Shown: positions 1 to 64,000, counted from the first letter of the stretch. The stretch: DNA of 64,000 bases from Bacteroidales bacterium (GCA_021163295.1 JAGGXD010000023.1:12370-76369); one strand, 5' to 3'. Numbers and translations: made by a program. Notes: generated from the sequence alone by a model not told the origin.

Positions 1-1
1 C

Positions 2-1222
2 CTTAGATATAAAGGCGACGAAAAACTTGCCATAATCAGGCATAACGTAACACTTATTGATAATGAAGCTGAGTTAAATACGGAATTTCTGGATTATGAT
101 CTGAACACAGACATAGGATATTATTTTAATGGTGGCACCATTCTTTCAGACGAGAATACTCTTAGTAGTATCCTGGGTAGCTACAATACAATACTAAAAG
201 AGTTTCATTTTAAAGACAGTGTAGTAATTCTAAATCCCGACTATACTATTCTTTCTGATACGATGGAATACAATACCGTATCAGAAATTTCATATTTCTT
301 CGGACCAACTGAAATAATAGGTGACAGCAGTTATCTTTACTGCGAAGATGGTTGGTATAATACAAAAACAGACATCAGTAAACTAAAAATACATGCTCTG
401 GTAAAATCTAAAAATCAAATAGTTAAAGGAGACTCCATTTATTATGAGAAGATTAATGGTTATGGGAAAGCCTATGGTAATGTTGAGTTAACTGATACAT
501 TGAAAGACATGATTGTTAAAGGAAATTTTTCAGAGTATTTTGAACAACCGGAAAGTTTCTTTGTAACTGATAGTGCTGTATTTATTCAAATTACAAGCAC
601 CGATAGCCTCTTTGTTCACGCTGATACACTCAGGTCTTATAAAGATTCAACAGAAAAATACCGTACAGTAAGTGCCTATTACCATTGTAAAATGTATAAG
701 GATGATTTTCAAGCTAAATGCGACTCAATGGTTTATTCACTCCGGGATTCAGTTATCAGGATGTATAATGATCCCATTCTTTGGTCAGATAAAAATCAGA
801 TAACTGCCGATTCTATAGCAATTTTTACGAAAGACGGGCATGCTGATCATCTTGAAATGTATAATAACGCATTCATTATTACCATGGAAGACAGTATTCG
901 GTTCAATCAGATTAAAGGCAAGAATATGATTGCATTTTTTAAGGATGATAACCTTTACAGGATTAATGTAACCGGTAATGGTGAAACAATTTACTATACT
1001 TCAGATGAAGGAGAAACAGTTGGAGTAAACCAGGCACTTTGCAGTGACATTATCATTTACCTGGAAAACAAGGAAATAAGTAAAATCAGTTTTCTTGTTA
1101 AACCAGACGGCATCATGACCCCACCCGATGATGAAAATCCTGAAAACCTTAGACTTGATGGATTTAGTTGGCTTGAATTATTCAGACCATTAAATAAATG
1201 GGATATTTTTATATGGGAATAA
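2..1222 (+). CDS. OstA-like (LptA-fold) domain protein, 5' partial
   Basis: Frame 2 is open from nt 2 (LRYKGDEKLAIIRHNVTLIDNEAELN...) straight into the tracked ORF 263..1222, so the gene starts upstream of the window. Repetitive beta-rich modules resemble Bacteroidota OstA-like proteins. Confidence 0.5.
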   Translation, partial: LRYKGDEKLAIIRHNVTLIDNEAELNTEFLDYDLNTDIGYYFNGGTILSDENTLSSILGSYNTILKEFHFKDSVVILNPDYTILSDTMEYNTVSEISYFFGPTEIIGDSSYLYCEDGWYNTKTDISKLKIHALVKSKNQIVKGDSIYYEKINGYGKAYGNVELTDTLKDMIVKGNFSEYFEQPESFFVTDSAVFIQITSTDSLFVHADTLRSYKDSTEKYRTVSAYYHCKMYKDDFQAKCDSMVYSLRDSVIRMYNDPILWSDKNQITADSIAIFTKDGHADHLEMYNNAFIITMEDSIRFNQIKGKNMIAFFKDDNLYRINVTGNGETIYYTSDEGETVGVNQALCSDIIIYLENKEISKISFLVKPDGIMTPPDDENPENLRLDGFSWLELFRPLNKWDIFIWE

Positions 1223-1241
1223 GTGAATAGAACGTATTCAG

Positions 1242-1463
1242 TTAATACTCATCTTCGTTAAAAAAGAAATCATCTTTACTGGGATAGTCGGGCCATATAT
1301 CTTCAATACTTTCATAAATTTCTTCCTCATCTTCAATCTCCTGAAGATTCTCAATTACTTCTAATGGTGCTCCAGAACGAATTGCATAATCGATTAATTC
1401 ATCTTTGGCTGCAGGCCAGGGAGCATCTTCCAATTTTGACGCTAATTCAAGTGTCCAATACAT
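1242..1463 (-). CDS. DUF2795 domain protein
   Basis: 73 aa. WPAAKDELIDYAIRSGAPLEVIENL followed by an acidic tail is the typical DUF2795 signature. Confidence 0.6.
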   Translation of the reverse strand: MYWTLELASKLEDAPWPAAKDELIDYAIRSGAPLEVIENLQEIEDEEEIYESIEDIWPDYPSKDDFFFNEDEY

Positions 1464-1554
1464 ATATGCTCAATTTTAGATTCCCTTAATCAGAACCTTC
1501 TGAAAAATTGTGCAAATATATAAAAATAAATATCAAATAATCAAATGGGGAAAC

Positions 1555-2109
1555 TTATTTTTTTGAACCAGGTTTCCAATAAATTTCAATTATCTTAAAA
1601 TCTTTGGTAAGCTTACGGGAAAGGACAAAAAGATAATCAGATAACCTGTTAAGATACTTTGCACAAACCCTGCTTTTCATGCCAATGTTATCAATTGCAA
1701 AAACTTTTCTTTCAGCTTTGCGGCAAACACATCTCGCAATATGGCAATAAGAAATAATTGTATTTCCTCCGGGAATAATAAATGAAGATAAAGCTTCAAG
1801 GTTTTTGTCAATGGAGTCAATCTTATCTTCAATTCTATTAATATCCTTTTCTTCAAGTCCCGCGACAATAGCTTTACTGTTAGGGTAATCTGAAGCAAAA
1901 ACCGCAGCAGCAGTCATAAGACAGCGTTGAATCCACTCAAGAAAAGCTTTATCATCATTATTGATCTTTTGAACTCTAATCAACCCAATATATGAATTCA
2001 ATTCATCAACCGATCCATATGCTTCAATTCTAACATCGTTTTTCGGTACTCTTGCACCACCGGCTAATGATGTTTCTCCCTGATCTCCTGTCCCGGTATA
2101 GATCTTCAC
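1555..2109 (-). CDS. PduO-type ATP:cob(I)alamin adenosyltransferase
   Basis: N-terminus MKIYTGTGDQGETSL and the VDELNSYIG motif, with the typical ~185 aa length. Confidence 0.85.
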   Translation of the reverse strand: MKIYTGTGDQGETSLAGGARVPKNDVRIEAYGSVDELNSYIGLIRVQKINNDDKAFLEWIQRCLMTAAAVFASDYPNSKAIVAGLEEKDINRIEDKIDSIDKNLEALSSFIIPGGNTIISYCHIARCVCRKAERKVFAIDNIGMKSRVCAKYLNRLSDYLFVLSRKLTKDFKIIEIYWKPGSKK

Positions 2110-2198
2110 TGTGAACTATATTATTGAGTAGTTATATTGAACGCTTCTTTACTATTTGTCATTCCTATTCTCCCAAAAAGTTATGGGTTACGGGTTTC

Positions 2199-2918
2199 TC
2201 AGCTCTTCGCCCTTTGCTCTTCTCTCTCTGCTTTCTTATTCATTGTATCTGAATCAATCATACCATCAAATAATCTGATAATCCTGTTAGCACGTTGAGC
2301 AATATCCTCTTCATGAGTAACAAGTATAACAGTATTCCCACTCTCATATATCCCGCCAATTACATCCATAATATCACTTGAAGTTTTAGAATCAAGGTTT
2401 CCTGTGGGCTCGTCTGCTAAAATAATTGAAGGATAATTAACCAGTGCCCTTGCCATTGCAACTCTCTGACGTTGTCCTCCGGAAAGCTCATTTGGTTTAT
2501 GGGTCATCCTGTCTGTTAAACCTACACTTTCAATAACTTCCTTGGCCCTGATCATCCTATCCGGTTTTGATATACCGGAATAAACCATAGGAAGCATAAC
2601 ATTTTCAAGGGCAGAATAACGGGGTAACAAATTAAAAGTCTGGAAAATAAAACCAATCTCCTGATTTCGTATTTCTGCCAGTTTGTTATCATCCATCTTA
2701 CTCACATCAGTGCCATTGAGAATATATTGTCCGCTTGTGGGTGTATCAAGACATCCAATCAGGTTCATCAAAGTAGATTTTCCCGAACCCGAAGGACCCA
2801 TTATAGCTACATATTCACCCTTATCTATCTTAATAGAAACTGAACGGAGTGCTTTTACAACTACTGTTCCTACATAATAATTTTTTACAATTTTACCTAG
2901 AGATATTACATTTTCCAT
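2199..2918 (-). CDS. ABC transporter ATP-binding protein (MacB/LolD-like)
   Basis: Walker [10 protein letters not shown], signature LSGGQRQR, Walker B ILADEPT. I prefer the ATG at 2918 ([10 protein letters not shown]) because the tracked start at 2999 overlaps the upstream gene. Confidence 0.85.
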
Positions 2919-2995
2919 CACCGAATATAGATTATTGAATAAACTACGAAAATAATTTATTTTGTTGAGAAACAAGCAATGCCTCAATTTTCTTT

Positions 2996-3793
2996 TCAAT
3001 ATCTAATTCTGAAATGTTGCTTTGAATAAATTTCTTCACGAAAAAATACCAGACCAAACCTAAAAAGGTCAAGTGTCAATTTTACATTAGAAAATTTCTT
3101 TATCCTTTCCCATGCCTTCTCCATTCCACCACTCCAGTGAATATCATCAAATATAATAACACTTTCAGAATTCACAGCTTCAAGGCATAACTCAAAATAT
3201 TTAATTGTTGCTTCTTCCCTGTGATCTCCATCAATAAATATCAGATCAATGTCAGGTAATTGATCCAACAGCCCGGGCAACACGTTAATGAATTCACCTG
3301 TATATTGCTTTATATTACTGATTTTTAACCTACTGAAATTTTCCATGGCCAAAGCAGACAATATTTCCGAACCTTCAATTGTATAAATATTTGCATTTCT
3401 ATCGGGTAAAGCAAGGTATGACGTACCAATACCTATTGATGTACCTAATTCAAGAATAACCTTCGGTTTAAAAAACATAACAGTGCGATATAGAAGATTG
3501 CCATATTTTTTTTGTGTGGAAGATAACCTGGCAATATTTCCGATACTGAGATTTTTACTTTTACCAAAATGCGATCCTGCGCCAAAACCGGTTGTTTCCA
3601 CTTTTGTCTTCTCTGATCGTAGCTCAGAACTAAGATCATTAATTTCCTTCATCTTCCGTTCAATTGTCCGGTCTCTTAAAACTTTTATTACATATTCGTA
3701 TATAAAAGGGGAATGGATGCCATACCCCCTACCATGTCCGGCAAACAGGTAGTAATTTATGTATTTTAGTATGTATTTTAGATTATTAATCAT
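2996..3793 (-). CDS. class I SAM-dependent methyltransferase
   Basis: [16 protein letters not shown] (motif I) and [13 protein letters not shown] at 3793; the tracked start at 3802 is a TTG. Confidence 0.7.
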
Positions 3794-3914
3794 AGAAGGC
3801 AAAGGATAGGCTTAGGAAGAAAAAAGCATATAAATTCATTAAAATTGATTCATGTGTAAAGTTAAGAAAATAAGCCTATTTAAAGTCTGAAAGGTTCATA
3901 TATGCAATCAAAAA

Positions 3915-3944
3915 CCTTAGCCTTAGCCTTAGCCTCATCCTTCT
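3915..3944. repeat. tandem hexamer tract (CCTTAG)x3 then CCTCAT CCTTCT
   Basis: Read directly in the divergent intergenic region between the methyltransferase gene and recG. Confidence 0.9.
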
Positions 3945-4039
3945 TGAGTAACTAAAATTAGTATTAATTATCACTTAGATATGGCTTTTTTAATTAATTT
4001 GCGAAGCTATGCTTTTATTATTTAAAATATTTTTTCCCA

Positions 4040-6145
4040 ATGTCTGATAGTTTGAAAACCGACATACAATATCTAAGCGGGGTTGGACCAAAAAGAGCTG
4101 ATTTATTAAGGAAGGAGCTTCAAATCAAATGTTTTGAAGACCTTTTATACTATTTTCCATACAAATATGTTGACAGGTCAAAGTTCTATACTATCAAAGA
4201 AATAAACAGCAGCCTTCCATACATCCAGATCAAAGGTCGTATAACCAACTTTGAAACAGCAGGCTATAAAAGGAACAAAAGACTTGTTGCAAATTTTACT
4301 GATGATACGGGAACTATTGAACTTGTATGGTTTCGTGGTGTTCAATGGATAAAAAATAGTCTTAAAATCGGAAAAGAATATGTAGTCTTCGGTAAACCCG
4401 GGGTTTTCAATAATAGAATAAATATAATCCATCCTGAAGTTGAAGCACAGGAAACGCTGAAAAGTAAGATCAATGCGCCCTTACAATCCTTTTACAATAC
4501 AAGCGAAACACTAAAAAAAGGTTATCTTAATTCAAAAGCAATTCAGAAACTACAAAACAATCTTCTTCAACAGGTTAAAGGAAAAATCAGGGAAACAATG
4601 CCATCATACATGATTAATGAATTAAAACTTTTATCATTGGATGAGGCACTTCTCAATATTCACTTCCCAAAAAATCCCACAATACTAAAAAATGCAGAAT
4701 TCAGACTTAAATTTGAAGAACTTTTTTATATCCAGCTAAACCTGTTTAAACAGAAAAAAACAAGAAGTAAAGAACTGACAGGACATGTGTTCTCAACCGT
4801 AGGTAATAATTTTAACACTTTTTATCATAAACATCTTCCATTCAAATTAACATCAGCCCAAAAAAGAGTACTGAAAGAAATCAGGCAGGATACAGGTTCG
4901 GGGAAACATATGAACAGACTTCTTCAGGGAGATGTCGGTTGTGGAAAAACACTTGTTGCATTAATGAGTATGCTTATTGGACTTGATAATGGCTTCCAGT
5001 CTTGTATGATGGCTCCAACCGAAATACTTGCCAAACAGCATTTCCAGACACTGACAAAAATGCTGGAGAATATGGATATTCAAATTGCACTGCTTACAGG
5101 TTCAACTAAACAATCAGAAAGAAAAGTAATATTTAATAATCTTAAAGAGGGAACACTAAAGATCCTTGTAGGAACACATGCACTAATTGAAGAAACTGTA
5201 AAATTCCAAAATCTCGGTCTTGTTGTTATTGATGAACAGCATCGCTTTGGTGTTGCACAAAGAGCAAAGCTATGGGAAAAGAACAGACAACCTCCCCATA
5301 TTCTGGTAATGACCGCAACACCTATTCCTCGGACACTTGCAATGACGCTTTATGGTGATCTCGAAATATCAGTTATTGATGAACTTCCACCCGGAAGAAA
5401 ATCTGTAATAACAGCACATTATTACGATTCAAAAAGATTAAGACTTTTCAGTTTTATACGCAAACAAATTAAGAAAGGACAACAAATATTTATTGTATAT
5501 CCACTTATCCGGGAATCAGAAAAGATGGATTATAAAGATCTGGAAGATGGCTACGAAGGTATAGTAAGAGAATTTCCACCACCGGAATACGCAGTGAGTG
5601 TTGTGCATGGAAGAATGAAAACCGAAGAAAAAGATATTGCCATGAGGTATTTTGTGAAAGGGCAAACTGATATTATGGTAGCTACAACTGTAATCGAAAT
5701 TGGTGTTGATATACCTAATGCATCCGTAATGGTTATTGAAAGTGCTGAAAGATTCGGCTTATCACAACTTCATCAACTACGGGGCAGGGTTGGCAGAGGA
5801 GCAGATCAATCCTATTGTTTACTTATGACCTCAACGAAACTTACACATGAAGCAAGAAAAAGAATTGAAACGATGGTGGAAACAAATGATGGTTTTGAAA
5901 TTGCTGAAGTTGATCTGAAATTACGCGGACCGGGAGACCTGGAAGGAACACAACAAAGTGGCATTGCATTCAACCTTAGAATTGCCAACCTTGGAAAAGA
6001 CGGACAAATTCTTCAATACGCAAGAGATAAGGCTGAAGAAATAATAGAAAAGGATCCTGAGCTTATTAAACCTGATAATACAATCCTTGTTTCACAATTA
6101 AAAAAGTTGCGAAAAGAAAATATCGACTGGAGTTCAATAAGTTAG
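4040..6145 (+). CDS. recG: ATP-dependent DNA helicase RecG
   Basis: 701 aa. N-terminal wedge/OB region, helicase motifs GDVGCGKT, DEQHRFG, TATPIPRT and QLHQLRGRVGRG. Confidence 0.95.
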   Translation: MSDSLKTDIQYLSGVGPKRADLLRKELQIKCFEDLLYYFPYKYVDRSKFYTIKEINSSLPYIQIKGRITNFETAGYKRNKRLVANFTDDTGTIELVWFRGVQWIKNSLKIGKEYVVFGKPGVFNNRINIIHPEVEAQETLKSKINAPLQSFYNTSETLKKGYLNSKAIQKLQNNLLQQVKGKIRETMPSYMINELKLLSLDEALLNIHFPKNPTILKNAEFRLKFEELFYIQLNLFKQKKTRSKELTGHVFSTVGNNFNTFYHKHLPFKLTSAQKRVLKEIRQDTGSGKHMNRLLQGDVGCGKTLVALMSMLIGLDNGFQSCMMAPTEILAKQHFQTLTKMLENMDIQIALLTGSTKQSERKVIFNNLKEGTLKILVGTHALIEETVKFQNLGLVVIDEQHRFGVAQRAKLWEKNRQPPHILVMTATPIPRTLAMTLYGDLEISVIDELPPGRKSVITAHYYDSKRLRLFSFIRKQIKKGQQIFIVYPLIRESEKMDYKDLEDGYEGIVREFPPPEYAVSVVHGRMKTEEKDIAMRYFVKGQTDIMVATTVIEIGVDIPNASVMVIESAERFGLSQLHQLRGRVGRGADQSYCLLMTSTKLTHEARKRIETMVETNDGFEIAEVDLKLRGPGDLEGTQQSGIAFNLRIANLGKDGQILQYARDKAEEIIEKDPELIKPDNTILVSQLKKLRKENIDWSSIS

Positions 6146-6179
6146 AGCATAGAACACAGTTTAGCAAAATAATTAACAA

Positions 6180-7043
6180 ATGTATTTTTATATTAAACCG
6201 GTAATACTTGGCCTGATGATCCTGTTGCAGGTTTTTCTTCCGGAAATAACCTCGGGCCAAAATGAAAAATGCAATATAATTAACCGTGCATCTGCTCACG
6301 GTGAATCCTTGTCATATATTGTTTCATATAATGTTTTTATTTTCTGGACTGATGTCGGAGTAGTAAATTTCACGGTATCAGAGGCAGAAAAAGATAAACT
6401 CAAACGTCTATATCTTCATGGCACAGGACTAACTTTACCTACCTGGAACTGGTTTTTTAAAGTTGAAGATTCATACGAATCATGGACCGATCCTGTCACC
6501 CTTAAACCTTATGAGTTTAAAAGAGATGTATATGAAGGAGGTTATGAAATAGATATTCATTACAATTTTGACCGGGAACTAAATATCGCCTGGTCAACCT
6601 CAAGCAAAACAAACAAACCGGAATGGAAAGATACTATCGAAATAACCGAATGCACATACGATGTATTATCAATTCTTTACTACACCAGGAATATTGATTA
6701 TTCAGCTTATAATCCGGGTGATACTATTCCTGTCACAATCCTACTGGATAATGAGTTAACCAATATCTATTTTCGCTATCTTGGCAAAGAAAACATCAGA
6801 GTACATGGTTTTGGAAAATTCAGATGTATTAAGTTTAGTGTCTATCTTGTCGAAGGTACTCTTTTTGAAGGAGGTGAAGATATGCAAGTTTGGGTAACAG
6901 ATGATGATAACAGGATACCATTGAAAATTAATTCGCCAATACTTGTTGGTTCAGTGAAAGCCCGGATAATAAGTATTAAAGGGATAATACATCCCTTAAG
7001 TTCAAGAATCTTAAAAAAATCGTATATTCGAAATAATAAATGA
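6180..7043 (+). CDS. DUF3108-like exported protein
   Basis: Signal-like N-terminus and a beta-rich body. The family assignment is by resemblance only. Confidence 0.45.
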   Translation: MYFYIKPVILGLMILLQVFLPEITSGQNEKCNIINRASAHGESLSYIVSYNVFIFWTDVGVVNFTVSEAEKDKLKRLYLHGTGLTLPTWNWFFKVEDSYESWTDPVTLKPYEFKRDVYEGGYEIDIHYNFDRELNIAWSTSSKTNKPEWKDTIEITECTYDVLSILYYTRNIDYSAYNPGDTIPVTILLDNELTNIYFRYLGKENIRVHGFGKFRCIKFSVYLVEGTLFEGGEDMQVWVTDDDNRIPLKINSPILVGSVKARIISIKGIIHPLSSRILKKSYIRNNK

Positions 7044-7057
7044 AATTTAGCGTATCT

Positions 7058-7082
7058 AATCAGTCGGCAGTCCAAAGTCGCC
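7058..7082 (+). repeat. dispersed intergenic element copy a (AATCAGTCGGCAGTCCAAAGTCGCC)
   Basis: Shares AATCAGTC...AGTCCA.A.TC with the copies at 32379 and 45206. Lies just after a stop codon. Confidence 0.8.
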
Positions 7083-7290
7083 ATTTAGTAATCAAAAAAA
7101 CGCAAAGTGTAATGAAATTAGTCATTTTTAATACTGAGCGTTTTGTCGAAGTATAGACATTCCAAATTTTTTACTCTTAGCGCAGTTGAAGGTAAGGCAC
7201 TGAATAATTACATATTATTTTGATTCATTAAAAATTGTCGATATACTGCAAAACCTGACAAACTTAACTTATTTTTCTTCTATTCTTTTT

Positions 7291-7298
7291 TAACTTTG
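7291..7298 (+). promoter_or_regulatory. Bacteroidota -7 box TAACTTTG for the rseC-rnf operon
   Basis: Matches TAnnTTTG. Lies 22 nt upstream of the ATG at 7320. Confidence 0.45.
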
Positions 7299-7319
7299 CT
7301 AACTATTATTTTAGGGTAA

Positions 7320-7742
7320 ATGGGAACATCGAAGGAAATTAAACATCCCGGGGTAATTACGAGTATTGACTTCTCCAAAATAAAGGTCAATATCACAACC
7401 TATTCAGCATGTTCATCATGCGGGGCAAAAGGTATTTGTTCCATATCCGATGTTAAAGATAAGATTGTTGAAGTTCCAAAAACCGGCGATTTTTCTGTCG
7501 GTCAGAAAGTCCAGGTTATTCTGCATCAAACCCTGGGCTTCAAAGCCCTTTATCTTGGTTATGTTCAACCCGTTATCGTAGTATTAATAATTTTAATTTT
7601 CACTAGTTCCATTACCCGGAATGAGGTATTGGCAGGCCTCATTTCCCTGGGAACTCTGGGACCTTACTATCTGATCTTATATTTCTACAGAGAAAAAATC
7701 AGAAATAAATTCACCTTTGCAATCAAGAAACAAGAACAATGA
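7320..7742 (+). CDS. rseC: RseC/MucC family (SoxR-reducing system) protein
   Basis: Cys motif SACSSCGAKGIC, two C-terminal TM helices, and position immediately upstream of rnfB with a 4-nt overlap. Confidence 0.7.
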   Translation: MGTSKEIKHPGVITSIDFSKIKVNITTYSACSSCGAKGICSISDVKDKIVEVPKTGDFSVGQKVQVILHQTLGFKALYLGYVQPVIVVLIILIFTSSITRNEVLAGLISLGTLGPYYLILYFYREKIRNKFTFAIKKQEQ

Positions 7743-8605
7743 GCAGCATATTATTAACAATATTATCTCTCAGTTCTATTGGTATTATAGCTGCTATAAT
7801 ACTTTTCCTGTTTGCACAAAAATTCAAGGTTCTTGAAAATCCGATAATATTTGATGTTGAGGATGCACTGCCTGCTGCTAATTGTGGCGGATGCGGGTAT
7901 CCCGGTTGCAAGAATTTTGCAGAGGCATGTGTAAATTCAGATACTCTTGATGATCTGTACTGTCCGGTAGGCGGACAGGAAACCATGGACATTGTGGCAA
8001 ATCTCCTGGGCAAAGAAGCAAAACAAACTGATCCAAGAGTTGCCGTTATACGATGTTCAGGATCATTTGAGAACAGACCCAGAACAAACTATTACGACGG
8101 TGCTTCATCATGTGCAGTGGCATCCGCATTATATGTCGGTGACACTGATTGTCCGGTAGGATGCCTTGGTATGGATGATTGTGTGGATGTATGTGAATTC
8201 GAAGCAATATATATGAATAGAAAAACCGGCCTTCCGGTTGTAATTGATGAAAATTGCACTGCCTGTGGCGCTTGTGTTGAAGCTTGTCCGAGAGATATTA
8301 TTGAACTGAGAAAGAAAAATAAAAATGACAGACACATATTTGTTTCATGTATTAATACGGAAAAAGGCGGAATTGCTAAGAAATACTGTTCTGTTGCTTG
8401 CATTGGATGTACAAAATGTTTTAAAGTTTGTGAGTTTGAAGCAATCACAATGGGCAATAACCTGGCTTTTATCGATTCAGATATGTGCACACTATGCAGA
8501 AGATGTGTCACTGAATGCCCAACTCATGCAATACTTGAGATCAATTTTCCGCCCAGAAAAATAAAAACGGATAAAGAAAATGCTTTAATGAAACGGGATG
8601 AGTAA
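7739..8605 (+). CDS. rnfB: Rnf electron transport complex subunit B
   Basis: N-terminal TM helix, CGGCGYPGC motif and multiple CxxCxxCxxxCP ferredoxin motifs. Confidence 0.9.
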   Translation: MSSILLTILSLSSIGIIAAIILFLFAQKFKVLENPIIFDVEDALPAANCGGCGYPGCKNFAEACVNSDTLDDLYCPVGGQETMDIVANLLGKEAKQTDPRVAVIRCSGSFENRPRTNYYDGASSCAVASALYVGDTDCPVGCLGMDDCVDVCEFEAIYMNRKTGLPVVIDENCTACGACVEACPRDIIELRKKNKNDRHIFVSCINTEKGGIAKKYCSVACIGCTKCFKVCEFEAITMGNNLAFIDSDMCTLCRRCVTECPTHAILEINFPPRKIKTDKENALMKRDE

Positions 8606-9935
8606 GATGCTAAAAACATTTAGAAAGGGAGGAATTCATCCGCCGGAGTATAAACTCACGGGTAAAAATCCTGTTAAAATATTACCACTCCCGGAGAAAG
8701 TAACTATTCTGCTCTCTCAACATATTGGTGTACCTGCAATACCCGTTGTCAACAAAGGGGATACTGTTAAAGTTGGACAGTTAATTGCACAGGGAAGAGG
8801 ATTTGTGTCTGCCAGTATTCACTCATCAGTTTCGGGGAAAGTTGTTAAAATCGATTCAATACCTGATCATACCGGTTATAAGAAACCTGCAATAGTTATC
8901 GAAGTGGAGGGAGATGAATGGGAAGAAAACATAATTAAATCAACTGATCTCCGAAAAGATATCACACTTTCAAAAGATGAGATATTAGAAAAAATTCGTG
9001 AATCAGGAATTGTAGGATTAGGAGGTGCAGCATTCCCATCACATGTTAAACTTATACTACCTAAGAATAAGAAAGCAGAAACACTAATCATTAACGGGGT
9101 TGAGTGTGAACCATATTTAACTTCTGATCACAGGTTAATGCTTGAATATGGTGAAGAAATGATGGTGGGTATTCATATCCTTATGAAAGTCCTGAATATC
9201 AGGAAAGCTATAATAGGGATCGAAAATAATAAAGCTGATGCTGTTTGTTTTTTAAAGGATATCTCCTCAAAATTTCCGGGAATTGAAGTATATCCTTTAA
9301 AAGTAAAGTACCCGCAGGGAAGTGAAAAACAACTTATTGAAGCTCTGACAGGCAGGGAAGTCCCTTCCCGAAAATTACCTATCGATGTAGGGGTTATTGT
9401 TCATAATGTTTCAACAGCATATGCAGTTTACGAAGCTGTTCAGAAAAACAAACCACTAATAAACAGAATAGTAACCGTTTCGGGTAAATCATTGAAAAAC
9501 CCATCCAATTTTGTTGTCAGGATAGGTACTCCGGTCCGGTTCCTTATTGAAGCAGCCGGCGGTCTTCCGGAAAATACAGGTAAGGTAATAAGTGGCGGAC
9601 TGATGATGGGAAAAACTATCAACTCACTCGATGTACCTGTAATAAAAGGAATGTCTGGAATACTGGTTTTACCTGAAGATGAAACGAAAAGAAAATCAAT
9701 TGAACCCTGCATCCGGTGTTCAAAATGTGTAACCATTTGCCCTATGGGACTTGAGCCGTATTTATTAATGCCATTAACTCAAAATGGAAGTTTTTACAGA
9801 CTGGAAAAACAAATGGTTTTAGATTGTATAGAATGTGGTTCATGCAGCTATATCTGCCCGTCTAACAGACCTTTACTCGACTTTATCAGACTTGGAAAAA
9901 CGGAAGTTACCAAACTTATTAATGAAAGGAAATAA
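8598..9935 (+). CDS. rnfC: Rnf complex subunit C
   Basis: GLGGAAFP nucleotide-binding motif and two C-terminal 4Fe-4S motifs (CIRCSKCVTICP, CIECGSCSYICP). Confidence 0.9.
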   Translation: MSKMLKTFRKGGIHPPEYKLTGKNPVKILPLPEKVTILLSQHIGVPAIPVVNKGDTVKVGQLIAQGRGFVSASIHSSVSGKVVKIDSIPDHTGYKKPAIVIEVEGDEWEENIIKSTDLRKDITLSKDEILEKIRESGIVGLGGAAFPSHVKLILPKNKKAETLIINGVECEPYLTSDHRLMLEYGEEMMVGIHILMKVLNIRKAIIGIENNKADAVCFLKDISSKFPGIEVYPLKVKYPQGSEKQLIEALTGREVPSRKLPIDVGVIVHNVSTAYAVYEAVQKNKPLINRIVTVSGKSLKNPSNFVVRIGTPVRFLIEAAGGLPENTGKVISGGLMMGKTINSLDVPVIKGMSGILVLPEDETKRKSIEPCIRCSKCVTICPMGLEPYLLMPLTQNGSFYRLEKQMVLDCIECGSCSYICPSNRPLLDFIRLGKTEVTKLINERK

Positions 9936-9938
9936 GTA

Positions 9939-10946
9939 TTGACAGATAATAAATTATTAACGGTTTCTCCCTCACCACATGTTTTCGGAAAAGAAACAAC
10001 TCCGAATCTTATGTACGGTGTTATTATCGCCCTTATACCTGCAGTACTGGCTTCAATCCTGTATTTTGGGTGGGGTGCCGTAATCGTTATATCAGCAGCG
10101 GTATTTTCGTCAGTTTTATTTGAGTTCCTGATCCAGAAGTTCCTTTTATGTAAAAAAACTACGATACATGATGGCTCGGCAATTATTACAGGCTTATTAC
10201 TCTCTTTGTGCCTTCCTTCCAATTTCCCCGTTTGGCTTATTATCCCCGGTAGTCTGTTTGCAATTGGAGTTGGGAAGTTATCATTCGGAGCGTTGGGTAA
10301 TAATCCTTTCAATCCGGCACTTATCGGAAGGGTTTTCCTTTTCATTTCTTTTCCCGCAAAAATGGCAAGTTGGCCCGATGCACAAGGATTTCAAACTCAA
10401 TATGTTGATGCAAACACAGGAGCAACTCCACTAAGTATCATTAAAGAAGGTCTGGGTAAAGGTGATTCCATATCACATCTGATGGATAAAATCCCTACCT
10501 ATCAGCAATTATTCTTTGGCAACATGGGTGGATCAATTGGCGAAGTCGCTGCAATTGCATTAATTCTTGGTCTTGCATATATGCTTCTAAGAAAGATTAT
10601 CACATGGCATATACCTGTATCAATAATTTTTACTGTCGTAATTTTTACAGGTATTCTCTGGCTTATTAATCCGGAACAAAATGCCGATCCACTTTTCCAT
10701 ATCCTGTCAGGAGGAATACTCCTGGGAGCAATTTTTATGGCAACTGATTACGTTACTTCACCCATGACAGGGAAAGGAATGATTTTATACGGGATCTGCA
10801 TCGGAATATTAACAGTAGTAATCAGGCGATTCGGATCCTACCCTGAAGGTGTTCAATTTGCAATACTAATTATGAATGGATTTGTTCCGCTAATAAATTA
10901 TTATATCAAACCAAAGCGATTTGGAGAGGAGGTAACAAATGGCTAA
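9939..10946 (+). CDS. rnfD: Rnf complex subunit D
   Basis: Polytopic NqrB/RnfD-like membrane protein carrying the FMATDYVTSP flavinylation-site motif. TTG start per the ORF track. Confidence 0.9.
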   Translation: MTDNKLLTVSPSPHVFGKETTPNLMYGVIIALIPAVLASILYFGWGAVIVISAAVFSSVLFEFLIQKFLLCKKTTIHDGSAIITGLLLSLCLPSNFPVWLIIPGSLFAIGVGKLSFGALGNNPFNPALIGRVFLFISFPAKMASWPDAQGFQTQYVDANTGATPLSIIKEGLGKGDSISHLMDKIPTYQQLFFGNMGGSIGEVAAIALILGLAYMLLRKIITWHIPVSIIFTVVIFTGILWLINPEQNADPLFHILSGGILLGAIFMATDYVTSPMTGKGMILYGICIGILTVVIRRFGSYPEGVQFAILIMNGFVPLINYYIKPKRFGEEVTNG

Positions 10947-11517
10947 GAAAGAATCTTCTTTTGTAAATATGGTTTTTACCCTGTTTGTAATAACACTAAC
11001 AGCATCAACTGCCCTGGGATTCGTGTATGAATTTACAAAAGCACCAATTGCCGCTGCTAAACAGGCTGCAAAAATGAAAGCAATCAATGAGGTTCTTCCT
11101 GAATTCAATAATCTGCCAAACGAGGAGATATACAAGATAGCCATGGATAATGATACTTTATATTTTTATCCGGCACGTGAAAACAGCAGGCTGGTTGGAA
11201 CAGCAATTGAAACTTTTACAAATAAAGGTTTCAGTGGAAATATTAAGTTAATGATCGGGATTTTACCAGATGGTTCAATTAATGACATAGTTGTTCTCGA
11301 ACATAAAGAAACACCGGGCCTTGGCGATAAAATGTCGAAGAGTAAATCTGACTTTAGTTTGCAGTTTCAAGGAATTAACCCGGAAAGTTTCAATATAAAT
11401 GTTAAAAAAGATGGAGGTGATGTTGATGCAATTACAGCTTCAACAATAAGTTCCCGTGCATATTGCGATGCGGTAAATCGAGCCTGTAATGCTTATCTGA
11501 AGGGAGGTAAAAAATGA
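10939..11517 (+). CDS. rnfG: Rnf complex subunit G
   Basis: N-terminal TM anchor and an FMN-binding domain with DAITASTISS. Confidence 0.9.
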   Translation: MAKKESSFVNMVFTLFVITLTASTALGFVYEFTKAPIAAAKQAAKMKAINEVLPEFNNLPNEEIYKIAMDNDTLYFYPARENSRLVGTAIETFTNKGFSGNIKLMIGILPDGSINDIVVLEHKETPGLGDKMSKSKSDFSLQFQGINPESFNINVKKDGGDVDAITASTISSRAYCDAVNRACNAYLKGGKK

Positions 11518-12101
11518 ACCAGTGGAAAAATTTTAATAAAGGATTTTTCAGGGAAAATGCCGTTTTTGTCCTGTTCCTGGGATTATGCCCTACACTTGGT
11601 GTAACAACTTCAGTAATTAACGGAGTGGGAATGGGACTGGCAACAACATTTGTATTGCTTATGTCAAATATCGTAGTTACCCTGATTAAGAATTTTATTC
11701 CTGACAAGGTAAGGATCCCTTCATTCATTATTATCATTGCATCGTTTGTTACTATTGTTGAGTTATTAATGCAGGCATATTTGCCCGGTCTGTTTGATGA
11801 ACTCGGTTTGTTTATCCCATTAATAGTAGTTAACTGTCTTGTTTTAGGACGTGCAGAAGCTTTTGCTTCAAAAAACAGCTTCCTGTCTTCAGTTACTGAT
11901 GGTCTGGGTATGGGTTTCGGATTTACTATGGCACTCTTTTTCCTGGGTGGAGTCAGAGAGATACTTGGCAGCGGATCATTTCTGGGTTTCAAATTTATTC
12001 CAGGCGATGGAATACTTCTTTTTATACTCGCTCCCGGAGCATTTATTGCACTTGGATACCTTATTATGATAATGAACAAAATCAATAAGAAAACTACTTA
12101 A
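11514..12101 (+). CDS. rnfE: Rnf complex subunit E
   Basis: NqrD/RnfE-type polytopic membrane protein; position in the operon. Confidence 0.9.
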   Translation: MNQWKNFNKGFFRENAVFVLFLGLCPTLGVTTSVINGVGMGLATTFVLLMSNIVVTLIKNFIPDKVRIPSFIIIIASFVTIVELLMQAYLPGLFDELGLFIPLIVVNCLVLGRAEAFASKNSFLSSVTDGLGMGFGFTMALFFLGGVREILGSGSFLGFKFIPGDGILLFILAPGAFIALGYLIMIMNKINKKTT

Positions 12102-12114
12102 AGAAACAACTACT

Positions 12115-12687
12115 ATGAATTTCATAATAATCATAATTTCAGCAATTTTTGTCAACAATATTGTTCTGGCAAAGTTTCTGGGTGTATGTCCGTTTATTGG
12201 CGTTTCAAATAGAGTAGAAACTTCCATCGGCATGACCGGTGCAGTGACCTTCGTAATGGTAATATCTACTATTGTCACATATCTTCTTCAGCATTATATT
12301 CTTATTCCTTTCGGTATCTCATTTATGCAAACAATAACTTTTATTCTTGTAATTGCCGCTCTTGTCCAAATGGTCGAGATAATGCTTAAGAAAGTTAGTC
12401 CTGTACTTTATCAGGCTCTCGGTATTTTCCTACCCCTGATCACAACAAATTGTGCTGTTCTGGGTGTTGCTATTCTTGCAGTTCAGAACGATTATAACCT
12501 GATTGAAAGCGTAGTTTTTTCAATTGCAAACGCCATTGGATTCGGCATGGCATTATTACTTTTTTCCGGGATCCGGGAACAACTTGAATTAGTGGATATT
12601 CCACAACCAATGAAAGGCGTTCCTATAGCTTTTATTGTAGCCGGACTGCTTGCCATGGCTTTTATGGGGTTTGCCGGAATAGTTTAG
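12115..12687 (+). CDS. rnfA: Rnf complex subunit A
   Basis: NqrE/RnfA-type polytopic membrane protein; position in the operon. Confidence 0.9.
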   Translation: MNFIIIIISAIFVNNIVLAKFLGVCPFIGVSNRVETSIGMTGAVTFVMVISTIVTYLLQHYILIPFGISFMQTITFILVIAALVQMVEIMLKKVSPVLYQALGIFLPLITTNCAVLGVAILAVQNDYNLIESVVFSIANAIGFGMALLLFSGIREQLELVDIPQPMKGVPIAFIVAGLLAMAFMGFAGIV

Positions 12688-13568
12688 TGATGAAGAAATC
12701 CCTGTATCATAATCATTTTGCCGGAATGGGTACCCGGTTCGACCTTGTTTTACCTGATACGGATATGGCAAATGGCGATAAAGTTTTCAGACAGATTAAA
12801 GCTGAAATTGATCGTCTGGAGAAAAAGTTGAGTCGTTTTCTGCCTGATAGTGAACTTACTTATATTAATCAGCATGCAGCTAATAATCCGGTAAAAATAG
12901 ATCATGAATGGATCACGATACTTGAAGCGTGCAATAAATATTATATAAGTACATATTCCTGTTTTGATGTTACATTACAACAGGACTCCGGAAAGAATCA
13001 CAATAAATTGTCGGGAGCATACAATATTGTTATTGACAAAAACGATGCTACTGTAAATTTTGCGGATCCTGGTATTATGATTGATCTGGGTGGGTTTGGT
13101 AAAGGTTATGCGTTGGATCGGGTAAATGATATTTTGCAATTACATAATGTAAAAAATGCGCTTGTTAGTTTTGGGGAAAGCTCAATACTTGCTATTGGCA
13201 AGCATCCGCATGGTAATCACTGGAATATTGGTATTCAGCATTTATTCAAACCCGGCGAGAATGTTTTCGTATTTAACTTAGAAAATAATAATATGTCAAC
13301 ATCAGGTATGCTGGCAAGAAACGGGAAACTGCGATACAGGAAAACCGCACTTATCAATCCTGTAAACGGGAAATCAGTTGAGGAAGTCAGGACAATTTCG
13401 GTGAAATCTGTAAAAGCTATTGATGCAGAAGTCCTTTCAACTGCACTTTATGTATCACCACAGAACCGAAGAAAAAAAATTCTGTTAAATTTTCCCGAAT
13501 CAGAAGCTATTGAAGCTATCTATACTAATGACAAAAAAGTAAGTATATTTGTATTGAAAAGAAGTTGA
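12687..13568 (+). CDS. apbE: FAD:protein FMN transferase ApbE
   Basis: MGTRF and DLGGFGKGYA motifs. Directly follows rnfA. GTG at 12687 or ATG at 12690. Confidence 0.85.
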   Translation: MMKKSLYHNHFAGMGTRFDLVLPDTDMANGDKVFRQIKAEIDRLEKKLSRFLPDSELTYINQHAANNPVKIDHEWITILEACNKYYISTYSCFDVTLQQDSGKNHNKLSGAYNIVIDKNDATVNFADPGIMIDLGGFGKGYALDRVNDILQLHNVKNALVSFGESSILAIGKHPHGNHWNIGIQHLFKPGENVFVFNLENNNMSTSGMLARNGKLRYRKTALINPVNGKSVEEVRTISVKSVKAIDAEVLSTALYVSPQNRRKKILLNFPESEAIEAIYTNDKKVSIFVLKRS

Positions 13569-13606
13569 GTTGTTGAGTTGTTGAGTTGTAAGATGAGTAA
13601 GTGAGG
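13564..13606 (+). repeat. tandem octamer tract (GTTGAGTT)x3 then GTAAGATG AGTAAGTG AGG
   Basis: Read directly. C-free on the + strand. The first unit overlaps the apbE stop codon. Confidence 0.9.
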
Positions 13607-13649
13607 AAGAAAATAATTTAATATATTCCAAATATAAGAGACTAATTAT

Positions 13650-14927
13650 ATGGAAAAATCCGAACGACAATCAAGAAGAGAATTTATCAGAAGTGTTTCC
13701 CTGATTACCGGCACTTCTTTTATTGCATCATCCCTGCCCTGGATGAATGCCCTCGCAAATGAGAACCCTGATCAAACATTATCACCATCCGACAAGGTAA
13801 GGATTGGAATTATAGGCGTCGGATCACGTGGCAGTTTGCTACTGCTTCATATGAAGAATATTCCTTCTATTGAGATCGCGGCAGTTTGTGATAATTATCC
13901 ACCGCATTTTGACAGGGCTAAAGAAATGACTAATAACAAGGCAAAAGCATTTGTTGATTACCGGAAATTACTGGAAATAAATGATATAGATGCAGTTGTG
14001 ATCGCAACTCCTCTAAATGAACATGCTCATATTACAATTGATGCCCTGCAAGCAGGCAAGCATGTATTTTGTGAAAAAAGCATGGCACGGCTACCTGAAA
14101 ACTGTCTTGCTATGGTAAACACTCACCGGAAAACCGGGAAAATCCTTCAGATCGGTCATCAAAGAATGTTCAACCCGAAGTATATAAAAGCAATGGAATT
14201 CATCAGGGCAGGACAACTGGGAAATATTACTCAAATGAGAGCCTACTGGCACAGGAACAATGACTGGAGACGTACGGTACCATCACCTGAACTTGAGAAA
14301 AAGATAAACTGGAGATTGTATAAGGAATTTTCATGCGGTTTGATGACAGAACTGGCATCACATCAGATACAGGTTGCTAACTGGGCATTGGGTGAATTCC
14401 CGAATAAAATTATGGGTGCAGGCAGTATTAATTACTGGAAAGACGGAAGAGAAGTACATGATAATGTCAATCTTGTATATACCTACCCGGGTGGAACGCA
14501 GTTGATCTATGATTCCTGTACAAGCAATAAGCACTACGGACTTGAAGAACAAATAATGGGACCAAAAGGAACCATGGAACTTGAAGCAGGGAAAATGTTT
14601 TCTGAAACACCTCCTCCTGCACCGGGAATTATGCATCTTATAAACAATATCGAACATAAAGTATTTGACACGATACCGCTTGGTGGTGCAAGTTGGGTAC
14701 CCGATTCACCAAGTAAAAATAAAGGAGAATATATACTGGACGAAGACCTTGAAGACGATGGCACACAACTCGAACTGGAAGCTTTCGCTTATTCAGTGAA
14801 GGAAAATAAAATAGACCCTGAACATATCAGACAGGCGTATTATGCAAGTATTGCTGCCTTGCTTGGGTTTAATGCAATAGAAAAAGAAAAGGTGATTATC
14901 GTACCTGAAAATTTAAAAATTGTCTGA
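13650..14927 (+). CDS. Tat-exported Gfo/Idh/MocA family oxidoreductase
   Basis: Twin-arginine leader SRREFIRSVSLITG...ALA and Rossmann motif RIGIIGVGSRG. Confidence 0.85.
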   Translation: MEKSERQSRREFIRSVSLITGTSFIASSLPWMNALANENPDQTLSPSDKVRIGIIGVGSRGSLLLLHMKNIPSIEIAAVCDNYPPHFDRAKEMTNNKAKAFVDYRKLLEINDIDAVVIATPLNEHAHITIDALQAGKHVFCEKSMARLPENCLAMVNTHRKTGKILQIGHQRMFNPKYIKAMEFIRAGQLGNITQMRAYWHRNNDWRRTVPSPELEKKINWRLYKEFSCGLMTELASHQIQVANWALGEFPNKIMGAGSINYWKDGREVHDNVNLVYTYPGGTQLIYDSCTSNKHYGLEEQIMGPKGTMELEAGKMFSETPPPAPGIMHLINNIEHKVFDTIPLGGASWVPDSPSKNKGEYILDEDLEDDGTQLELEAFAYSVKENKIDPEHIRQAYYASIAALLGFNAIEKEKVIIVPENLKIV

Positions 14928-14945
14928 CCGATTAAAAAAAAACAA

Positions 14946-15179
14946 ATGAAAGATACTATCATTACTGCCAAACATAAGAAAAGAGAATTGTTATTTCTGT
15001 TAATTAGTTTTTTAATAGCTTTTGTATTAAATATATATTCAATAATTTATTACAACTCGCAATGGAAGGAACTATTCACAACATTACATATAACTGTTCT
15101 TTTCTCAATTGTTATATATTTCCTGCTTATAATTATAAGACTTATAATCAGAGGCGTAACATCCTTGTTTAAAAAATAA
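14946..15179 (+). CDS. small two-TM membrane protein, unknown function
   Basis: 77-aa ORF with two hydrophobic helices. Very AT-rich, so it may not be expressed. Confidence 0.4.
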   Translation: MKDTIITAKHKKRELLFLLISFLIAFVLNIYSIIYYNSQWKELFTTLHITVLFSIVIYFLLIIIRLIIRGVTSLFKK

Positions 15180-15246
15180 AATAATCTAATTCAGAACTTT
15201 ACTACTATATTATAAGCTGGTTTATTTTAACTAAAACAGGCTAAAA

Positions 15247-15999
15247 ATGGAAAATATATTTTCAATTTCAAGTTTTTTAGGTTATTCAATCCATCCATAT
15301 CTTGAACTTGGGCTTTTTTTTCTTCTTCTTATAATAATAGGATATCTCTATCTACAGTTAAAGAAAAAAAACAATTATATCCAGCTGATTTTTGACAAAT
15401 TAAATATCCAGGATTCGGAATTAGAAAAAGAGGAGTTGACAAAGATACTATCGAAACTTCAGATAGTTGAACTAACAAAAATAGTTACAAAAGATAAGTT
15501 TTTTAATGATAATATCCTGAACTACATCTTTAAAGACACAAAAGATAAAAAGTTGTTTTTACATTATACCCAGGAAAAAACTATTGCAGATAAAGTTCTT
15601 AAGGAAGGATTTCAGTTCAGATATTCCTTCTATAAAACTGCATATAAAATCACCCTTGATAGATTGGATCTGATTTATAAACACAGCAGGAGCAAGTATT
15701 TCGGAAAAAATGTTTTGATCCTTTCAATTTCAACTGAAATTTATAATTACTATAGTGAAAAATTACACAAAATCTCACCTCCCGAAGCTTTTGTTGAACA
15801 AATATTATCTGAAGCTCCTCCATTCCATGATGAAAATAACGATGTAGTTTATGCTTTATCCAATAAATTTGTAAAAGGATATTTCAATTATGAAACTGGT
15901 GAAATAACCGATAATCCGGAATTCAATCCAAATTATGATTGTGATACTTTTAGAAAAAATCTTGCCCGGTTAAGGGATGCATATAGCAAAAAAAAATAG
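15247..15999 (+). CDS. N-terminally membrane-anchored protein, unknown function
   Basis: 250 aa. One TM helix (LELGLFFLLLIIIGYLYL) followed by a soluble domain. No family recognised. Confidence 0.6.
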   Translation: MENIFSISSFLGYSIHPYLELGLFFLLLIIIGYLYLQLKKKNNYIQLIFDKLNIQDSELEKEELTKILSKLQIVELTKIVTKDKFFNDNILNYIFKDTKDKKLFLHYTQEKTIADKVLKEGFQFRYSFYKTAYKITLDRLDLIYKHSRSKYFGKNVLILSISTEIYNYYSEKLHKISPPEAFVEQILSEAPPFHDENNDVVYALSNKFVKGYFNYETGEITDNPEFNPNYDCDTFRKNLARLRDAYSKKK

Positions 16000-16020
16000 C
16001 TTCAAAAAGCACATAACAAA

Positions 16021-17070
16021 ATGAGAAAATTAAAAAAATTTGCAGGGATAACTATTATTATCCTTTCAATCATTCCTTTCACTCTTTTTTCACAGAGTGA
16101 AAACCGGGAGAAAAACAGGGCTGTCTGGATACATTCCTCAATGTTTAGCCAGGAGAAAAACGAAGCCATGCCCCAGATGCAAGAAATGCTGGATAACTAT
16201 GCTGAAATTAATATCAACAACCTTTATTGTTTTTACAGCATGATGTTCCAGCATCAAAAAGAATGGGACTTTCTTGAGGTTTTGCTGGAAGAAGCCCACA
16301 AAAGGAACATCAAGGTACATTCTATCTTTTGCCCGGGACAGCGGGTTAAGATTGAAGGAGTTATAAAAGAAAACCCGGAATGGCTGATCCGGGGTATGAA
16401 AGGAGAAATATATCCTAATCTAAATATTGCTAATCCGGGAGTGAAAAAATATCTTATCAGCCAGGTATCTGAAGCATTGAAATATGATATTGACGGTATC
16501 CATCTAGATTATATTCGTTTCCCGGTAAACCAGAGATTCAGCTATGACAAAGCTACCTGTGAAGCATTCAAAAAAGAATTTGGAGATTCACCGCTCGACG
16601 TTCATCAAGACTGCGGAAGCATGGTTTGGTGCGAATGGATTAAATGGAATGCGGAACATGTAACAACTCTTGTCAGGGAAATAAAAAAAACTATCGAACA
16701 ATCAGGTAAAAACATTGTTCTTGGGGCTGATGTTTTTCCAAATCATAGGTCCGCTGAAATCTTAATAGCACAGAACTGGGCACAATGGGCAGAGGAAGGC
16801 ATCATCGATTTTGTTTGTCCTATGTTATATACAAACGATTTGGAATTATTCAGACAATATGTGAAGGATGCTGTGAAAGCTGCAAACGGAAAATGCCTGG
16901 TATATCCCGGAATTGCCTGCCATTCTTCCCATAACAAGAACACTCCGGAAGGAGTTGCACAGGAAGTGAAAATCTCTATAGAAACAGGCGCTGACGGGGT
17001 GGTTTTCTTTTCAGGTTCTTCTTTGACAGAAGAGTTTATGGATAAGCTTAAAGAAGATATTTTTAAGTGA
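16021..17070 (+). CDS. GHL10 (DUF187) glycoside-hydrolase-like protein, exported
   Basis: Signal peptide plus the IDGIHLDYIRFP motif typical of the GHL10/YngK-type TIM barrel. Confidence 0.6.
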   Translation: MRKLKKFAGITIIILSIIPFTLFSQSENREKNRAVWIHSSMFSQEKNEAMPQMQEMLDNYAEININNLYCFYSMMFQHQKEWDFLEVLLEEAHKRNIKVHSIFCPGQRVKIEGVIKENPEWLIRGMKGEIYPNLNIANPGVKKYLISQVSEALKYDIDGIHLDYIRFPVNQRFSYDKATCEAFKKEFGDSPLDVHQDCGSMVWCEWIKWNAEHVTTLVREIKKTIEQSGKNIVLGADVFPNHRSAEILIAQNWAQWAEEGIIDFVCPMLYTNDLELFRQYVKDAVKAANGKCLVYPGIACHSSHNKNTPEGVAQEVKISIETGADGVVFFSGSSLTEEFMDKLKEDIFK

Positions 17071-17127
17071 AATATGGATCATCTTTGGGTAAAAATTCAA
17101 TTATCTGAAATCCAATAAGAATTTCCA

Positions 17128-18579
17128 ATGAAAAAAAGTATTCACTATATAGTGCTTATGTTAATTTCGGGCATCTTGTTTGTCTCGTGTAAAAATACAA
17201 GACAAGAAGTTATACCTATACACATTAACGAGAAACCGAAAGATGGCATATTCAAACTTACTAAAACAAAGATAGATGTGGCGTGTGCGGATTTTCAAAA
17301 GGCATTAACCATAGATGAATTGGGTTATCCTCGTGTTGATTTCAATAAGTTCGATATGGAGATCTCCGGGAAAGTTATTAAGACTTTTAACGCGGTTATT
17401 CTCGAAAATAAATACATCAAATTAACACTGATACCGGAAAAGGGCAAACCATATTCATTTATTTACAAAGTAACCGGACATGAAGAGTTCTTTGTTCCGT
17501 CTGTTGCTCAAGCGTTTGGCTCTCCTAACAAATTAGGATGGTGGCTTGCTCTTGGCGGCGTTGAATATACGATGCCTGATAATGAACACGGCGAAACATG
17601 GGCGGCAAAATGGAGTTGGGAAATAGTTGAGGACTCTCCCCTGAAAAAAACAGTCAGGATGAAGGTAAAGGAACTTGGTTACGGTCTGGAAGAAACAATC
17701 GATATTTCCATTTATCCTGACAAGAGTTTTTTCGAAGCAGCAATCTTTATCAAGAATCCAACTGTTAAGCCTGTCATGTTTCAGCATTGGATTAACCCTA
17801 TGTGGACACCCGGCGGACAGGGTGAGGTTACAGAACACACAGAGTTTATAATGCCTACAAAACAAGTATTAGTAACTGAAAGGAAATTCAATAAATGGAT
17901 GTTGGATTATCATTCACAGAAGAACAAAGTACAAGATTATGAAGACAGTCCTTTACGATTTCTCACAGGATGGAAAAATATTGGCGACTTGCTTGCAAGT
18001 AAGCTTGAACATGGTTTTTACAGCGCCTTTTCTCACGACGAAAATGAAGGCATAGTTCGTATTTTCCCTATGGATAAAAATCCGGGGTGTAATATTTGGG
18101 CATGGGGAATCAATCCTGATCCGAAGACAAGAAAGCGCTTCTCCGGTAGCGAGGATTGCCGGGGTTGTGTTGAGATGTGGGGAGGTATAACACATGGTTT
18201 TGATGAATATTATCAACTGAATCAGGATGAAGCAATATCGTGGACTGAATGGATGTATCCATACAATAAAACAAAAGGACTTCATTATGCGAATAAGGAT
18301 TTTGCTGTTACTTTCACTCGTCTGCCCGGTAACGAGCACATACTGCGTCTTTGTCCTAGTGGTGATCTGAGTGATGTTGAATGTAAAATTGTTTCCGTAA
18401 AAAATAACAAAATCCTTCTTCACGTAATCTTTGATTACATCTACCCTCAGAAAAAACTACAACAATTTACACAGAACTCATCCAAAGAAGACTTGGAGTT
18501 GGTTATTGTGCAAAATGGCAGGGAAATAGTTAGATTACCGGCAAAATTTCCACCTGTATTTCCAGATATTAATAGATAA
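17128..18579 (+). CDS. exported lipoprotein, unknown function (possibly a carbohydrate-active beta-sandwich)
   Basis: Lipobox-like ILFVSC. 483 aa, rich in W/Y/G. No family securely recognised. Confidence 0.7.
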   Translation: MKKSIHYIVLMLISGILFVSCKNTRQEVIPIHINEKPKDGIFKLTKTKIDVACADFQKALTIDELGYPRVDFNKFDMEISGKVIKTFNAVILENKYIKLTLIPEKGKPYSFIYKVTGHEEFFVPSVAQAFGSPNKLGWWLALGGVEYTMPDNEHGETWAAKWSWEIVEDSPLKKTVRMKVKELGYGLEETIDISIYPDKSFFEAAIFIKNPTVKPVMFQHWINPMWTPGGQGEVTEHTEFIMPTKQVLVTERKFNKWMLDYHSQKNKVQDYEDSPLRFLTGWKNIGDLLASKLEHGFYSAFSHDENEGIVRIFPMDKNPGCNIWAWGINPDPKTRKRFSGSEDCRGCVEMWGGITHGFDEYYQLNQDEAISWTEWMYPYNKTKGLHYANKDFAVTFTRLPGNEHILRLCPSGDLSDVECKIVSVKNNKILLHVIFDYIYPQKKLQQFTQNSSKEDLELVIVQNGREIVRLPAKFPPVFPDINR

Positions 18580-18604
18580 ATGCTCATGGCAAATATAGAC
18601 CACC

Positions 18605-20026
18605 TCAAAATACGAGGGTATATTTGTAGGCATCTGCGGTCCAAATGTCAGGTCCGCCTCCATGTTCACCGAGGCGTGTCAGATACACCTCCATCTCTTG
18701 CGTCTCCCGGTTCTCCAGCAGAGAGAAGTTTGAAAGCTGCATGTGCTCAGAGTCCTGTTCCGGATCCCGGTCGTCGATAACTGTTACCGTGTCCTTCCTG
18801 AAAGACGGCCCTTCCTCGTCGATCTCCACAATCTGGAGAGGGTACCGCGGCGAGTTCCCATCCGGTGGCACATCAGGAATATTACCCACCCAGTAAAGCT
18901 TACCCGTTTTAGAGCTGCGGATGGTTCTGGCAATAGACGCCGGCGAGTAAAGCTGCTCACCCGTATCATAGCGGATGTCCTTCACTTTACTCCAGTTGAA
19001 TCCACCGTCCCGGGAAACAGAGAACCACTTTCTCCCCGGGTATTTAACCGGATCCAGTCCCGTGTTAGAACCCCGCATGATGAGAAGTAAATTACCGTTA
19101 TTCAGCTCACTGAGGTTGAGTTCTACCAGCCCCCTGGTAGATATCCGGCGAGGAAGAAATATGGATTTCGATGTTATCCAGTCGTAGTTTTGCCGCACTT
19201 CATTCCACCGTCCTACAAAGCACACAGCACCTGCAACACAGCCATCCCTGTAGGTATTGGGGAATACAGACGGGAATTTCTCGTCTTCTTCGTCCCTGTA
19301 TGGTACAGGAATAGTCGAGCTTAAAATAACAGTGCCATTTGATAAAGCGATAGCATCTCCGATATACATCTCGTTTGTCCGGTAGTACTCCGGGTTTCCC
19401 CAACTGTCAGGGTTGAAGTCGGGGCCGTCCTCGTACTTAAGTTGGTGCGCTTTTCCCCATGTTCTGCCATCGTCATCAGAAAGCTGATAAAAACCATGGT
19501 CACAGAACAGGCGGTTCCCCGACCAGAGCTCTTTCATAGCCACTTCGGGTTTACCCGTAATAATACGCTGAAAGACGGGTTTTATAAGCCTGCCGGATAC
19601 CGGGTCGTACGGACCTGTCCCACGCTGTGATTCTCCGCCCTCTTGCGTAAACTCCCCCTGGGTCGGTGCCTGTTTGTATTCCAGTTCCCAGTCTGACCAG
19701 TTCTTGCCGTTGTCCTCTGATGTGCGCCGCCGTATTGTATCAGCCCAGTCACTCGATCGTATCAGACTCCGTACCTCTTCCCGCCGCAGCCCCCTGCCAA
19801 TATAGGTCATGCTAACACTGGTGCCTACCCGTGGTTCGGGTGAAGGAACATAGACTTCCTTTTTTACCTGACAAATCGGTGCAATGACTCCACTCTCCCT
19901 GTAATATTTTCCAGGTGTTTTACCATGAAGAAATTCCGGAATCGCCCAGGCACAAACGATTGAAGTTGCTCCAAGAAGGGAACCATTTTTCAAAAATAAA
20001 CGCCTGTTAATTTTATTTGTATTCAT
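18605..20026 (-). CDS. Tat-signal BNR/Asp-box beta-propeller protein (sialidase fold)
   Basis: Leader NRRLFLKNGSLLGATS and three Asp-boxes (SEDNGKNW, SDDDGRTW, SRDGGFNW). G+C is about 55% on hand-counted lines. Confidence 0.8.
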   Translation of the reverse strand: MNTNKINRRLFLKNGSLLGATSIVCAWAIPEFLHGKTPGKYYRESGVIAPICQVKKEVYVPSPEPRVGTSVSMTYIGRGLRREEVRSLIRSSDWADTIRRRTSEDNGKNWSDWELEYKQAPTQGEFTQEGGESQRGTGPYDPVSGRLIKPVFQRIITGKPEVAMKELWSGNRLFCDHGFYQLSDDDGRTWGKAHQLKYEDGPDFNPDSWGNPEYYRTNEMYIGDAIALSNGTVILSSTIPVPYRDEEDEKFPSVFPNTYRDGCVAGAVCFVGRWNEVRQNYDWITSKSIFLPRRISTRGLVELNLSELNNGNLLLIMRGSNTGLDPVKYPGRKWFSVSRDGGFNWSKVKDIRYDTGEQLYSPASIARTIRSSKTGKLYWVGNIPDVPPDGNSPRYPLQIVEIDEEGPSFRKDTVTVIDDRDPEQDSEHMQLSNFSLLENRETQEMEVYLTRLGEHGGGPDIWTADAYKYTLVF

Positions 20027-20041
20027 CGGGATTTTTTAACT

Positions 20042-21547
20042 TTATCTTCTAAACGTGACTTCCACTTTTAGCTTTTTACCCGCGGGCAATATAATGCTGC
20101 GTTCCCGGACATCAAAGTCAGCCCAGGGTTTGCCGTTTATTCGCACACCGGTAATCTGCACTTTCGGATCGTTTACAGGTGAGACGAAATGTTTTTTCGG
20201 ACCATCTAATTCGAAATGGAGCACTACCGGTTTTTCATTTACAAAGAGACTGAGGTAAAGATAATTGAGAAATCCGTGCTCAATTTCGTGAAATGATGTA
20301 TGCCATGATCCCGCTTTCTCGCCTTTTCCCAGGAACGATCCGTCCGGAGAAACCCCTAAAAACACACCACCATATTTATGATCCCTAAAATAGCTATCAT
20401 AAAATAGCTCGGTCTTTTTAAAGTTTTCCAGATATTGCTCATCCTGGGTAACATTGTAAAGTTGAAGTTGCAGAAATGCACCATAGATTTGAACCCACCA
20501 ATAAATTTTTTGCGAGCCTGCAATGTGATAAGGCGGCGTTTTCTCAACGGAGTTAAACCATTTGCCTCGTTCCGCATTCCATCCGTACCGACAGAGATTG
20601 TCACCCAAAGCCTTGCCATGCTTAAGATAGCTTTCTTTTCCGGTTAAATGATATAGATGCAAAAAGAACAATGCTGCAGTTGAACATGCTCCCAGAAATA
20701 TACTTTCTTTTCCATCCACCAAATAAGGAACATAATTCCACTCCCTGTCAAATCCGTTGGGGTATCCCAATATCCAGCTATTTACCGTGTCGGTCATCCG
20801 CTCTATGCTTATATCAGCCAGATGCTTTGAAAAGCTTATCACTGCTGAATCCCGGGTAGCCAGAATAAGATATGGCATCAGTGAACCCTGTCCGTAGTGG
20901 GAATGTTTGGCCTTGGAAGAATCACTAACACTCAAATCCCGGTTTAGCTTCATAAAATAGCCATCTAACTCTTTATCGTGAGCGTATGTTTTGTGGATTT
21001 CAACTGATTTAAGAACATAGGACAGAGCACGTTCATCTCCTGTAACAAAGTAATACTGGGTAAGTCCAACGTTGTTATATATCTGCGAGGATGCACGTTT
21101 TTCGGTTATCTTCGGTTCTCCGGTCTGAGAGATGCTTTCAAACCAACCGCCATATTCCTGGTCCCAGCCATATTTAAGCAAATAGTCTACTGCCTCACGG
21201 GCAACATTAAGATACTTTTCTTCACCTGAAAGAAGATAAGCCGTGGAAAAGCTGAAAATCTGGCGGCTGATCATTGCCGACATTTTATCCCATGGAGGTT
21301 CCGGCTGCCAGTCACGTGATAGATTTAAATAGAAGGCTCCGTGTTCTTCGTCCAGTACATGTTTATACCAGTAAGGCATAAGTTCTGTTAACACCTGATC
21401 CCGCCAGAATTCACCATTCATAAATTTCTGTTCTCTGGTAGTATCAACATCATTCTTCGCGGTAACTGCTTGTCCAACAACAAAAAAAACCAGCAGAATA
21501 AACAATACCTTCTTTAATGAAAATCGGTTTTTTGATTTTTTAGTCAT
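20042..21547 (-). CDS. exported AGE-superfamily (alpha/alpha)6-barrel protein (N-acylglucosamine 2-epimerase-like)
   Basis: Signal peptide plus repeated YGWDQEYGGWF / YGWNAERGKWF / KYGGVF motifs typical of the AGE family. Confidence 0.55.
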   Translation of the reverse strand: MTKKSKNRFSLKKVLFILLVFFVVGQAVTAKNDVDTTREQKFMNGEFWRDQVLTELMPYWYKHVLDEEHGAFYLNLSRDWQPEPPWDKMSAMISRQIFSFSTAYLLSGEEKYLNVAREAVDYLLKYGWDQEYGGWFESISQTGEPKITEKRASSQIYNNVGLTQYYFVTGDERALSYVLKSVEIHKTYAHDKELDGYFMKLNRDLSVSDSSKAKHSHYGQGSLMPYLILATRDSAVISFSKHLADISIERMTDTVNSWILGYPNGFDREWNYVPYLVDGKESIFLGACSTAALFFLHLYHLTGKESYLKHGKALGDNLCRYGWNAERGKWFNSVEKTPPYHIAGSQKIYWWVQIYGAFLQLQLYNVTQDEQYLENFKKTELFYDSYFRDHKYGGVFLGVSPDGSFLGKGEKAGSWHTSFHEIEHGFLNYLYLSLFVNEKPVVLHFELDGPKKHFVSPVNDPKVQITGVRINGKPWADFDVRERSIILPAGKKLKVEVTFRR

Positions 21548-21594
21548 TTATATGTTCATTAAACCTTGTTTTTGATTTCCTTACAGACTTTACA

Positions 21595-22875
21595 TCAAAA
21601 GTAAAAACGCATCCATATTTCTACTTTCCTTTTAAATTGCTTACTGCCATATTCCGTATGGTTATCGCCAAAGAAAAAAACCGGCCAGAGTAAAACTTCA
21701 AAATTTGTAAATGGCTTATAACTTAGTTGAGGAGAAAAAAGCAGACTATTGTCAGCCAGATTATAAATTGTGAACATGGAAATTGAAGAGTAAAGCCAGG
21801 AAAAAGGTTCGGGCTGAATTATTTTCATATAGAGATAATCCCGCATTAACGTCTTTGAGCGAAATGTAGTAGACATGTTAAATACTGCAGAATTAATAAT
21901 CGCAGGAATATTACTATCTAAACTACTTTGCAAATAGTCAACATATGAAGTAAACTCATTTTTTGACAGACCTTTGTTGTTATGGTAGTATTCAACAATA
22001 AGTGTTGTATTGAATCGATTGAGGTAACGGAGTCCAAGCAAAAAGGAAACACCGTCAATTTTTTGTTGTAATACCAAATCATCAACAATAAGGTATTTGT
22101 TTTCTCCATGCGCATAACCAATCTCAGAATGAATTTCTACATTTTCCCGCAGATTGGCTGAAAAGTCCATCCCAAACCGCTGAGGTTCATTCTTTCTAAA
22201 AGCTGCCATAAAATCAAGGTCAATATTTTTCAGAAGGAAATAGAGCTTAAATGCAGCACCAATTTCATCGGCAGATGCAAATTTTTGATTTATCTCAGCT
22301 TCAAGCGGTAACAGTATAGCAGCCACAGAAAAATTCTGTAGTGAACCAGATGTTAAACTCTTGTTATAATTGATATAAACTGATGTTTTACCAGCCAAAG
22401 CCAGGTCGGGATTTTCGGGATCTTTTTCAGCATTAACATAGCCAACGGGATTAAATGCATATCCTTTTCCCCAGTTAAAGCGGCGCTTTCCGATGCTCAT
22501 ACTCAAACGTGGCGAAAGGTTTAAACTACCATATAATTCAAAAAAGGAGGGAGAAAGAGACTCCTCTTTGGCATACTGGGTAAAGGTCTTCATAAAAAAG
22601 CCGACTTTTTTATAGCGATATTCCCCGTTCAGATAAAAATCAAGCCTGTTTTGAGAGAGATAATCACTTTTTTCAGAAACATCATAGAACTGTAATCCAA
22701 AAAATGGGGATGATTTTCGAGTTTGCAGGATGCCTAATTTCGCATCGAGATTACCATTAAATTCAATTTTAGCTTCTTCTTCTTCAGGAATGTCGAAATC
22801 ATACTCTTGCGAAAACCCGCTGGTAAAGGCATTAGTAAAAAGCGCCACCAAAAGAATATTTTTTATAAGTCTCAT
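21595..22875 (-). CDS. outer-membrane beta-barrel protein, unknown function
   Basis: Signal peptide, alternating amphipathic strands, and a C-terminal aromatic residue (...WMRFYF). Confidence 0.5.
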   Translation of the reverse strand: MRLIKNILLVALFTNAFTSGFSQEYDFDIPEEEEAKIEFNGNLDAKLGILQTRKSSPFFGLQFYDVSEKSDYLSQNRLDFYLNGEYRYKKVGFFMKTFTQYAKEESLSPSFFELYGSLNLSPRLSMSIGKRRFNWGKGYAFNPVGYVNAEKDPENPDLALAGKTSVYINYNKSLTSGSLQNFSVAAILLPLEAEINQKFASADEIGAAFKLYFLLKNIDLDFMAAFRKNEPQRFGMDFSANLRENVEIHSEIGYAHGENKYLIVDDLVLQQKIDGVSFLLGLRYLNRFNTTLIVEYYHNNKGLSKNEFTSYVDYLQSSLDSNIPAIINSAVFNMSTTFRSKTLMRDYLYMKIIQPEPFSWLYSSISMFTIYNLADNSLLFSPQLSYKPFTNFEVLLWPVFFFGDNHTEYGSKQFKRKVEIWMRFYF

Positions 22876-23627
22876 CGTAATTCACCTAATCTCGATAAGT
22901 ATTCAAGGGTAAACACTTCATCCGGAAGTTTTCGGTGTTTCATGCTGGAATAAATCATTAATGAACGATAACCTTTATACAATGGGCTACTTGTTTCAAT
23001 AACCGCCGGTCGCATGATTTCGTCCCCAAAATTCTTTACATTTTTGAATTCTAATGTTTTTATTAACGTTCCGGATGCAGCATAACATTCAACCTTTGTT
23101 ACCATAATATTTTTTTTATCAACCCACATTTTCAATTTGTCATAAGCCACAATTTGGGTCCTTGCTTTCAGATCTAAAATATACTCTGATGGGGTCTGAT
23201 CTAATATGGTCGCTTCATATTCAAAGGAATAATCAAGCCGCATAATATCGGCATTATTAAAAACGCCTCCAATAACCGACTGCATACTTGTAATCCTTAT
23301 CGGTCTACCAACATTGGGAATATAGAGCCACATATTATCCCCCAAACGCAATGTAGCACGTCCCTTTTCACTGGCCGGGGAGACATACAACATGGCTACT
23401 TTATCTTTGCCTTTTTTGACCGTATAAAAAATAAATTCCTTTTTACTGCCATCAGGTTCTTCGTTTATAAGCTTACGGTAAGATTCAAAAGAGACAGGCA
23501 TAAGATTTTCATCTGCTATTTTGAGAATTTTATTGCCTTCGGTCATATTTGTAGTGCCTTCTTGCGCCCAAATTACATACGAAACGAAAAGGAATATCAG
23601 TATGAGGAATAATCTATTTTTATTCAT
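22872..23627 (-). CDS. LolA-like outer membrane lipoprotein-sorting protein
   Basis: Signal peptide. DNMWLYIPNVGRPIRITS...GGVFNNADIMRLDY matches the LolA_like pattern. Confidence 0.7.
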   Translation of the reverse strand: MNKNRLFLILIFLFVSYVIWAQEGTTNMTEGNKILKIADENLMPVSFESYRKLINEEPDGSKKEFIFYTVKKGKDKVAMLYVSPASEKGRATLRLGDNMWLYIPNVGRPIRITSMQSVIGGVFNNADIMRLDYSFEYEATILDQTPSEYILDLKARTQIVAYDKLKMWVDKKNIMVTKVECYAASGTLIKTLEFKNVKNFGDEIMRPAVIETSSPLYKGYRSLMIYSSMKHRKLPDEVFTLEYLSRLGELR

Positions 23628-24066
23628 CTTTACTCCGTTTATTTTTCACGATTGTTTTAACTATTTCCTTTATTATTCCTGTACGTTCATGATATTTTAT
23701 CTTATTCGTCTCTAATTGCTTTTTCATTTTATCACCAAACTTACCGGCAATTACAGTTTTAACAGACTCTTTTACAAGAAGATTCACGACTACCGAACTG
23801 GCACCACCTCCTTGCATCAAAGAGGGATTTTTAATGGCTTTTATAAAAACACCTTTCTTATCAAAAAGAAGATAATACGGTGCCCTGCCTGCCCTCATAC
23901 TTATTTCAGAAGTTACACTATCACCATCTGCTGCTATTGCTATTCTATTTGATGATTTTAAATTGTCCACATCTGAATTGGGTGTAATAGACAAACACTG
24001 TTTGCCTTGTAAAAAGAAGGTACTAAAAAATAATACCAGGAAAAAAGTTCTTAAATTTTCTTTCAT
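23620..24066 (-). CDS. NifB/NifX-family (dinitrogenase FeMo-cofactor-binding domain) protein with signal peptide
   Basis: IAIAADGDS...GRAPYYLLFD...GGGASSVVVNLL...VKTVIAGKFG matches the Nitro_FeMo-Co fold pattern. N-terminal hydrophobic leader MKENLRTFFLVLFFSTFFL. Confidence 0.55.
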   Translation of the reverse strand: MKENLRTFFLVLFFSTFFLQGKQCLSITPNSDVDNLKSSNRIAIAADGDSVTSEISMRAGRAPYYLLFDKKGVFIKAIKNPSLMQGGGASSVVVNLLVKESVKTVIAGKFGDKMKKQLETNKIKYHERTGIIKEIVKTIVKNKRSKDE

Positions 24067-24078
24067 TTGTTAATTATT

Positions 24079-25332
24079 TTATACATGTCTTAGAGCATCA
24101 ACAGGCTGCATCCTGGATGCTTTAAGCGCCGGTTGCAAACTGGAAATAACAGCGATAAATATCACAATTAAAGAGACCGAAATTATTTCTGACGGAGCGA
24201 TTGAAGTCTCCAGTAAAATATTCTTCATCCTGCCAAAAGAAAAGTGGAACTTGGCGATATTTATAAAAAATATAGCCAACACACCAATAATATTTCCAAC
24301 AATTGTGCTAATTATTGCCAACGAAAAACCTTCTGCCATAAATAGCCACAATATCTTCGATGGTAACGTGCCAATTGCCGAGATAGTACCAATCTCATTA
24401 ACACGTTCGTACACCGACATCATCATAACGTTTAAGATACTAATAAGTACAATAGCAATAAGAACCATTTTGATTGTAATAATCAGCAAATCCACGATAG
24501 CAGCAATAGTTGAGAATGGGGACAGATCAGCCCATGTATGTAATTCAAAAACAGGCATATTTTGCTTGTTTTCAAATTGAGATAATTCATTAGCAATTAA
24601 CTTGTTCATTCCGTTCAGGTTATCTGGGTTTTTCAGACGAATGGCCACTTCATTGATCTCTTCACCATTAATTCGTAGCAGGGTTTTAGCATCATTAATA
24701 TGTATAAAACCATCTCGCCCTGAAGGACCCATAATACCTTCAATAACATTAGAAACCTTAAGACTCAATCCATTAACAGAACCATCCTTATTATTGGCAA
24801 CAAGAACAACCTCATCTCCGGATTTGAGATTTAACCCGTTGGCAAGATTCTCAGGTATAATTATTTTGCCCTGTTCTATAAATTTATCCGGATCTTGAAT
24901 ATCTCCGTTGATCCTTTCCACCAACCGGGGACAGGCAGCATTTTCCATCTGAGGTTGAACTGCCGTCAATCGAATATTGGTTGTTTCCTGAAAATTACTG
25001 AGCATCGCACCAAATTTTATTCGATAAGAAAAAGCCTCAATAACATCGTTATGCTTTTCAAAGATATTCTCAAGTTGTTTAATGCCTTTCTCATTTATGT
25101 TTAGATGCAGAGGCAGATTATCGATGGAACTTACATATCCTTTTTTATGAATTTGTAAATGCCCCAGCATTGAATCAGTAATAGACCCAATCATCATACT
25201 TTTAAATGAAACAGATACTCCGGAAAAAACAACCACCATTACGACCCCTATAATAATAAGCATTGAAGTCATCAGAGTACGCCTTTTATATCGAAGCAAA
25301 TTCCTAAAGGCTATTTTAAAAATATTTTTCAT
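24079..25332 (-). CDS. ABC transporter permease, FtsX/MacB type
   Basis: One TM helix, a large periplasmic domain, then three C-terminal TM helices of the FtsX type. Confidence 0.85.
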   Translation of the reverse strand: MKNIFKIAFRNLLRYKRRTLMTSMLIIIGVVMVVVFSGVSVSFKSMMIGSITDSMLGHLQIHKKGYVSSIDNLPLHLNINEKGIKQLENIFEKHNDVIEAFSYRIKFGAMLSNFQETTNIRLTAVQPQMENAACPRLVERINGDIQDPDKFIEQGKIIIPENLANGLNLKSGDEVVLVANNKDGSVNGLSLKVSNVIEGIMGPSGRDGFIHINDAKTLLRINGEEINEVAIRLKNPDNLNGMNKLIANELSQFENKQNMPVFELHTWADLSPFSTIAAIVDLLIITIKMVLIAIVLISILNVMMMSVYERVNEIGTISAIGTLPSKILWLFMAEGFSLAIISTIVGNIIGVLAIFFINIAKFHFSFGRMKNILLETSIAPSEIISVSLIVIFIAVISSLQPALKASRMQPVDALRHV

Positions 25333-25381
25333 TTTTTTTATATCACAAATTAATTGTATCGGAATTTATTTAAGCAGCAAC

Positions 25382-26059
25382 TTATTTGTCAACAAGTTTT
25401 CCGTCTTCAAGTGTATAAATTATTTCAGCTTCTTTGACAACCTTGGGATCATGAGTTGAAAAAATAAAAGTTGTTTTTAAATTTTCCTGCATTTGTTTCA
25501 TCAGTTTAATAACTTTAAAAGCCGTGGCATGGTCCAGGTTGGCAGTAGGCTCGTCTGCCAGTACTAATTTAGGATCAGTAACCAGCGCACGGGCTACAGC
25601 GACCCTTTGTTTTTGTCCGCCTGAAAGCTGGGAAGGATATTTATCTTTTTGATCAGTCATTCCTACTGCTTCCAGGTAATGCATAATTCTTTCCTTACGT
25701 TTACCGACTGGGATATTTTGCACCATGATTAGGGGATACTCCACGTTTTCATAAGTTGTTAATACAGGCAGTAAATTGAAATTCTGAAAGATGAATCCAA
25801 GATGTTGACCGCGAAACTGAGCGGCTTCTTTATTTGAAAAACTATTTACCGGTGTACCATTCACAAACACTTCCCCGGATGAAGGCTTATCAAGACAGCC
25901 AATAAGATTGAGCAATGTTGTTTTGCCACTGCCTGACGGACCTACAAAAGACACAAATGACTGTTTCTCAATATCCAATTCAATATCTTTCAACGCCCTA
26001 ACAGACACCTCCCCTATTTGATAATCCTTTGTAACTTGTTTTATTTCAACTAACGACAT
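25382..26059 (-). CDS. ABC transporter ATP-binding protein (LolD/MacB-like)
   Basis: [17 protein letters not shown] and LVLADEPT motifs. Confidence 0.9.
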
Positions 26060-26139
26060 GTATTTTTTTCTAAATTATTAATAAATATTGTAGAAATATA
26101 GCTTCCTTCTTTTATAAATCTAATGTTAAAATGAAGTAA

Positions 26140-26147
26140 CAAATATA
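26140..26147 (-). promoter_or_regulatory. candidate -7 box TATATTTG for the ABC/LolA-like operon
   Basis: The reverse complement of CAAATATA matches TAnnTTTG. Lies ~80 nt upstream of the ATG at 26059. Confidence 0.3.
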
Positions 26148-26227
26148 ATTTTTTTAATTATGATTAACATCAAAACTCACCTGTCGCTATTAAAAGCATC
26201 GGAATAGTGGTCAGGTGGAGAGTTTTG

Positions 26228-26758
26228 TCAGTTAGTTTTTTTGCTTTTTGCTGCACTCCCGGGACAAGCCTCTCTCATAGCACACAAGCTACAACCTTTT
26301 TTTCTCACAGGGAATGAAATTGCATTTATGATTAGGAACAACACCAGAACAAACCAATAAACCCAAACAGGGCTTTTAATTATAGCAAAGATAAGCGCTG
26401 TAACAAAAATTACCGGTGGAGGTACGATGTAGAAAAGGGAAAGTTTTATTCCCGTTTTTGGATTACCACTGTCCTGCTTAAACAAAGCCGATGCAATTTT
26501 TCCCCAGCCAAGATGACACAGCTTACCATAATAATAACAACCACTGCAATTATGTTTTTTTAATAAAATCTGGACAACCACTACCAGGACTGCCCATATA
26601 ATAGTGAGTAACGGTAAACCAAATGGCATCCATAACTGCCAAATAAGATATCCTGCCAGTATCCACGTTGTTAAATAAAGCAGGTTCTCACTAATAATCC
26701 ATACCAGAGAAAACGATTCTTTTCCGGGCACAATCTTGTCCTGATAGCATTTATACAT
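26228..26758 (-). CDS. polytopic membrane protein with Cys clusters, unknown function
   Basis: About 4 TM helices plus HNCSGCYYYGKLCH and KGCSLCAMREACPG motifs. Confidence 0.6.
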   Translation of the reverse strand: MYKCYQDKIVPGKESFSLVWIISENLLYLTTWILAGYLIWQLWMPFGLPLLTIIWAVLVVVVQILLKKHNCSGCYYYGKLCHLGWGKIASALFKQDSGNPKTGIKLSLFYIVPPPVIFVTALIFAIIKSPVWVYWFVLVLFLIINAISFPVRKKGCSLCAMREACPGSAAKSKKTN

Positions 26759-26849
26759 TTTTCACCTCCATTTTAACTACATAACATATTAAACATCAGT
26801 AAAAATTAGCATATATTTATTATTTGTAACTATTCAGCTTATTAAGTTT

Positions 26850-26876
26850 AAAGTGACTAAAGTGTCTAAAGTGCCT
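26850..26876. repeat. tandem nonamer tract AAAGTGACT AAAGTGTCT AAAGTGCCT
   Basis: Read directly inside the 405-bp spacer 26759..27163. Confidence 0.9.
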
Positions 26877-27163
26877 TGAGTAGTTTTAGCTAGTAAGGAG
26901 ATGTCGGAAAGTTTAGAAATCTTTTTTTGAATATGTCTAATTATATTATTTTTTGTAAGGAGGTCAACTTTTTCAAACATATTTTTTTACCTCTTATTTA
27001 ATACGTTACGATTTAATTTTATGCATAATACCAAGTTTTAGCCACCGAAAGGCTTAGACGCACAGAACATCAGGATTAAATCAAAACTTTATTGTACGCA
27101 CCGATTATGAGGAATTTACTGAACCACACTTAGGCTAGATACAAACTATTGTTATACTGCAAG

Positions 27164-28225
27164 TTATGAGCCTTCTGTTTCAATATTACTAATAGTTGAA
27201 AAAGCTGATTTAATTAACTCACGATATTCTGAATTTATATAATAATTATTTTTTGTCTCACCAATATACTTCCCATCTGGACCACCAACATATTGACCAC
27301 TACTATTATCAAAACTGATTAATTGCCGTAAATGAGGATTAGCCTTTTTTGTAAGAAACTGAGATATATTGCTAAGATAGCGACCTGCCTGTCCGACATC
27401 TTTACCAATCCCTTTATTATAGAGTTGCTCTTTAATTTCTTCTCTTTGAAATGTTCTGTCTTCGGATATTAGTATTTCAAGAAAAGCAATGAACCTTGGT
27501 GTTAAATCAGAAACTCTACGCAACGTAGTAATTAATCGTTTCTTTAGTTCTTCATTCGGTAAATCGGATTTTTCCAATGAAAAGCTACTTCGAGGAGATC
27601 TTGTAAATCCCTTTTGTTTGGATTCTTTCTTAACTATATAATCTTTCGCTTCAGGTAGAGGAATAATTATCTCTGGTTTTATAAATAGTTGGTGATTGGA
27701 ATCTAAATAGGGTATCAGTTTAACGCATGTTATATCAATTCCATAATCTCTTAACCATAATACTGCAGATATTACATCTGAATGAAATTCCTTAGAACAA
27801 AGTATGATTCTTTGTTTCAAATTTAACTTATCAATTTCTTCATCAATAAATTCTTCTATTTTTAATTGAGCATCATCATCATCTGATTCTAAATAATTTG
27901 CATAATATTGGAAAATATCTTCCAGTAAAAAATTTGAACAGTATGAAACATATTTTATTGCTTGCCATTCAACATCACTTCCAGAATCGTCCCTTTTTAG
28001 TTCAATTACGACTAAAGACGCATCTTTATCAATTGCCAATAAATCAAGTCGTTTCCTAGATGGAAGTTCTAGCTCTTTTGAGATTACTAAAAGTGATTCA
28101 CCTAAAATTTCGGGAGTCTTTTCAATCCACTCTTGAATATCAAAACGTTCCAACAAGTTCAATGAACTATATTTTGTTGGCTCCAATTTTATTAACTTTT
28201 TATTTTCTATATCGACTTTATACAT
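27164..28225 (-). CDS. RecB/NucS-like PD-(D/E)xK nuclease domain protein with a distinct C-terminal domain
   Basis: RLD61LLAID66...VVIE75LK77RD followed by Q88AIKY92 (QxxxY). The C-terminal ~150 aa has a helix-rich, possibly winged-helix segment (RFIAFLEILISEDRTFQREEIKEQLY). Confidence 0.7.
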   Translation of the reverse strand: MYKVDIENKKLIKLEPTKYSSLNLLERFDIQEWIEKTPEILGESLLVISKELELPSRKRLDLLAIDKDASLVVIELKRDDSGSDVEWQAIKYVSYCSNFLLEDIFQYYANYLESDDDDAQLKIEEFIDEEIDKLNLKQRIILCSKEFHSDVISAVLWLRDYGIDITCVKLIPYLDSNHQLFIKPEIIIPLPEAKDYIVKKESKQKGFTRSPRSSFSLEKSDLPNEELKKRLITTLRRVSDLTPRFIAFLEILISEDRTFQREEIKEQLYNKGIGKDVGQAGRYLSNISQFLTKKANPHLRQLISFDNSSGQYVGGPDGKYIGETKNNYYINSEYRELIKSAFSTISNIETEGS

Positions 28226-28315
28226 TACTTAATTTTCTGAATTTTTCTAAAGGTATAACATATAATTCTACTGCAAATTACTATATAATATTTGTAATGT
28301 CTCATTTATTTTTCA

Positions 28316-28942
28316 CTAAAATGGCAAATCATCTTCTTCATTTGAATTCTTTCCCAAATCATACCACCCTGATAATTGTAACCAGCATTTTGGTTCTTCA
28401 TCTTCATTAAAGGTTACCCATCTCGCTAATGAAACTCTCAATAATGTTCCTGCCGGTATAGTATCAACTGTGTCTTCAAATCCTTTGAATTTTATACTTC
28501 TCCAACCAATTGATGATGGATATTGATATCTAATTCCTTTATATTCTTTTCTTTTTAAGTCTCTGTCACTAATCCAAAATCCTACACTGTGCCTTGGTAC
28601 TCCACCATTCTTATTAATGTAACCACTTCCGTTAGGTGTCCACTGAATTAAGCCATCAAATAGTACATCCGGATTACCTTTCCATATTGAAATGTTTCTT
28701 TTCTCAATGAAATCTTTAATTGTAATATTATTCTTTAGTTTTCCTTTTGGCTTTCTACTTTGAATCAATATATCTTCAACGTGAGGTGGTGTATTGTTCG
28801 TTCGTTCTTTATATTCTATTTCCCAAGCTTGTTTAGGTGCTAAGTCAGTATCTCCAGGTTGATTACTACCATTTGAATCAAGTAATCGAACATATCGTCC
28901 TTGTAATGTTATTCCGCCAATACAAACTTGACCATTATTCAT
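28316..28942 (-). CDS. 208-aa protein of unknown function ending in an SSB-like acidic tip (EEDDLPF)
   Basis: Clean ORF 17 nt downstream of the DUF488 genes. Beta-rich, W/G/K-rich body with C-terminus ...GKNSNEEDDLPF. Confidence 0.7.
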   Translation of the reverse strand: MNNGQVCIGGITLQGRYVRLLDSNGSNQPGDTDLAPKQAWEIEYKERTNNTPPHVEDILIQSRKPKGKLKNNITIKDFIEKRNISIWKGNPDVLFDGLIQWTPNGSGYINKNGGVPRHSVGFWISDRDLKRKEYKGIRYQYPSSIGWRSIKFKGFEDTVDTIPAGTLLRVSLARWVTFNEDEEPKCWLQLSGWYDLGKNSNEEDDLPF

Positions 28943-28959
28943 GTTGGTTTTGGAAAGAA

Positions 28960-29454
28960 TTAAAACAATTGCTTTCTTAAATGAACTATATCGTAATTAA
29001 ACTGAGAATTTAATTTTTCTGTTACTATTGACCTATGACATGCTTCTGGTCTTTCTTCAACACAAAAAAGAGCAACTTTACTTGCTCCTATTTCATCAAG
29101 TTTTTCGATAAATGAATCAAAGTCAAAATTCTTTAAAATTTTGTTTATATATTTAATCCTGAAAACCTGACCGAGTTCCTGCCTGTCTCTTTTTAATTCA
29201 CCTTTTTGAGCATCGGCTTCTTTTTGAAGTTCTCTTATTTCTTTTGTTGGTGCAAGCTCAAGAATATGTCCGTATTTTATATCAAGTTCAATTAACTTTT
29301 GTTGAAGGCGATTGCTGTTTACAAAAGCGTATTTTGCCCCACGAACCCCACGCCTTTGTCGAATATCGCAGAATGTGTCAATGTTATTAGCAATAAGTTT
29401 TTGAAAGAACTCATTTTCCGTAGAGCCATAAACTCCGATTGTATAAAATGTCAT
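28960..29454 (-). CDS. DUF488 domain protein (short subtype)
   Basis: MTFYTIGVYG...DIRQRR...ALFCVEERPEACHRSIV shows the conserved N-terminal strand and the C.E..PE.CHR motif of DUF488. Confidence 0.8.
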   Translation of the reverse strand: MTFYTIGVYGSTENEFFQKLIANNIDTFCDIRQRRGVRGAKYAFVNSNRLQQKLIELDIKYGHILELAPTKEIRELQKEADAQKGELKRDRQELGQVFRIKYINKILKNFDFDSFIEKLDEIGASKVALFCVEERPEACHRSIVTEKLNSQFNYDIVHLRKQLF

Positions 29455-30029
29455 ATTGCATCTTGATTATATTTTTTCTTTGAACCAAAAGTCATTTTTT
29501 CACCAAACAAATTGACTGTTCCTTTTGGTGCTACTTCTAACATCACATCGTTTTGGCTTTTGATTATTAGCTGTTTAGATGTATTTTTCGTTCTTGTAAT
29601 ATGGTTTAGGTCAATTCCAAACTTTTTAAGTTCTTCACCGATAAGCTTTGTTCTGTGACATTCTTCCGGCTTACTTTCGCTACACATTATAGCAACTTTA
29701 ATTTTTTTGTTATTTGCAGCAATTAACCTTTGTAAACCATTTTTGAAAAATTCTTTCTCTTTTATTATTTCGTAATCAACATGTCCATTTGTATAACAAG
29801 TTTGGTCATCAGGTAATCCACCTAAAACATCACCCATAAAAGCGTATGCTATTTTCTTTTCTAATAAAGAAATTTTTAAGGAATTCTGGTTGAAATGAGG
29901 ACTGTATTTTGAATATGGTTTTGACCTGATATCAATTAGATAATTAATATCAAAATGTCTTAATTCTTCAATAAAAATCTCAATGTTCTTATTTCCGTGT
30001 CCTATGGAATATATTGTTGACTTTTCCAT
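29451..30029 (-). CDS. DUF488 domain protein (classic subtype)
   Basis: STIYSIGHGN...LIDIRSKPYSKYSPHFN...AIMCSESKPEECHRTKL. I prefer the ATG at 30029 (MEKSTIYSIGHG); the tracked start is 30044. Its stop overlaps the next gene's start (ATGA). Confidence 0.8.
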   Translation of the reverse strand: MEKSTIYSIGHGNKNIEIFIEELRHFDINYLIDIRSKPYSKYSPHFNQNSLKISLLEKKIAYAFMGDVLGGLPDDQTCYTNGHVDYEIIKEKEFFKNGLQRLIAANNKKIKVAIMCSESKPEECHRTKLIGEELKKFGIDLNHITRTKNTSKQLIIKSQNDVMLEVAPKGTVNLFGEKMTFGSKKKYNQDAI

Positions 30030-30160
30030 ATTACAAATATACATATTTCACACTGAAATTCTTGTTTGTGGCTATTAAGTTGTCAAGATAAAATAAATAA
30101 AAGGGAAATAATAAAAACGATCCTGCTAAACTTAATAATATGGTTCTTTACCCAGGTTGA

Positions 30161-30421
30161 TTATTTATACTTAGTCAAATTGTATCTGTCAGCCAGTTTT
30201 ATTCTTTCATTATCAGGAAGAGATTTAATATAAGCTTTCCAACCGGGACACCAGGTAGCATGCCATCTCCATAACCAACCTAAAAATGATTTTGGATTAT
30301 TATCATATTTTGCACGAAAACCGCAATTCTCACAATTGTTATTTTCCATACCGATTCCTCCATGTATTAATTTTTGTTCTTCAGGGTAATGCATAGTTAT
30401 TCCATTTTTTCCATTTATCAA
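30161..30421 (-). CDS. small Cys/Trp-rich protein, unknown function
   Basis: CENCGFRAKYDNNPKSFLGWLWRWHATWCPGWKAY. The real start may be the internal ATG at 30349 (MENNNCENCG). Confidence 0.5.
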   Translation of the reverse strand: MINGKNGITMHYPEEQKLIHGGIGMENNNCENCGFRAKYDNNPKSFLGWLWRWHATWCPGWKAYIKSLPDNERIKLADRYNLTKYK

Positions 30422-30471
30422 TTCATTTCCGGATAAACCAAAATTAATAATTATCTTTAAAAAAAAATACT

Positions 30472-31248
30472 ATGTCTAAATCAAAAATTAATTTTATAAT
30501 TGATTCTGTAATGTTTCTCTGCATGTCAGCTATTGCAGGAATAGGGTTTTTAATGAAAATAGTACTAATTCCCGGAGAGGACAGATGGATTAAGTATGGT
30601 AAAAATGTTGAACTTTATGTTCTTAATATGGACCGGCATCAATGGGGCACTATTCATCTTGTTATTGCTTTAGTTTTATTGGGACTTCTATTGCTGCATA
30701 TTATATTACACTGGAAGTTGATAGTAAGTTTATTTAGTAAGCTAATCAATAATAAATTAACACGTAAACTAATTACAATAGTTTTCGTTTTTATCATTGC
30801 CTTTCTTTTTCTCTTTGCTTTCTTAATAAAACCTGAAATGGGTGAAATTATACGAGGACAAGGTCGACAGGTAACAGATGAAAAAAATATTTCAGAAACA
30901 GAAATAACGGATATACGTGATGATAAACCTATTATTAAAGATGACAATATCATAATAGAAGAAATTGATGATAAAAAAGAGGTAGTAAAAGATAATACAA
31001 AAGGCACATTACAAGATGCTGAAGAATCCCATGAAAGGCATAATCGTTCTGACAGGGAAATTGAGATCAGAGGTTATATGACCATCGGGGAAGTATCTTT
31101 AGCCAATGATGTTCCATCAAATTATATTAAGAAGAAACTTAATATCCCGGAAACTGTTTCGGATAATCAAAATCTTGGATCATTAAGGAGAGAATATGGT
31201 TTTAGAATGAGTGATATTGAGAAAATAATTAATGAGTATAAAAAGTAG
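30472..31248 (+). CDS. DUF4405-like membrane protein with a charged linker and a small C-terminal domain
   Basis: HQWGTIHLVIALVLLGLLLLHIILHW resembles the conserved-His TM pattern of DUF4405. Confidence 0.5.
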   Translation: MSKSKINFIIDSVMFLCMSAIAGIGFLMKIVLIPGEDRWIKYGKNVELYVLNMDRHQWGTIHLVIALVLLGLLLLHIILHWKLIVSLFSKLINNKLTRKLITIVFVFIIAFLFLFAFLIKPEMGEIIRGQGRQVTDEKNISETEITDIRDDKPIIKDDNIIIEEIDDKKEVVKDNTKGTLQDAEESHERHNRSDREIEIRGYMTIGEVSLANDVPSNYIKKKLNIPETVSDNQNLGSLRREYGFRMSDIEKIINEYKK

Positions 31249-31253
31249 TTAAA

Positions 31254-31281
31254 GGGTTACGGGTTACGGGTTACGCGTTCA
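31254..31281. repeat. tandem heptamer tract (GGGTTAC)x3 then GCGTTCA
   Basis: Read directly between convergent genes, overlapping the stop codon of 31271..32341. A related TGGGTTACGGGTT occurs at 2184..2196. Confidence 0.9.
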
Positions 31282-32341
31282 CGGTCCATTTCACTTTTAA
31301 CTCTATCCCCCTCCCCTCCCGGTTACTCTTTATTGCCATCCCTATAATTCTGATAACATTCAGAGCTTCACCAGGTTTGACCGCCAACTCCTCATCTCTC
31401 ATAATTGCTTTATATACATTATTATAAAACTTGTTATAATTCCCCGGCAGGGTTTTAATTTTTTCCCTTATATCTTTGCCATTAATAGATGTATTAAGCA
31501 ATCCCCAAAAATCCGCCTTTTCTTTTACCCACTTTTCACCAACGGGCAGAACCCCTTTATTCAACAGTTCCTCCTGCGGATCGGCACCATATTTCACAAA
31601 CGATCCGTTTGTTCCATTTAAAATATATCTGGGTCCCGGTTCGCGAACTAAATACGAAGACTTTAATATCACCCTGAAATTCGGGTATTCAAACCGAATA
31701 TCAAAATAATCATTTACCTTCCCTCCATCGCGAAATGTACGAATGTTTGCATTAACCAGTTCAGGTAATCCAAACAGGACAAGTGCCTGATCAATTAAAT
31801 GCGAACCCAGGTTATATAATACTCCTGTACCTTTTTCTTCTTCTTCCTTCCAGGTATTATCTTTGATGAAATTTCTGTACCTGTCGAAATGAGCTTCATA
31901 CTCTACCAATCTGCCTAACAAACCATCTTTAATAACTTTTTTCACTGTTAAAAAATCATCATCCCACCTGCGGTTTTGAAAAACACTAAGTACAAGATTT
32001 TTTTCTTCAGCAATTTTAATAAGCTCCTCTCCATCCGAAGTTTTAACAACAAACGGCTTCTCAACAACAACATGTTTACCTGCATTCAAAGCTTTTTTTG
32101 CTAATTCGTAATGTGTATGATCCGGAGTATTTACAACAATTAAATCAATATTTTTGTCTGATAGAAGCTCCTCGTAGTTTGAAACAATATTCACCGCCGG
32201 ATACTTTTTTTTCGACCCTTTTGGTGTTCTTTCCAAAACTGTTTTAAGAATATAATCCGAATTTGCCTCCAGAAAGGGCGCATGAAAAACCCTGCCTGAC
32301 ATTCCATATGAAGCCAGACCTGCTCGTATCTTGTCTTTCAT
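31271..32341 (-). CDS. cytoplasmic Gfo/Idh/MocA family oxidoreductase
   Basis: Rossmann N-terminus (IRAGLASYGMSGRVFH) and EKP motif (VVVEKPF). Confidence 0.85.
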   Translation of the reverse strand: MKDKIRAGLASYGMSGRVFHAPFLEANSDYILKTVLERTPKGSKKKYPAVNIVSNYEELLSDKNIDLIVVNTPDHTHYELAKKALNAGKHVVVEKPFVVKTSDGEELIKIAEEKNLVLSVFQNRRWDDDFLTVKKVIKDGLLGRLVEYEAHFDRYRNFIKDNTWKEEEEKGTGVLYNLGSHLIDQALVLFGLPELVNANIRTFRDGGKVNDYFDIRFEYPNFRVILKSSYLVREPGPRYILNGTNGSFVKYGADPQEELLNKGVLPVGEKWVKEKADFWGLLNTSINGKDIREKIKTLPGNYNKFYNNVYKAIMRDEELAVKPGEALNVIRIIGMAIKSNREGRGIELKVKWTVNA

Positions 32342-32378
32342 AGATTTTATCTGTTTTTATATTTGAAAATTAATAAAA

Positions 32379-32413
32379 AATCAGTCAGCAGTCCACAATC
32401 CACAGTCGGCAAA
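32379..32413 (+). repeat. dispersed intergenic element copy b (AATCAGTCAGCAGTCCACAATCCACAGTCGGCAAA)
   Basis: Heptamer-phased CAGTCAG CAGTCCA CAATCCA CAGTCGG. An inverted partner TTTGCCGACTG lies at 32510..32520 and CTGCCGACT at 32825..32833. Confidence 0.8.
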
Positions 32414-32664
32414 AAAAAGAACAATCAAACAATTATAACACAATGGCAACTAAATTTGGAAACTTAACTATATATATGTACTAAAAGTATAAATAAACCC
32501 GGTCTTCAATTTGCCGACTGCCAATGAACAACAAATTGCTCACTTATAGGCATATTTTTTCTACTCAGTTCCTTTATAGTGAACAAATTTAATTAAAATT
32601 TATCTTTTCGTAACTATCCCGTGTTTAGTAAATACGAAACTAAAAAAACAGACTAAGTTCTATT

Positions 32665-32846
32665 GGTGTAACTAATAAAAGACCCCGGAGGGTGTCTAAT
32701 TCAGATAGCCACAGTAACGTCTGTGGTTATAGCGTAACAATCCAAAATCCAACCCCGGAGGGTGTTGAATTCTGGTAATGTTCATTGTTTTTTAAAAGTA
32801 ATCACCGGAGATGTTACTTGGGATCTGCCGACTAATTAGTTACACC
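32665..32846 (+). other. inverted-repeat-bounded ~180-nt element (candidate structured RNA or MITE-like insertion)
   Basis: 12-nt perfect inverted repeat GGTGTAACTAAT (32665..32676) / ATTAGTTACACC (32835..32846). It encloses two CCCCGGAGGGTGT direct repeats (32683, 32753), the hairpin CCACAG-TAACGT-CTGTGG (32709..32726), and a hairpin presenting CACCGGAG. Confidence 0.5.
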
Positions 32847-32902
32847 TTTTTAGTTACTTTATTAAGCTATGTTCTTATCTTGCATCCTGAAAAAAATAAT
32901 TA

Positions 32903-33466
32903 ATGCTTCGTCAATATTTAAACATACTTGAAGTTTCCGGGAATTCAGGAATTCTTGAAATTAAAAGGGCTTTTAGAAAAAAAGCGAAAAAGTTTCATCC
33001 TGATCTGAATAAGGATTCCGGAGCACAGGAAAATTTTATTCTTGTGAATGAAGCATATGAGTTTTTGATGAAACACTATAACCAACCCGGATTCAAGTCG
33101 AAAAAAACCACAGAAGAAAGACATCGTGACTGGGTTGAAAAAGAAAAAGAAAAAGCGAGGAAATATGCTGCGTACCAGGCACAGAAACAGTTTGAGAAAT
33201 ATAAAAATTCAAAACTATACAAAACTGCAAATCTGCTTTATTCAATTTACGACTATTTTGCGCTGGTTATTGGTTTATTTATAATTTTTGCTGCAATACT
33301 TGGATTGCATCTTCAGAAAGATTTTGAAGAAGGCTATACTTTAAGTTCTGTTATTGCCGGTGTTTCCCTGATAATGATAGGAGGATTATTTATTTTTTTT
33401 TCCATAATGAGTATTCGAAGCAGAAAAAAGGAATTTAAAAAACGCCGTAAATTCTATTCCAGATAA
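32903..33466 (+). CDS. J-domain (DnaJ-like) membrane protein
   Basis: LEIKRAFRKKAKKFHPDLNKD (HPD motif) plus two C-terminal TM helices. Confidence 0.8.
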   Translation: MLRQYLNILEVSGNSGILEIKRAFRKKAKKFHPDLNKDSGAQENFILVNEAYEFLMKHYNQPGFKSKKTTEERHRDWVEKEKEKARKYAAYQAQKQFEKYKNSKLYKTANLLYSIYDYFALVIGLFIIFAAILGLHLQKDFEEGYTLSSVIAGVSLIMIGGLFIFFSIMSIRSRKKEFKKRRKFYSR

Positions 33467-33605
33467 TATTTATGAATAAATTTGAATTTTATATACTCCT
33501 TTTTCGACTTCTTAATAAAAAACAGTAATTTTAGTACTGCTTATTACGCTATTTTTTATCATGAATAATAACAAGTAGTAATAATTATTCTAATCAAATA
33601 CAATA

Positions 33606-34133
33606 ATGAAAGAAAATGAAATTAGATTGATAAAAAAGCAGATAGAAAAACTTGATAATAAAGACTTTGATCTGGAAGCATGGAAAATATCCACTATTCT
33701 GATCCTTGAAAGAATTTATGGATACGATTCATCAAAAATCACTGAAATCAAGAATATCCATCAGGATCATAGCAGCTGGTCATTGCGTGATACCCTGGGA
33801 ACTTCAAGCGGCTATGATGCATCAAAAAAATACGGAAAAGAGATTCTTGAAGCATGTATTATGGAACTCGAAACATTAGGATTACCCAATAGTATAAAGG
33901 AAAGTACTAAACCCGAATCTCTACCATTTGAGGTATTATTGGAAAGCCTTGAGAATGAACTGAAGGTATCTCAATTCAATAATTTGAAAAAGATCAGCAA
34001 AATAAAAGATAAACAGGAAAGAGAAAATAAGCTAACAAATTTTTTTTCAGATATGGATAGCGAAATCATCCTCCGGATATTAGTAAATATTCTGAGTCAC
34101 AAAAAAGTTGTTGGGATAATGCACACACAGTAG
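33606..34133 (+). CDS. hypothetical soluble protein
   Basis: 175-aa clean ORF. No family recognised. Confidence 0.55.
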   Translation: MKENEIRLIKKQIEKLDNKDFDLEAWKISTILILERIYGYDSSKITEIKNIHQDHSSWSLRDTLGTSSGYDASKKYGKEILEACIMELETLGLPNSIKESTKPESLPFEVLLESLENELKVSQFNNLKKISKIKDKQERENKLTNFFSDMDSEIILRILVNILSHKKVVGIMHTQ

Positions 34134-34152
34134 CTATATTTCGGTATTCAGA

Positions 34153-34869
34153 TTATTCTTCACGACGTTTATGCAATCCACATTCCTTTTTCTCAGGTTC
34201 TTCCCACCACCATCTGCCCGCTCTCACATCCTCTCCAGGTTTTATAGCTCTTGTACATGGCTGACATGAGATACTCGGGTATCCATTATCATGCAATTGG
34301 TTATAAGGGATACTATACTTTTTTATATATTCCCAAACCTGCTCTTCTGTCCATTTATAAACCGGATTTATTTTGATAATATTGTTCTGGTCATCCCATT
34401 CCACAACTTGTGTTGCATAACGTGAAACCGACTGGTTTCTACGTATTCCACAAATCCATGCATCAACACCTGAAAAAGCTCTTTTTGAAGGTTCAACTTT
34501 CCTGATATTACAGCAAAGCTCCCTTTTCTCAACACTATCATAAAACAAGTTTATCCCAAATTCATTAACCATCTTTTCTACTTTTTCTGCATCAGGGAAA
34601 AAAACATTTATCGTAACAGGATAGGTCTTCATGGTTTTACTGATTAAACTATATGTTTCAGTAAATAACCTTCCCGTATCGAGAGTAAAAATAAACGTAT
34701 CGGGATCGATATCAGCAATCATTTTGGTTAATACCTGGTCTTCTGCACCCAAACTTGTACCAAATGCCGTTTTACCGTCAAAATCATTCAGAAAGTATTC
34801 AATTACTTCCCTGGGTGAAGAGTTCCGGAATCTGGCATTTAACTCATCAACCATTTTGTTGCCTGTCAT
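34153..34869 (-). CDS. cysH: phosphoadenylyl-sulfate (PAPS/APS) reductase
   Basis: PAPS-reductase fold (FGTSLGAEDQVL) and the C-terminal ECGLH motif. Confidence 0.85.
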   Translation of the reverse strand: MTGNKMVDELNARFRNSSPREVIEYFLNDFDGKTAFGTSLGAEDQVLTKMIADIDPDTFIFTLDTGRLFTETYSLISKTMKTYPVTINVFFPDAEKVEKMVNEFGINLFYDSVEKRELCCNIRKVEPSKRAFSGVDAWICGIRRNQSVSRYATQVVEWDDQNNIIKINPVYKWTEEQVWEYIKKYSIPYNQLHDNGYPSISCQPCTRAIKPGEDVRAGRWWWEEPEKKECGLHKRREE

Positions 34870-34970
34870 ATCCTTTTTTTTAACGCATAAAAATACAATC
34901 TTTTTACCGGCAAATTGAAATAATCTGAAAATTTATTTTAAACCAAAAATTGCAACTAGTCACTTCTTCT

Positions 34971-34994
34971 CACCTCATCACCTCATCACCTCAT
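34971..34994. repeat. tandem octamer tract (CACCTCAT)x3
   Basis: Read directly in a divergent intergenic region. Same unit, rotated, as the tract at 55845. Confidence 0.9.
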
Positions 34995-35086
34995 TCCAAA
35001 CTTTTTATACAGAGCACAATCGAAGTAAAGACACTGAATAGTAAAAAATAAAGTCAAAATATTGTATTTTAATTCGTTGAATTATA

Positions 35087-35094
35087 TATTTTTG
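35087..35094 (+). promoter_or_regulatory. candidate -7 box TATTTTTG
   Basis: Matches TAnnTTTG. Lies 33 nt upstream of the ATG at 35127, with a TTG at 35077..35079, 7 nt upstream of the box. Confidence 0.4.
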
Positions 35095-35126
35095 AAGTCA
35101 TGTTCTAATAAAAACCGGAAATTAAT

Positions 35127-35825
35127 ATGGGTACAATAAACACAGTAGAATTTTTTTCACGAAATATAATCATCCCCATTTTATATGTTTTATTTTCATC
35201 GCTTGCTTTGTTTTTAATAATTCATATTAACAAGAAAAGTGAAAAAGCGAAAAATGTCCGTCCGGTAATATTAATCAGACTTTGTGGTATAATTTTATTT
35301 GGAATAATACCTGTTTCATTTCTTTGGATACTCCCCGGCTATACAATATCTCAGCTTGGCATAAATATGGACAAGTTTGCCGGTTCATTAATATGGATTG
35401 TAATCCTGGGAGTGCTTCTGGTTTCTATGAATTTCTTTCTTATCCGCAACCCGAAAAGTTTAAGAAACTATCCTCAGATACAAAAGGAATCATGGAATTT
35501 TAATCTTGTCCTGATCAATACCCTGAGCTGGGCAGGTTATCTTTTTGCTTATGAATTCATGTTCAGGGGATTACTGCTATTCCCACTCGTAAATCATTTA
35601 GGAGTTGTAGCAGCAATAATAATTAACACAATTCTTTATTCAGCCACTCATTTTTATAAAGGCATACAGGAGGTAATCGGAGCAATCCCCCTTGGTATTG
35701 TTTTGTGCTTACTCACAATTGAATACGGGAATATCTGGATTGCTTTTTTTGCTCATTTGTGTCTGGCACTTTCTTGCGAATATTTTGCTTTATTCAGACA
35801 GCAAAAAACTGGTAATTTGTTGTAG
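35127..35825 (+). CDS. CPBP family intramembrane glutamic endopeptidase
   Basis: YEFMFRGLL (EExxxR-type motif), SATHFYKG and FFAHLCLA motifs in a polytopic protein. Confidence 0.75.
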   Translation: MGTINTVEFFSRNIIIPILYVLFSSLALFLIIHINKKSEKAKNVRPVILIRLCGIILFGIIPVSFLWILPGYTISQLGINMDKFAGSLIWIVILGVLLVSMNFFLIRNPKSLRNYPQIQKESWNFNLVLINTLSWAGYLFAYEFMFRGLLLFPLVNHLGVVAAIIINTILYSATHFYKGIQEVIGAIPLGIVLCLLTIEYGNIWIAFFAHLCLALSCEYFALFRQQKTGNLL

Positions 35826-35842
35826 AAACCTAACGATAATTA

Positions 35843-36823
35843 ATGAAAATATATATTACAGGAGCAACAGGATTTATTGGTTCAAATCTTACAAAAAGGC
35901 TGATTGAAGAAGGAAATACTGTGCATGCTTTAATCAGGAACCCGGAAAAATCAAAAAAAATAAATTTCGAAAATGTTTTTTTTAAAGATGGTAATCTTCT
36001 GGATACAAATTCACTTTACCAGGGGATGAAAGGTTGTGAAGAAGTATATCACCTGGCTGCATTTGCAAGACCATGGGCAAAACAACAGGACACTTATTAT
36101 AAAATTAATGTTCAGGGTACTCTAAATGTTCTTATAGCTGCAATAAAAGCAGATGTAAGGAAAGTTGTAATTACCTCAACTGCAGGAGTGTTAGGACCTT
36201 CCGGAAAAGATCTTGTTACAGAAAATTCAGGCAGTAACAATATCCCTTTTACCGAGTATGAAAAAACAAAGATATTAATGGAAGAAAAGGTCTGGCAATT
36301 ACCGAAAAAACAGACTCAGGTAGTAATTGTTCTTCCTTCAAGGCTATATGGTCCGGGTGAGCTTACAGTAAGTAACAGTGTCACTAAATTAATAAAACTT
36401 TATAGTAAAGGATTATGGCGTCTGATACCCGGTAATGGGCAGAGCATTGGCAACTATGTATTTATTGACGATGTGTTAGACGGATTAATTCTGGCAATGA
36501 AGAAAGGAAAATCCGGAGAGAGATATATTATCGGAGGTCAAAATTTATCTTATAATGAATTTTTTAAAACTCTTGGTAAAGTACTTGGAAAAAACAGGTT
36601 TCTGATTAAAATCCCTTTGAAAATAATAATGTTTATTTCAAGAATTCAGCTATATTTAGCTGAGCTTACCGGTAAACCACCGGTAATTACACCGGTCTGG
36701 GTAAAAAAATACTATCATTCGTGGGCTATTTCAAGCAATAAAGCAAAAAATGAGTTGGGGTATCAGATAACACCATTACCTGAAGGCATTAATAAAACCC
36801 TCGAATGGTTAAAAGATGTGTAA
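35843..36823 (+). CDS. NAD-dependent epimerase/dehydratase family protein (extended SDR)
   Basis: ITGATGFIGSNL Rossmann motif and YEKTK catalytic motif. Confidence 0.8.
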   Translation: MKIYITGATGFIGSNLTKRLIEEGNTVHALIRNPEKSKKINFENVFFKDGNLLDTNSLYQGMKGCEEVYHLAAFARPWAKQQDTYYKINVQGTLNVLIAAIKADVRKVVITSTAGVLGPSGKDLVTENSGSNNIPFTEYEKTKILMEEKVWQLPKKQTQVVIVLPSRLYGPGELTVSNSVTKLIKLYSKGLWRLIPGNGQSIGNYVFIDDVLDGLILAMKKGKSGERYIIGGQNLSYNEFFKTLGKVLGKNRFLIKIPLKIIMFISRIQLYLAELTGKPPVITPVWVKKYYHSWAISSNKAKNELGYQITPLPEGINKTLEWLKDV

Positions 36824-36839
36824 CTTGGGAAGGTAAGTA

Positions 36840-37631
36840 ATGGAAAATAATTACTACGTATTAATTACCGGGGCAAGCAAAGGAATTGGTAAAGCACTTG
36901 CAATCGAGTGTGCCAAAAATGGCATGAATCTGGCACTTATCTCACTTCCGGATGAAAATCTTGAAGAATTATCAACTGAACTTACCGAAAAATATAAAAT
37001 TAAATCAAGTTATAAAACCATCAATCTTACAGATAGTAAAGCACCGGAAATAATTCATAACTGGTGTATTGAGAACAAATTAAAGGTAAATACACTAATT
37101 AATAATGCAGGTTTTGGCTGTGTTGGGCGTTTTGAAAATCAATCTTCCGGGTTCTACATGCAAATGATCGATCTCAATGTAAGTTCAGTAGTGTTATTAA
37201 CCCGGTTATTCCTTCCTGACCTGAAAAAAAATTCTCCATCCCATATCCTTAACCTGGGAAGCATTGCATCATTCTACCCAATGCCTTATAAAACAGTGTA
37301 TTCTGCAACTAAAATCTTTGTCTTTTCCTTTTCCAGAGCACTACGTGAAGAATTACTGCCATTTAACATTAATGTCAGTATTTTGTGTCCCGGTCCGGTA
37401 ATTACAAATTCTGAGGTAATTACAAGAACACTTCAGCAGGGGAAAATTGGAAAATGGTCAGCTTTACCACCAAAAAGGGTTGCAGCTATCGCTATTAAAA
37501 GGATGCTTCGTAAAAAGTTTATTATTATTCCTGGGTTTTTAAGCAAAGTAAGTTTTTATGCAGAAAAGATTGTTCCAATGTCTATAAAACAAAAACTCAC
37601 AGCCCGGATATTTATAAAATCCAGCAGATGA
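36840..37631 (+). CDS. classical SDR family oxidoreductase
   Basis: ITGASKGIGKALA, NNAG and YSATK motifs. Confidence 0.85.
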   Translation: MENNYYVLITGASKGIGKALAIECAKNGMNLALISLPDENLEELSTELTEKYKIKSSYKTINLTDSKAPEIIHNWCIENKLKVNTLINNAGFGCVGRFENQSSGFYMQMIDLNVSSVVLLTRLFLPDLKKNSPSHILNLGSIASFYPMPYKTVYSATKIFVFSFSRALREELLPFNINVSILCPGPVITNSEVITRTLQQGKIGKWSALPPKRVAAIAIKRMLRKKFIIIPGFLSKVSFYAEKIVPMSIKQKLTARIFIKSSR

Positions 37632-37677
37632 ACATGATTTCATCTTTCAGATAAAAAATTTCAAATACAAAAAAACT

Positions 37678-38049
37678 TTAGGATTCAATGAAATTAAAAG
37701 TAGTCTTAATGATAGATGCATAATACTCACCACGTTCAAGAATATCATCATCCCCTTCCTCATAATGCCAGTTAATAATAAGTTTTTTACCATCATCAAT
37801 CAAACGTCCAAGACGTTTAAGAATCTTCAGAATGTATCTGGCCGATCCACTATTAAAATATTCTAATTCAATATTAACATTGGTTGTTTCCGCAGGATTT
37901 TGGCAATAACTCTCAATCCATTCATACAAAGGATCAAAGAATTTTGCCGGATTCTCGTGAATGGAACGTCCGCTAATATCAATTATTCCTTCCGGATTAA
38001 ATTTTATTTCCGGGATAACTTGCGACCCTTCTCGAACTAAAATATTCAT
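37678..38049 (-). CDS. DUF1987 (SiaC-like) protein
   Basis: PEIKFNPEGIIDISGRSIHENPAKFFDPLYEWI...LEYFNSGSARYI matches the DUF1987 pattern. Confidence 0.7.
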   Translation of the reverse strand: MNILVREGSQVIPEIKFNPEGIIDISGRSIHENPAKFFDPLYEWIESYCQNPAETTNVNIELEYFNSGSARYILKILKRLGRLIDDGKKLIINWHYEEGDDDILERGEYYASIIKTTFNFIES

Positions 38050-38170
38050 ATTAAAAATTATCTCTGAATGTAAATATATATAATTGTATTGAGAAACTAA
38101 AATCTACTTCACTTATTTATTTTACCTTTCAATCTTCTCTCAGTAAAGCGATATTTTACATTATAATAAA

Positions 38171-39190
38171 TTAAATATCCATCCTTGCCAGCGGTCCAAT
38201 ATCCAGCGAGGAAAACAAGCCTTTCTTATATTTGAAATATCCTGTAATAGCTATCATAGCAGCATTATCTGTAGCAAAATCAAATTCAGGGAAATAAATA
38301 TCCCAGTCTCTTTTCTGAGCTTCAATTGTTAGTGTGTTTCGTAAAGCAGAATTTGCTGAAACACCACCTGCAACACCGATATTACTAATTCCCGTATTTT
38401 TCGAAGCTTTAATAAGTTTATTCAGTAAAATATCAATAATCGTTTTCTGTAAAGATGCGCACAGGTCAGGCTTCCTTTTTTGCACAAAATCTTTATCTTC
38501 TTTTACCTTATCCCTGACAAAATACAGAAAAGATGTTTTCAAACCACTAAAACTAAAATCCAGATCTTTAATCCTTGGTTTATTGAACTCGAACGAATCC
38601 CGGTCACCCTGCGTCGATAGTTTATCAATCTCCGGACCAGCCGGATAAGGCAATCCAATAACTTTTCCGCATTTATCAAATGCTTCACCTGCAGCATCAT
38701 CAATTGTTCGTCCAATGGTTTCCATATCAAAATAGTCTCTGATAACCATCAACTGTGTATGCCCTCCTGAAACCAGTAAACTCAGGAAAGGAAAGGATGG
38801 AACTCCGGAAGATTTTTCCTTTTTCCTGATAAACTGTGCAAGCACGTGTGCTTGAAGATGGTTCACTTCAATAACAGGTATATTCAGTGACATTGCTAAT
38901 CCTTTTGCAAATGAGGCTCCAACCAACAGGGATCCCAACAAACCAGGTCCCCTTGTAAATGCAACAGCATCAATTTCATAACGACTAATTCCAGCTAACT
39001 TTATCGCCTGTTCCACAACCGGAATAATGTTTTGCTGATGAGCCCGTGAAGCAAGCTCAGGAACCACTCCTCCATAATTTCTGTGTACATCCTGATTAGC
39101 AATCAGATTTGATAATAAATAACCATCCTGAATTACAGCAGCAGATGTGTCATCACATGAAGATTCAATTCCCAGGATAGTAATACTCAT
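38171..39190 (-). CDS. tsaD: tRNA N6-adenosine threonylcarbamoyltransferase
   Basis: ILGIESSCDDTSAAV, HQQNI, VSGGHT and GGVSAN motifs. Confidence 0.95.
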   Translation of the reverse strand: MSITILGIESSCDDTSAAVIQDGYLLSNLIANQDVHRNYGGVVPELASRAHQQNIIPVVEQAIKLAGISRYEIDAVAFTRGPGLLGSLLVGASFAKGLAMSLNIPVIEVNHLQAHVLAQFIRKKEKSSGVPSFPFLSLLVSGGHTQLMVIRDYFDMETIGRTIDDAAGEAFDKCGKVIGLPYPAGPEIDKLSTQGDRDSFEFNKPRIKDLDFSFSGLKTSFLYFVRDKVKEDKDFVQKRKPDLCASLQKTIIDILLNKLIKASKNTGISNIGVAGGVSANSALRNTLTIEAQKRDWDIYFPEFDFATDNAAMIAITGYFKYKKGLFSSLDIGPLARMDI

Positions 39191-39309
39191 TTCGTTCAGG
39201 ATTTATTGAGGATTTATGAACTTTTTTCGTTTTTTTGCTTTAGAATACAAAAATCAAAATTATTAAAAAAATATATAAAATATTAATTATCCTCTTTCTA
39301 GTAATCTTT

Positions 39310-42300
39310 GTGTTCCTTGTTTCTGTTTCGGTATTAATAAAAAGTCCGGCTGGCCAAAACTATCTAACAAGAAAAATCACAGAAAAGGTTACAGAAAATA
39401 TTGATGCTATAATTACTTTTGACAGGGTCAATATAGGATTTTTTAAGAATATTTCTTTTCGAGAACTATACATTGAAGACCAGCAACAAGATACACTTTT
39501 GTTTTCCAAATTATTAAAAGTTAATCTCAAATCGTTTAACCGGCGTAAAAAAGAAATTGACTTTAGGAAAATTGAGATCCACGACGCCAGAATAAACTTT
39601 ACAACCGACTCTACAAATATAATAAACCTCAAATTTATTACCGACCGGCTTAAAAGAAAAGACACAACAAAGGTCAGGTGGAAAATTATAATTCACTCAA
39701 TTGAATGCAGGAAAATTCATTTTTCTTACAAGAAACATGATTTTCAATCAAGCCGCAAACGATTTGATCTAAAAAACATACAACTATCTGATCTTAATTT
39801 TGATATCATAAACCTGCAAACACACAATGATAGTATTGACCTTATAGTTGAGAACTTAAAATGCAGGGATAAAAGTGGTTTAGTAATCAGTGATCTCGAT
39901 TTCCTTATGTATATTTCGCCCTATTATCTCCACTTTCATGAATTACATTTTGTATCCCCTCAATCAAATTTAATGGCAAAAAAAATTGAACTCCTTTTCA
40001 ATGGATATAAAAGCCTGAAAGATTTTACAAATAATGTTCAACTTAAAATCAATATTAATAAATCCAGTCTTACTTCAAAAGATTTGGCTTTTTTCGTTCC
40101 TTCAATTAGCAAGATACCAGGAAAAATCAATTTAACCGGCCATATTTTAGGTTACATTGCAAATCTAAAGGGAAAGCAAATAGAAGCAGGCTGGGGTGAA
40201 AACACACATGTTTATTGCGACTTTGCCTTAAACGGCCTGCCGGATATCAATAAAACTTTCATATTTATTGATATTGATTCTTTGCAAACTACTATACAGG
40301 ATATTAAAAATATAAGTTCACCAGTCAATGGGAAACCTATATTTTTACCTAACCAGCTGGAGAAACTCGGGAAGATAACTTATTCCGGCAACTTTACCGG
40401 TTTTGTTGATGATTTTGTTACATACGGAGAATTCAATTCAGCCTTAGGTTTAATATCTACCGATCTGACAATTGAACCTGATACAGCCAGGCTTATCAGA
40501 TATAGTGGAAAAATGAAAACCAACAATTTTAATCTTGGTAAATTATTTGAAAATACTAACCGGGTAGGTAATATAACAATGGATATTCAAGTTAATGGCT
40601 TTAGTATTGAAAACAGGTATAAAGCGACCCTTGAAGGGAATATTGCTGATCTGTTCCTTAATAAATATCATTATAAAAATATAAATCTTTCCGGCGAGTT
40701 TACACCAAAAGCTTATGACGGTTCAGTACTAATTAAAGATCCTAATATTGAACTAAATTTCCTTGGCAGTCTGGATTTTTCAAGTAAAATACCTGAGTTT
40801 GACTTCACCGCTAATGTACCCAAAGTAAACCTGTACGATTTACACATTGAATCAAAAGATACTAATTCATTTCTTTCCTTCCTTCTTACCGCAAATTTTA
40901 AAGGCAAAAACCTTGATGATTTAGAGGGAAATATCAACCTGATCAATTCCACCTACCGAAAAATGGATGAAGAACTTCATGTATATGATTTTTCACTTTC
41001 TGCTTTAAACCAGAATGATACAAATCAGGTAATACTTAAAACCGACTTTGTAGATGCATCTATTACCGGAAACTATAATTTCACACAACTGGGAAATTCC
41101 TGTAAATATTTGTTTAAAAGGATAATACCTTCATTTACCCTGACTGAAGCCGATACAATTAGAAAATTGGATAACCACTTTGATTATAGCATCCTGTTAA
41201 AAGATACAAGAAACCTTAGCAAATTCTTATTCCCGTCATTTGCTGTTTCTCCTAATTCAACTTTTACAGGAAAATTTTATCCGTTTGATAACTACTTCCT
41301 GATTAAAGGAGAGGCGGAAAAATTCACATATAAAGGAAATGAGCTTTTTAAAATGTTGTTAAATGCAGAATGTTCTGATTCCATCTTTTCTCTCGAACTT
41401 ACAGGTGAAAAGTTTGTTGCGAACAATAAACTTGATCTGGAAAATTTTTCAATAGCAGGTAATGCAGGTAATGATACTGTTCGTTTTAAATTAAGTTGGA
41501 TTGACCAGGCAACTCGAAATTTACTGAGTCAAATAAAAGTCATTGCCGGTTTCAAAAATGAACAGAAACAATTAACACCTTTAATAAACATCTCATTCCT
41601 ACCAACTAATCTGTACATAAATGACAGCATATGGAAAATAAATCCAGGCACAATTACTATCGATACAACCTCGTTAAGGGTAAAAAACTTCTCAATCAAT
41701 AATAAGAAACAGTGGTTAAAAGTTCATGGAGGCATTTCAGAACAATATGAAGACACCCTGTTATTGCAATTCAAAGGCTTAAATCTTTCATCGTTAAATA
41801 CTATTTCCAGAAGTGAAAAGATTCAATTAAATGGTATAATAAACGGTGATGCCAGTTTATCAAATTTATATAGTAATCCATTGTTTCAAACAAATATAAA
41901 TATAGATGATCTTCAAATAAATAATGAACCACTTGGCAATACATTAATAACCAGTGCCTGGGATACAGTAAATGAACAGTTACATCTTGAGGCATCTTCA
42001 AACCGGGGCAATCTCAAAACACTTATTATCAAAGGTGATTATGAACCCAAAAGCAAAGAAATTGAATTCTCTCTTTCCCTGAATAAACTCAGACTAAATA
42101 TCTTCAAACCATTTATAAGTAAAATATCTTCTGAATTAAATGGAATTGCCACCGGTGATATTATTCTAAACGGAACACTATCTAAACCAACAGCGAATGG
42201 AATAATTAAACTGCAAAAGACTTCTTTTCTTTTGGATTTTTTTAATACACGTTACACATTTACTGATCAAATAAAAGTTAAAGATAATATCATCAAATTT

Positions 42301-43686
42301 GAAGATATCAGGATATTCGATCCTGAAGGAAACCAGGCAATTATTAATGGTGATATCAATAATAATTACTACAAAAATTTCGATCTAGATTTAAAAATCC
42401 TTGCGAATAATTTCCTGCTTATGAATACCAGGGAAAAGCATAATAGTCAGTTTTATGGTACTGCATATGGTTCGGGAATAGTTAATATCAGCGGTCCACC
42501 GAAAGACCTTAATATTCAGGTATCTTTAAAAACAGACCAAAATACGCGTTTCTTTCTGCCCCTTTCTTCCGGGGAAGAACTTGGCGAATTTAACTTTGTA
42601 AGCTTTGTAGATAATGCGAATCAAACGGATAAAGAAAAAAAAGAGACTATCAAGGTAAAAGATAATATGCCAAAAATAAACCTGGATCTTGAAATTACAC
42701 CTGATGCTGAAGCACAACTTATTTTCGACTCCAATACAGGTGATAATATAAAGAGTACAGGCTCAGGTAATCTTAATCTGCAAATTAATAACCCGGGAGA
42801 ATTGGATATTTTTGGCACTTATACCATAGACCAGGGTGAATATCTTTTTTCTTTACAAAACATAATTAATAAAAAATTCAAGGTCAGGAATGGTGGAACA
42901 ATAACGTGGAATGGTAACCCAATGGAAGCCAATATGGATATAGAAGCTGTTTATGAAACCAAAGCTTCATTATACCAACTTTTTCTGAACGAGGAATACA
43001 GGCGAAGAATTCTGGTTGAATGCCAACTGTATCTTTCAGGGAAAATTCAAAACCCAACAATTGACTTTGGTATCGAGCTGCCAACTGCTGATCAGGAAAC
43101 TAAAACAAATCTGCAGAATGCCATAAACACGCAGGAAGAAATGAGCAAGCAATTCCTGTCACTAATTGTTATTAATAGTTTTCTGCCAAATACAAACTAC
43201 GTACCACCTACCTCTCAATCAATAACTTCCAATTATGCACCTGCAGTAGGTGTAACAACAAGCGAACTCCTTTCTAATCAGTTAAGTAACTGGCTTTCAC
43301 AAATCAGTAATGATTTTGATATAGGTTTCAGATACAGACCCGGTGATGAAATATCCAATGATGAAGTTGAAGTAGCCTTGTCAACTCAATTGCTTAATGA
43401 CAGGGTAAGCATTAATGGTAATGTAGATGTAGGTGGTAAAGAAACATCGACAAATACAAGCAATATTGTTGGGGATTTTACAGTCGATGTTAAGATCAAC
43501 AAAAGCGGAAAACTCAGAGTTAAAGCTTTCACCAGAGCAAATGATAAATTGCTGTATGAATGGTCGCCATACACACAGGGGGTCGGACTATTTTACAGAG
43601 AGGAATTTGATCAATTCGATCAACTAATGCAAAGATACTGGAACAAAATATTCATAAGAAAACGTGAAGCTGAAAAAGAAAAATAA
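39310..43686 (+). CDS. tamB: translocation and assembly module protein TamB (DUF490 C-terminus)
   Basis: 1458 aa, N-terminal TM anchor, long beta-rich body, typical Bacteroidota size. The reading frame is open upstream to 39244 with no ATG/GTG/TTG, so the true start is uncertain. Confidence 0.8.
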   Translation: MFLVSVSVLIKSPAGQNYLTRKITEKVTENIDAIITFDRVNIGFFKNISFRELYIEDQQQDTLLFSKLLKVNLKSFNRRKKEIDFRKIEIHDARINFTTDSTNIINLKFITDRLKRKDTTKVRWKIIIHSIECRKIHFSYKKHDFQSSRKRFDLKNIQLSDLNFDIINLQTHNDSIDLIVENLKCRDKSGLVISDLDFLMYISPYYLHFHELHFVSPQSNLMAKKIELLFNGYKSLKDFTNNVQLKININKSSLTSKDLAFFVPSISKIPGKINLTGHILGYIANLKGKQIEAGWGENTHVYCDFALNGLPDINKTFIFIDIDSLQTTIQDIKNISSPVNGKPIFLPNQLEKLGKITYSGNFTGFVDDFVTYGEFNSALGLISTDLTIEPDTARLIRYSGKMKTNNFNLGKLFENTNRVGNITMDIQVNGFSIENRYKATLEGNIADLFLNKYHYKNINLSGEFTPKAYDGSVLIKDPNIELNFLGSLDFSSKIPEFDFTANVPKVNLYDLHIESKDTNSFLSFLLTANFKGKNLDDLEGNINLINSTYRKMDEELHVYDFSLSALNQNDTNQVILKTDFVDASITGNYNFTQLGNSCKYLFKRIIPSFTLTEADTIRKLDNHFDYSILLKDTRNLSKFLFPSFAVSPNSTFTGKFYPFDNYFLIKGEAEKFTYKGNELFKMLLNAECSDSIFSLELTGEKFVANNKLDLENFSIAGNAGNDTVRFKLSWIDQATRNLLSQIKVIAGFKNEQKQLTPLINISFLPTNLYINDSIWKINPGTITIDTTSLRVKNFSINNKKQWLKVHGGISEQYEDTLLLQFKGLNLSSLNTISRSEKIQLNGIINGDASLSNLYSNPLFQTNINIDDLQINNEPLGNTLITSAWDTVNEQLHLEASSNRGNLKTLIIKGDYEPKSKEIEFSLSLNKLRLNIFKPFISKISSELNGIATGDIILNGTLSKPTANGIIKLQKTSFLLDFFNTRYTFTDQIKVKDNIIKFEDIRIFDPEGNQAIINGDINNNYYKNFDLDLKILANNFLLMNTREKHNSQFYGTAYGSGIVNISGPPKDLNIQVSLKTDQNTRFFLPLSSGEELGEFNFVSFVDNANQTDKEKKETIKVKDNMPKINLDLEITPDAEAQLIFDSNTGDNIKSTGSGNLNLQINNPGELDIFGTYTIDQGEYLFSLQNIINKKFKVRNGGTITWNGNPMEANMDIEAVYETKASLYQLFLNEEYRRRILVECQLYLSGKIQNPTIDFGIELPTADQETKTNLQNAINTQEEMSKQFLSLIVINSFLPNTNYVPPTSQSITSNYAPAVGVTTSELLSNQLSNWLSQISNDFDIGFRYRPGDEISNDEVEVALSTQLLNDRVSINGNVDVGGKETSTNTSNIVGDFTVDVKINKSGKLRVKAFTRANDKLLYEWSPYTQGVGLFYREEFDQFDQLMQRYWNKIFIRKREAEKEK

Positions 43687-43743
43687 AGCTTAAGCATAGA
43701 TTTTTTTAGTACCTTTGTGGCGTTTTTTTGCTTAATTATATAT

Positions 43744-43751
43744 TATATTTG
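43744..43751 (+). promoter_or_regulatory. candidate -7 box TATATTTG (a second match, TACCTTTG, lies at 43710..43717)
   Basis: Matches TAnnTTTG. Lies 34 nt upstream of the ATG at 43785. Confidence 0.35.
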
Positions 43752-43784
43752 ATTTGATTTTTAACAAATAAACTTTCCTGAATT

Positions 43785-45200
43785 ATGTACATTGCAATGA
43801 TTGTGATATTTGTTCTTGGTTATACCGCAATAGCCCTTGAACATCCAATTAAAATAAATAAATCTGCTTCCGCATTATTAACTGCAGTACTAGTTTGGGT
43901 TATTTATGTTATTGGCGCTGCAGATATTCTTCCGGCACGGGAAACATTTCTGGAATTCATAAATGAAAATGCAGATATTGGTCACATGACCAAGATTAAT
44001 CAATACATGTATTTTATTGGAAAACACGAATTGGTTCATCATCTGGGTGAAATATCTGAAATAATTTTCTTTCTTCTTGGTGCCATGACTATCGTTGAGA
44101 TTATTGATACACACGAAGGATTTAAAATTATTACTGATAGGATCAAAACCACTAATAAAGTAAAACTCCTCTGGATTCTGAGTCTCCTGACCTTTTTCAT
44201 GTCTGCTGCACTTGATAATCTTACTACCACCATTGTGATGGTAGCTCTGCTTAGAAAACTGGTAAGTAATAAACAGGATAGATGGATTTTTGCAAGTATG
44301 ATTGTTCTGGCTGCTAATGCCGGTGGGGCATGGTCACCAATTGGCGATGTTACAACTATTATGTTATGGGTTGGTGGACAAATTACAGCTGTTACTGTAA
44401 TAACCAATGTGATCATTCCAAGCCTGGTAACAGCAACAATACCTCTTATCATAATCTCGTTTCTTCATAAGGGTAATGTTACACGCCCTGAAATAGTTAA
44501 GGAAAAAGGCAGTCATTTGGAAACTACACCATTTGAAAGAAATTTTGTATTCTTTTTCGGGGTCGGATCTCTTCTTTTTGTACCTGTTTTCAAAACCATC
44601 ACGCATCTTCCTCCATATCTTGGTATATTGTTTGGATTAGCAAATCTTTGGATTATCACAGAAATAATACACAGAAAGGCAGTTGTCGAAAAAAAGAATG
44701 AGTTATCTGTAGTAAGAATTCTTAGAAAAGTTGATACCCCAACAATTTTCTTCTTCCTGGGTATTTTATTAGCTGTGGCAGGTCTTCAATCAGCAGGACA
44801 TTTGTCTGTTTTAGCAGAATTCCTTGATGAAAAACTGCATAACGTATATTTAATTGATTTAACAATTGGGGTAATCTCATCTATTGTTGATAATGTTCCA
44901 TTAGTTGCAAGTGCAATGGGAATGTATCCGGTTCATACATATGGCTATATTAATGTCATGGCAGATCCTGCAGCACAGGAATATGCAAGGCATTTTGTCC
45001 AGGATGGCCATTTTTGGGAGTTTCTGGCCTATTGTGCCGGTACAGGGGGAAGTATTCTTATTATTGGGTCAGCTGCCGGTGTTGCTGCAATGGGGATGGA
45101 AAAAATAGACTTTATATGGTACCTGAAAAAAATATCATTATTGGCTTTAATAGGTTACCTGGCAGGTGCCGGTGTTTATTATCTGATGTTCGCACTTTAG
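43785..45200 (+). CDS. NhaD/ArsB-superfamily Na+/H+ antiporter
   Basis: 471-aa polytopic protein with SAALDNLTTT and SIVDNVPLV motifs typical of NhaD. Confidence 0.7.
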   Translation: MYIAMIVIFVLGYTAIALEHPIKINKSASALLTAVLVWVIYVIGAADILPARETFLEFINENADIGHMTKINQYMYFIGKHELVHHLGEISEIIFFLLGAMTIVEIIDTHEGFKIITDRIKTTNKVKLLWILSLLTFFMSAALDNLTTTIVMVALLRKLVSNKQDRWIFASMIVLAANAGGAWSPIGDVTTIMLWVGGQITAVTVITNVIIPSLVTATIPLIIISFLHKGNVTRPEIVKEKGSHLETTPFERNFVFFFGVGSLLFVPVFKTITHLPPYLGILFGLANLWIITEIIHRKAVVEKKNELSVVRILRKVDTPTIFFFLGILLAVAGLQSAGHLSVLAEFLDEKLHNVYLIDLTIGVISSIVDNVPLVASAMGMYPVHTYGYINVMADPAAQEYARHFVQDGHFWEFLAYCAGTGGSILIIGSAAGVAAMGMEKIDFIWYLKKISLLALIGYLAGAGVYYLMFAL

Positions 45201-45205
45201 TAAAT

Positions 45206-45232
45206 AATCAGTCGATAGTCCACAGTCGGCAG
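45206..45232 (+). repeat. dispersed intergenic element copy c (AATCAGTCGATAGTCCACAGTCGGCAG)
   Basis: Lies directly after the stop codon at 45200. Shares its core with copies a and b. Confidence 0.8.
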
Positions 45233-45246
45233 ACTTTAATAAGATT

Positions 45247-45282
45247 GAGATATACTTTTTTGATTTATATCTCGTTTTTTTT
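45247..45282 (+). terminator. candidate intrinsic terminator
   Basis: GAGATATA (45247..45254) pairs with TATATCTC (45266..45273) and is followed by GTTTTTTTT. The stem is AT-rich and therefore weak. Confidence 0.4.
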
Positions 45283-45312
45283 ATAATTTCGCTTTAAATA
45301 AATTCTATAACA

Positions 45313-46017
45313 ATGAACAATTTACTTTTTATTCAATTATTACAGATCACTCTTCAGGACACAATTGCAAACCAAGCTGGTGAAGCTGAACAATTATCCT
45401 TATCATTCTGGAATCTGGCATTTAAAGGAGGTTGGGTTATGATACCAATTATCCTTTTATCATTTATTGCAGTTTATATTTTCTTTGAACGGTATTTTGT
45501 AATTCGGAAATTATCAAAAGAAGATATTAATTTTATGGACAGGATAAAAGATTTTATTCATGATGGAAAGATCGAGTCAGCTCAAGCATTATGCCAGTCA
45601 ATTGATTCTCCAACCTCAAGAATGATTGAAAAGGGAATACAAAGAATTGGGCGACCACTCAACGATATAAATGCTGCTGTTGAAAATGTTGGAAGACTTG
45701 AGATATATAAACTGGAAAAAGGATTGCCGACACTTGCTACTGTAGCAGGAGCTGCCCCGATGATTGGTTTCCTGGGAACTGTAATGGGTATGATTATTGC
45801 TTTTTACGATATGTCCAATGCCGGTAGTAATATAAATGTTGCACTTCTTTCTAATGGAATATATACTGCTATGGTTACAACCGTTGCAGGTTTAATTGTG
45901 GGAATAATTGCATATTTTGCCTATAATATATTAGTTGCTAAAGTTGAGAAAATTGTTAATCAGCTTGAAGCCAGAACTTCTGAGTTCATGGATTTGTTAA
46001 ATGAGCCGGTTAGCTAA
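45313..46017 (+). CDS. exbB: MotA/TolQ/ExbB proton channel protein
   Basis: Three TM helices and the APMIGFLGTVMGMI motif. Confidence 0.85.
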   Translation: MNNLLFIQLLQITLQDTIANQAGEAEQLSLSFWNLAFKGGWVMIPIILLSFIAVYIFFERYFVIRKLSKEDINFMDRIKDFIHDGKIESAQALCQSIDSPTSRMIEKGIQRIGRPLNDINAAVENVGRLEIYKLEKGLPTLATVAGAAPMIGFLGTVMGMIIAFYDMSNAGSNINVALLSNGIYTAMVTTVAGLIVGIIAYFAYNILVAKVEKIVNQLEARTSEFMDLLNEPVS

Positions 46018-46041
46018 TTCCGAATCGTAAAATTTTAAAAA

Positions 46042-46434
46042 ATGGCATTAAGATCCAGAAATAAAGTAAGCGCTGCTTTTAGTATGTCGGGAATGACAGA
46101 TATTGTATTTCTGTTACTCATTTTTTTCATGATCACTTCAACTCTTATACATCCCACTGCACTGAAGCTTCTGCTCCCTAAAAGCAGTCACCAAACCTCC
46201 GCCAAACCGCTCACTACTGTGTCAATTACTCGCGATCTTCAATATTTCGTTGAAGACCAGCCAGTTGATTTTAACAATTTGGAACGGGTTTTGCAGGAAA
46301 GAATTGGGAATAACCTGGAGGTTTATGTTTCAATACACGCTGATAAATCTGTTGATATAGAATATATTGTAAAGATATTAAACATTGCAAAAAACAATAA
46401 TTACAAAGTAATTTTAGCAACAACCCCTGAATAA
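46042..46434 (+). CDS. exbD: ExbD/TolR biopolymer transport protein
   Basis: MTDIVFLLLIFFMIT anchor and typical length. Confidence 0.85.
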   Translation: MALRSRNKVSAAFSMSGMTDIVFLLLIFFMITSTLIHPTALKLLLPKSSHQTSAKPLTTVSITRDLQYFVEDQPVDFNNLERVLQERIGNNLEVYVSIHADKSVDIEYIVKILNIAKNNNYKVILATTPE

Positions 46435-46435
46435 T

Positions 46436-47305
46436 ATGTCAGGTTTTATTATTAAACATAAAAGGGGAATTACCGGTACCCTGATTTTTCATATTGGGTT
46501 AGCTATTCTTTTATTTTTTTCAGGCTTAATTACTCCTCTGCCATTACCCGAAGAAGAAGGGATTCTATTGAACTTTGGTACAATTCCTGAAGGAGAGGGA
46601 TTAATAGAACCTTCTGCTGAATTACAAACTCAGGCCGCTGAACAAGCGGAACCAATACCTTCTGAAACAACAATTCAATCAGGGGAATCTGAAGAAGAAA
46701 TTCTGACACAGGATATTGAAGAAGCCCCTGCTGTTGAATCTGATAAAAAAGCACTTGAGGAAAAACGTAAAAGAGAGAAGGAACTTGAGAGACTCGAAGA
46801 ACTTGAGAGGCAAAGACAAGAGGAATTGGAAAGGCAAAGAATTATTGAAGAACAAAAACGGATTCAGGAAATCAATGACCGTACCCGGAATGCTCTTTCA
46901 AATGGTCGTAACAATGCTGATAATACTGCTACCGGCGAGGGTGAAACAACAGGACAGGGAAACCAGGGAAGCGAAACAGGATCAGTAAATTCAGATAATC
47001 ATTCTTCAGGAATAAGCGGTCTGGGTGATAAAGGAATATCCTACAGTCTTGCAGGCCGCACACCACAATCCTTGCCAAAACCGGAGTATAACTTCCAGGC
47101 TGAAGGCATTGTAGTTGTGGAGGTAACAGTAAACCAAAATGGCAATGTTACTAAAGCAACTGCTGGTGTAAAGGGTTCAACCACACTCGATAGTAATCTT
47201 CTCAAAGCTGCACAAAAAGCAGCGCTTGCAGCAAAATTTGACAGGAAACCCAGTGCTACTGCATTTCAGAAAGGCACAATAACCTACCACTTCCTCCTTC
47301 AGTAA
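46436..47305 (+). CDS. tonB: TonB family energy transducer
   Basis: N-terminal anchor, Glu/Lys/Arg-rich spacer (ELERLEELERQRQEELERQR) and C-terminal GIVVVEVTVNQNGNV domain. Confidence 0.7.
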   Translation: MSGFIIKHKRGITGTLIFHIGLAILLFFSGLITPLPLPEEEGILLNFGTIPEGEGLIEPSAELQTQAAEQAEPIPSETTIQSGESEEEILTQDIEEAPAVESDKKALEEKRKREKELERLEELERQRQEELERQRIIEEQKRIQEINDRTRNALSNGRNNADNTATGEGETTGQGNQGSETGSVNSDNHSSGISGLGDKGISYSLAGRTPQSLPKPEYNFQAEGIVVVEVTVNQNGNVTKATAGVKGSTTLDSNLLKAAQKAALAAKFDRKPSATAFQKGTITYHFLLQ

Positions 47306-47343
47306 TAGTTAAGTAGTTGTGTAAGTTGAGTAGTTTAGTATTA
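47306..47343. repeat. degenerate octamer-phased C-free tract (AGTTAAGT AGTTGTGT AAGTTGAG TAGTTTAG)
   Basis: Read directly between convergent genes. Confidence 0.7.
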
Positions 47344-48114
47344 GAACAACCCTGAAATAAATTCAAAAAGGCCCAGGAATTTTGCCGATGCAATTATTAT
47401 TACGATCAATAAAATATATCTGACAAATTTCACCCCCCAGTTTACAGCAAATTTAGCAGCAAAAAAAGCTCCTGCCATATTTCCTGCCGCCAGAATAAGA
47501 CCAATCTTATAATCAACCTGGTGATGTATCATAAAAATCGTAAGAGCAAATATTGTATATATCAGAATTATAAACATTTTTAAGGCATTAGCTTTTATCA
47601 GGTCAGCACCTACACCAAGAACAAGGCCCGCAAGGAGAAAAAAACCGACACCTGCCTGGATAAAGCCCCCGTAAATACCAATGAAAAAGAAGATCACCAT
47701 TTGTAGCATGGTAGGCTTACCAATTATTTTGCCAACCTGTCCCTTAATCCACTTGTCAGGTTTATAAAGGATAATAAAGAACATGAACAATAATAGTCCG
47801 CCTATAGTCTTTCTCATTAATTCTTCATTAAATCCTACAGCTATTTGCGCACCAATAACAGAACCCAGAACTGCCGGAATGGCAAGCCGGTAACCCTCCT
47901 TAAACTCAAAGACCTTCTGTTTTTTGAAAGAACTTACACCCACAATATTTTGTAGTAATATTGCAATCCGGTTAGTACCATTGGCAACATTGGCAGGCAA
48001 ACCAAGAAACATTAGTAATGGCAGTGTCAGAAGAGAACCACTTCCCGCTAATGTATTTATGAATCCGGCAATAAAACCAACAAAAATTACAGCAAAATAC
48101 ATATACCATTCCAT
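47341..48114 (-). CDS. TauE/SafE family sulfite exporter-like permease
   Basis: 257-aa polytopic protein with GAGSG-type GSGS motif and internal duplication typical of TauE. Confidence 0.8.
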   Translation of the reverse strand: MEWYMYFAVIFVGFIAGFINTLAGSGSLLTLPLLMFLGLPANVANGTNRIAILLQNIVGVSSFKKQKVFEFKEGYRLAIPAVLGSVIGAQIAVGFNEELMRKTIGGLLLFMFFIILYKPDKWIKGQVGKIIGKPTMLQMVIFFFIGIYGGFIQAGVGFFLLAGLVLGVGADLIKANALKMFIILIYTIFALTIFMIHHQVDYKIGLILAAGNMAGAFFAAKFAVNWGVKFVRYILLIVIIIASAKFLGLFEFISGLF

Positions 48115-48182
48115 ATAATATCCTTTATTCTGTAACTATCCACTTACTTACTTTTCTCAACTTCAGGTATGGTATAACTTAG

Positions 48183-48572
48183 TTAATCATTTTTCGGAAA
48201 AATACCTTCTACAGCTATCATAAGGTTGTCGATCAGTGATTCATCTTTTATAACATAGTCTTCAATTCCCTTCCTGGCAAGTTCAAGAACCACATCTCCC
48301 TTATCCTGGCCCGATAACATGATCACGGGAATATCCTCATTATATTCCTTGATCCTGTTAAATATTTCCATTCCTCCCATCACTTCTTCATCCTTCTTAT
48401 AAAAAATATAATCCAAAACGATCAGTTCAGGATTCCGGGACAGTTGCTCAAGGCATTCTTCTCCATAACTGAATGCAACAACACTCATCTCATCCCCATC
48501 TAATCTTTTTTGAACAAGATTTAGAATAAATGGATCATCATCAACTATAAATACCAGTTTTTTTTCACTCAT
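48183..48572 (-). CDS. single-domain response regulator (receiver only)
   Basis: FIVDDDPF acidic pocket, LIVLDY phospho-acceptor Asp, MLSGQ and KGIEDYVIK motifs. Confidence 0.8.
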   Translation of the reverse strand: MSEKKLVFIVDDDPFILNLVQKRLDGDEMSVVAFSYGEECLEQLSRNPELIVLDYIFYKKDEEVMGGMEIFNRIKEYNEDIPVIMLSGQDKGDVVLELARKGIEDYVIKDESLIDNLMIAVEGIFPKND

Positions 48573-48599
48573 ATCAACTAATTGAACCTTGATTTTATT

Positions 48600-49889
48600 T
48601 TATTCTTCCCAGCCTGCAAACAGGGGATAAGTTCTCATCATGTCATTCACTTTCCCTCTAACAACTGTTATAATATCTTCATTATCAATATTCATTATCA
48701 CTTCATCAATCATGTCAACAATAGAAAGCATTTGGTTTTCTTTAAGTCCTCGTGTAGTAATGGCAGGTGTTCCTACTCTAAGTCCTGATGTTTTAAAAGG
48801 CGTTCGTGAATCAAAGGGAACCATATTCTTATTAACTGTAATATCTGCTTTTACCAGAGTGTTTTCTACTTCTTTACCTGTAATTTCCGGAACTTTCGTC
48901 CTCAGATCAATAAGCATTGAATGGTTATCTGTACCACCTGAAATAACCTTATATCCTTTGTCAACAAAAGCTTGTGCCATCATCTTTGCATTTTCCAAAA
49001 CCTGTTTCTGGTATTCATTAAACTCAGGAGTAAGGGCCTCAGCAAAAGAAACTGCTTTTGCTGCAATAACATGTTCAAGCGGACCACCTTGTGTACCTGG
49101 AAAAACACCAGAGTTAAGAATGCCTGACATCTTTCTTATAACTCCCTTCTTAGTTGTCTTACCCATTGGATTATCAAAATCTTTTCCCAGAAGAATAACA
49201 CCACCCCTGGGACCCCGAAGCGTTTTATGTGTAGTAGATGTAACTATATGGGCAAACTCAAGTGGATTTTGTAATAGACCTGCTGCAATCAATCCTGCCG
49301 GATGAGCCATATCAATCATTAGCATAGCCCCAATCTTATCTGCTATATCCCGCATTCGCTGATAATCCCACTCACGCGAATAAGCTGAGGCACCACCAAT
49401 TATGAGCTTTGGTTTTTCTTGTAAGGCAATCTCTTCCAATTTATCATAGTCAACCCTACCAGTTTCCTCTTTAACACCATAAGCAACAGGACGATACAAT
49501 AATCCCGATAAATTTACCGGTGATCCATGAGTAAGATGTCCACCGTGAGAAAGATCAAGGCCAAGAATAGTATCTCCTGGTTTAAGTACAGCTAAATAAA
49601 CTGCAGCATTTGCCTGTGCTCCGGAATGCGGTTGCACGTTTGCATACTCAGCATTAAATAATTCTTTAAGCCGGTCGATTGCTAACTGCTCCGATTGATC
49701 AACAACTTCGCATCCACCATAATAGCGCTTCCCCGGATATCCTTCAGCATACTTATTTGTCATCACCGAACCCATTGCTTCCAACACTTGTGGACTTACA
49801 AAATTTTCTGATGCAATAAGCTCAATGCCATTTATTTGTCTCTGTCTCTCTTTTAACAGGAGATCGAATATCTGTTTATCTCTTTTCAT
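48600..49889 (-). CDS. glyA: serine hydroxymethyltransferase
   Basis: [20 protein letters not shown] and the [14 protein letters not shown] (PLP lysine) motif. Confidence 0.97.
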
Positions 49890-49923
49890 AATAAATCAAA
49901 TTGCCTGGAATTAAAATTCTTCT

Positions 49924-49931
49924 CAAAATTA
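49924..49931 (-). promoter_or_regulatory. candidate -7 box TAATTTTG for glyA
   Basis: The reverse complement of CAAAATTA matches TAnnTTTG. Lies ~34 nt upstream of the ATG at 49889. Confidence 0.4.
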
Positions 49932-50163
49932 ACTTTTTACTCAGAAAATAAAAAACTGTTTAACAGCCATTCATAATACAATATGTGCATTTACTCAAAT
50001 TTCGGGACATAACTATGCAAATTCAATAATATCAACCAAATAGATATACTTTATAATCAATTATTGCATTTCCTGATAAACAATAATTCTCAAATACTTT
50101 TTTTATCTCGAAATTCTATATTATCTTGGCATTGAATAACTTTTCATCACAAAAAAAAATATT

Positions 50164-50613
50164 ATGGAAGAAAAAAATGAAAACATGGCTGAAGCTCCCA
50201 CAGCAGATGCCACAGAACAAAAACCATTAGAGGTAGGCAGACCAACATTTCTGACCGTCCTGTGTATCTTAACCTTCATCGGAAGTGGATTATCCGCTTT
50301 AGTTTTGCTTATCGGACTCGTAGCTGCAGGAGCTGCATCAAGTGTACTCAGTAGCATACCCGGAATGGGTGATATTAGCGGACTTGGATCCGGATATTTT
50401 ATAGTTGTACTTGTACTTGCTCTAGCTTCACTTTACGGTGCAATTATGATGTGGCAACTAAAGAAAATGGGATTTTACCTTTATTCCGTTGCTAATGTCA
50501 TTGCACTTTTCATACCTATAATTATGGCTGCCGGAAAATTTTCTATTTTCGGCCTTGTCATTACAGCATTGTTTATCACCCTCTACGGTTTAAATCTTAA
50601 GTATCTCAAGTAA
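50164..50613 (+). CDS. small polytopic membrane protein, unknown function
   Basis: 149 aa with four hydrophobic helices. Followed by a clear terminator. Confidence 0.55.
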   Translation: MEEKNENMAEAPTADATEQKPLEVGRPTFLTVLCILTFIGSGLSALVLLIGLVAAGAASSVLSSIPGMGDISGLGSGYFIVVLVLALASLYGAIMMWQLKKMGFYLYSVANVIALFIPIIMAAGKFSIFGLVITALFITLYGLNLKYLK

Positions 50614-50640
50614 TTTTATTGGGGGAGATAAAATATTAAA

Positions 50641-50667
50641 CACCGGGGGTTACCCGGTGTTTTTTTT
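50641..50667. terminator. bidirectional intrinsic terminator
   Basis: CACCGGG-GGTTA-CCCGGTG hairpin followed by T8, with an A-rich tract upstream. Lies between convergent genes, and the T-tract overlaps the stop codon of the ClC gene. Confidence 0.8.
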
Positions 50668-52441
50668 AATCCTCCGATACCTGGATTAAAAGTTCTCTAT
50701 ATGCTGTAAATATTTTTGATTTTGAAATAAACCCGATATATTTTCCATCCCCTGTAACAGGCAGGTTCCATGCTCCTGTTTCTTCAAACTTTTTCATTAC
50801 AATTTCCATTGTATCACCTATTGAAAGTTGAGCCGGTGGCAAAATCATAAGATCTCTGACATAGGTAGAATTATACATCCCGGAATTAAACATAATATCC
50901 CTGACATTATCAAGTAATACTACTCCCTGTAAAAATCCTTCATCATCAACCACCGGAAATATATTCCTTTTTGAATTTGCTATTTTCTTAACCAATTCAC
51001 CCAATGTTTCATCAGGATAAGTCTTAACCAGATCTTTTTCAATCTCTTTTTTCCACTTCATTAATCTTAGTACTGTGCGATCTTTGTGATGGGTTATCAG
51101 TTCCCCCCTTCTTGCAAGTCGTTTAGTATATATTGAATGAGGTTCAAAATAAATAATTGTTATATATGAAAATGTAGAAGTAATAATAAGAGGGATTAAC
51201 AATCCATAGCCTCCTGTAATTTCTGCTATCAGAAATATCGCTGTTAAAGGAGCATGCATAACTCCTGCCATCAGACCAGCCATACCAACAAGCGCAAAAT
51301 TACTCTCTGAAACATTAACCCAGTTTAACCCATTAATAAGACGGGCAGTAAAAAAACCTGTTATTCCTCCCATAAATAAAGCAGGTGCAAAAATACCTCC
51401 AACTCCTCCCCCTCCGGTCGTTGCTGACATAGCAACCACTTTTAAGATCATAACTAAAGCCAGATAACCCAGTATCATCCAGTAATTATCATGAATAAAA
51501 TAGAAGAGGCTGTTTTCAACTACTTCAGAAGTATTTCCATTTAAGAGAGATATAATGACATCATAACCTTCACCAAACAAAGGAGGAAAAATGAATATCA
51601 ATAATCCCAGAATTGTTCCTCCAATGAATAACCTATGGTATGGACTGTTTATATTCCTGAACCACGATTCAATTTTCATGCTTGCTTTAGTAAAATATAA
51701 AGAAACCAAACCTGAAAACACTCCTAGAAGAATAAAAAACGGGATATTTGATAATTCGAAAGGGTTCAGTATTGTATACGAGAACAAAACTCCCCTTCCC
51801 ATTAAAAAATAAGCTATAGTGGCACCTGTTACAGATGAAATTAGCAACGGTACAATAGAGGCAATGGTAAGATCCAGCATTAAAACTTCAAGCGTAAAAA
51901 CCAGTCCGGCAATAGGTGCTTTAAATATCCCGGCAATTGCTCCGGCAGCCCCGCACCCAACTAATAATGTGACTGATTTATAATTTAATCTCAGAAACCT
52001 GCCTATTGATGAACCAATAGAAGCCCCGGTTAAAACAATTGGGGCTTCTGCTCCCACCGATCCCCCAAATCCAATTGTAAGAGTACTGGCAAGAATAGAG
52101 GAATAATTATTATGACTCTTGATAATACTGTTCTTCTTCGAGATTGCATATAGAATCCTGGCAACACCATGACTAATATTATCTTTGACAAAATACCTTA
52201 CAAACAAAACAGTCAGAAAAATCCCTATTAAAGGATACAGCAGATACCAAAAACTTTCCGACTCCACATCAAATCCTTTTGTTAAAAGAAGATGTGTATA
52301 ATGAATGGTGTTTTTAAGCAATACAGCAGCAAGTCCGCTAAGAATCCCGACAATAAAACTCAGGATATAGTTAAGCTGATTATGGTTTAAACGATTAAAC
52401 CTCCTGGTAAGAAACCTCCTTATGATTCTTGCTCTTTTCAT
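50666..52441 (-). CDS. ClC family chloride channel/antiporter with C-terminal CBS pair (copy 2)
   Basis: GFGGSVGAEAP and GGVGGIFAP motifs plus a CBS-domain tail. 591 aa. Confidence 0.9.
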   Translation of the reverse strand: MKRARIIRRFLTRRFNRLNHNQLNYILSFIVGILSGLAAVLLKNTIHYTHLLLTKGFDVESESFWYLLYPLIGIFLTVLFVRYFVKDNISHGVARILYAISKKNSIIKSHNNYSSILASTLTIGFGGSVGAEAPIVLTGASIGSSIGRFLRLNYKSVTLLVGCGAAGAIAGIFKAPIAGLVFTLEVLMLDLTIASIVPLLISSVTGATIAYFLMGRGVLFSYTILNPFELSNIPFFILLGVFSGLVSLYFTKASMKIESWFRNINSPYHRLFIGGTILGLLIFIFPPLFGEGYDVIISLLNGNTSEVVENSLFYFIHDNYWMILGYLALVMILKVVAMSATTGGGGVGGIFAPALFMGGITGFFTARLINGLNWVNVSESNFALVGMAGLMAGVMHAPLTAIFLIAEITGGYGLLIPLIITSTFSYITIIYFEPHSIYTKRLARRGELITHHKDRTVLRLMKWKKEIEKDLVKTYPDETLGELVKKIANSKRNIFPVVDDEGFLQGVVLLDNVRDIMFNSGMYNSTYVRDLMILPPAQLSIGDTMEIVMKKFEETGAWNLPVTGDGKYIGFISKSKIFTAYRELLIQVSED

Positions 52442-54213
52442 TCCTGCATAAATTGGCGTATCATTGTCCGATAACTTGAAAATACGTTGGCTCTCGAAAC
52501 AAAACCAATATATTTGCCATCTTTATTCAGTACAGGCAGGTTATAATGAGGAGAAGTTTGAAATTTACGGGCAATATCTTCCATCGATTCATCAGGTGAT
52601 ACAGATGGTGTTGGCATAAACATAAGGTCGCGAACATAAGTATTATCATAAAGTTCTGTCTTAAAAACAATATGCCTGATATCATTAACCCATACAATAC
52701 CAAGCAAATAATTTCCCTTATCTATTACCGGAAAAATATTCCTTTGTGATTTTGATATTACGTCAACCAGATCACCTAATGTTGCATCAGGTCCGACAGT
52801 ATTAAAATTATCTTCAATAAGATCTTTTACACTCATCAGAGATAAAGCACCCTTATCCTTATCATGAGTAATCAATTCTCCCCTTTTTGCAAGCTGTATT
52901 GTATAAACCGAATTTGACTCAAATAATTTAATAGTTGCATATGAAATTGTAGCAGTTATCATTAAAGGCATAAATAATTCATAACCATTAGTAATCTCAG
53001 CGATCAGGAAAATGGCAGTTAACGGTGCATGAATAACACCGGCTATCAAACCGGCCATCCCAACAAGAACAAAATTAGCCTCGTGAAGCCCGAGTCCAAA
53101 CTGATTCAATACTTTAACAAATAAAAGCCCCGTACTTGCACCGAGAAACAGTGTTGGAGCAAACATTCCACCTACACCTCCACTACTGAAAGTAACTGAA
53201 GTAGCTATTGCTTTTAAAATAATTATCACAAGAAGAACAACGAAAAATACCGGAATATTATCTTTTAATCCAAAATATAAAGTATTATTAAAAAGATATC
53301 CATAATCCCCGTTCAGGGCATTATTAATACTCTCATAACCCTCGCCATATAATGAAGGAACAAGAAAAATCAATAATCCAAGAATAAAACCACCAATAAT
53401 AAGCTTGTTGTACCACATTTTTATTTTCTCAAACGTGGCAGTTACAAACAAATAAACCCTTGTAAAATATACAGAAACCAATCCTGCAAACAATCCGAGT
53501 AAAATATAAAATGGTGTATCAACTAATTTGAAATTCTCTGTGAGTGTAAAAGCGTAAATAGTATCTTGTCCAAGGAAAAGATATGAGGTTAATGCACCGG
53601 TTACTGAAGATATTAACAAGGGAACAATTGATGACATGGAAAGATTAAGCATTATAACTTCAAGTGTAAAAACTATGCCTGCAATGGGAGCTTTAAATAT
53701 GGCCGACATTGCTCCTGCCGAAGCACAGCCTAACATTAAAACCACCTGGCTGTAATTAAGTCGTAACAATTTACCAAGATTTGAACCAATAGCGGCACCT
53801 GTTGCAACCGTGGGGCCTTCAAGACCCACTGATCCTCCAAAACCAACAGTCAGTGCACTGGTGATAATAGACGAAAACAGGTTATGAGAACGAAGGATCC
53901 CGTTCTCCTTTGAAATTGCATGTAAAACAATAGGTATCCCATGTCCTACACGCTTTTTAAGTATAAATTTAACAAAGATAACTACGATAAAAACACCAAT
54001 TGCCGGGAAAACAATATAAAGGTAATTAAACCCTTCACTTGAAAAACCTGCTGTCAGTATATTTTTAATAATACGTACAGCATTTTTAATGATCACAGCA
54101 ACAAAACCGGAAGCAATTCCTACGAACACACTTAAGATCAAAATAAATTGCCGGTCTTTTATATGCTTTGACCGCCATCTGAAAAGCTTTATTATAAACC
54201 TGTTTCTTTGCAT
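52438..54213 (-). CDS. ClC family chloride channel/antiporter with C-terminal CBS pair (copy 1)
   Basis: GHGIP, GSVGLEGP and GGMFAP motifs plus a CBS-domain tail. 591 aa. 4-nt overlap with copy 2. Confidence 0.9.
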   Translation of the reverse strand: MQRNRFIIKLFRWRSKHIKDRQFILILSVFVGIASGFVAVIIKNAVRIIKNILTAGFSSEGFNYLYIVFPAIGVFIVVIFVKFILKKRVGHGIPIVLHAISKENGILRSHNLFSSIITSALTVGFGGSVGLEGPTVATGAAIGSNLGKLLRLNYSQVVLMLGCASAGAMSAIFKAPIAGIVFTLEVIMLNLSMSSIVPLLISSVTGALTSYLFLGQDTIYAFTLTENFKLVDTPFYILLGLFAGLVSVYFTRVYLFVTATFEKIKMWYNKLIIGGFILGLLIFLVPSLYGEGYESINNALNGDYGYLFNNTLYFGLKDNIPVFFVVLLVIIILKAIATSVTFSSGGVGGMFAPTLFLGASTGLLFVKVLNQFGLGLHEANFVLVGMAGLIAGVIHAPLTAIFLIAEITNGYELFMPLMITATISYATIKLFESNSVYTIQLAKRGELITHDKDKGALSLMSVKDLIEDNFNTVGPDATLGDLVDVISKSQRNIFPVIDKGNYLLGIVWVNDIRHIVFKTELYDNTYVRDLMFMPTPSVSPDESMEDIARKFQTSPHYNLPVLNKDGKYIGFVSRANVFSSYRTMIRQFMQE

Positions 54214-54318
54214 AAATTGACAAATATAATATATAACGCTATAAACAAGAAGAGCATGAATAGGAATTTCCTTATTTTTGTTAGAATATTTTCAAAAATA
54301 AAAACAGGGGAAATAATT

Positions 54319-55830
54319 TTGAAGAAAAAATTCTTTATATACTTTATCTGTTTTCACCTGGCAACATTTTGGGCTGTTGCACAGAATGATCGTATTCCGG
54401 AAAGTCCTGACCTAAAAAGAGTGACAGTTGATCTGACTACCGGCCATGCATGGATATTTTGGACTCTCAGTCCTTCATCAGGGGTAAAAGCGTATAATGT
54501 CTATAGATTATACGAGTTGGGTGCTGTTCCTATTGCCATAATAAATGATTCAACTGCCACTAGCTTTGAAAACATTCTTTCCAACGCTGATCGTTTTTCT
54601 GAATCATATCAAATTGCAGCAAACCGTGATACCGCTATAATAGACCCTACAACAATAAGCCCCCTAACCGATGAACACACTACTGTTTTTCTAACTCTTC
54701 AATTCGATTCCTGTCTTGCAGAACTTAATTTATCATGGACACCTTACATTGGCTGGGCAGACAGCTTAGAACACTATGATATTTTTCGAAACACAGATGG
54801 AGGTTCTTTTTCCATTATCGATTCCCTTCCTCCCGATTCAATTTCTTTTACAGATACTACAATTGAAGCATATGTTAACTACTGTTACTTTATTCAGGCC
54901 AATCATAAAAACGGTTTGACCTCCACTTCCAATAAAGTTTGTAAGTACACAGAAATGCCACGGATCCCCGGTTTTATTAATGCAGACTATGCCACTATCA
55001 ACACTGAAAACGATGAAGTATCCCTGTCATTTACTATCGATCCGGTATCTGAAATCTATCATTATAAACTTTTGAGAACAGATGATTTAAATGGATTGTT
55101 TGACACTATCGCTGATTTTGCAGATCACCGTTCAGAAAAACTAACTTACATGGACAGACCGGAAGATATGTTATCACCCTTTTATTATAAGCTGGCAGCA
55201 ATTAACCCGTGTAACCGGATTATAGTAATGTCGAACATTGCAAGTACAATGATACTTACAGTAATTAATGAAGATGCGATAAACTACCTGGCATGGACTC
55301 CAAATATTGGATGGGAAGGAGGAGTTGAAAATTATGAAGTTTACAGAACAACTATGGTAAACTCTTCTGAACTTATTGCAACAGTTGATGCCGGTGATAC
55401 TTCATATGCAGATGTTGGTCTTAACGAATTAATTTATAAAGTAAATGATGCGAAATTTTGTTATTACATCAATGCTGTAGAGGGAGAAAATAACCCACAT
55501 GGTATCAGGGGCAACAGCACAACCGCGGTAAACTGTGTAGTATTACAATCAAAGATCTTTGTGCCTAATGCTTTTACCCCGAATGGTGACGGGAAAAATG
55601 ATACCTGGTTTCCAAAATTATCTTTCACTCCGGCAACGTATCATTTAATAATAAAAAATCGTTGGGGAAACATCATCTTTGAAAGCAATGACCAATATAA
55701 AAGTTGGGACGGGTCTTACATGGGAGGAGCAATAGTACAGGAAGGAACCTACATTTATTTCCTGAGAATTACTACCGGAGAAGGAAAGGAAATTTTAAGA
55801 AAAGGACTCATAAATGTTATTTTCCCCTGA
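54319..55830 (+). CDS. T9SS type-B (gliding-motility-associated) C-terminal-domain secreted protein
   Basis: C-terminal FVPNAFTPNGDGKNDTWFP...GTYIYFL sorting domain. A TTG at 54319 gives a clean signal peptide (KKKFFIYFICFHLATFWAVAQ). The tracked ORF starts at 54208 and there is an ATG at 54256. Confidence 0.75.
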   Translation: MKKKFFIYFICFHLATFWAVAQNDRIPESPDLKRVTVDLTTGHAWIFWTLSPSSGVKAYNVYRLYELGAVPIAIINDSTATSFENILSNADRFSESYQIAANRDTAIIDPTTISPLTDEHTTVFLTLQFDSCLAELNLSWTPYIGWADSLEHYDIFRNTDGGSFSIIDSLPPDSISFTDTTIEAYVNYCYFIQANHKNGLTSTSNKVCKYTEMPRIPGFINADYATINTENDEVSLSFTIDPVSEIYHYKLLRTDDLNGLFDTIADFADHRSEKLTYMDRPEDMLSPFYYKLAAINPCNRIIVMSNIASTMILTVINEDAINYLAWTPNIGWEGGVENYEVYRTTMVNSSELIATVDAGDTSYADVGLNELIYKVNDAKFCYYINAVEGENNPHGIRGNSTTAVNCVVLQSKIFVPNAFTPNGDGKNDTWFPKLSFTPATYHLIIKNRWGNIIFESNDQYKSWDGSYMGGAIVQEGTYIYFLRITTGEGKEILRKGLINVIFP

Positions 55831-55844
55831 TCACCGCATTTCTT

Positions 55845-55876
55845 CATTACCTCATTACCTCATCACCTCATCATTT
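55845..55876. repeat. tandem octamer tract CATTACCT CATTACCT CATCACCT CATCATTT
   Basis: Read directly, 15 nt after the stop codon at 55830. Same unit family as 34971..34994. Confidence 0.9.
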
Positions 55877-55911
55877 TTTAAATAAACTAGTATAAACAAT
55901 GTAAAAATCAC

Positions 55912-55919
55912 TAATTTTG
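55912..55919 (+). promoter_or_regulatory. -7 box TAATTTTG for the RelA/SpoT gene
   Basis: Matches TAnnTTTG. Lies 22 nt upstream of the ATG at 55941, the same spacing as at rseC. It overlaps the TTG start used in the ORF track, which argues against that start. Confidence 0.45.
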
Positions 55920-55940
55920 TTTTCTGTATCAGAAGGTAAA

Positions 55941-58193
55941 ATGGCAAAGAAATCAATTTTTACAAAAGCAGAAAATGAGCTTATTGAGGAGAGATTCAAG
56001 GATCTTTTGGCTAACTGTAAAAAGTGCAGAAGAAAAAGTGACAGGGAGATGGTAATAAAAGCATTTACGATTGCCAGGGAAGCTCATGAGAGTATGCGTA
56101 GAAAATCGGGAGAACCATATATACTGCATCCTATTGCTGTTGCTAAAATTGTTACTACTGAAATCGGACTTGGTCCAAGATCGATAGCATGTGCATTACT
56201 TCATGATGTTGTCGAAGATACTGATCTTACACTGGAAGATATCAGATACAACTTTAACGACAGAATTGCATCGGTAGTCGATGGTCTCACTAAGATTTCA
56301 GGAATTTTTGATAACAAATCGTCCATGCAGGCTGAGAACTTTAGAAAAATGTTACTTACCCTTTCGGATGATGTCAGAGTAATCCTTATCAAACTGGGTG
56401 ACAGGCTGCATAATATGAGGACGCTTGATTCCTTGCCACCAAATAAACAAGTTAAGATTGCCGGAGAAACTACTTATTTATATGCACCTCTGGCACACCG
56501 GCTTGGGCTTTATGCAATAAAAACGGAGATGGAAGATCTGAGTCTGATGTACAGACACCCCAAACTGTATGACGACATTACATTAAAGATTAAATCTAAT
56601 GAGCAAAAGCGTATTACAGAAATAAACCGCTTTGCACTTCCTATAATTGATAAACTGGAAAAAGAAAAAATTAAATTTGACATAAATGGCAGACCAAAAT
56701 CCATTGCCTCTATATGGAACAAAATGAATAAAAAAAATATTCCTTTAGAAGAGGTATATGATCTGTTAGCTATAAGGATAATTTTCGAACCTTCTGATTA
56801 CATACCCGAGAAAACTCAATGCTGGAATATCTATTCAATTATTACTGATACTTATATGCCTAAACCAGACCGTATCCGTGATTGGTTAAGTACGCCAAAA
56901 GCTAACGGATACGAAGCATTGCATCTAACTGTTATGGGACCACACGGCAAATGGGTTGAAATTCAGATCCGGTCAAAGAGAATGGATGAAATTGCCGAAA
57001 GAGGATTTGCAGCTCATTGGAAATACAAAGGTGCCAGTTCCCATGAAGGGGAATTGGATAAATGGCTCAAAAAGATCAGAGAAATGCTTGAAGATCCGAA
57101 TTCAGATGCCCTGGAATTTCTCGATGATTTCAAAATGAATCTTTTCTCCTCTGAAATAATGGTATTTACTCCAAAAGGCCACATTAAAACACTACCTTCA
57201 GGTGCTTCTGCTCTTGACTTTGCTTATGAGATACACTCCGAAATAGGGAACCATGCTATCGGTGCTAAAGTTAATTATAAACTTGCACCTATTAGTCATA
57301 CATTGCAAAGTGGCGACCAGGTTGAAATATTGTCCTCTGATAAAAAACATCCTGAAAGGAATTGGCTGGACTATGTTAAGACGGCAAAAGCAAAATCAAG
57401 TATTAAGAATTATCTAAAAGCTGAAACGAAAGACAGGATCACAAAAGGAAAAAATATTCTGGATAAGAAATTGCAGGATATCAAACTTCGCCCTAATTCA
57501 ACAATCTTTAAAAAACTACTGCCGGCTTTTGAAGTTTTATATAAAGATGAACTTTATAGCAAAATTGGAATGGGATTAATAGATCTTAAAAATATCGAAA
57601 CTATTCTTAAACCAAAATCAAGAAACAAACTGGTAAAATATTGGCAATTGCAATTTGGGAAATCTTCTAAAGCAAAGAAAAAAAACAAGAAACAAAAGAA
57701 ACCAGGAACAGGGAAATTTGATCTTAAGTCTCCATACATTCTTCGCGAAAATATTGATGAAATCAGTCAGCCTTATATATTAGCCGAATGCTGTAATCCA
57801 ATTCCAGGTGATGATGTTATTGGATATAAACCACCAAAAAAAGAAATGGTGATTCATAAAGCAAATTGCCCAAATGCAATAAAACTTTTGTCAAGTAAAG
57901 GAAACCGTGTTGTTTCAGCAAAATGGACAACACACAAGCTCCTCTCTTTCCTTGTAAAAATAAGTATAGTTGGAATTGACAGAGTAGGAATGATAAATGA
58001 AATAACCGGAATTATTTCAAAAGACCTCAGCTCTAATATCCAATCACTAAATATTAATGTAAATGATGGTATTTTTAAGGGTATAGTTAACCTCTATGTG
58101 CACAATACTAACGATCTGAACACCCTTTTACTGAACATCTCAAAAATAAAAGGCATCGAATCAGTTCACAGAATGGAAACTATTGAGGAATAA
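55941..58193 (+). CDS. bifunctional RelA/SpoT family (p)ppGpp synthetase/hydrolase
   Basis: HD hydrolase motif (ALLHDVVEDT), synthetase domain (YEALHLTV), and TGS and ACT domains. Confidence 0.92.
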   Translation: MAKKSIFTKAENELIEERFKDLLANCKKCRRKSDREMVIKAFTIAREAHESMRRKSGEPYILHPIAVAKIVTTEIGLGPRSIACALLHDVVEDTDLTLEDIRYNFNDRIASVVDGLTKISGIFDNKSSMQAENFRKMLLTLSDDVRVILIKLGDRLHNMRTLDSLPPNKQVKIAGETTYLYAPLAHRLGLYAIKTEMEDLSLMYRHPKLYDDITLKIKSNEQKRITEINRFALPIIDKLEKEKIKFDINGRPKSIASIWNKMNKKNIPLEEVYDLLAIRIIFEPSDYIPEKTQCWNIYSIITDTYMPKPDRIRDWLSTPKANGYEALHLTVMGPHGKWVEIQIRSKRMDEIAERGFAAHWKYKGASSHEGELDKWLKKIREMLEDPNSDALEFLDDFKMNLFSSEIMVFTPKGHIKTLPSGASALDFAYEIHSEIGNHAIGAKVNYKLAPISHTLQSGDQVEILSSDKKHPERNWLDYVKTAKAKSSIKNYLKAETKDRITKGKNILDKKLQDIKLRPNSTIFKKLLPAFEVLYKDELYSKIGMGLIDLKNIETILKPKSRNKLVKYWQLQFGKSSKAKKKNKKQKKPGTGKFDLKSPYILRENIDEISQPYILAECCNPIPGDDVIGYKPPKKEMVIHKANCPNAIKLLSSKGNRVVSAKWTTHKLLSFLVKISIVGIDRVGMINEITGIISKDLSSNIQSLNINVNDGIFKGIVNLYVHNTNDLNTLLLNISKIKGIESVHRMETIEE

Positions 58194-58250
58194 ATTGTAA
58201 CTTAATTAAATAATTTATACTTTTAGTTGTTTTCAAAATCCTTGTTTATT

Positions 58251-58694
58251 ATGAGTGATAAAATCAGAAATGATGTAAAACAAATTTTCACAAAATATCT
58301 TGAAGAAAATGAACATCGGAAAACACCTGAAAGATATGCTATCCTTGATGAAATTTATTCAGTAAATGAACATTTCGACGTTGAGTCTCTATATACTTAT
58401 ATGAAAGAAAAAGATTATAAGGTTAGTCGCGCAACTATATATAATACAATAGAGATACTTCTGAAATGTGATCTTGTAATAAAACATCAGTTTGGTAAAA
58501 ACATTGCCCAGTTCGAAAGAGCTTTTCATATCGGACAGCATGACCATCTTATTGACACTAAAACAGGTGAAATAACTGAATTTTGTGATCCGCGTATACA
58601 TGAAATAATTAAAACTGCATGCGACTTATGCAATTTTGAACCTCAACATCACTCTTTATATATTTATGGTGTAAGTAAAAATAAGGAGAAATAA
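58251..58694 (+). CDS. Fur family transcriptional repressor
   Basis: [13 protein letters not shown]...[13 protein letters not shown] winged helix plus [10 protein letters not shown]...C metal site. ATG at 58251 preferred. Confidence 0.75.
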
Positions 58695-58840
58695 TAGTTA
58701 AACTTTCAACACTCCACTATTCCATTTAATATTTTATTAGTCCTTGTTTCCTGAAAAAAAATTGTACATTGTATGGCTTTTTTGTGACTAATAATTGTAA
58801 TTTTTTTCTAACGGTTCAATCTTTAAATAGTTAATCATTC

Positions 58841-60100
58841 GTGAAACTTGATGTATTATTAGGCCTCCAGTGGGGAGATGAAGGCAAGGGTAAAATTGTT
58901 GATGTGCTATCTCCTGAATATGATACTATTGCACGCTTCCAGGGTGGACCAAATGCGGGTCATACTCTCGAAATAGGCAAAATCAAACATATACTTCACA
59001 ATATCCCTTCAGGCATATTTCATAAGGAGAAGGTAAATATTATTGGTAACGGTGTAGTACTCGATCCGATTATTTTTCAGGAAGAAGTTGAATCATTAAA
59101 AAAGTTTGGAATTGATGTCAAACAAAATCTTCTCATCTCAAAAAAGGCACACCTGATATTGCCAACCCATAAAATTCTTGATGCCGCATCTGAAGCAGCA
59201 AAAGGAAAATCAAAGATAGGGTCAACCCTGAAAGGTATCGGTCCTACATATATGGATAAAACCGGACGTAACGGATTGAGGGTTGGAGATATTATTAAGG
59301 GTTTCAAGGAAAAATATTCAGCCCTGCGAAAAAAACATGAAGGACTCCTGAAATTGTATACATATGAATACGAACTTGATGAGATTGAAAATAAATGGTT
59401 TGAATGTATAGAACTTCTTAAAGAATTTAAGATAGTTGATTCTGAACATCTTGTTAACAAGTTAATCAAAAACGGTAAATCTATTCTTGCTGAAGGAGCC
59501 CAGGGAACAATGCTTGATATCGAATTCGGTTCATATCCTTTTGTAACATCATCAAATACTATTTGTGCCGGAGCATGCACAGGGCTGGGTGTTTCACCCC
59601 AAACTATCGGTGAAGTATTCGGGATATTCAAAGCATATTGTACACGGGTCGGCAGTGGTCCGTTTCCAACCGAACTAACTGATGATACAGGAAATAGATT
59701 GAGAAAAAAAGGTGCTGAATTCGGTTCTACAACTGGTCGTCCAAGAAGATGTGGCTGGATTGACCTGGTTGCCCTTAAGTATTCTATAATGCTCAACGGG
59801 GTTACACAACTTATTATGACCAAAGCCGATGTTCTGTCAGATTTTGAAACAATAAAAGTTGCTACAGCTTACAAGATAAATGGAAATATTGTCTATGATT
59901 TCCCCTTTGAAACAGATAATAATATTGAACCGATTTATATTGAATTGGCAGGTTGGAAAAAAGACATTTCAAATATAACAATCCCCGGTGAATTCCCCAC
60001 GGAACTGACAAATTATATCTCTTATCTGGAAAAGGAACTTAATGTGCCGGTTAGTTATGTTTCAGTAGGACCAAAACGAAATCAGATCGTTAAACTCTAA
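58841..60100 (+). CDS. purA: adenylosuccinate synthase
   Basis: GLQWGDEGKGKIVD P-loop, GPNAGHT and TTGRPRRCGW motifs. GTG start. Confidence 0.97.
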   Translation: MKLDVLLGLQWGDEGKGKIVDVLSPEYDTIARFQGGPNAGHTLEIGKIKHILHNIPSGIFHKEKVNIIGNGVVLDPIIFQEEVESLKKFGIDVKQNLLISKKAHLILPTHKILDAASEAAKGKSKIGSTLKGIGPTYMDKTGRNGLRVGDIIKGFKEKYSALRKKHEGLLKLYTYEYELDEIENKWFECIELLKEFKIVDSEHLVNKLIKNGKSILAEGAQGTMLDIEFGSYPFVTSSNTICAGACTGLGVSPQTIGEVFGIFKAYCTRVGSGPFPTELTDDTGNRLRKKGAEFGSTTGRPRRCGWIDLVALKYSIMLNGVTQLIMTKADVLSDFETIKVATAYKINGNIVYDFPFETDNNIEPIYIELAGWKKDISNITIPGEFPTELTNYISYLEKELNVPVSYVSVGPKRNQIVKL

Positions 60101-61475
60101 GTTTGTTCGGCAACTCAATCCCATATCCTGAAACTTTATCCTCTCTTTTCAGCAGGATTGCAAATACCAATCCAATCATTCCTAAAATAACAAGGAACAG
60201 TATAGTAAACTTGTAATCATAAACTGTCTCCCCTGCTTGTACTGCTTCAGCCGAAATTCCCTGGTTGGTTTTATCAAGGATTACACCCATAAGAACAGGA
60301 ATAAGCATCAGTCCAAAATTTTGTATAGTGAACATTGTTCCATATGCTGTTCCCAGCCTGGATTCATGAACAATTTTTGCCACTGCCGGCCACATAGCAG
60401 CCGGAACAAGTGAAAAGGCTACACCTAAAAAGAACATTGGAATATAAGGAAGGATATTTGTCAGGGAAAGTGTTAGAAAAACGACAATAAGTAATATTGA
60501 GCCCAGTATCATGAGTGATGCACTTTTGCCCTTAAAGTCGCACCACCAACCAAATATTGGTGTAAATATCACTGTTCCAAATGGCAAAATTGTTACGATC
60601 ATAGCACTGGTATCCTCCGGCATACCGAACTTATTATAAAGAAGATCGGAGGCATAAGGCATGAACGGAAAAACCGCTGAGTAAAATGTAAGACAGAGAA
60701 GTGTAATATAAATAAAGGATTTATTGGTAAACAATTTAATTAACTCCTTAAAATTCAGTCCTTTTTCCAGAGCCTCAGTGGAATACTCCATAATTTGTCT
60801 ATCGTATCTTATGTCAAGCACAACAAAGAAAATAAACCCCATCAGCGCAATAAGCATCAGGATCAAACCAAACCAACCGGCAGCAGTCCAGCCAAAATCA
60901 ACACTCACCAGTCTCGGCGAAAGCATCAGGGCACCAGCTGTTCCAAATCGTCCAAACGCCAAACTTATAGCAAATGCCAATGCAAGTTCTTTCCCCTTGA
61001 ACCACTTAGCAATTACCTTATTAATAGTCACATAGAAAGTCTCTGCTCCAAGACCAAACAATATTCTCCCAAATATCATCATCTTCAATTCCGGTGAATA
61101 TTTATCCATAAAAGCATTAAAAAAGTTATACCCGAAAGACCCTGGTTTAAAAATATCACTCGCCCCGTATGCAACTCCTACTGTTCCAATAATCATAAAC
61201 CCAAGAAAAAGAAAACCCGTCTTTCTTATCCCCCAACGGTCAAGAATAACACCACCAAAAAAAGCCATTAATAATATTGAGTTAGTAAAAGAATATGCAC
61301 CATACATAGTCCCATACTCCACATTCGAAAGGCCAACTTCGGTCTGCAAAATGGTTTTAACAGATGAATAAACATCATAAAAATAATAGCTGGAAAACAT
61401 AACTATGCTAATCAAAATCAGTGCAAACCATCTAATAAATGGAGAATCTTTAAGTGTTCGGATTGGTTCAGTCAT
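60090..61475 (-). CDS. MFS transporter
   Basis: About 12 TM helices and a DRWGIRKTG-type loop motif. ATG at 61475 preferred over the TTG at 61496. The 3' end overlaps purA by 11 nt (convergent). Confidence 0.8.
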   Translation of the reverse strand: MTEPIRTLKDSPFIRWFALILISIVMFSSYYFYDVYSSVKTILQTEVGLSNVEYGTMYGAYSFTNSILLMAFFGGVILDRWGIRKTGFLFLGFMIIGTVGVAYGASDIFKPGSFGYNFFNAFMDKYSPELKMMIFGRILFGLGAETFYVTINKVIAKWFKGKELALAFAISLAFGRFGTAGALMLSPRLVSVDFGWTAAGWFGLILMLIALMGFIFFVVLDIRYDRQIMEYSTEALEKGLNFKELIKLFTNKSFIYITLLCLTFYSAVFPFMPYASDLLYNKFGMPEDTSAMIVTILPFGTVIFTPIFGWWCDFKGKSASLMILGSILLIVVFLTLSLTNILPYIPMFFLGVAFSLVPAAMWPAVAKIVHESRLGTAYGTMFTIQNFGLMLIPVLMGVILDKTNQGISAEAVQAGETVYDYKFTILFLVILGMIGLVFAILLKREDKVSGYGIELPNKLRV

Positions 61476-61640
61476 TTTGTTTATTTGTATTATCAAAAAT
61501 CAAAAATAAGATAATAATCAATGGCTTCAAATTTGTATTTCATAATATATATAAGCTGTATTTAAAAATGCGTTATCTATTGACAATAAAACATTTTTTT
61601 TGTAAATTTAAGGGCAAGAAATAATTAAAATTCACTACCC

Positions 61641-62333
61641 ATGGCTACAAAAATTGATTTGGCAAAGTATGCACGTGATCGTCTGCAAAAAAGGGAGCAA
61701 AATAAAACCGGTTCTGGTCCGGGACCGGTAATTACAATCTCCCGTGAGTTCGGGTGTCCGTCAAAAAAAATTGCAAGCGATCTTACCGATGCAATAAATA
61801 CAAAAAGAAAAAAAGACAAGTGGTATTGGGTAAGTAAAGAGATACTTGCCGAATCAGCTGATCAGCTCGGTTTGCACCCTGATGAGATAAAATACGTGTT
61901 TGACTATAAAAAGAAAGGTATTGTTGAGGAAATTATTGCAGCACAATCAAAAAAATATTACAGAAGCGACAAAAAGATCAGGAATACAATAGGCAAAGTA
62001 ATAAAAAGAATTGCCGAAACAGGAAACGTTATAATTATCGGAAGAGGAGGAGCAGCTATTGCAAATGATATCAAAAACAGCCTGCATATTAAATTAATAG
62101 CAGACATAAAATGGAGAGCGAAGAATGTTGGAAAAATACGCGATATGAATATTGATGATGCAATAAAATTTACTCTTGATTATGACAAAAAACGAAAAAT
62201 ATTTCTTGACTATTACTGGGGGGAAACTTCAGACTACTCCATCTTTGATTTGATCTACAACTGTAACACAATGTCCAGTGAAGAAATTGTAACATCAATT
62301 ATCCATATGCTTGAAAGAAGAAAAATTCTTTAA
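61641..62333 (+). CDS. cytidylate kinase-like family protein
   Basis: VITISREFGCPSKKIA and IIIGRGGAAI motifs typical of this family. Confidence 0.7.
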   Translation: MATKIDLAKYARDRLQKREQNKTGSGPGPVITISREFGCPSKKIASDLTDAINTKRKKDKWYWVSKEILAESADQLGLHPDEIKYVFDYKKKGIVEEIIAAQSKKYYRSDKKIRNTIGKVIKRIAETGNVIIIGRGGAAIANDIKNSLHIKLIADIKWRAKNVGKIRDMNIDDAIKFTLDYDKKRKIFLDYYWGETSDYSIFDLIYNCNTMSSEEIVTSIIHMLERRKIL

Positions 62334-62352
62334 CCCGGCGGCTTCATCCGAT

Positions 62353-62823
62353 TTATTCGTCAATATAAACCCAGGCATCAATCTGAACTGTATCCTTAAA
62401 TCGTTCAAGATCCAACACGGCATCCTTCATGTTATCATATCTCCTGGCAGAAACAAGATTAAACTCATTGTCAGCTTTAAGTATTTCCGTACCGTAACCA
62501 ATTGAATTATAATAAACTGACCATTCATCAGCAAACTGAGGAGTTATAAAACTCCCAACAACAATGTGATACTTAAATCGAGCTAGCCTTTCAAGTCTCT
62601 CCTGCTCAGCTCCATTTATTGAATCCTGCCTGGCCTGCTCTATTGCCTTTTGCAGTGCAATAACTTTACTGAGCGAATCAGCAATATGAATACTATCCTG
62701 TTTTCTCAGATAAGCATCCATTGTGTCAACATTTTTTAGACCAAACCAACCTTTTTCCTTTACAAATTTGCAGGATGAAAATGAAACTAAAATTGCAAAC
62801 AAAATAAAAATTAACTTTTTCAT
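62353..62823 (-). CDS. lipoprotein with a C-terminal SPOR-like domain
   Basis: Lipobox SFSSC. YHIVVGSFITPQFADEW...FNLVSARRYDNMKDA resembles a SPOR repeat. Confidence 0.5.
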   Translation of the reverse strand: MKKLIFILFAILVSFSSCKFVKEKGWFGLKNVDTMDAYLRKQDSIHIADSLSKVIALQKAIEQARQDSINGAEQERLERLARFKYHIVVGSFITPQFADEWSVYYNSIGYGTEILKADNEFNLVSARRYDNMKDAVLDLERFKDTVQIDAWVYIDE

Positions 62824-63007
62824 GTAATTCCTTCTTTATATTGGTAGTAACTAAAGACAAAAATAACTATTTGATATTCATTTACCTAATAGAGAAAACA
62901 TTTTTTTCATTTTAAGCTTTTCCGAGTTCCGGGTTTCTTATTTTTCATTATTCCAGTATTCCATCTTTTTCGTATCTTGCAATAATGTTGACAAATCAAT
63001 CATTACA

Positions 63008-64000
63008 ATGAAAACAATCATACAGTTCTTCGAAGAAAGCGTAAACAAATTTTCTGATAATGTTTTTATGTGGGAGAAAAATGGTGATAAATACGAAGGC
63101 GCTACATATGCGGAGATCAGGCATGAAGCCAGAAAATTCGGAGCCGGACTTATTTCCATCGGTATTAATAAGGGAGACAGGATCGGTTTGATCTCTGAAG
63201 GACGTAATGACTGGCTGATATGCGAGCTGGGAATACTATATGCAGGAGCAGTCAATGTTCCAATGTCTGTTATGCTTACGGAACCATCTGAAATAAAATT
63301 CAGACTGGAACATTCCGGATCAAAAATGGTTATTACTTCCGGCAACCAGGCACAAAAATTAATAACTATTAAGCATGAACTGAAAGACCTTAAGAAAGTA
63401 ATTATATTAGATAATGAAATAAATCCTGAAGAAAAAGATATCTTATACTCAGATATTAAAATAAAAGGAGAGGAATATCTTGCAGACAAAAGCGAAGAGT
63501 TTGATAAAAGATGGCAATCATTAATTCCCGATGATTATGCCAATATCTGTTATACTTCAGGAACCACTGCCGACCCGAAAGGTATAATACTATCGCATAA
63601 AAATTATGTGATAAATGTTGAACAGGCATATACCATTATGCATATACCATCTGAATATTGCACATTGCTTATACTACCATGGGATCATTCTTTTGCACAC
63701 ACAGCAGGATTATATAGTTTTATGGGAAAAGGAGCAAGCATTGCATCTGTTAAAGTTGGAAAAACAGGATTTGAAACACGAAAAAATATACCGGGAAATA
63801 TTAAAGAGATCAAACCCAGCCTTCTTATGAGTGTTCCTGCACTGGCAAAAAACTTCAGGAAAAATATCGAAAAGAATATCAGTGCCAAAGGACCGGTTAT
63901 TGAAAAACTATTTAACCACGCCTTAAAAATAGCCTATTCATACAATAAAGAAGGCATTAATAAAGGGAAGGGACTCCAGAAACTTAAAAAACCACTCCTT
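63008..64000 (+). CDS. long-chain acyl-CoA synthetase (AMP-binding), 3' partial
   Basis: An ATG at 63008 opens a frame that runs without a stop to the window end (331 codons): MKTIIQFFEESVNKF...ICYTSGTTADPKGIILSHKNY (AMP-binding motif I). It is absent from the ORF track because it has no stop codon in the window. Confidence 0.85.
   Translation, partial: MKTIIQFFEESVNKFSDNVFMWEKNGDKYEGATYAEIRHEARKFGAGLISIGINKGDRIGLISEGRNDWLICELGILYAGAVNVPMSVMLTEPSEIKFRLEHSGSKMVITSGNQAQKLITIKHELKDLKKVIILDNEINPEEKDILYSDIKIKGEEYLADKSEEFDKRWQSLIPDDYANICYTSGTTADPKGIILSHKNYVINVEQAYTIMHIPSEYCTLLILPWDHSFAHTAGLYSFMGKGASIASVKVGKTGFETRKNIPGNIKEIKPSLLMSVPALAKNFRKNIEKNISAKGPVIEKLFNHALKIAYSYNKEGINKGKGLQKLKKPLL

What the first reader, a model, noticed from the sequence alone, without database searches (positions are those of the whole stretch)
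27164..30044. Four-gene cassette (PD-(D/E)xK nuclease, SSB-tip orphan, two DUF488 proteins): candidate uncharacterised nucleic-acid conflict or repair system
Seen in the sequence. Four same-strand genes sit between a 405-bp and a 116-bp non-coding spacer, flanked by unrelated envelope and redox genes.
- The two DUF488 genes overlap by 4 nt (ATGA at 29451..29454).
- The 208-aa gene follows after 17 nt.
- The nuclease gene follows after 90 nt.
- The nuclease carries D61/D66...E75-L-K77 plus Q88xxxY92, the RecB/Cas4/NucS-type signature, and has a separate helix-rich C-terminal domain.
- The 208-aa protein ends in EEDDLPF.
- Both DUF488 proteins keep the C-x-E-x-x-P-E-x-C-H-R motif.
- Sample 60-nt lines inside the nuclease gene hand-count to 23-30% G+C, against 38% for a recG line.
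Established knowledge. PD-(D/E)xK nucleases are common defence effectors. As far as I know, DUF488 has no experimentally defined function.
Inference. The tight spacing suggests one transcription unit acting on DNA or RNA. I cannot match this gene combination to any named defence system from memory.
Basis: partly seen in the sequence, partly recalled or inferred. Interest (0 to 1): 0.78.

Follow-up and report, generated by a model that had tools for sequence, protein, structure and literature searches.

The report
Two neighbours, not one four-gene system
The "four-gene cassette" is really two unrelated units lying side by side: a widespread but untested three-gene DNA-handling operon, which carries a start-codon mutation in this genome, and a stand-alone nuclease from a family recently shown to cut chemically modified phage DNA.

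Summary
They do not form one system.

**Unit 1, the triad (28316-30044).** DUF488-A, DUF488-B and a tandem-OB protein (Pfam DuOB, not an orphan) form a tightly coupled operon.
- All three genes are present in the same order in 69 of 80 DuOB loci from several phyla.
- No fourth gene is conserved with them.
- DuOB models as a tandem-OB DNA binder.
- 28 of 76 DuOB proteins end in the SSB-like acidic DDLPF tip. Other lineages fuse DuOB to RecQ, a RecD/Pif1-like helicase or Hsp70-like ATPases.
- Both DUF488 paralogues keep the Cys-His-Arg motif.
- My best guess is that DuOB binds ssDNA or junctions and brings in a helicase for two DNA-end-processing enzymes. This is untested.
- In this window a single SNP at 28977 changes the conserved ATGA stop/start junction to AAGA and removes the DuOB start codon.

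**Unit 2, the nuclease (27164-28225).** It matches PADLOC PDC-S11 (E 7.5e-72), which a 2026 preprint validated as "Madara", a modification-dependent nuclease.
- It has a NucS-like PD-(D/E)xK domain and a winged-helix C-terminal domain, not the EVE-like one reported for Madara.
- It is absent from all 80 other triad loci, and its homologues sit alone.

Interest is moderate.

The parts
29451..30044 (-). DUF488-A (197 aa), first gene of the triad. It carries the C121-x-E-x3-P-x2-C129-H130-R131 motif and a conserved C-terminal extension.
   Evidence: ORF. Pfam DUF488 at 7.9e-19. PADLOC PDC-M45B at 1.7e-48. An orthologue sits upstream of DUF488-B in most DuOB loci. CHR is kept in 72/72 orthologues.
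28960..29454 (-). DUF488-B (164 aa here, 159 aa in relatives), second gene. It has the Arg-rich D-I-R-Q-R-R-G-V-R-G segment and the C131-x-E...C139-H140-R141 motif. Five extra codons (RKQLF) come from loss of the stop codon.
   Evidence: PADLOC PDC-M19A at 2.5e-18 and PDC-M45C at 1.4e-14. CHR is kept in 67/68 orthologues. A and B are homologous across the domain (hhalign 98.4%). The stop-codon loss is shown.
28975..28978 (-). Ancestral overlapping stop/start junction. It reads ATGA in relatives and AAGA in this window because of a SNP at 28977. The change removes the DUF488-B TGA stop and the DuOB ATG start together.
   Evidence: DNA alignment of the window with L083, L084 and L004. Position. 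Junctions are ATGA in 20 loci and TAATG in 19; 56 of 69 complete loci overlap or lie within 4 nt.
28316..28942 (-). DuOB tandem-OB protein. The ORF is 208 aa from Met13. The conserved N-terminal strand (KAIVLILSKTN) is still in frame at 28943-28975 but has no canonical start codon.
   Evidence: Pfam DuOB at 1.8e-14. Homologues are 220 aa. The AF2 model of the 220-aa form has pLDDT 89.3, with strand 1 at residues 2-12. Fold matches are IFI16 HIN, POT1, CST and RecO OB.
28319..28339 (-). Acidic C-terminal tip EEDDLPF of DuOB, an SSB C-terminus look-alike on a low-confidence, probably flexible tail.
   Evidence: The tip is present in 28/76 full-length DuOB proteins against 1/1902 other ORFs in the same loci. 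pLDDT falls to 62 in the last block. The tip is replaced by a fused RecQ in L068, L071, L076 and P0359.
28226..28315 (-). 90-nt AT-rich spacer between the triad and the nuclease. It is the boundary between the two units.
   Evidence: No terminator-like site and no full Bacteroidota -7 motif were found here, so the transcript structure is undetermined.
27656..28225 (-). Nuclease residues 1-190, a NucS-like PD-(D/E)xK domain with D61, D66, E75-L-K77, Q88 and Y92.
   Evidence: PADLOC PDC-S11 at 7.5e-72 over residues 1-206. Pfam NucS_C at 4.9e-5. Foldseek matches EndoMS/NucS 5gke and 2vld at probability 1.0. The catalytic residues are invariant in 35 homologues.
27176..27556 (-). Nuclease residues 224-350, a conserved helix-rich C-terminal domain with a winged-helix fold. 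It follows a disordered linker (residues 190-214).
   Evidence: AF2 model. Foldseek matches Fur, MarR and PadR winged-helix proteins at probability 0.8-0.97. The GRYLSNISQFLTKKSNPHLRQ block is conserved. The PDC-S11 HMMs do not cover this domain.

Best explanation
The interval holds two independent, horizontally acquired units.

**Unit 1 (28316-30044): the DUF488-A / DUF488-B / DuOB operon.**
- Shown: it is a self-contained three-gene module with overlapping stop/start junctions.
- Inferred: DuOB uses its two OB folds to bind single-stranded DNA or a single-strand/duplex junction.
- Inferred: DuOB couples that site to a DNA helicase. In some lineages the helicase is fused to it (RecQ or RecD/Pif1-like). 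In about a third of family members DuOB instead carries an acidic DDLPF tip that mimics the SSB C-terminus, the docking peptide for RecQ and other SSB partners.
- Inferred: the two DUF488 enzymes each keep a Cys-His-Arg site of the rhodanese-phosphatase type. They probably act as a hetero-complex on the exposed DNA end or adduct, by removing or transferring a phosphate.
- Whether the outcome is repair or conflict is open.
- In this genome the module is probably impaired. A SNP at 28977 removed the DuOB start codon and the first beta-strand of the protein.

**Unit 2 (27164-28225): a stand-alone PDC-S11/Madara-family nuclease.**
- It has a NucS-like PD-(D/E)xK domain, a flexible linker and a winged-helix DNA-reading domain.
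- Inferred: it works like a type IV (modification- or feature-dependent) restriction enzyme, independently of the triad.
For: **The split into two units.**
- phmmer with the four window proteins against 80 DuOB loci finds all three triad genes, same order and strand, in 69. The nuclease appears only in the window's own contigs.
- A nuclease family profile at E<=1 finds nothing in those loci either.
- Clustering of neighbours finds no other family in more than 9 of the 80 loci.
- The 131 immediate neighbours fall into 146 Pfam families, none seen more than 3 times.
- Same-strand genes close downstream of DuOB are unrelated to one another: GNAT, L25, GDSL, nitroreductase, AraC, Bro-N.
- The nuclease has more than 1,685 full-length homologues, including Methanobacterium at 66% identity. 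The ones examined sit alone.
- A close DuOB relative has a TIR gene plus YefM/YoeB in the nuclease's place.

**The triad mechanism.**
- The DuOB model is confident (pLDDT 89). It matches tandem-OB DNA binders: IFI16 HIN, POT1, CST and RecO.
- Many Trp, Phe, Tyr, Arg and Lys residues are invariant.
- DuOB is fused to full-length RecQ in L068, L071, L076 and P0359. It is fused to a RecD/Pif1-like helicase with a TBP-TOTE domain in P0241, and to Hsp70-like ATPases in P0251 and P0260.
- The tip is specific: 28/76 DuOB against 1/1902 other ORFs.
- SSB partners, including RecQ, RecG and RecO, dock on the SSB C-terminal tip (PMC10164576, PMC11372144, PMC7913777).
- CHR is kept in 72/72 DUF488-A and 67/68 DUF488-B orthologues.
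- Junctions overlap or lie within 4 nt in 56 of 69 loci.

**The nuclease.**
- bioRxiv 10.64898/2026.09.05.749240 reports that PDC-S11/Madara restricts glucosyl-hmC T4 but not unmodified-cytosine T4, and that D63A abolishes defence.
Against: **The triad mechanism.**
- No biochemistry exists for DUF488 or DuOB. Profile searches of the PDB found no relatives.
- About half of DuOB proteins have neither a tip nor a fused motor, and no helicase gene lies nearby. The helicase link is therefore facultative.
- RecQ fusions are few and were seen in Chloroflexota loci.
- The tip could bind any SSB partner, or could act as a decoy.

**The split.**
- The nuclease is adjacent to the triad in both strains of this species.
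- No terminator lies in the 90-nt spacer.
- All four genes share low G+C. Co-transfer and co-transcription in this lineage cannot be excluded.

**The nuclease.**
- Its C-terminal domain looks like a winged helix, not the EVE-like fold reported for Madara. Its target may therefore differ.
Confidence: 0.55

Rival explanations
1. All four genes form one conflict or repair system transcribed as a unit, with the PD-(D/E)xK nuclease as its effector.
For: - The genes share a strand and are closely spaced.
- No terminator-like site lies in the 90-nt spacer.
- All four genes have low G+C.
- The same arrangement occurs in the sister strain L083.
- Both halves hit PADLOC candidate families.
Against: - The nuclease is absent from all 80 other DuOB loci, by single-sequence and profile searches.
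- Nuclease homologues are solitary.
- The position downstream of the triad holds unrelated genes elsewhere.
- PDC-S11/Madara works as a single cloned gene.
Confidence: 0.05
2. The triad is an anti-phage defence system related to PADLOC PDC-M45. DuOB acts as an SSB-like sensor or decoy for phage DNA or phage proteins, and the DUF488 enzymes are the effectors.
For: - The DUF488 pair hits PDC-M45B/C and PDC-M19A.
- Some immediate neighbours are defence or mobile genes: TIR-TM, a type I S subunit, PDC-S01/S13/M30A, PD-T4-3, MzaA, integrases and Mob.
- The triad abuts cas1-cas2 on the Rhodothermus plasmid.
- A TIR gene and a toxin-antitoxin pair follow it in L084.
- DuOB is fused to a TBP-TOTE 'conflict system' domain and to Hsp70-like ATPases.
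- Its distribution is patchy (at least 215 of 185,579 species genomes) and its G+C is low.
- Two independent, probably damaging SNPs in two strains suggest a costly system.
Against: - Sequence conservation is unusually high for a defence gene: 60-80% identity across classes and phyla.
- Many neighbours are ordinary metabolic or ribosomal genes.
- No PADLOC model recognises DuOB, and no PDC-M45A equivalent is present.
- No obvious toxic effector is present.
- The triad has never been tested.
Confidence: 0.25
3. The triad acts on RNA, for example in tRNA or RNA end healing, rather than on DNA.
For: - OB folds also bind RNA, and IF1/aIF1A appear among the single-OB fold matches.
- From memory of Burroughs & Aravind 2023 (paper not held, so unverified), relatives of DUF488 in the RapZ-C/DUF4326 clade handle RNA or ribose-phosphate substrates.
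Against: - The fusion partners are DNA helicases, RecQ with RQC and HRDC domains and RecD/Pif1-like.
- The tip copies the SSB C-terminus, which organises DNA-metabolism proteins.
- The best full-length fold matches are DNA binders, HIN and POT1.
Confidence: 0.08
4. Whatever its ancestral role, the triad is inactive or decaying in this genome. This is compatible with the best explanation.
For: - The SNP at 28977 destroys the DuOB start and the DUF488-B stop.
- The remaining ORF lacks beta-strand 1.
- The sister strain, which has the intact junction, carries DUF488-B S47I at a residue that is Ser in 69/69 orthologues.
- These are the only two differences inside the triad between strains that are 99.8% identical.
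Against: - All three ORFs are otherwise intact.
- Translation from Met13, or from a rare ATT codon, could still give a working protein.
- Two annotated homologues also start at that Met.
- Only two SNPs are involved, and sequencing error cannot be excluded.
Confidence: 0.4
5. The nuclease is a housekeeping NucS/EndoMS-type mismatch-repair enzyme.
For: - The catalytic domain matches NucS by Pfam, NCBIfam and Foldseek.
- NCBI names it DUF91.
Against: - The NucS equivalog score is 32 bits against a cut-off of 216.
- No NucS N-terminal domain is present.
- The architecture is different, with a winged-helix C-terminal domain.
- The gene has a patchy, cross-domain distribution and lies next to transposases and integrases.
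- It hits PDC-S11 strongly.
Confidence: 0.04

Closest known systems
Madara / PADLOC PDC-S11 (bioRxiv 10.64898/2026.09.05.749240)
   Same: - It is a single-gene system.
- It has an N-terminal NucS-like PD-(D/E)xK domain with the same catalytic Asp (D61 here, D63 in Madara), followed by a linker and a C-terminal DNA-reading domain.
- Five PDC-S11 HMMs match, with E-values down to 7.5e-72.
   Different: - The HMMs cover only residues 1-206 to 1-230 of 353.
- The C-terminal domain here matches winged-helix regulators (Fur, MarR, PadR), not the EVE-like fold reported for Madara.
- The feature of DNA it recognises is unknown.
- The host is a Bacteroidales MAG, and no BREX system is nearby.
NucS / EndoMS mismatch endonuclease
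   Same: The catalytic-domain fold and the D...E-x-K...Q-x3-Y motif are shared.
   Different: - The NucS N-terminal DNA-binding/dimerisation domain is missing.
- The score is far below the equivalog cut-off.
- An extra winged-helix domain is present.
- The gene has a mobile, solitary context.
PADLOC candidate systems PDC-M45 (and PDC-M19)
   Same: - DUF488-A matches PDC-M45B at 1.7e-48.
- DUF488-B matches PDC-M45C at 1.4e-14 and PDC-M19A at 2.5e-18.
   Different: - No PDC-M45A equivalent is present.
- No PADLOC model recognises DuOB, in this or six other clades.
- PDC-M45 itself is an untested candidate. No held paper mentions it.
Bacterial SSB and its C-terminal tip interactome
   Same: - DuOB is an OB-fold protein ending in an acidic D-D-[LI]-P-F peptide on a flexible tail.
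- This peptide is the one that docks RecQ, RecG, RecO and other partners (PMC10164576, PMC11372144, PMC7913777).
   Different: - DuOB is not an SSB-family OB: it has no Pfam SSB hit and has two OB folds in one chain.
- The tail is very short, with no long disordered linker.
- It is encoded in an operon with two enzymes.
- The tip is present in only about a third to a half of family members.
[quoted passage not shown]
   Same: - It covers DUF488 domains with a conserved Cys-containing active site.
- As I recall the abstract, it predicts novel DNA-end processing in nucleic-acid-modifying conflict systems.
- The Pfam DuOB and DUF488-N3a entries probably derive from this work.
   Different: - I could not verify what that paper says about this exact triad, the SSB-like tip or the RecQ fusions.
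- The window's DUF488 proteins fall below the DUF488-N3a threshold (19.9 and 23.1 bits against 27).
Tandem-OB DNA binders (IFI16/AIM2 HIN domain, POT1 DNA-binding domain)
   Same: Two OB folds in one chain. These are the best full-length fold matches (8x70_B at E 8.9e-4; 8sh0 and 8sh1).
   Different: TM-scores are low (0.25-0.35) and sequence identity is 9-13%. This is resemblance in architecture, not family membership.

Membership tests
PDC-S11 / Madara | Match to PADLOC PDC-S11 profile HMMs | tested here: met
   Five PDC-S11 HMMs match at E 7.5e-72 to 4.3e-43. They cover only residues 1-206 to 1-230 of 353.
PDC-S11 / Madara | N-terminal NucS-like PD-(D/E)xK domain with a catalytic Asp (D63 in Madara) | tested here: met
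   D61, E75 and K77 are invariant in 35 homologues. Foldseek matches NucS/EndoMS at probability 1.0.
PDC-S11 / Madara | C-terminal EVE-like modification-sensing domain | tested here: not met
   The C-terminal domain (residues 224-350) matches winged-helix Fur, MarR and PadR proteins at probability 0.8-0.97. No EVE/PUA-like hit appears among the 50 listed matches. The PDC-S11 HMMs do not align there. Model confidence is moderate (pLDDT 75.9), so a divergent relationship is not excluded.
PDC-S11 / Madara | Works as a single gene with no obligate partner | tested here: met
   Homologues are solitary at all ten places examined. None is found in the 80 triad loci.
PDC-S11 / Madara | Restricts phage with modified DNA but not unmodified phage | not testable with these tools
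   This needs phage challenge experiments.
NucS / EndoMS | Full-length match to the NucS equivalog, including the N-terminal domain | tested here: not met
   NCBIfam NF003270 scores 32.1 bits against a cut-off of 216, and only residues 28-96 align. Pfam NucS_C scores 23.7 against 24.
PADLOC PDC-M45 | All three components M45A, M45B and M45C present | tested here: not met
   M45B (1.7e-48) and M45C (1.4e-14) are matched. No M45A hit comes from DuOB, the nuclease or the flanking ORFs.
DUF488 x2 - DuOB triad (operon family defined here from 69 complete loci) | Two DUF488 paralogues and DuOB, all above Pfam thresholds, in the order A-B-DuOB on one strand | tested here: met
   Scores are 68.9, 53.6 and 54.7 bits against cut-offs of 22.2, 22.2 and 27. 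The order matches 69 loci.
DUF488 x2 - DuOB triad (operon family defined here from 69 complete loci) | Cys-His-Arg motif kept in both DUF488 paralogues | tested here: met
   C129-H-R in A and C139-H-R in B. The family keeps it in 72/72 and 67/68 orthologues.
DUF488 x2 - DuOB triad (operon family defined here from 69 complete loci) | Overlapping or abutting DUF488-B stop and DuOB start, giving a 220-aa DuOB with its N-terminal strand | tested here: not met
   The window reads AAGA instead of ATGA at 28975-28978. DuOB restarts at Met13, after a 17-nt gap.
SSB (PF00436-type) | Acidic C-terminal D-D-[IL]-P-F tip | tested here: met
   The protein ends in EEDDLPF. The tip is found in 28/76 DuOB proteins against 1/1902 other ORFs.
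SSB (PF00436-type) | SSB-family OB domain | tested here: not met
   The only Pfam hit is DuOB. No SSB structure appears among the 50 listed fold matches; the nearest is RecO's OB domain.

The most novel reading that the evidence does not exclude
The DUF488-A/DUF488-B/DuOB triad is an uncharacterised, horizontally mobile DNA-processing system.
- It would plug into the host SSB interactome through an SSB C-terminus mimic, or through a fused RecQ or RecD-like helicase.
- It would deliver two Cys-His-Arg enzymes that carry out DNA-end or DNA-adduct chemistry not yet described.
- It may be costly enough to be knocked out repeatedly in natural populations, as the two independent hits in these two strains hint.
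Probability: 0.3. Interest if true: 0.75.

Novelty: new variant of a known kind. Interest (0 to 1): 0.5.

Why it matters
**For the scan.** Adjacency in an AT-rich patch made two unrelated units look like one new system. Co-occurrence across genomes separates them cleanly.

**For biology.**
- The triad is a conserved operon of 805 DuOB clusters spread over many phyla, and it has no experimental function.
- This work gives it a concrete, testable handle. The SSB-like tip and the RecQ or RecD-like fusions point to helicase recruitment. Both DUF488 paralogues look catalytically competent.
- If this holds, it would give DUF488 its first function and show a second protein family using the SSB docking peptide.

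**For the nuclease.** It extends the newly validated Madara family to a winged-helix-bearing subfamily that has crossed between Bacteria and Archaea. This hints that the family swaps its DNA-reading domain.

Tried and rejected
- **PDB sequence searches.** Single-sequence and profile searches for DUF488-A, DUF488-B and DuOB found nothing significant.
- **Phage origin of DuOB.** There was no match in 50,697 phage records or in the viral contig patterns.
- **Separate RecQ gene near DuOB forms that lack a tip or fusion.** None was found.
- **A variable fourth-gene "effector slot" downstream of DuOB.** Rejected, because the close same-strand neighbours are unrelated and often housekeeping.
- **DuOB as PDC-M45A.** Rejected, because seven DuOB clades give no PADLOC hit. 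What PDC-M45A is remains unresolved.
- **Promoters and terminators.**
  - The sigma-70 scan gave no more hits than shuffled sequence (24 against 20.9).
  - There is no terminator in the 90-nt spacer.
  - There is no full Bacteroidota TAnnTTTG motif in either relevant spacer.
  - The operon structure around the nuclease is therefore undetermined.
- **Island boundaries.** The window has no tRNA gene.
- **Strain-level presence or absence of the cassette.** Contigs sharing the flanking 176-aa gene either carry the cassette or end at that gene, so this is uninformative.
- **Literature.**
  - The Burroughs & Aravind 2023 paper is not held.
  - A search pairing DuOB (whole word) with 'OB fold' found no held paper.
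  - No held paper mentions PDC-M45.
  - Statements about the Burroughs & Aravind paper rest on my memory of its abstract.

Full report
**1. Observation**

All four ORFs lie on the minus strand at the stated coordinates:
- DUF488-A at 29451-30044 (197 aa)
- DUF488-B at 28960-29454 (164 aa)
- a 208-aa gene at 28316-28942
- a 353-aa nuclease at 27164-28225

The spacing is as reported: a 4-nt ATGA overlap, a 17-nt gap and a 90-nt gap, with flanking spacers of 405 and 116 bp. These are D61/D66/E75-L-K77/Q88/Y92 in the nuclease, EEDDLPF at the end of the 208-aa protein, and C-x-E-x3-P-x2-C-H-R in both DUF488 proteins.

The cassette is AT-rich. It has 30.8% G+C against 35.6% for the window. The four genes rank 2nd, 4th, 6th and 12th lowest of 58 genes, with GC3 of about 0.2.

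The window comes from a Bacteroidales MAG. The flanks encode membrane, ABC-transporter and oxidoreductase-type proteins.

**2. Family assignments**

| Gene | Pfam | PADLOC |
|---|---|---|
| DUF488-A | DUF488, 7.9e-19 | PDC-M45B, 1.7e-48 |
| DUF488-B | DUF488, 4.5e-14 | PDC-M19A, 2.5e-18; PDC-M45C, 1.4e-14 |
| 208-aa gene | DuOB "dual OB-containing domain", 54.7 bits (cut-off 27) | none |
| Nuclease | NucS_C, 23.7 bits (cut-off 24) | five PDC-S11 HMMs, best 7.5e-72, residues 1-206 to 1-230 only |

- The 208-aa protein is therefore not an orphan.
- NCBIfam's NucS equivalog scores only 32 bits against a cut-off of 216.
- A September 2026 preprint renames PDC-S11 "Madara".
  - The cloned single gene restricts T4 with glucosyl-hmC DNA but not T4 with unmodified cytosine.
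  - D63A abolishes defence.
  - The protein is described as a NucS-like nuclease joined by a linker to an EVE-like C-terminal domain.

**3. Is it one system? Co-occurrence says no**

A scan of species-representative genomes found 215 that encode a DuOB relative, and 80 loci were retrieved. I searched all ORFs in those loci with the four window proteins.
- DUF488-A, DUF488-B and DuOB occur together, in that order and on one strand, in 69 loci. Most of the rest are cut by contig ends.
- The loci come from Bacteroidota, Chloroflexota, Ignavibacteria, Planctomycetota, Methylococcales and others.
- The nuclease was found only in the window's own metagenome contigs. A family profile at E<=1 changed nothing.

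Other evidence points the same way.
- Clustering all neighbours showed no further family in more than 9 of the 80 loci.
- The 131 immediate neighbours fall into 146 Pfam families, none seen more than three times.
- Same-strand genes that follow DuOB closely are unrelated to one another: GNAT, ribosomal L25, GDSL lipase, nitroreductase, AraC and Bro-N.
- The nuclease has more than 1,685 full-length homologues at 63-76% identity among those listed. They include Chloroflexi, Nitrospirae and an archaeon, Methanobacterium.
- At the ten places inspected the nuclease gene sits alone, next to transposases, integrases or ordinary genes.
- In a relative whose DuOB is 85% identical, the position after the triad holds a TIR-domain gene and a YefM/YoeB pair.

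The four-gene arrangement is shared only with a 99.8%-identical sister strain.

**4. The triad**

*Operon structure.* The DUF488-B stop and the DuOB start overlap or lie within 4 nt in 56 of 69 complete loci. The junction is ATGA in 20 loci and TAATG in 19. This suggests translational coupling and hence a protein complex.

*DUF488 pair.*
- The two paralogues are homologous over the whole domain (hhalign 98.4%).
- Each has its own conserved signature.
- CHR is kept in 72/72 DUF488-A and 67/68 DUF488-B orthologues. This is a pair of apparently active enzymes, not an active/inactive pair.

*DuOB fold.*
- The 220-aa form models with high confidence (pLDDT 89.3, pTM 0.83) as an almost all-beta protein.
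- Its best PDB matches are tandem-OB DNA binders: the IFI16 HIN domain, the POT1 DNA-binding domain and CST.
- The single OB of RecO matches at probability 1.0.
- TM-scores are low, so this is architectural resemblance only.
- Invariant residues are rich in Trp, Phe, Tyr, Arg and Lys.

*Tip and fusions.*
- The SSB-like tip is specific. An acidic [LI]-P-[FWI] C-terminus occurs in 28 of 76 full-length DuOB proteins (25 with the strict D-[DE]-[LI]-P-F form). It occurs in 1 of 1,902 other ORFs from the same loci.
- The tail is the least confident part of the model.
- In Chloroflexota loci the tip is absent. DuOB is instead fused to the N-terminus of a complete RecQ, with DEAD, Helicase_C, RecQ_Zn_bind, RQC, HRDC and HTH_40 domains. 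The DUF488 pair still lies upstream.
- An exhaustive profile search found 805 DuOB clusters at 50% identity. Among the long forms are:
  - another RecQ fusion
  - a RecD/Pif1-like SF1 helicase with a TBP-TOTE "conflict system" domain
  - two Hsp70-like ATPase fusions
- It is established that SSB-interacting proteins, RecQ among them, dock on the SSB C-terminal tip (PMC10164576, PMC11372144, PMC7913777).
- By fusion ("Rosetta stone") logic, DuOB is a DNA-binding adaptor that supplies a helicase, either covalently or through an SSB-tip mimic.
- This link is facultative. About half of DuOB proteins have neither a tip nor a fusion, and no helicase gene lies nearby.

*Chemistry.* What the DUF488 enzymes do is unknown.
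- No PDB relative was found.
- None of the held papers listed for DUF488 addresses its biochemical function in the title or abstract.
[quoted passage not shown] That abstract predicts novel DNA-end processing in conflict systems, which fits what I see here.

*Context.* The neighbourhood is mixed.
- Some neighbours are mobile or defence genes: integrases, Mob, a transposase, a type I specificity subunit, TIR-TM and several PDC candidates.
- The only plasmid copy lies directly upstream of cas1-cas2 in a type III CRISPR locus.
- Many other neighbours are housekeeping genes.
- The triad's sequence conservation is unusually high for a defence gene.
- I therefore leave repair versus conflict open and lean towards an accessory DNA-processing role.

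**5. State of the triad in this genome**

Relatives encode a 220-aa DuOB beginning MK(A/E)xVLILSKT.
- In the window the junction reads AAGA instead of ATGA, from a single change at 28977.
- This converts the DUF488-B stop to Arg, adding 5 residues.
- It also converts the DuOB ATG to AAG.
- The next start is Met13, so the product would lack beta-strand 1, residues 2-12 of the model.

The sister strain keeps ATGA. It carries S47I in DUF488-B, at a residue that is Ser in 69/69 orthologues. These are the only two differences inside the triad between the strains, and the nuclease ORF is identical in both. This may reflect selection against an active triad. The sample is only two SNPs, and sequencing error is possible.

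**6. The nuclease**

The AF2 model (pLDDT 75.9) shows three parts:
- an N-terminal alpha/beta domain, residues 1-190
- a disordered linker, residues 190-214
- a helical C-terminal domain with a beta-hairpin, residues 224-350

Foldseek matches the first domain to EndoMS/NucS (5gke and 2vld, probability 1.0). It matches the last to winged-helix proteins Fur, MarR and PadR (probability 0.8-0.97).

The C-terminal domain is strongly conserved in the family, but neither Pfam nor the PDC-S11 HMMs cover it. The gene is thus a Madara-family member by its nuclease half, with a different or very divergent DNA-reading half.

From my own knowledge, a PD-(D/E)xK domain paired with a winged helix also occurs in the methyl-directed enzyme DpnI. 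The most likely mechanism is therefore feature-dependent DNA cleavage of the type IV kind. The recognised feature is unknown.

**7. Verdict**

- The interpretation as one novel four-gene system is not supported.
- What remains of interest is (a) a widespread, conserved, untested triad that now has a concrete mechanistic hypothesis, and (b) a winged-helix variant of a just-validated defence nuclease.
- My confidence is about 0.9 for the split, about 0.6 for the nuclease's mode of action and about 0.35 for the triad mechanism.

Noticed in passing
window 28977 (junction 28975-28978): A single SNP turns the conserved ATGA stop/start overlap into AAGA. DUF488-B gains 5 residues, and DuOB loses its ATG and its first beta-strand. 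The allele appears in the window and in two ENA assemblies, but not in JGI contig L083.
   Followed up: yes
L083:2017-2496 (equivalent to window 29315): The sister strain with the intact junction carries DUF488-B S47I, at a residue that is Ser in 69/69 orthologues. Each of the two strains thus has a different, probably damaging change in the triad. These are the only two triad differences in 5.9 kb at 99.8% identity.
   Followed up: partly
L089 (Rhodothermus marinus pRMAR01, NC_013502.1) 5914-9687: The only plasmid copy of the triad lies 123 nt upstream of cas1 (525 aa) and cas2 in a type III CRISPR locus with cas6, csx2 and csm6, on the same strand. An SSB-annotated gene lies about 2 kb further upstream. 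This may hint at a link to DNA-end processing during spacer acquisition.
   Followed up: no
L084:1561-5275: In a relative whose DuOB is 85% identical, the triad is followed by a TIR_2/ThsB-like gene, two unknown genes and a YefM/YoeB toxin-antitoxin pair, not by the nuclease.
   Followed up: partly
P0241, P0251, P0260, P0359; L068:7965-11078, L071:7965-10832, L076:7965-9725: DuOB occurs as the N-terminal domain of RecQ, of a RecD/Pif1-like helicase with a TBP-TOTE domain, and of Hsp70-like ATPases. The genomic context of the non-RecQ fusions could not be looked up.
   Followed up: partly
window 28316-28942 (DuOB residues C7, H54, H118, C186): Two Cys and two His are invariant across the DuOB family, in the motifs QxC, PPHVED, HSVGFW and KC[WY]LQLSGW. 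They could form a metal site or even a catalytic centre, so DuOB may be more than a binding module. I could not measure distances in the model.
   Followed up: no
window 27164-28225 and one search hits: The nuclease is 66% identical to a Methanobacterium subterraneum protein and 63-76% identical to the listed hits, which include Chloroflexi and Nitrospirae. In one lineage it sits beside an integrase and MCM genes (L096). This implies recent transfer between Bacteria and Archaea.
   Followed up: partly
window 26834-26980 (-), inside the 405-bp 'non-coding' spacer: Gene callers place a 48-aa ORF (MFEKVDLLTKNNIIRH...) here in both strains (L001 2948-3094, L083 4491-4637), so the spacer may not be entirely non-coding. 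It has no Pfam hit.
   Followed up: no
window 30161-30421 (-): An 86-aa Cys/Trp-rich ORF (CENCGF...WCPGW) lies 116 nt upstream of DUF488-A on the same strand, with a TTG start. It has no Pfam hit on record and no PADLOC hit, is not conserved with the triad elsewhere, and differs by one SNP (30283) between strains.
   Followed up: partly
L015, L021, L033, L070 and P0047: DuOB copies 40-75% identical to the window's occur in MAGs labelled Clostridia, Agrobacterium, Bdellovibrionales and Akkermansia, and in a protein (P0047) annotated Candidatus Dependentiae. This is either wide horizontal transfer or mis-binned Bacteroidota contigs.
   Followed up: no
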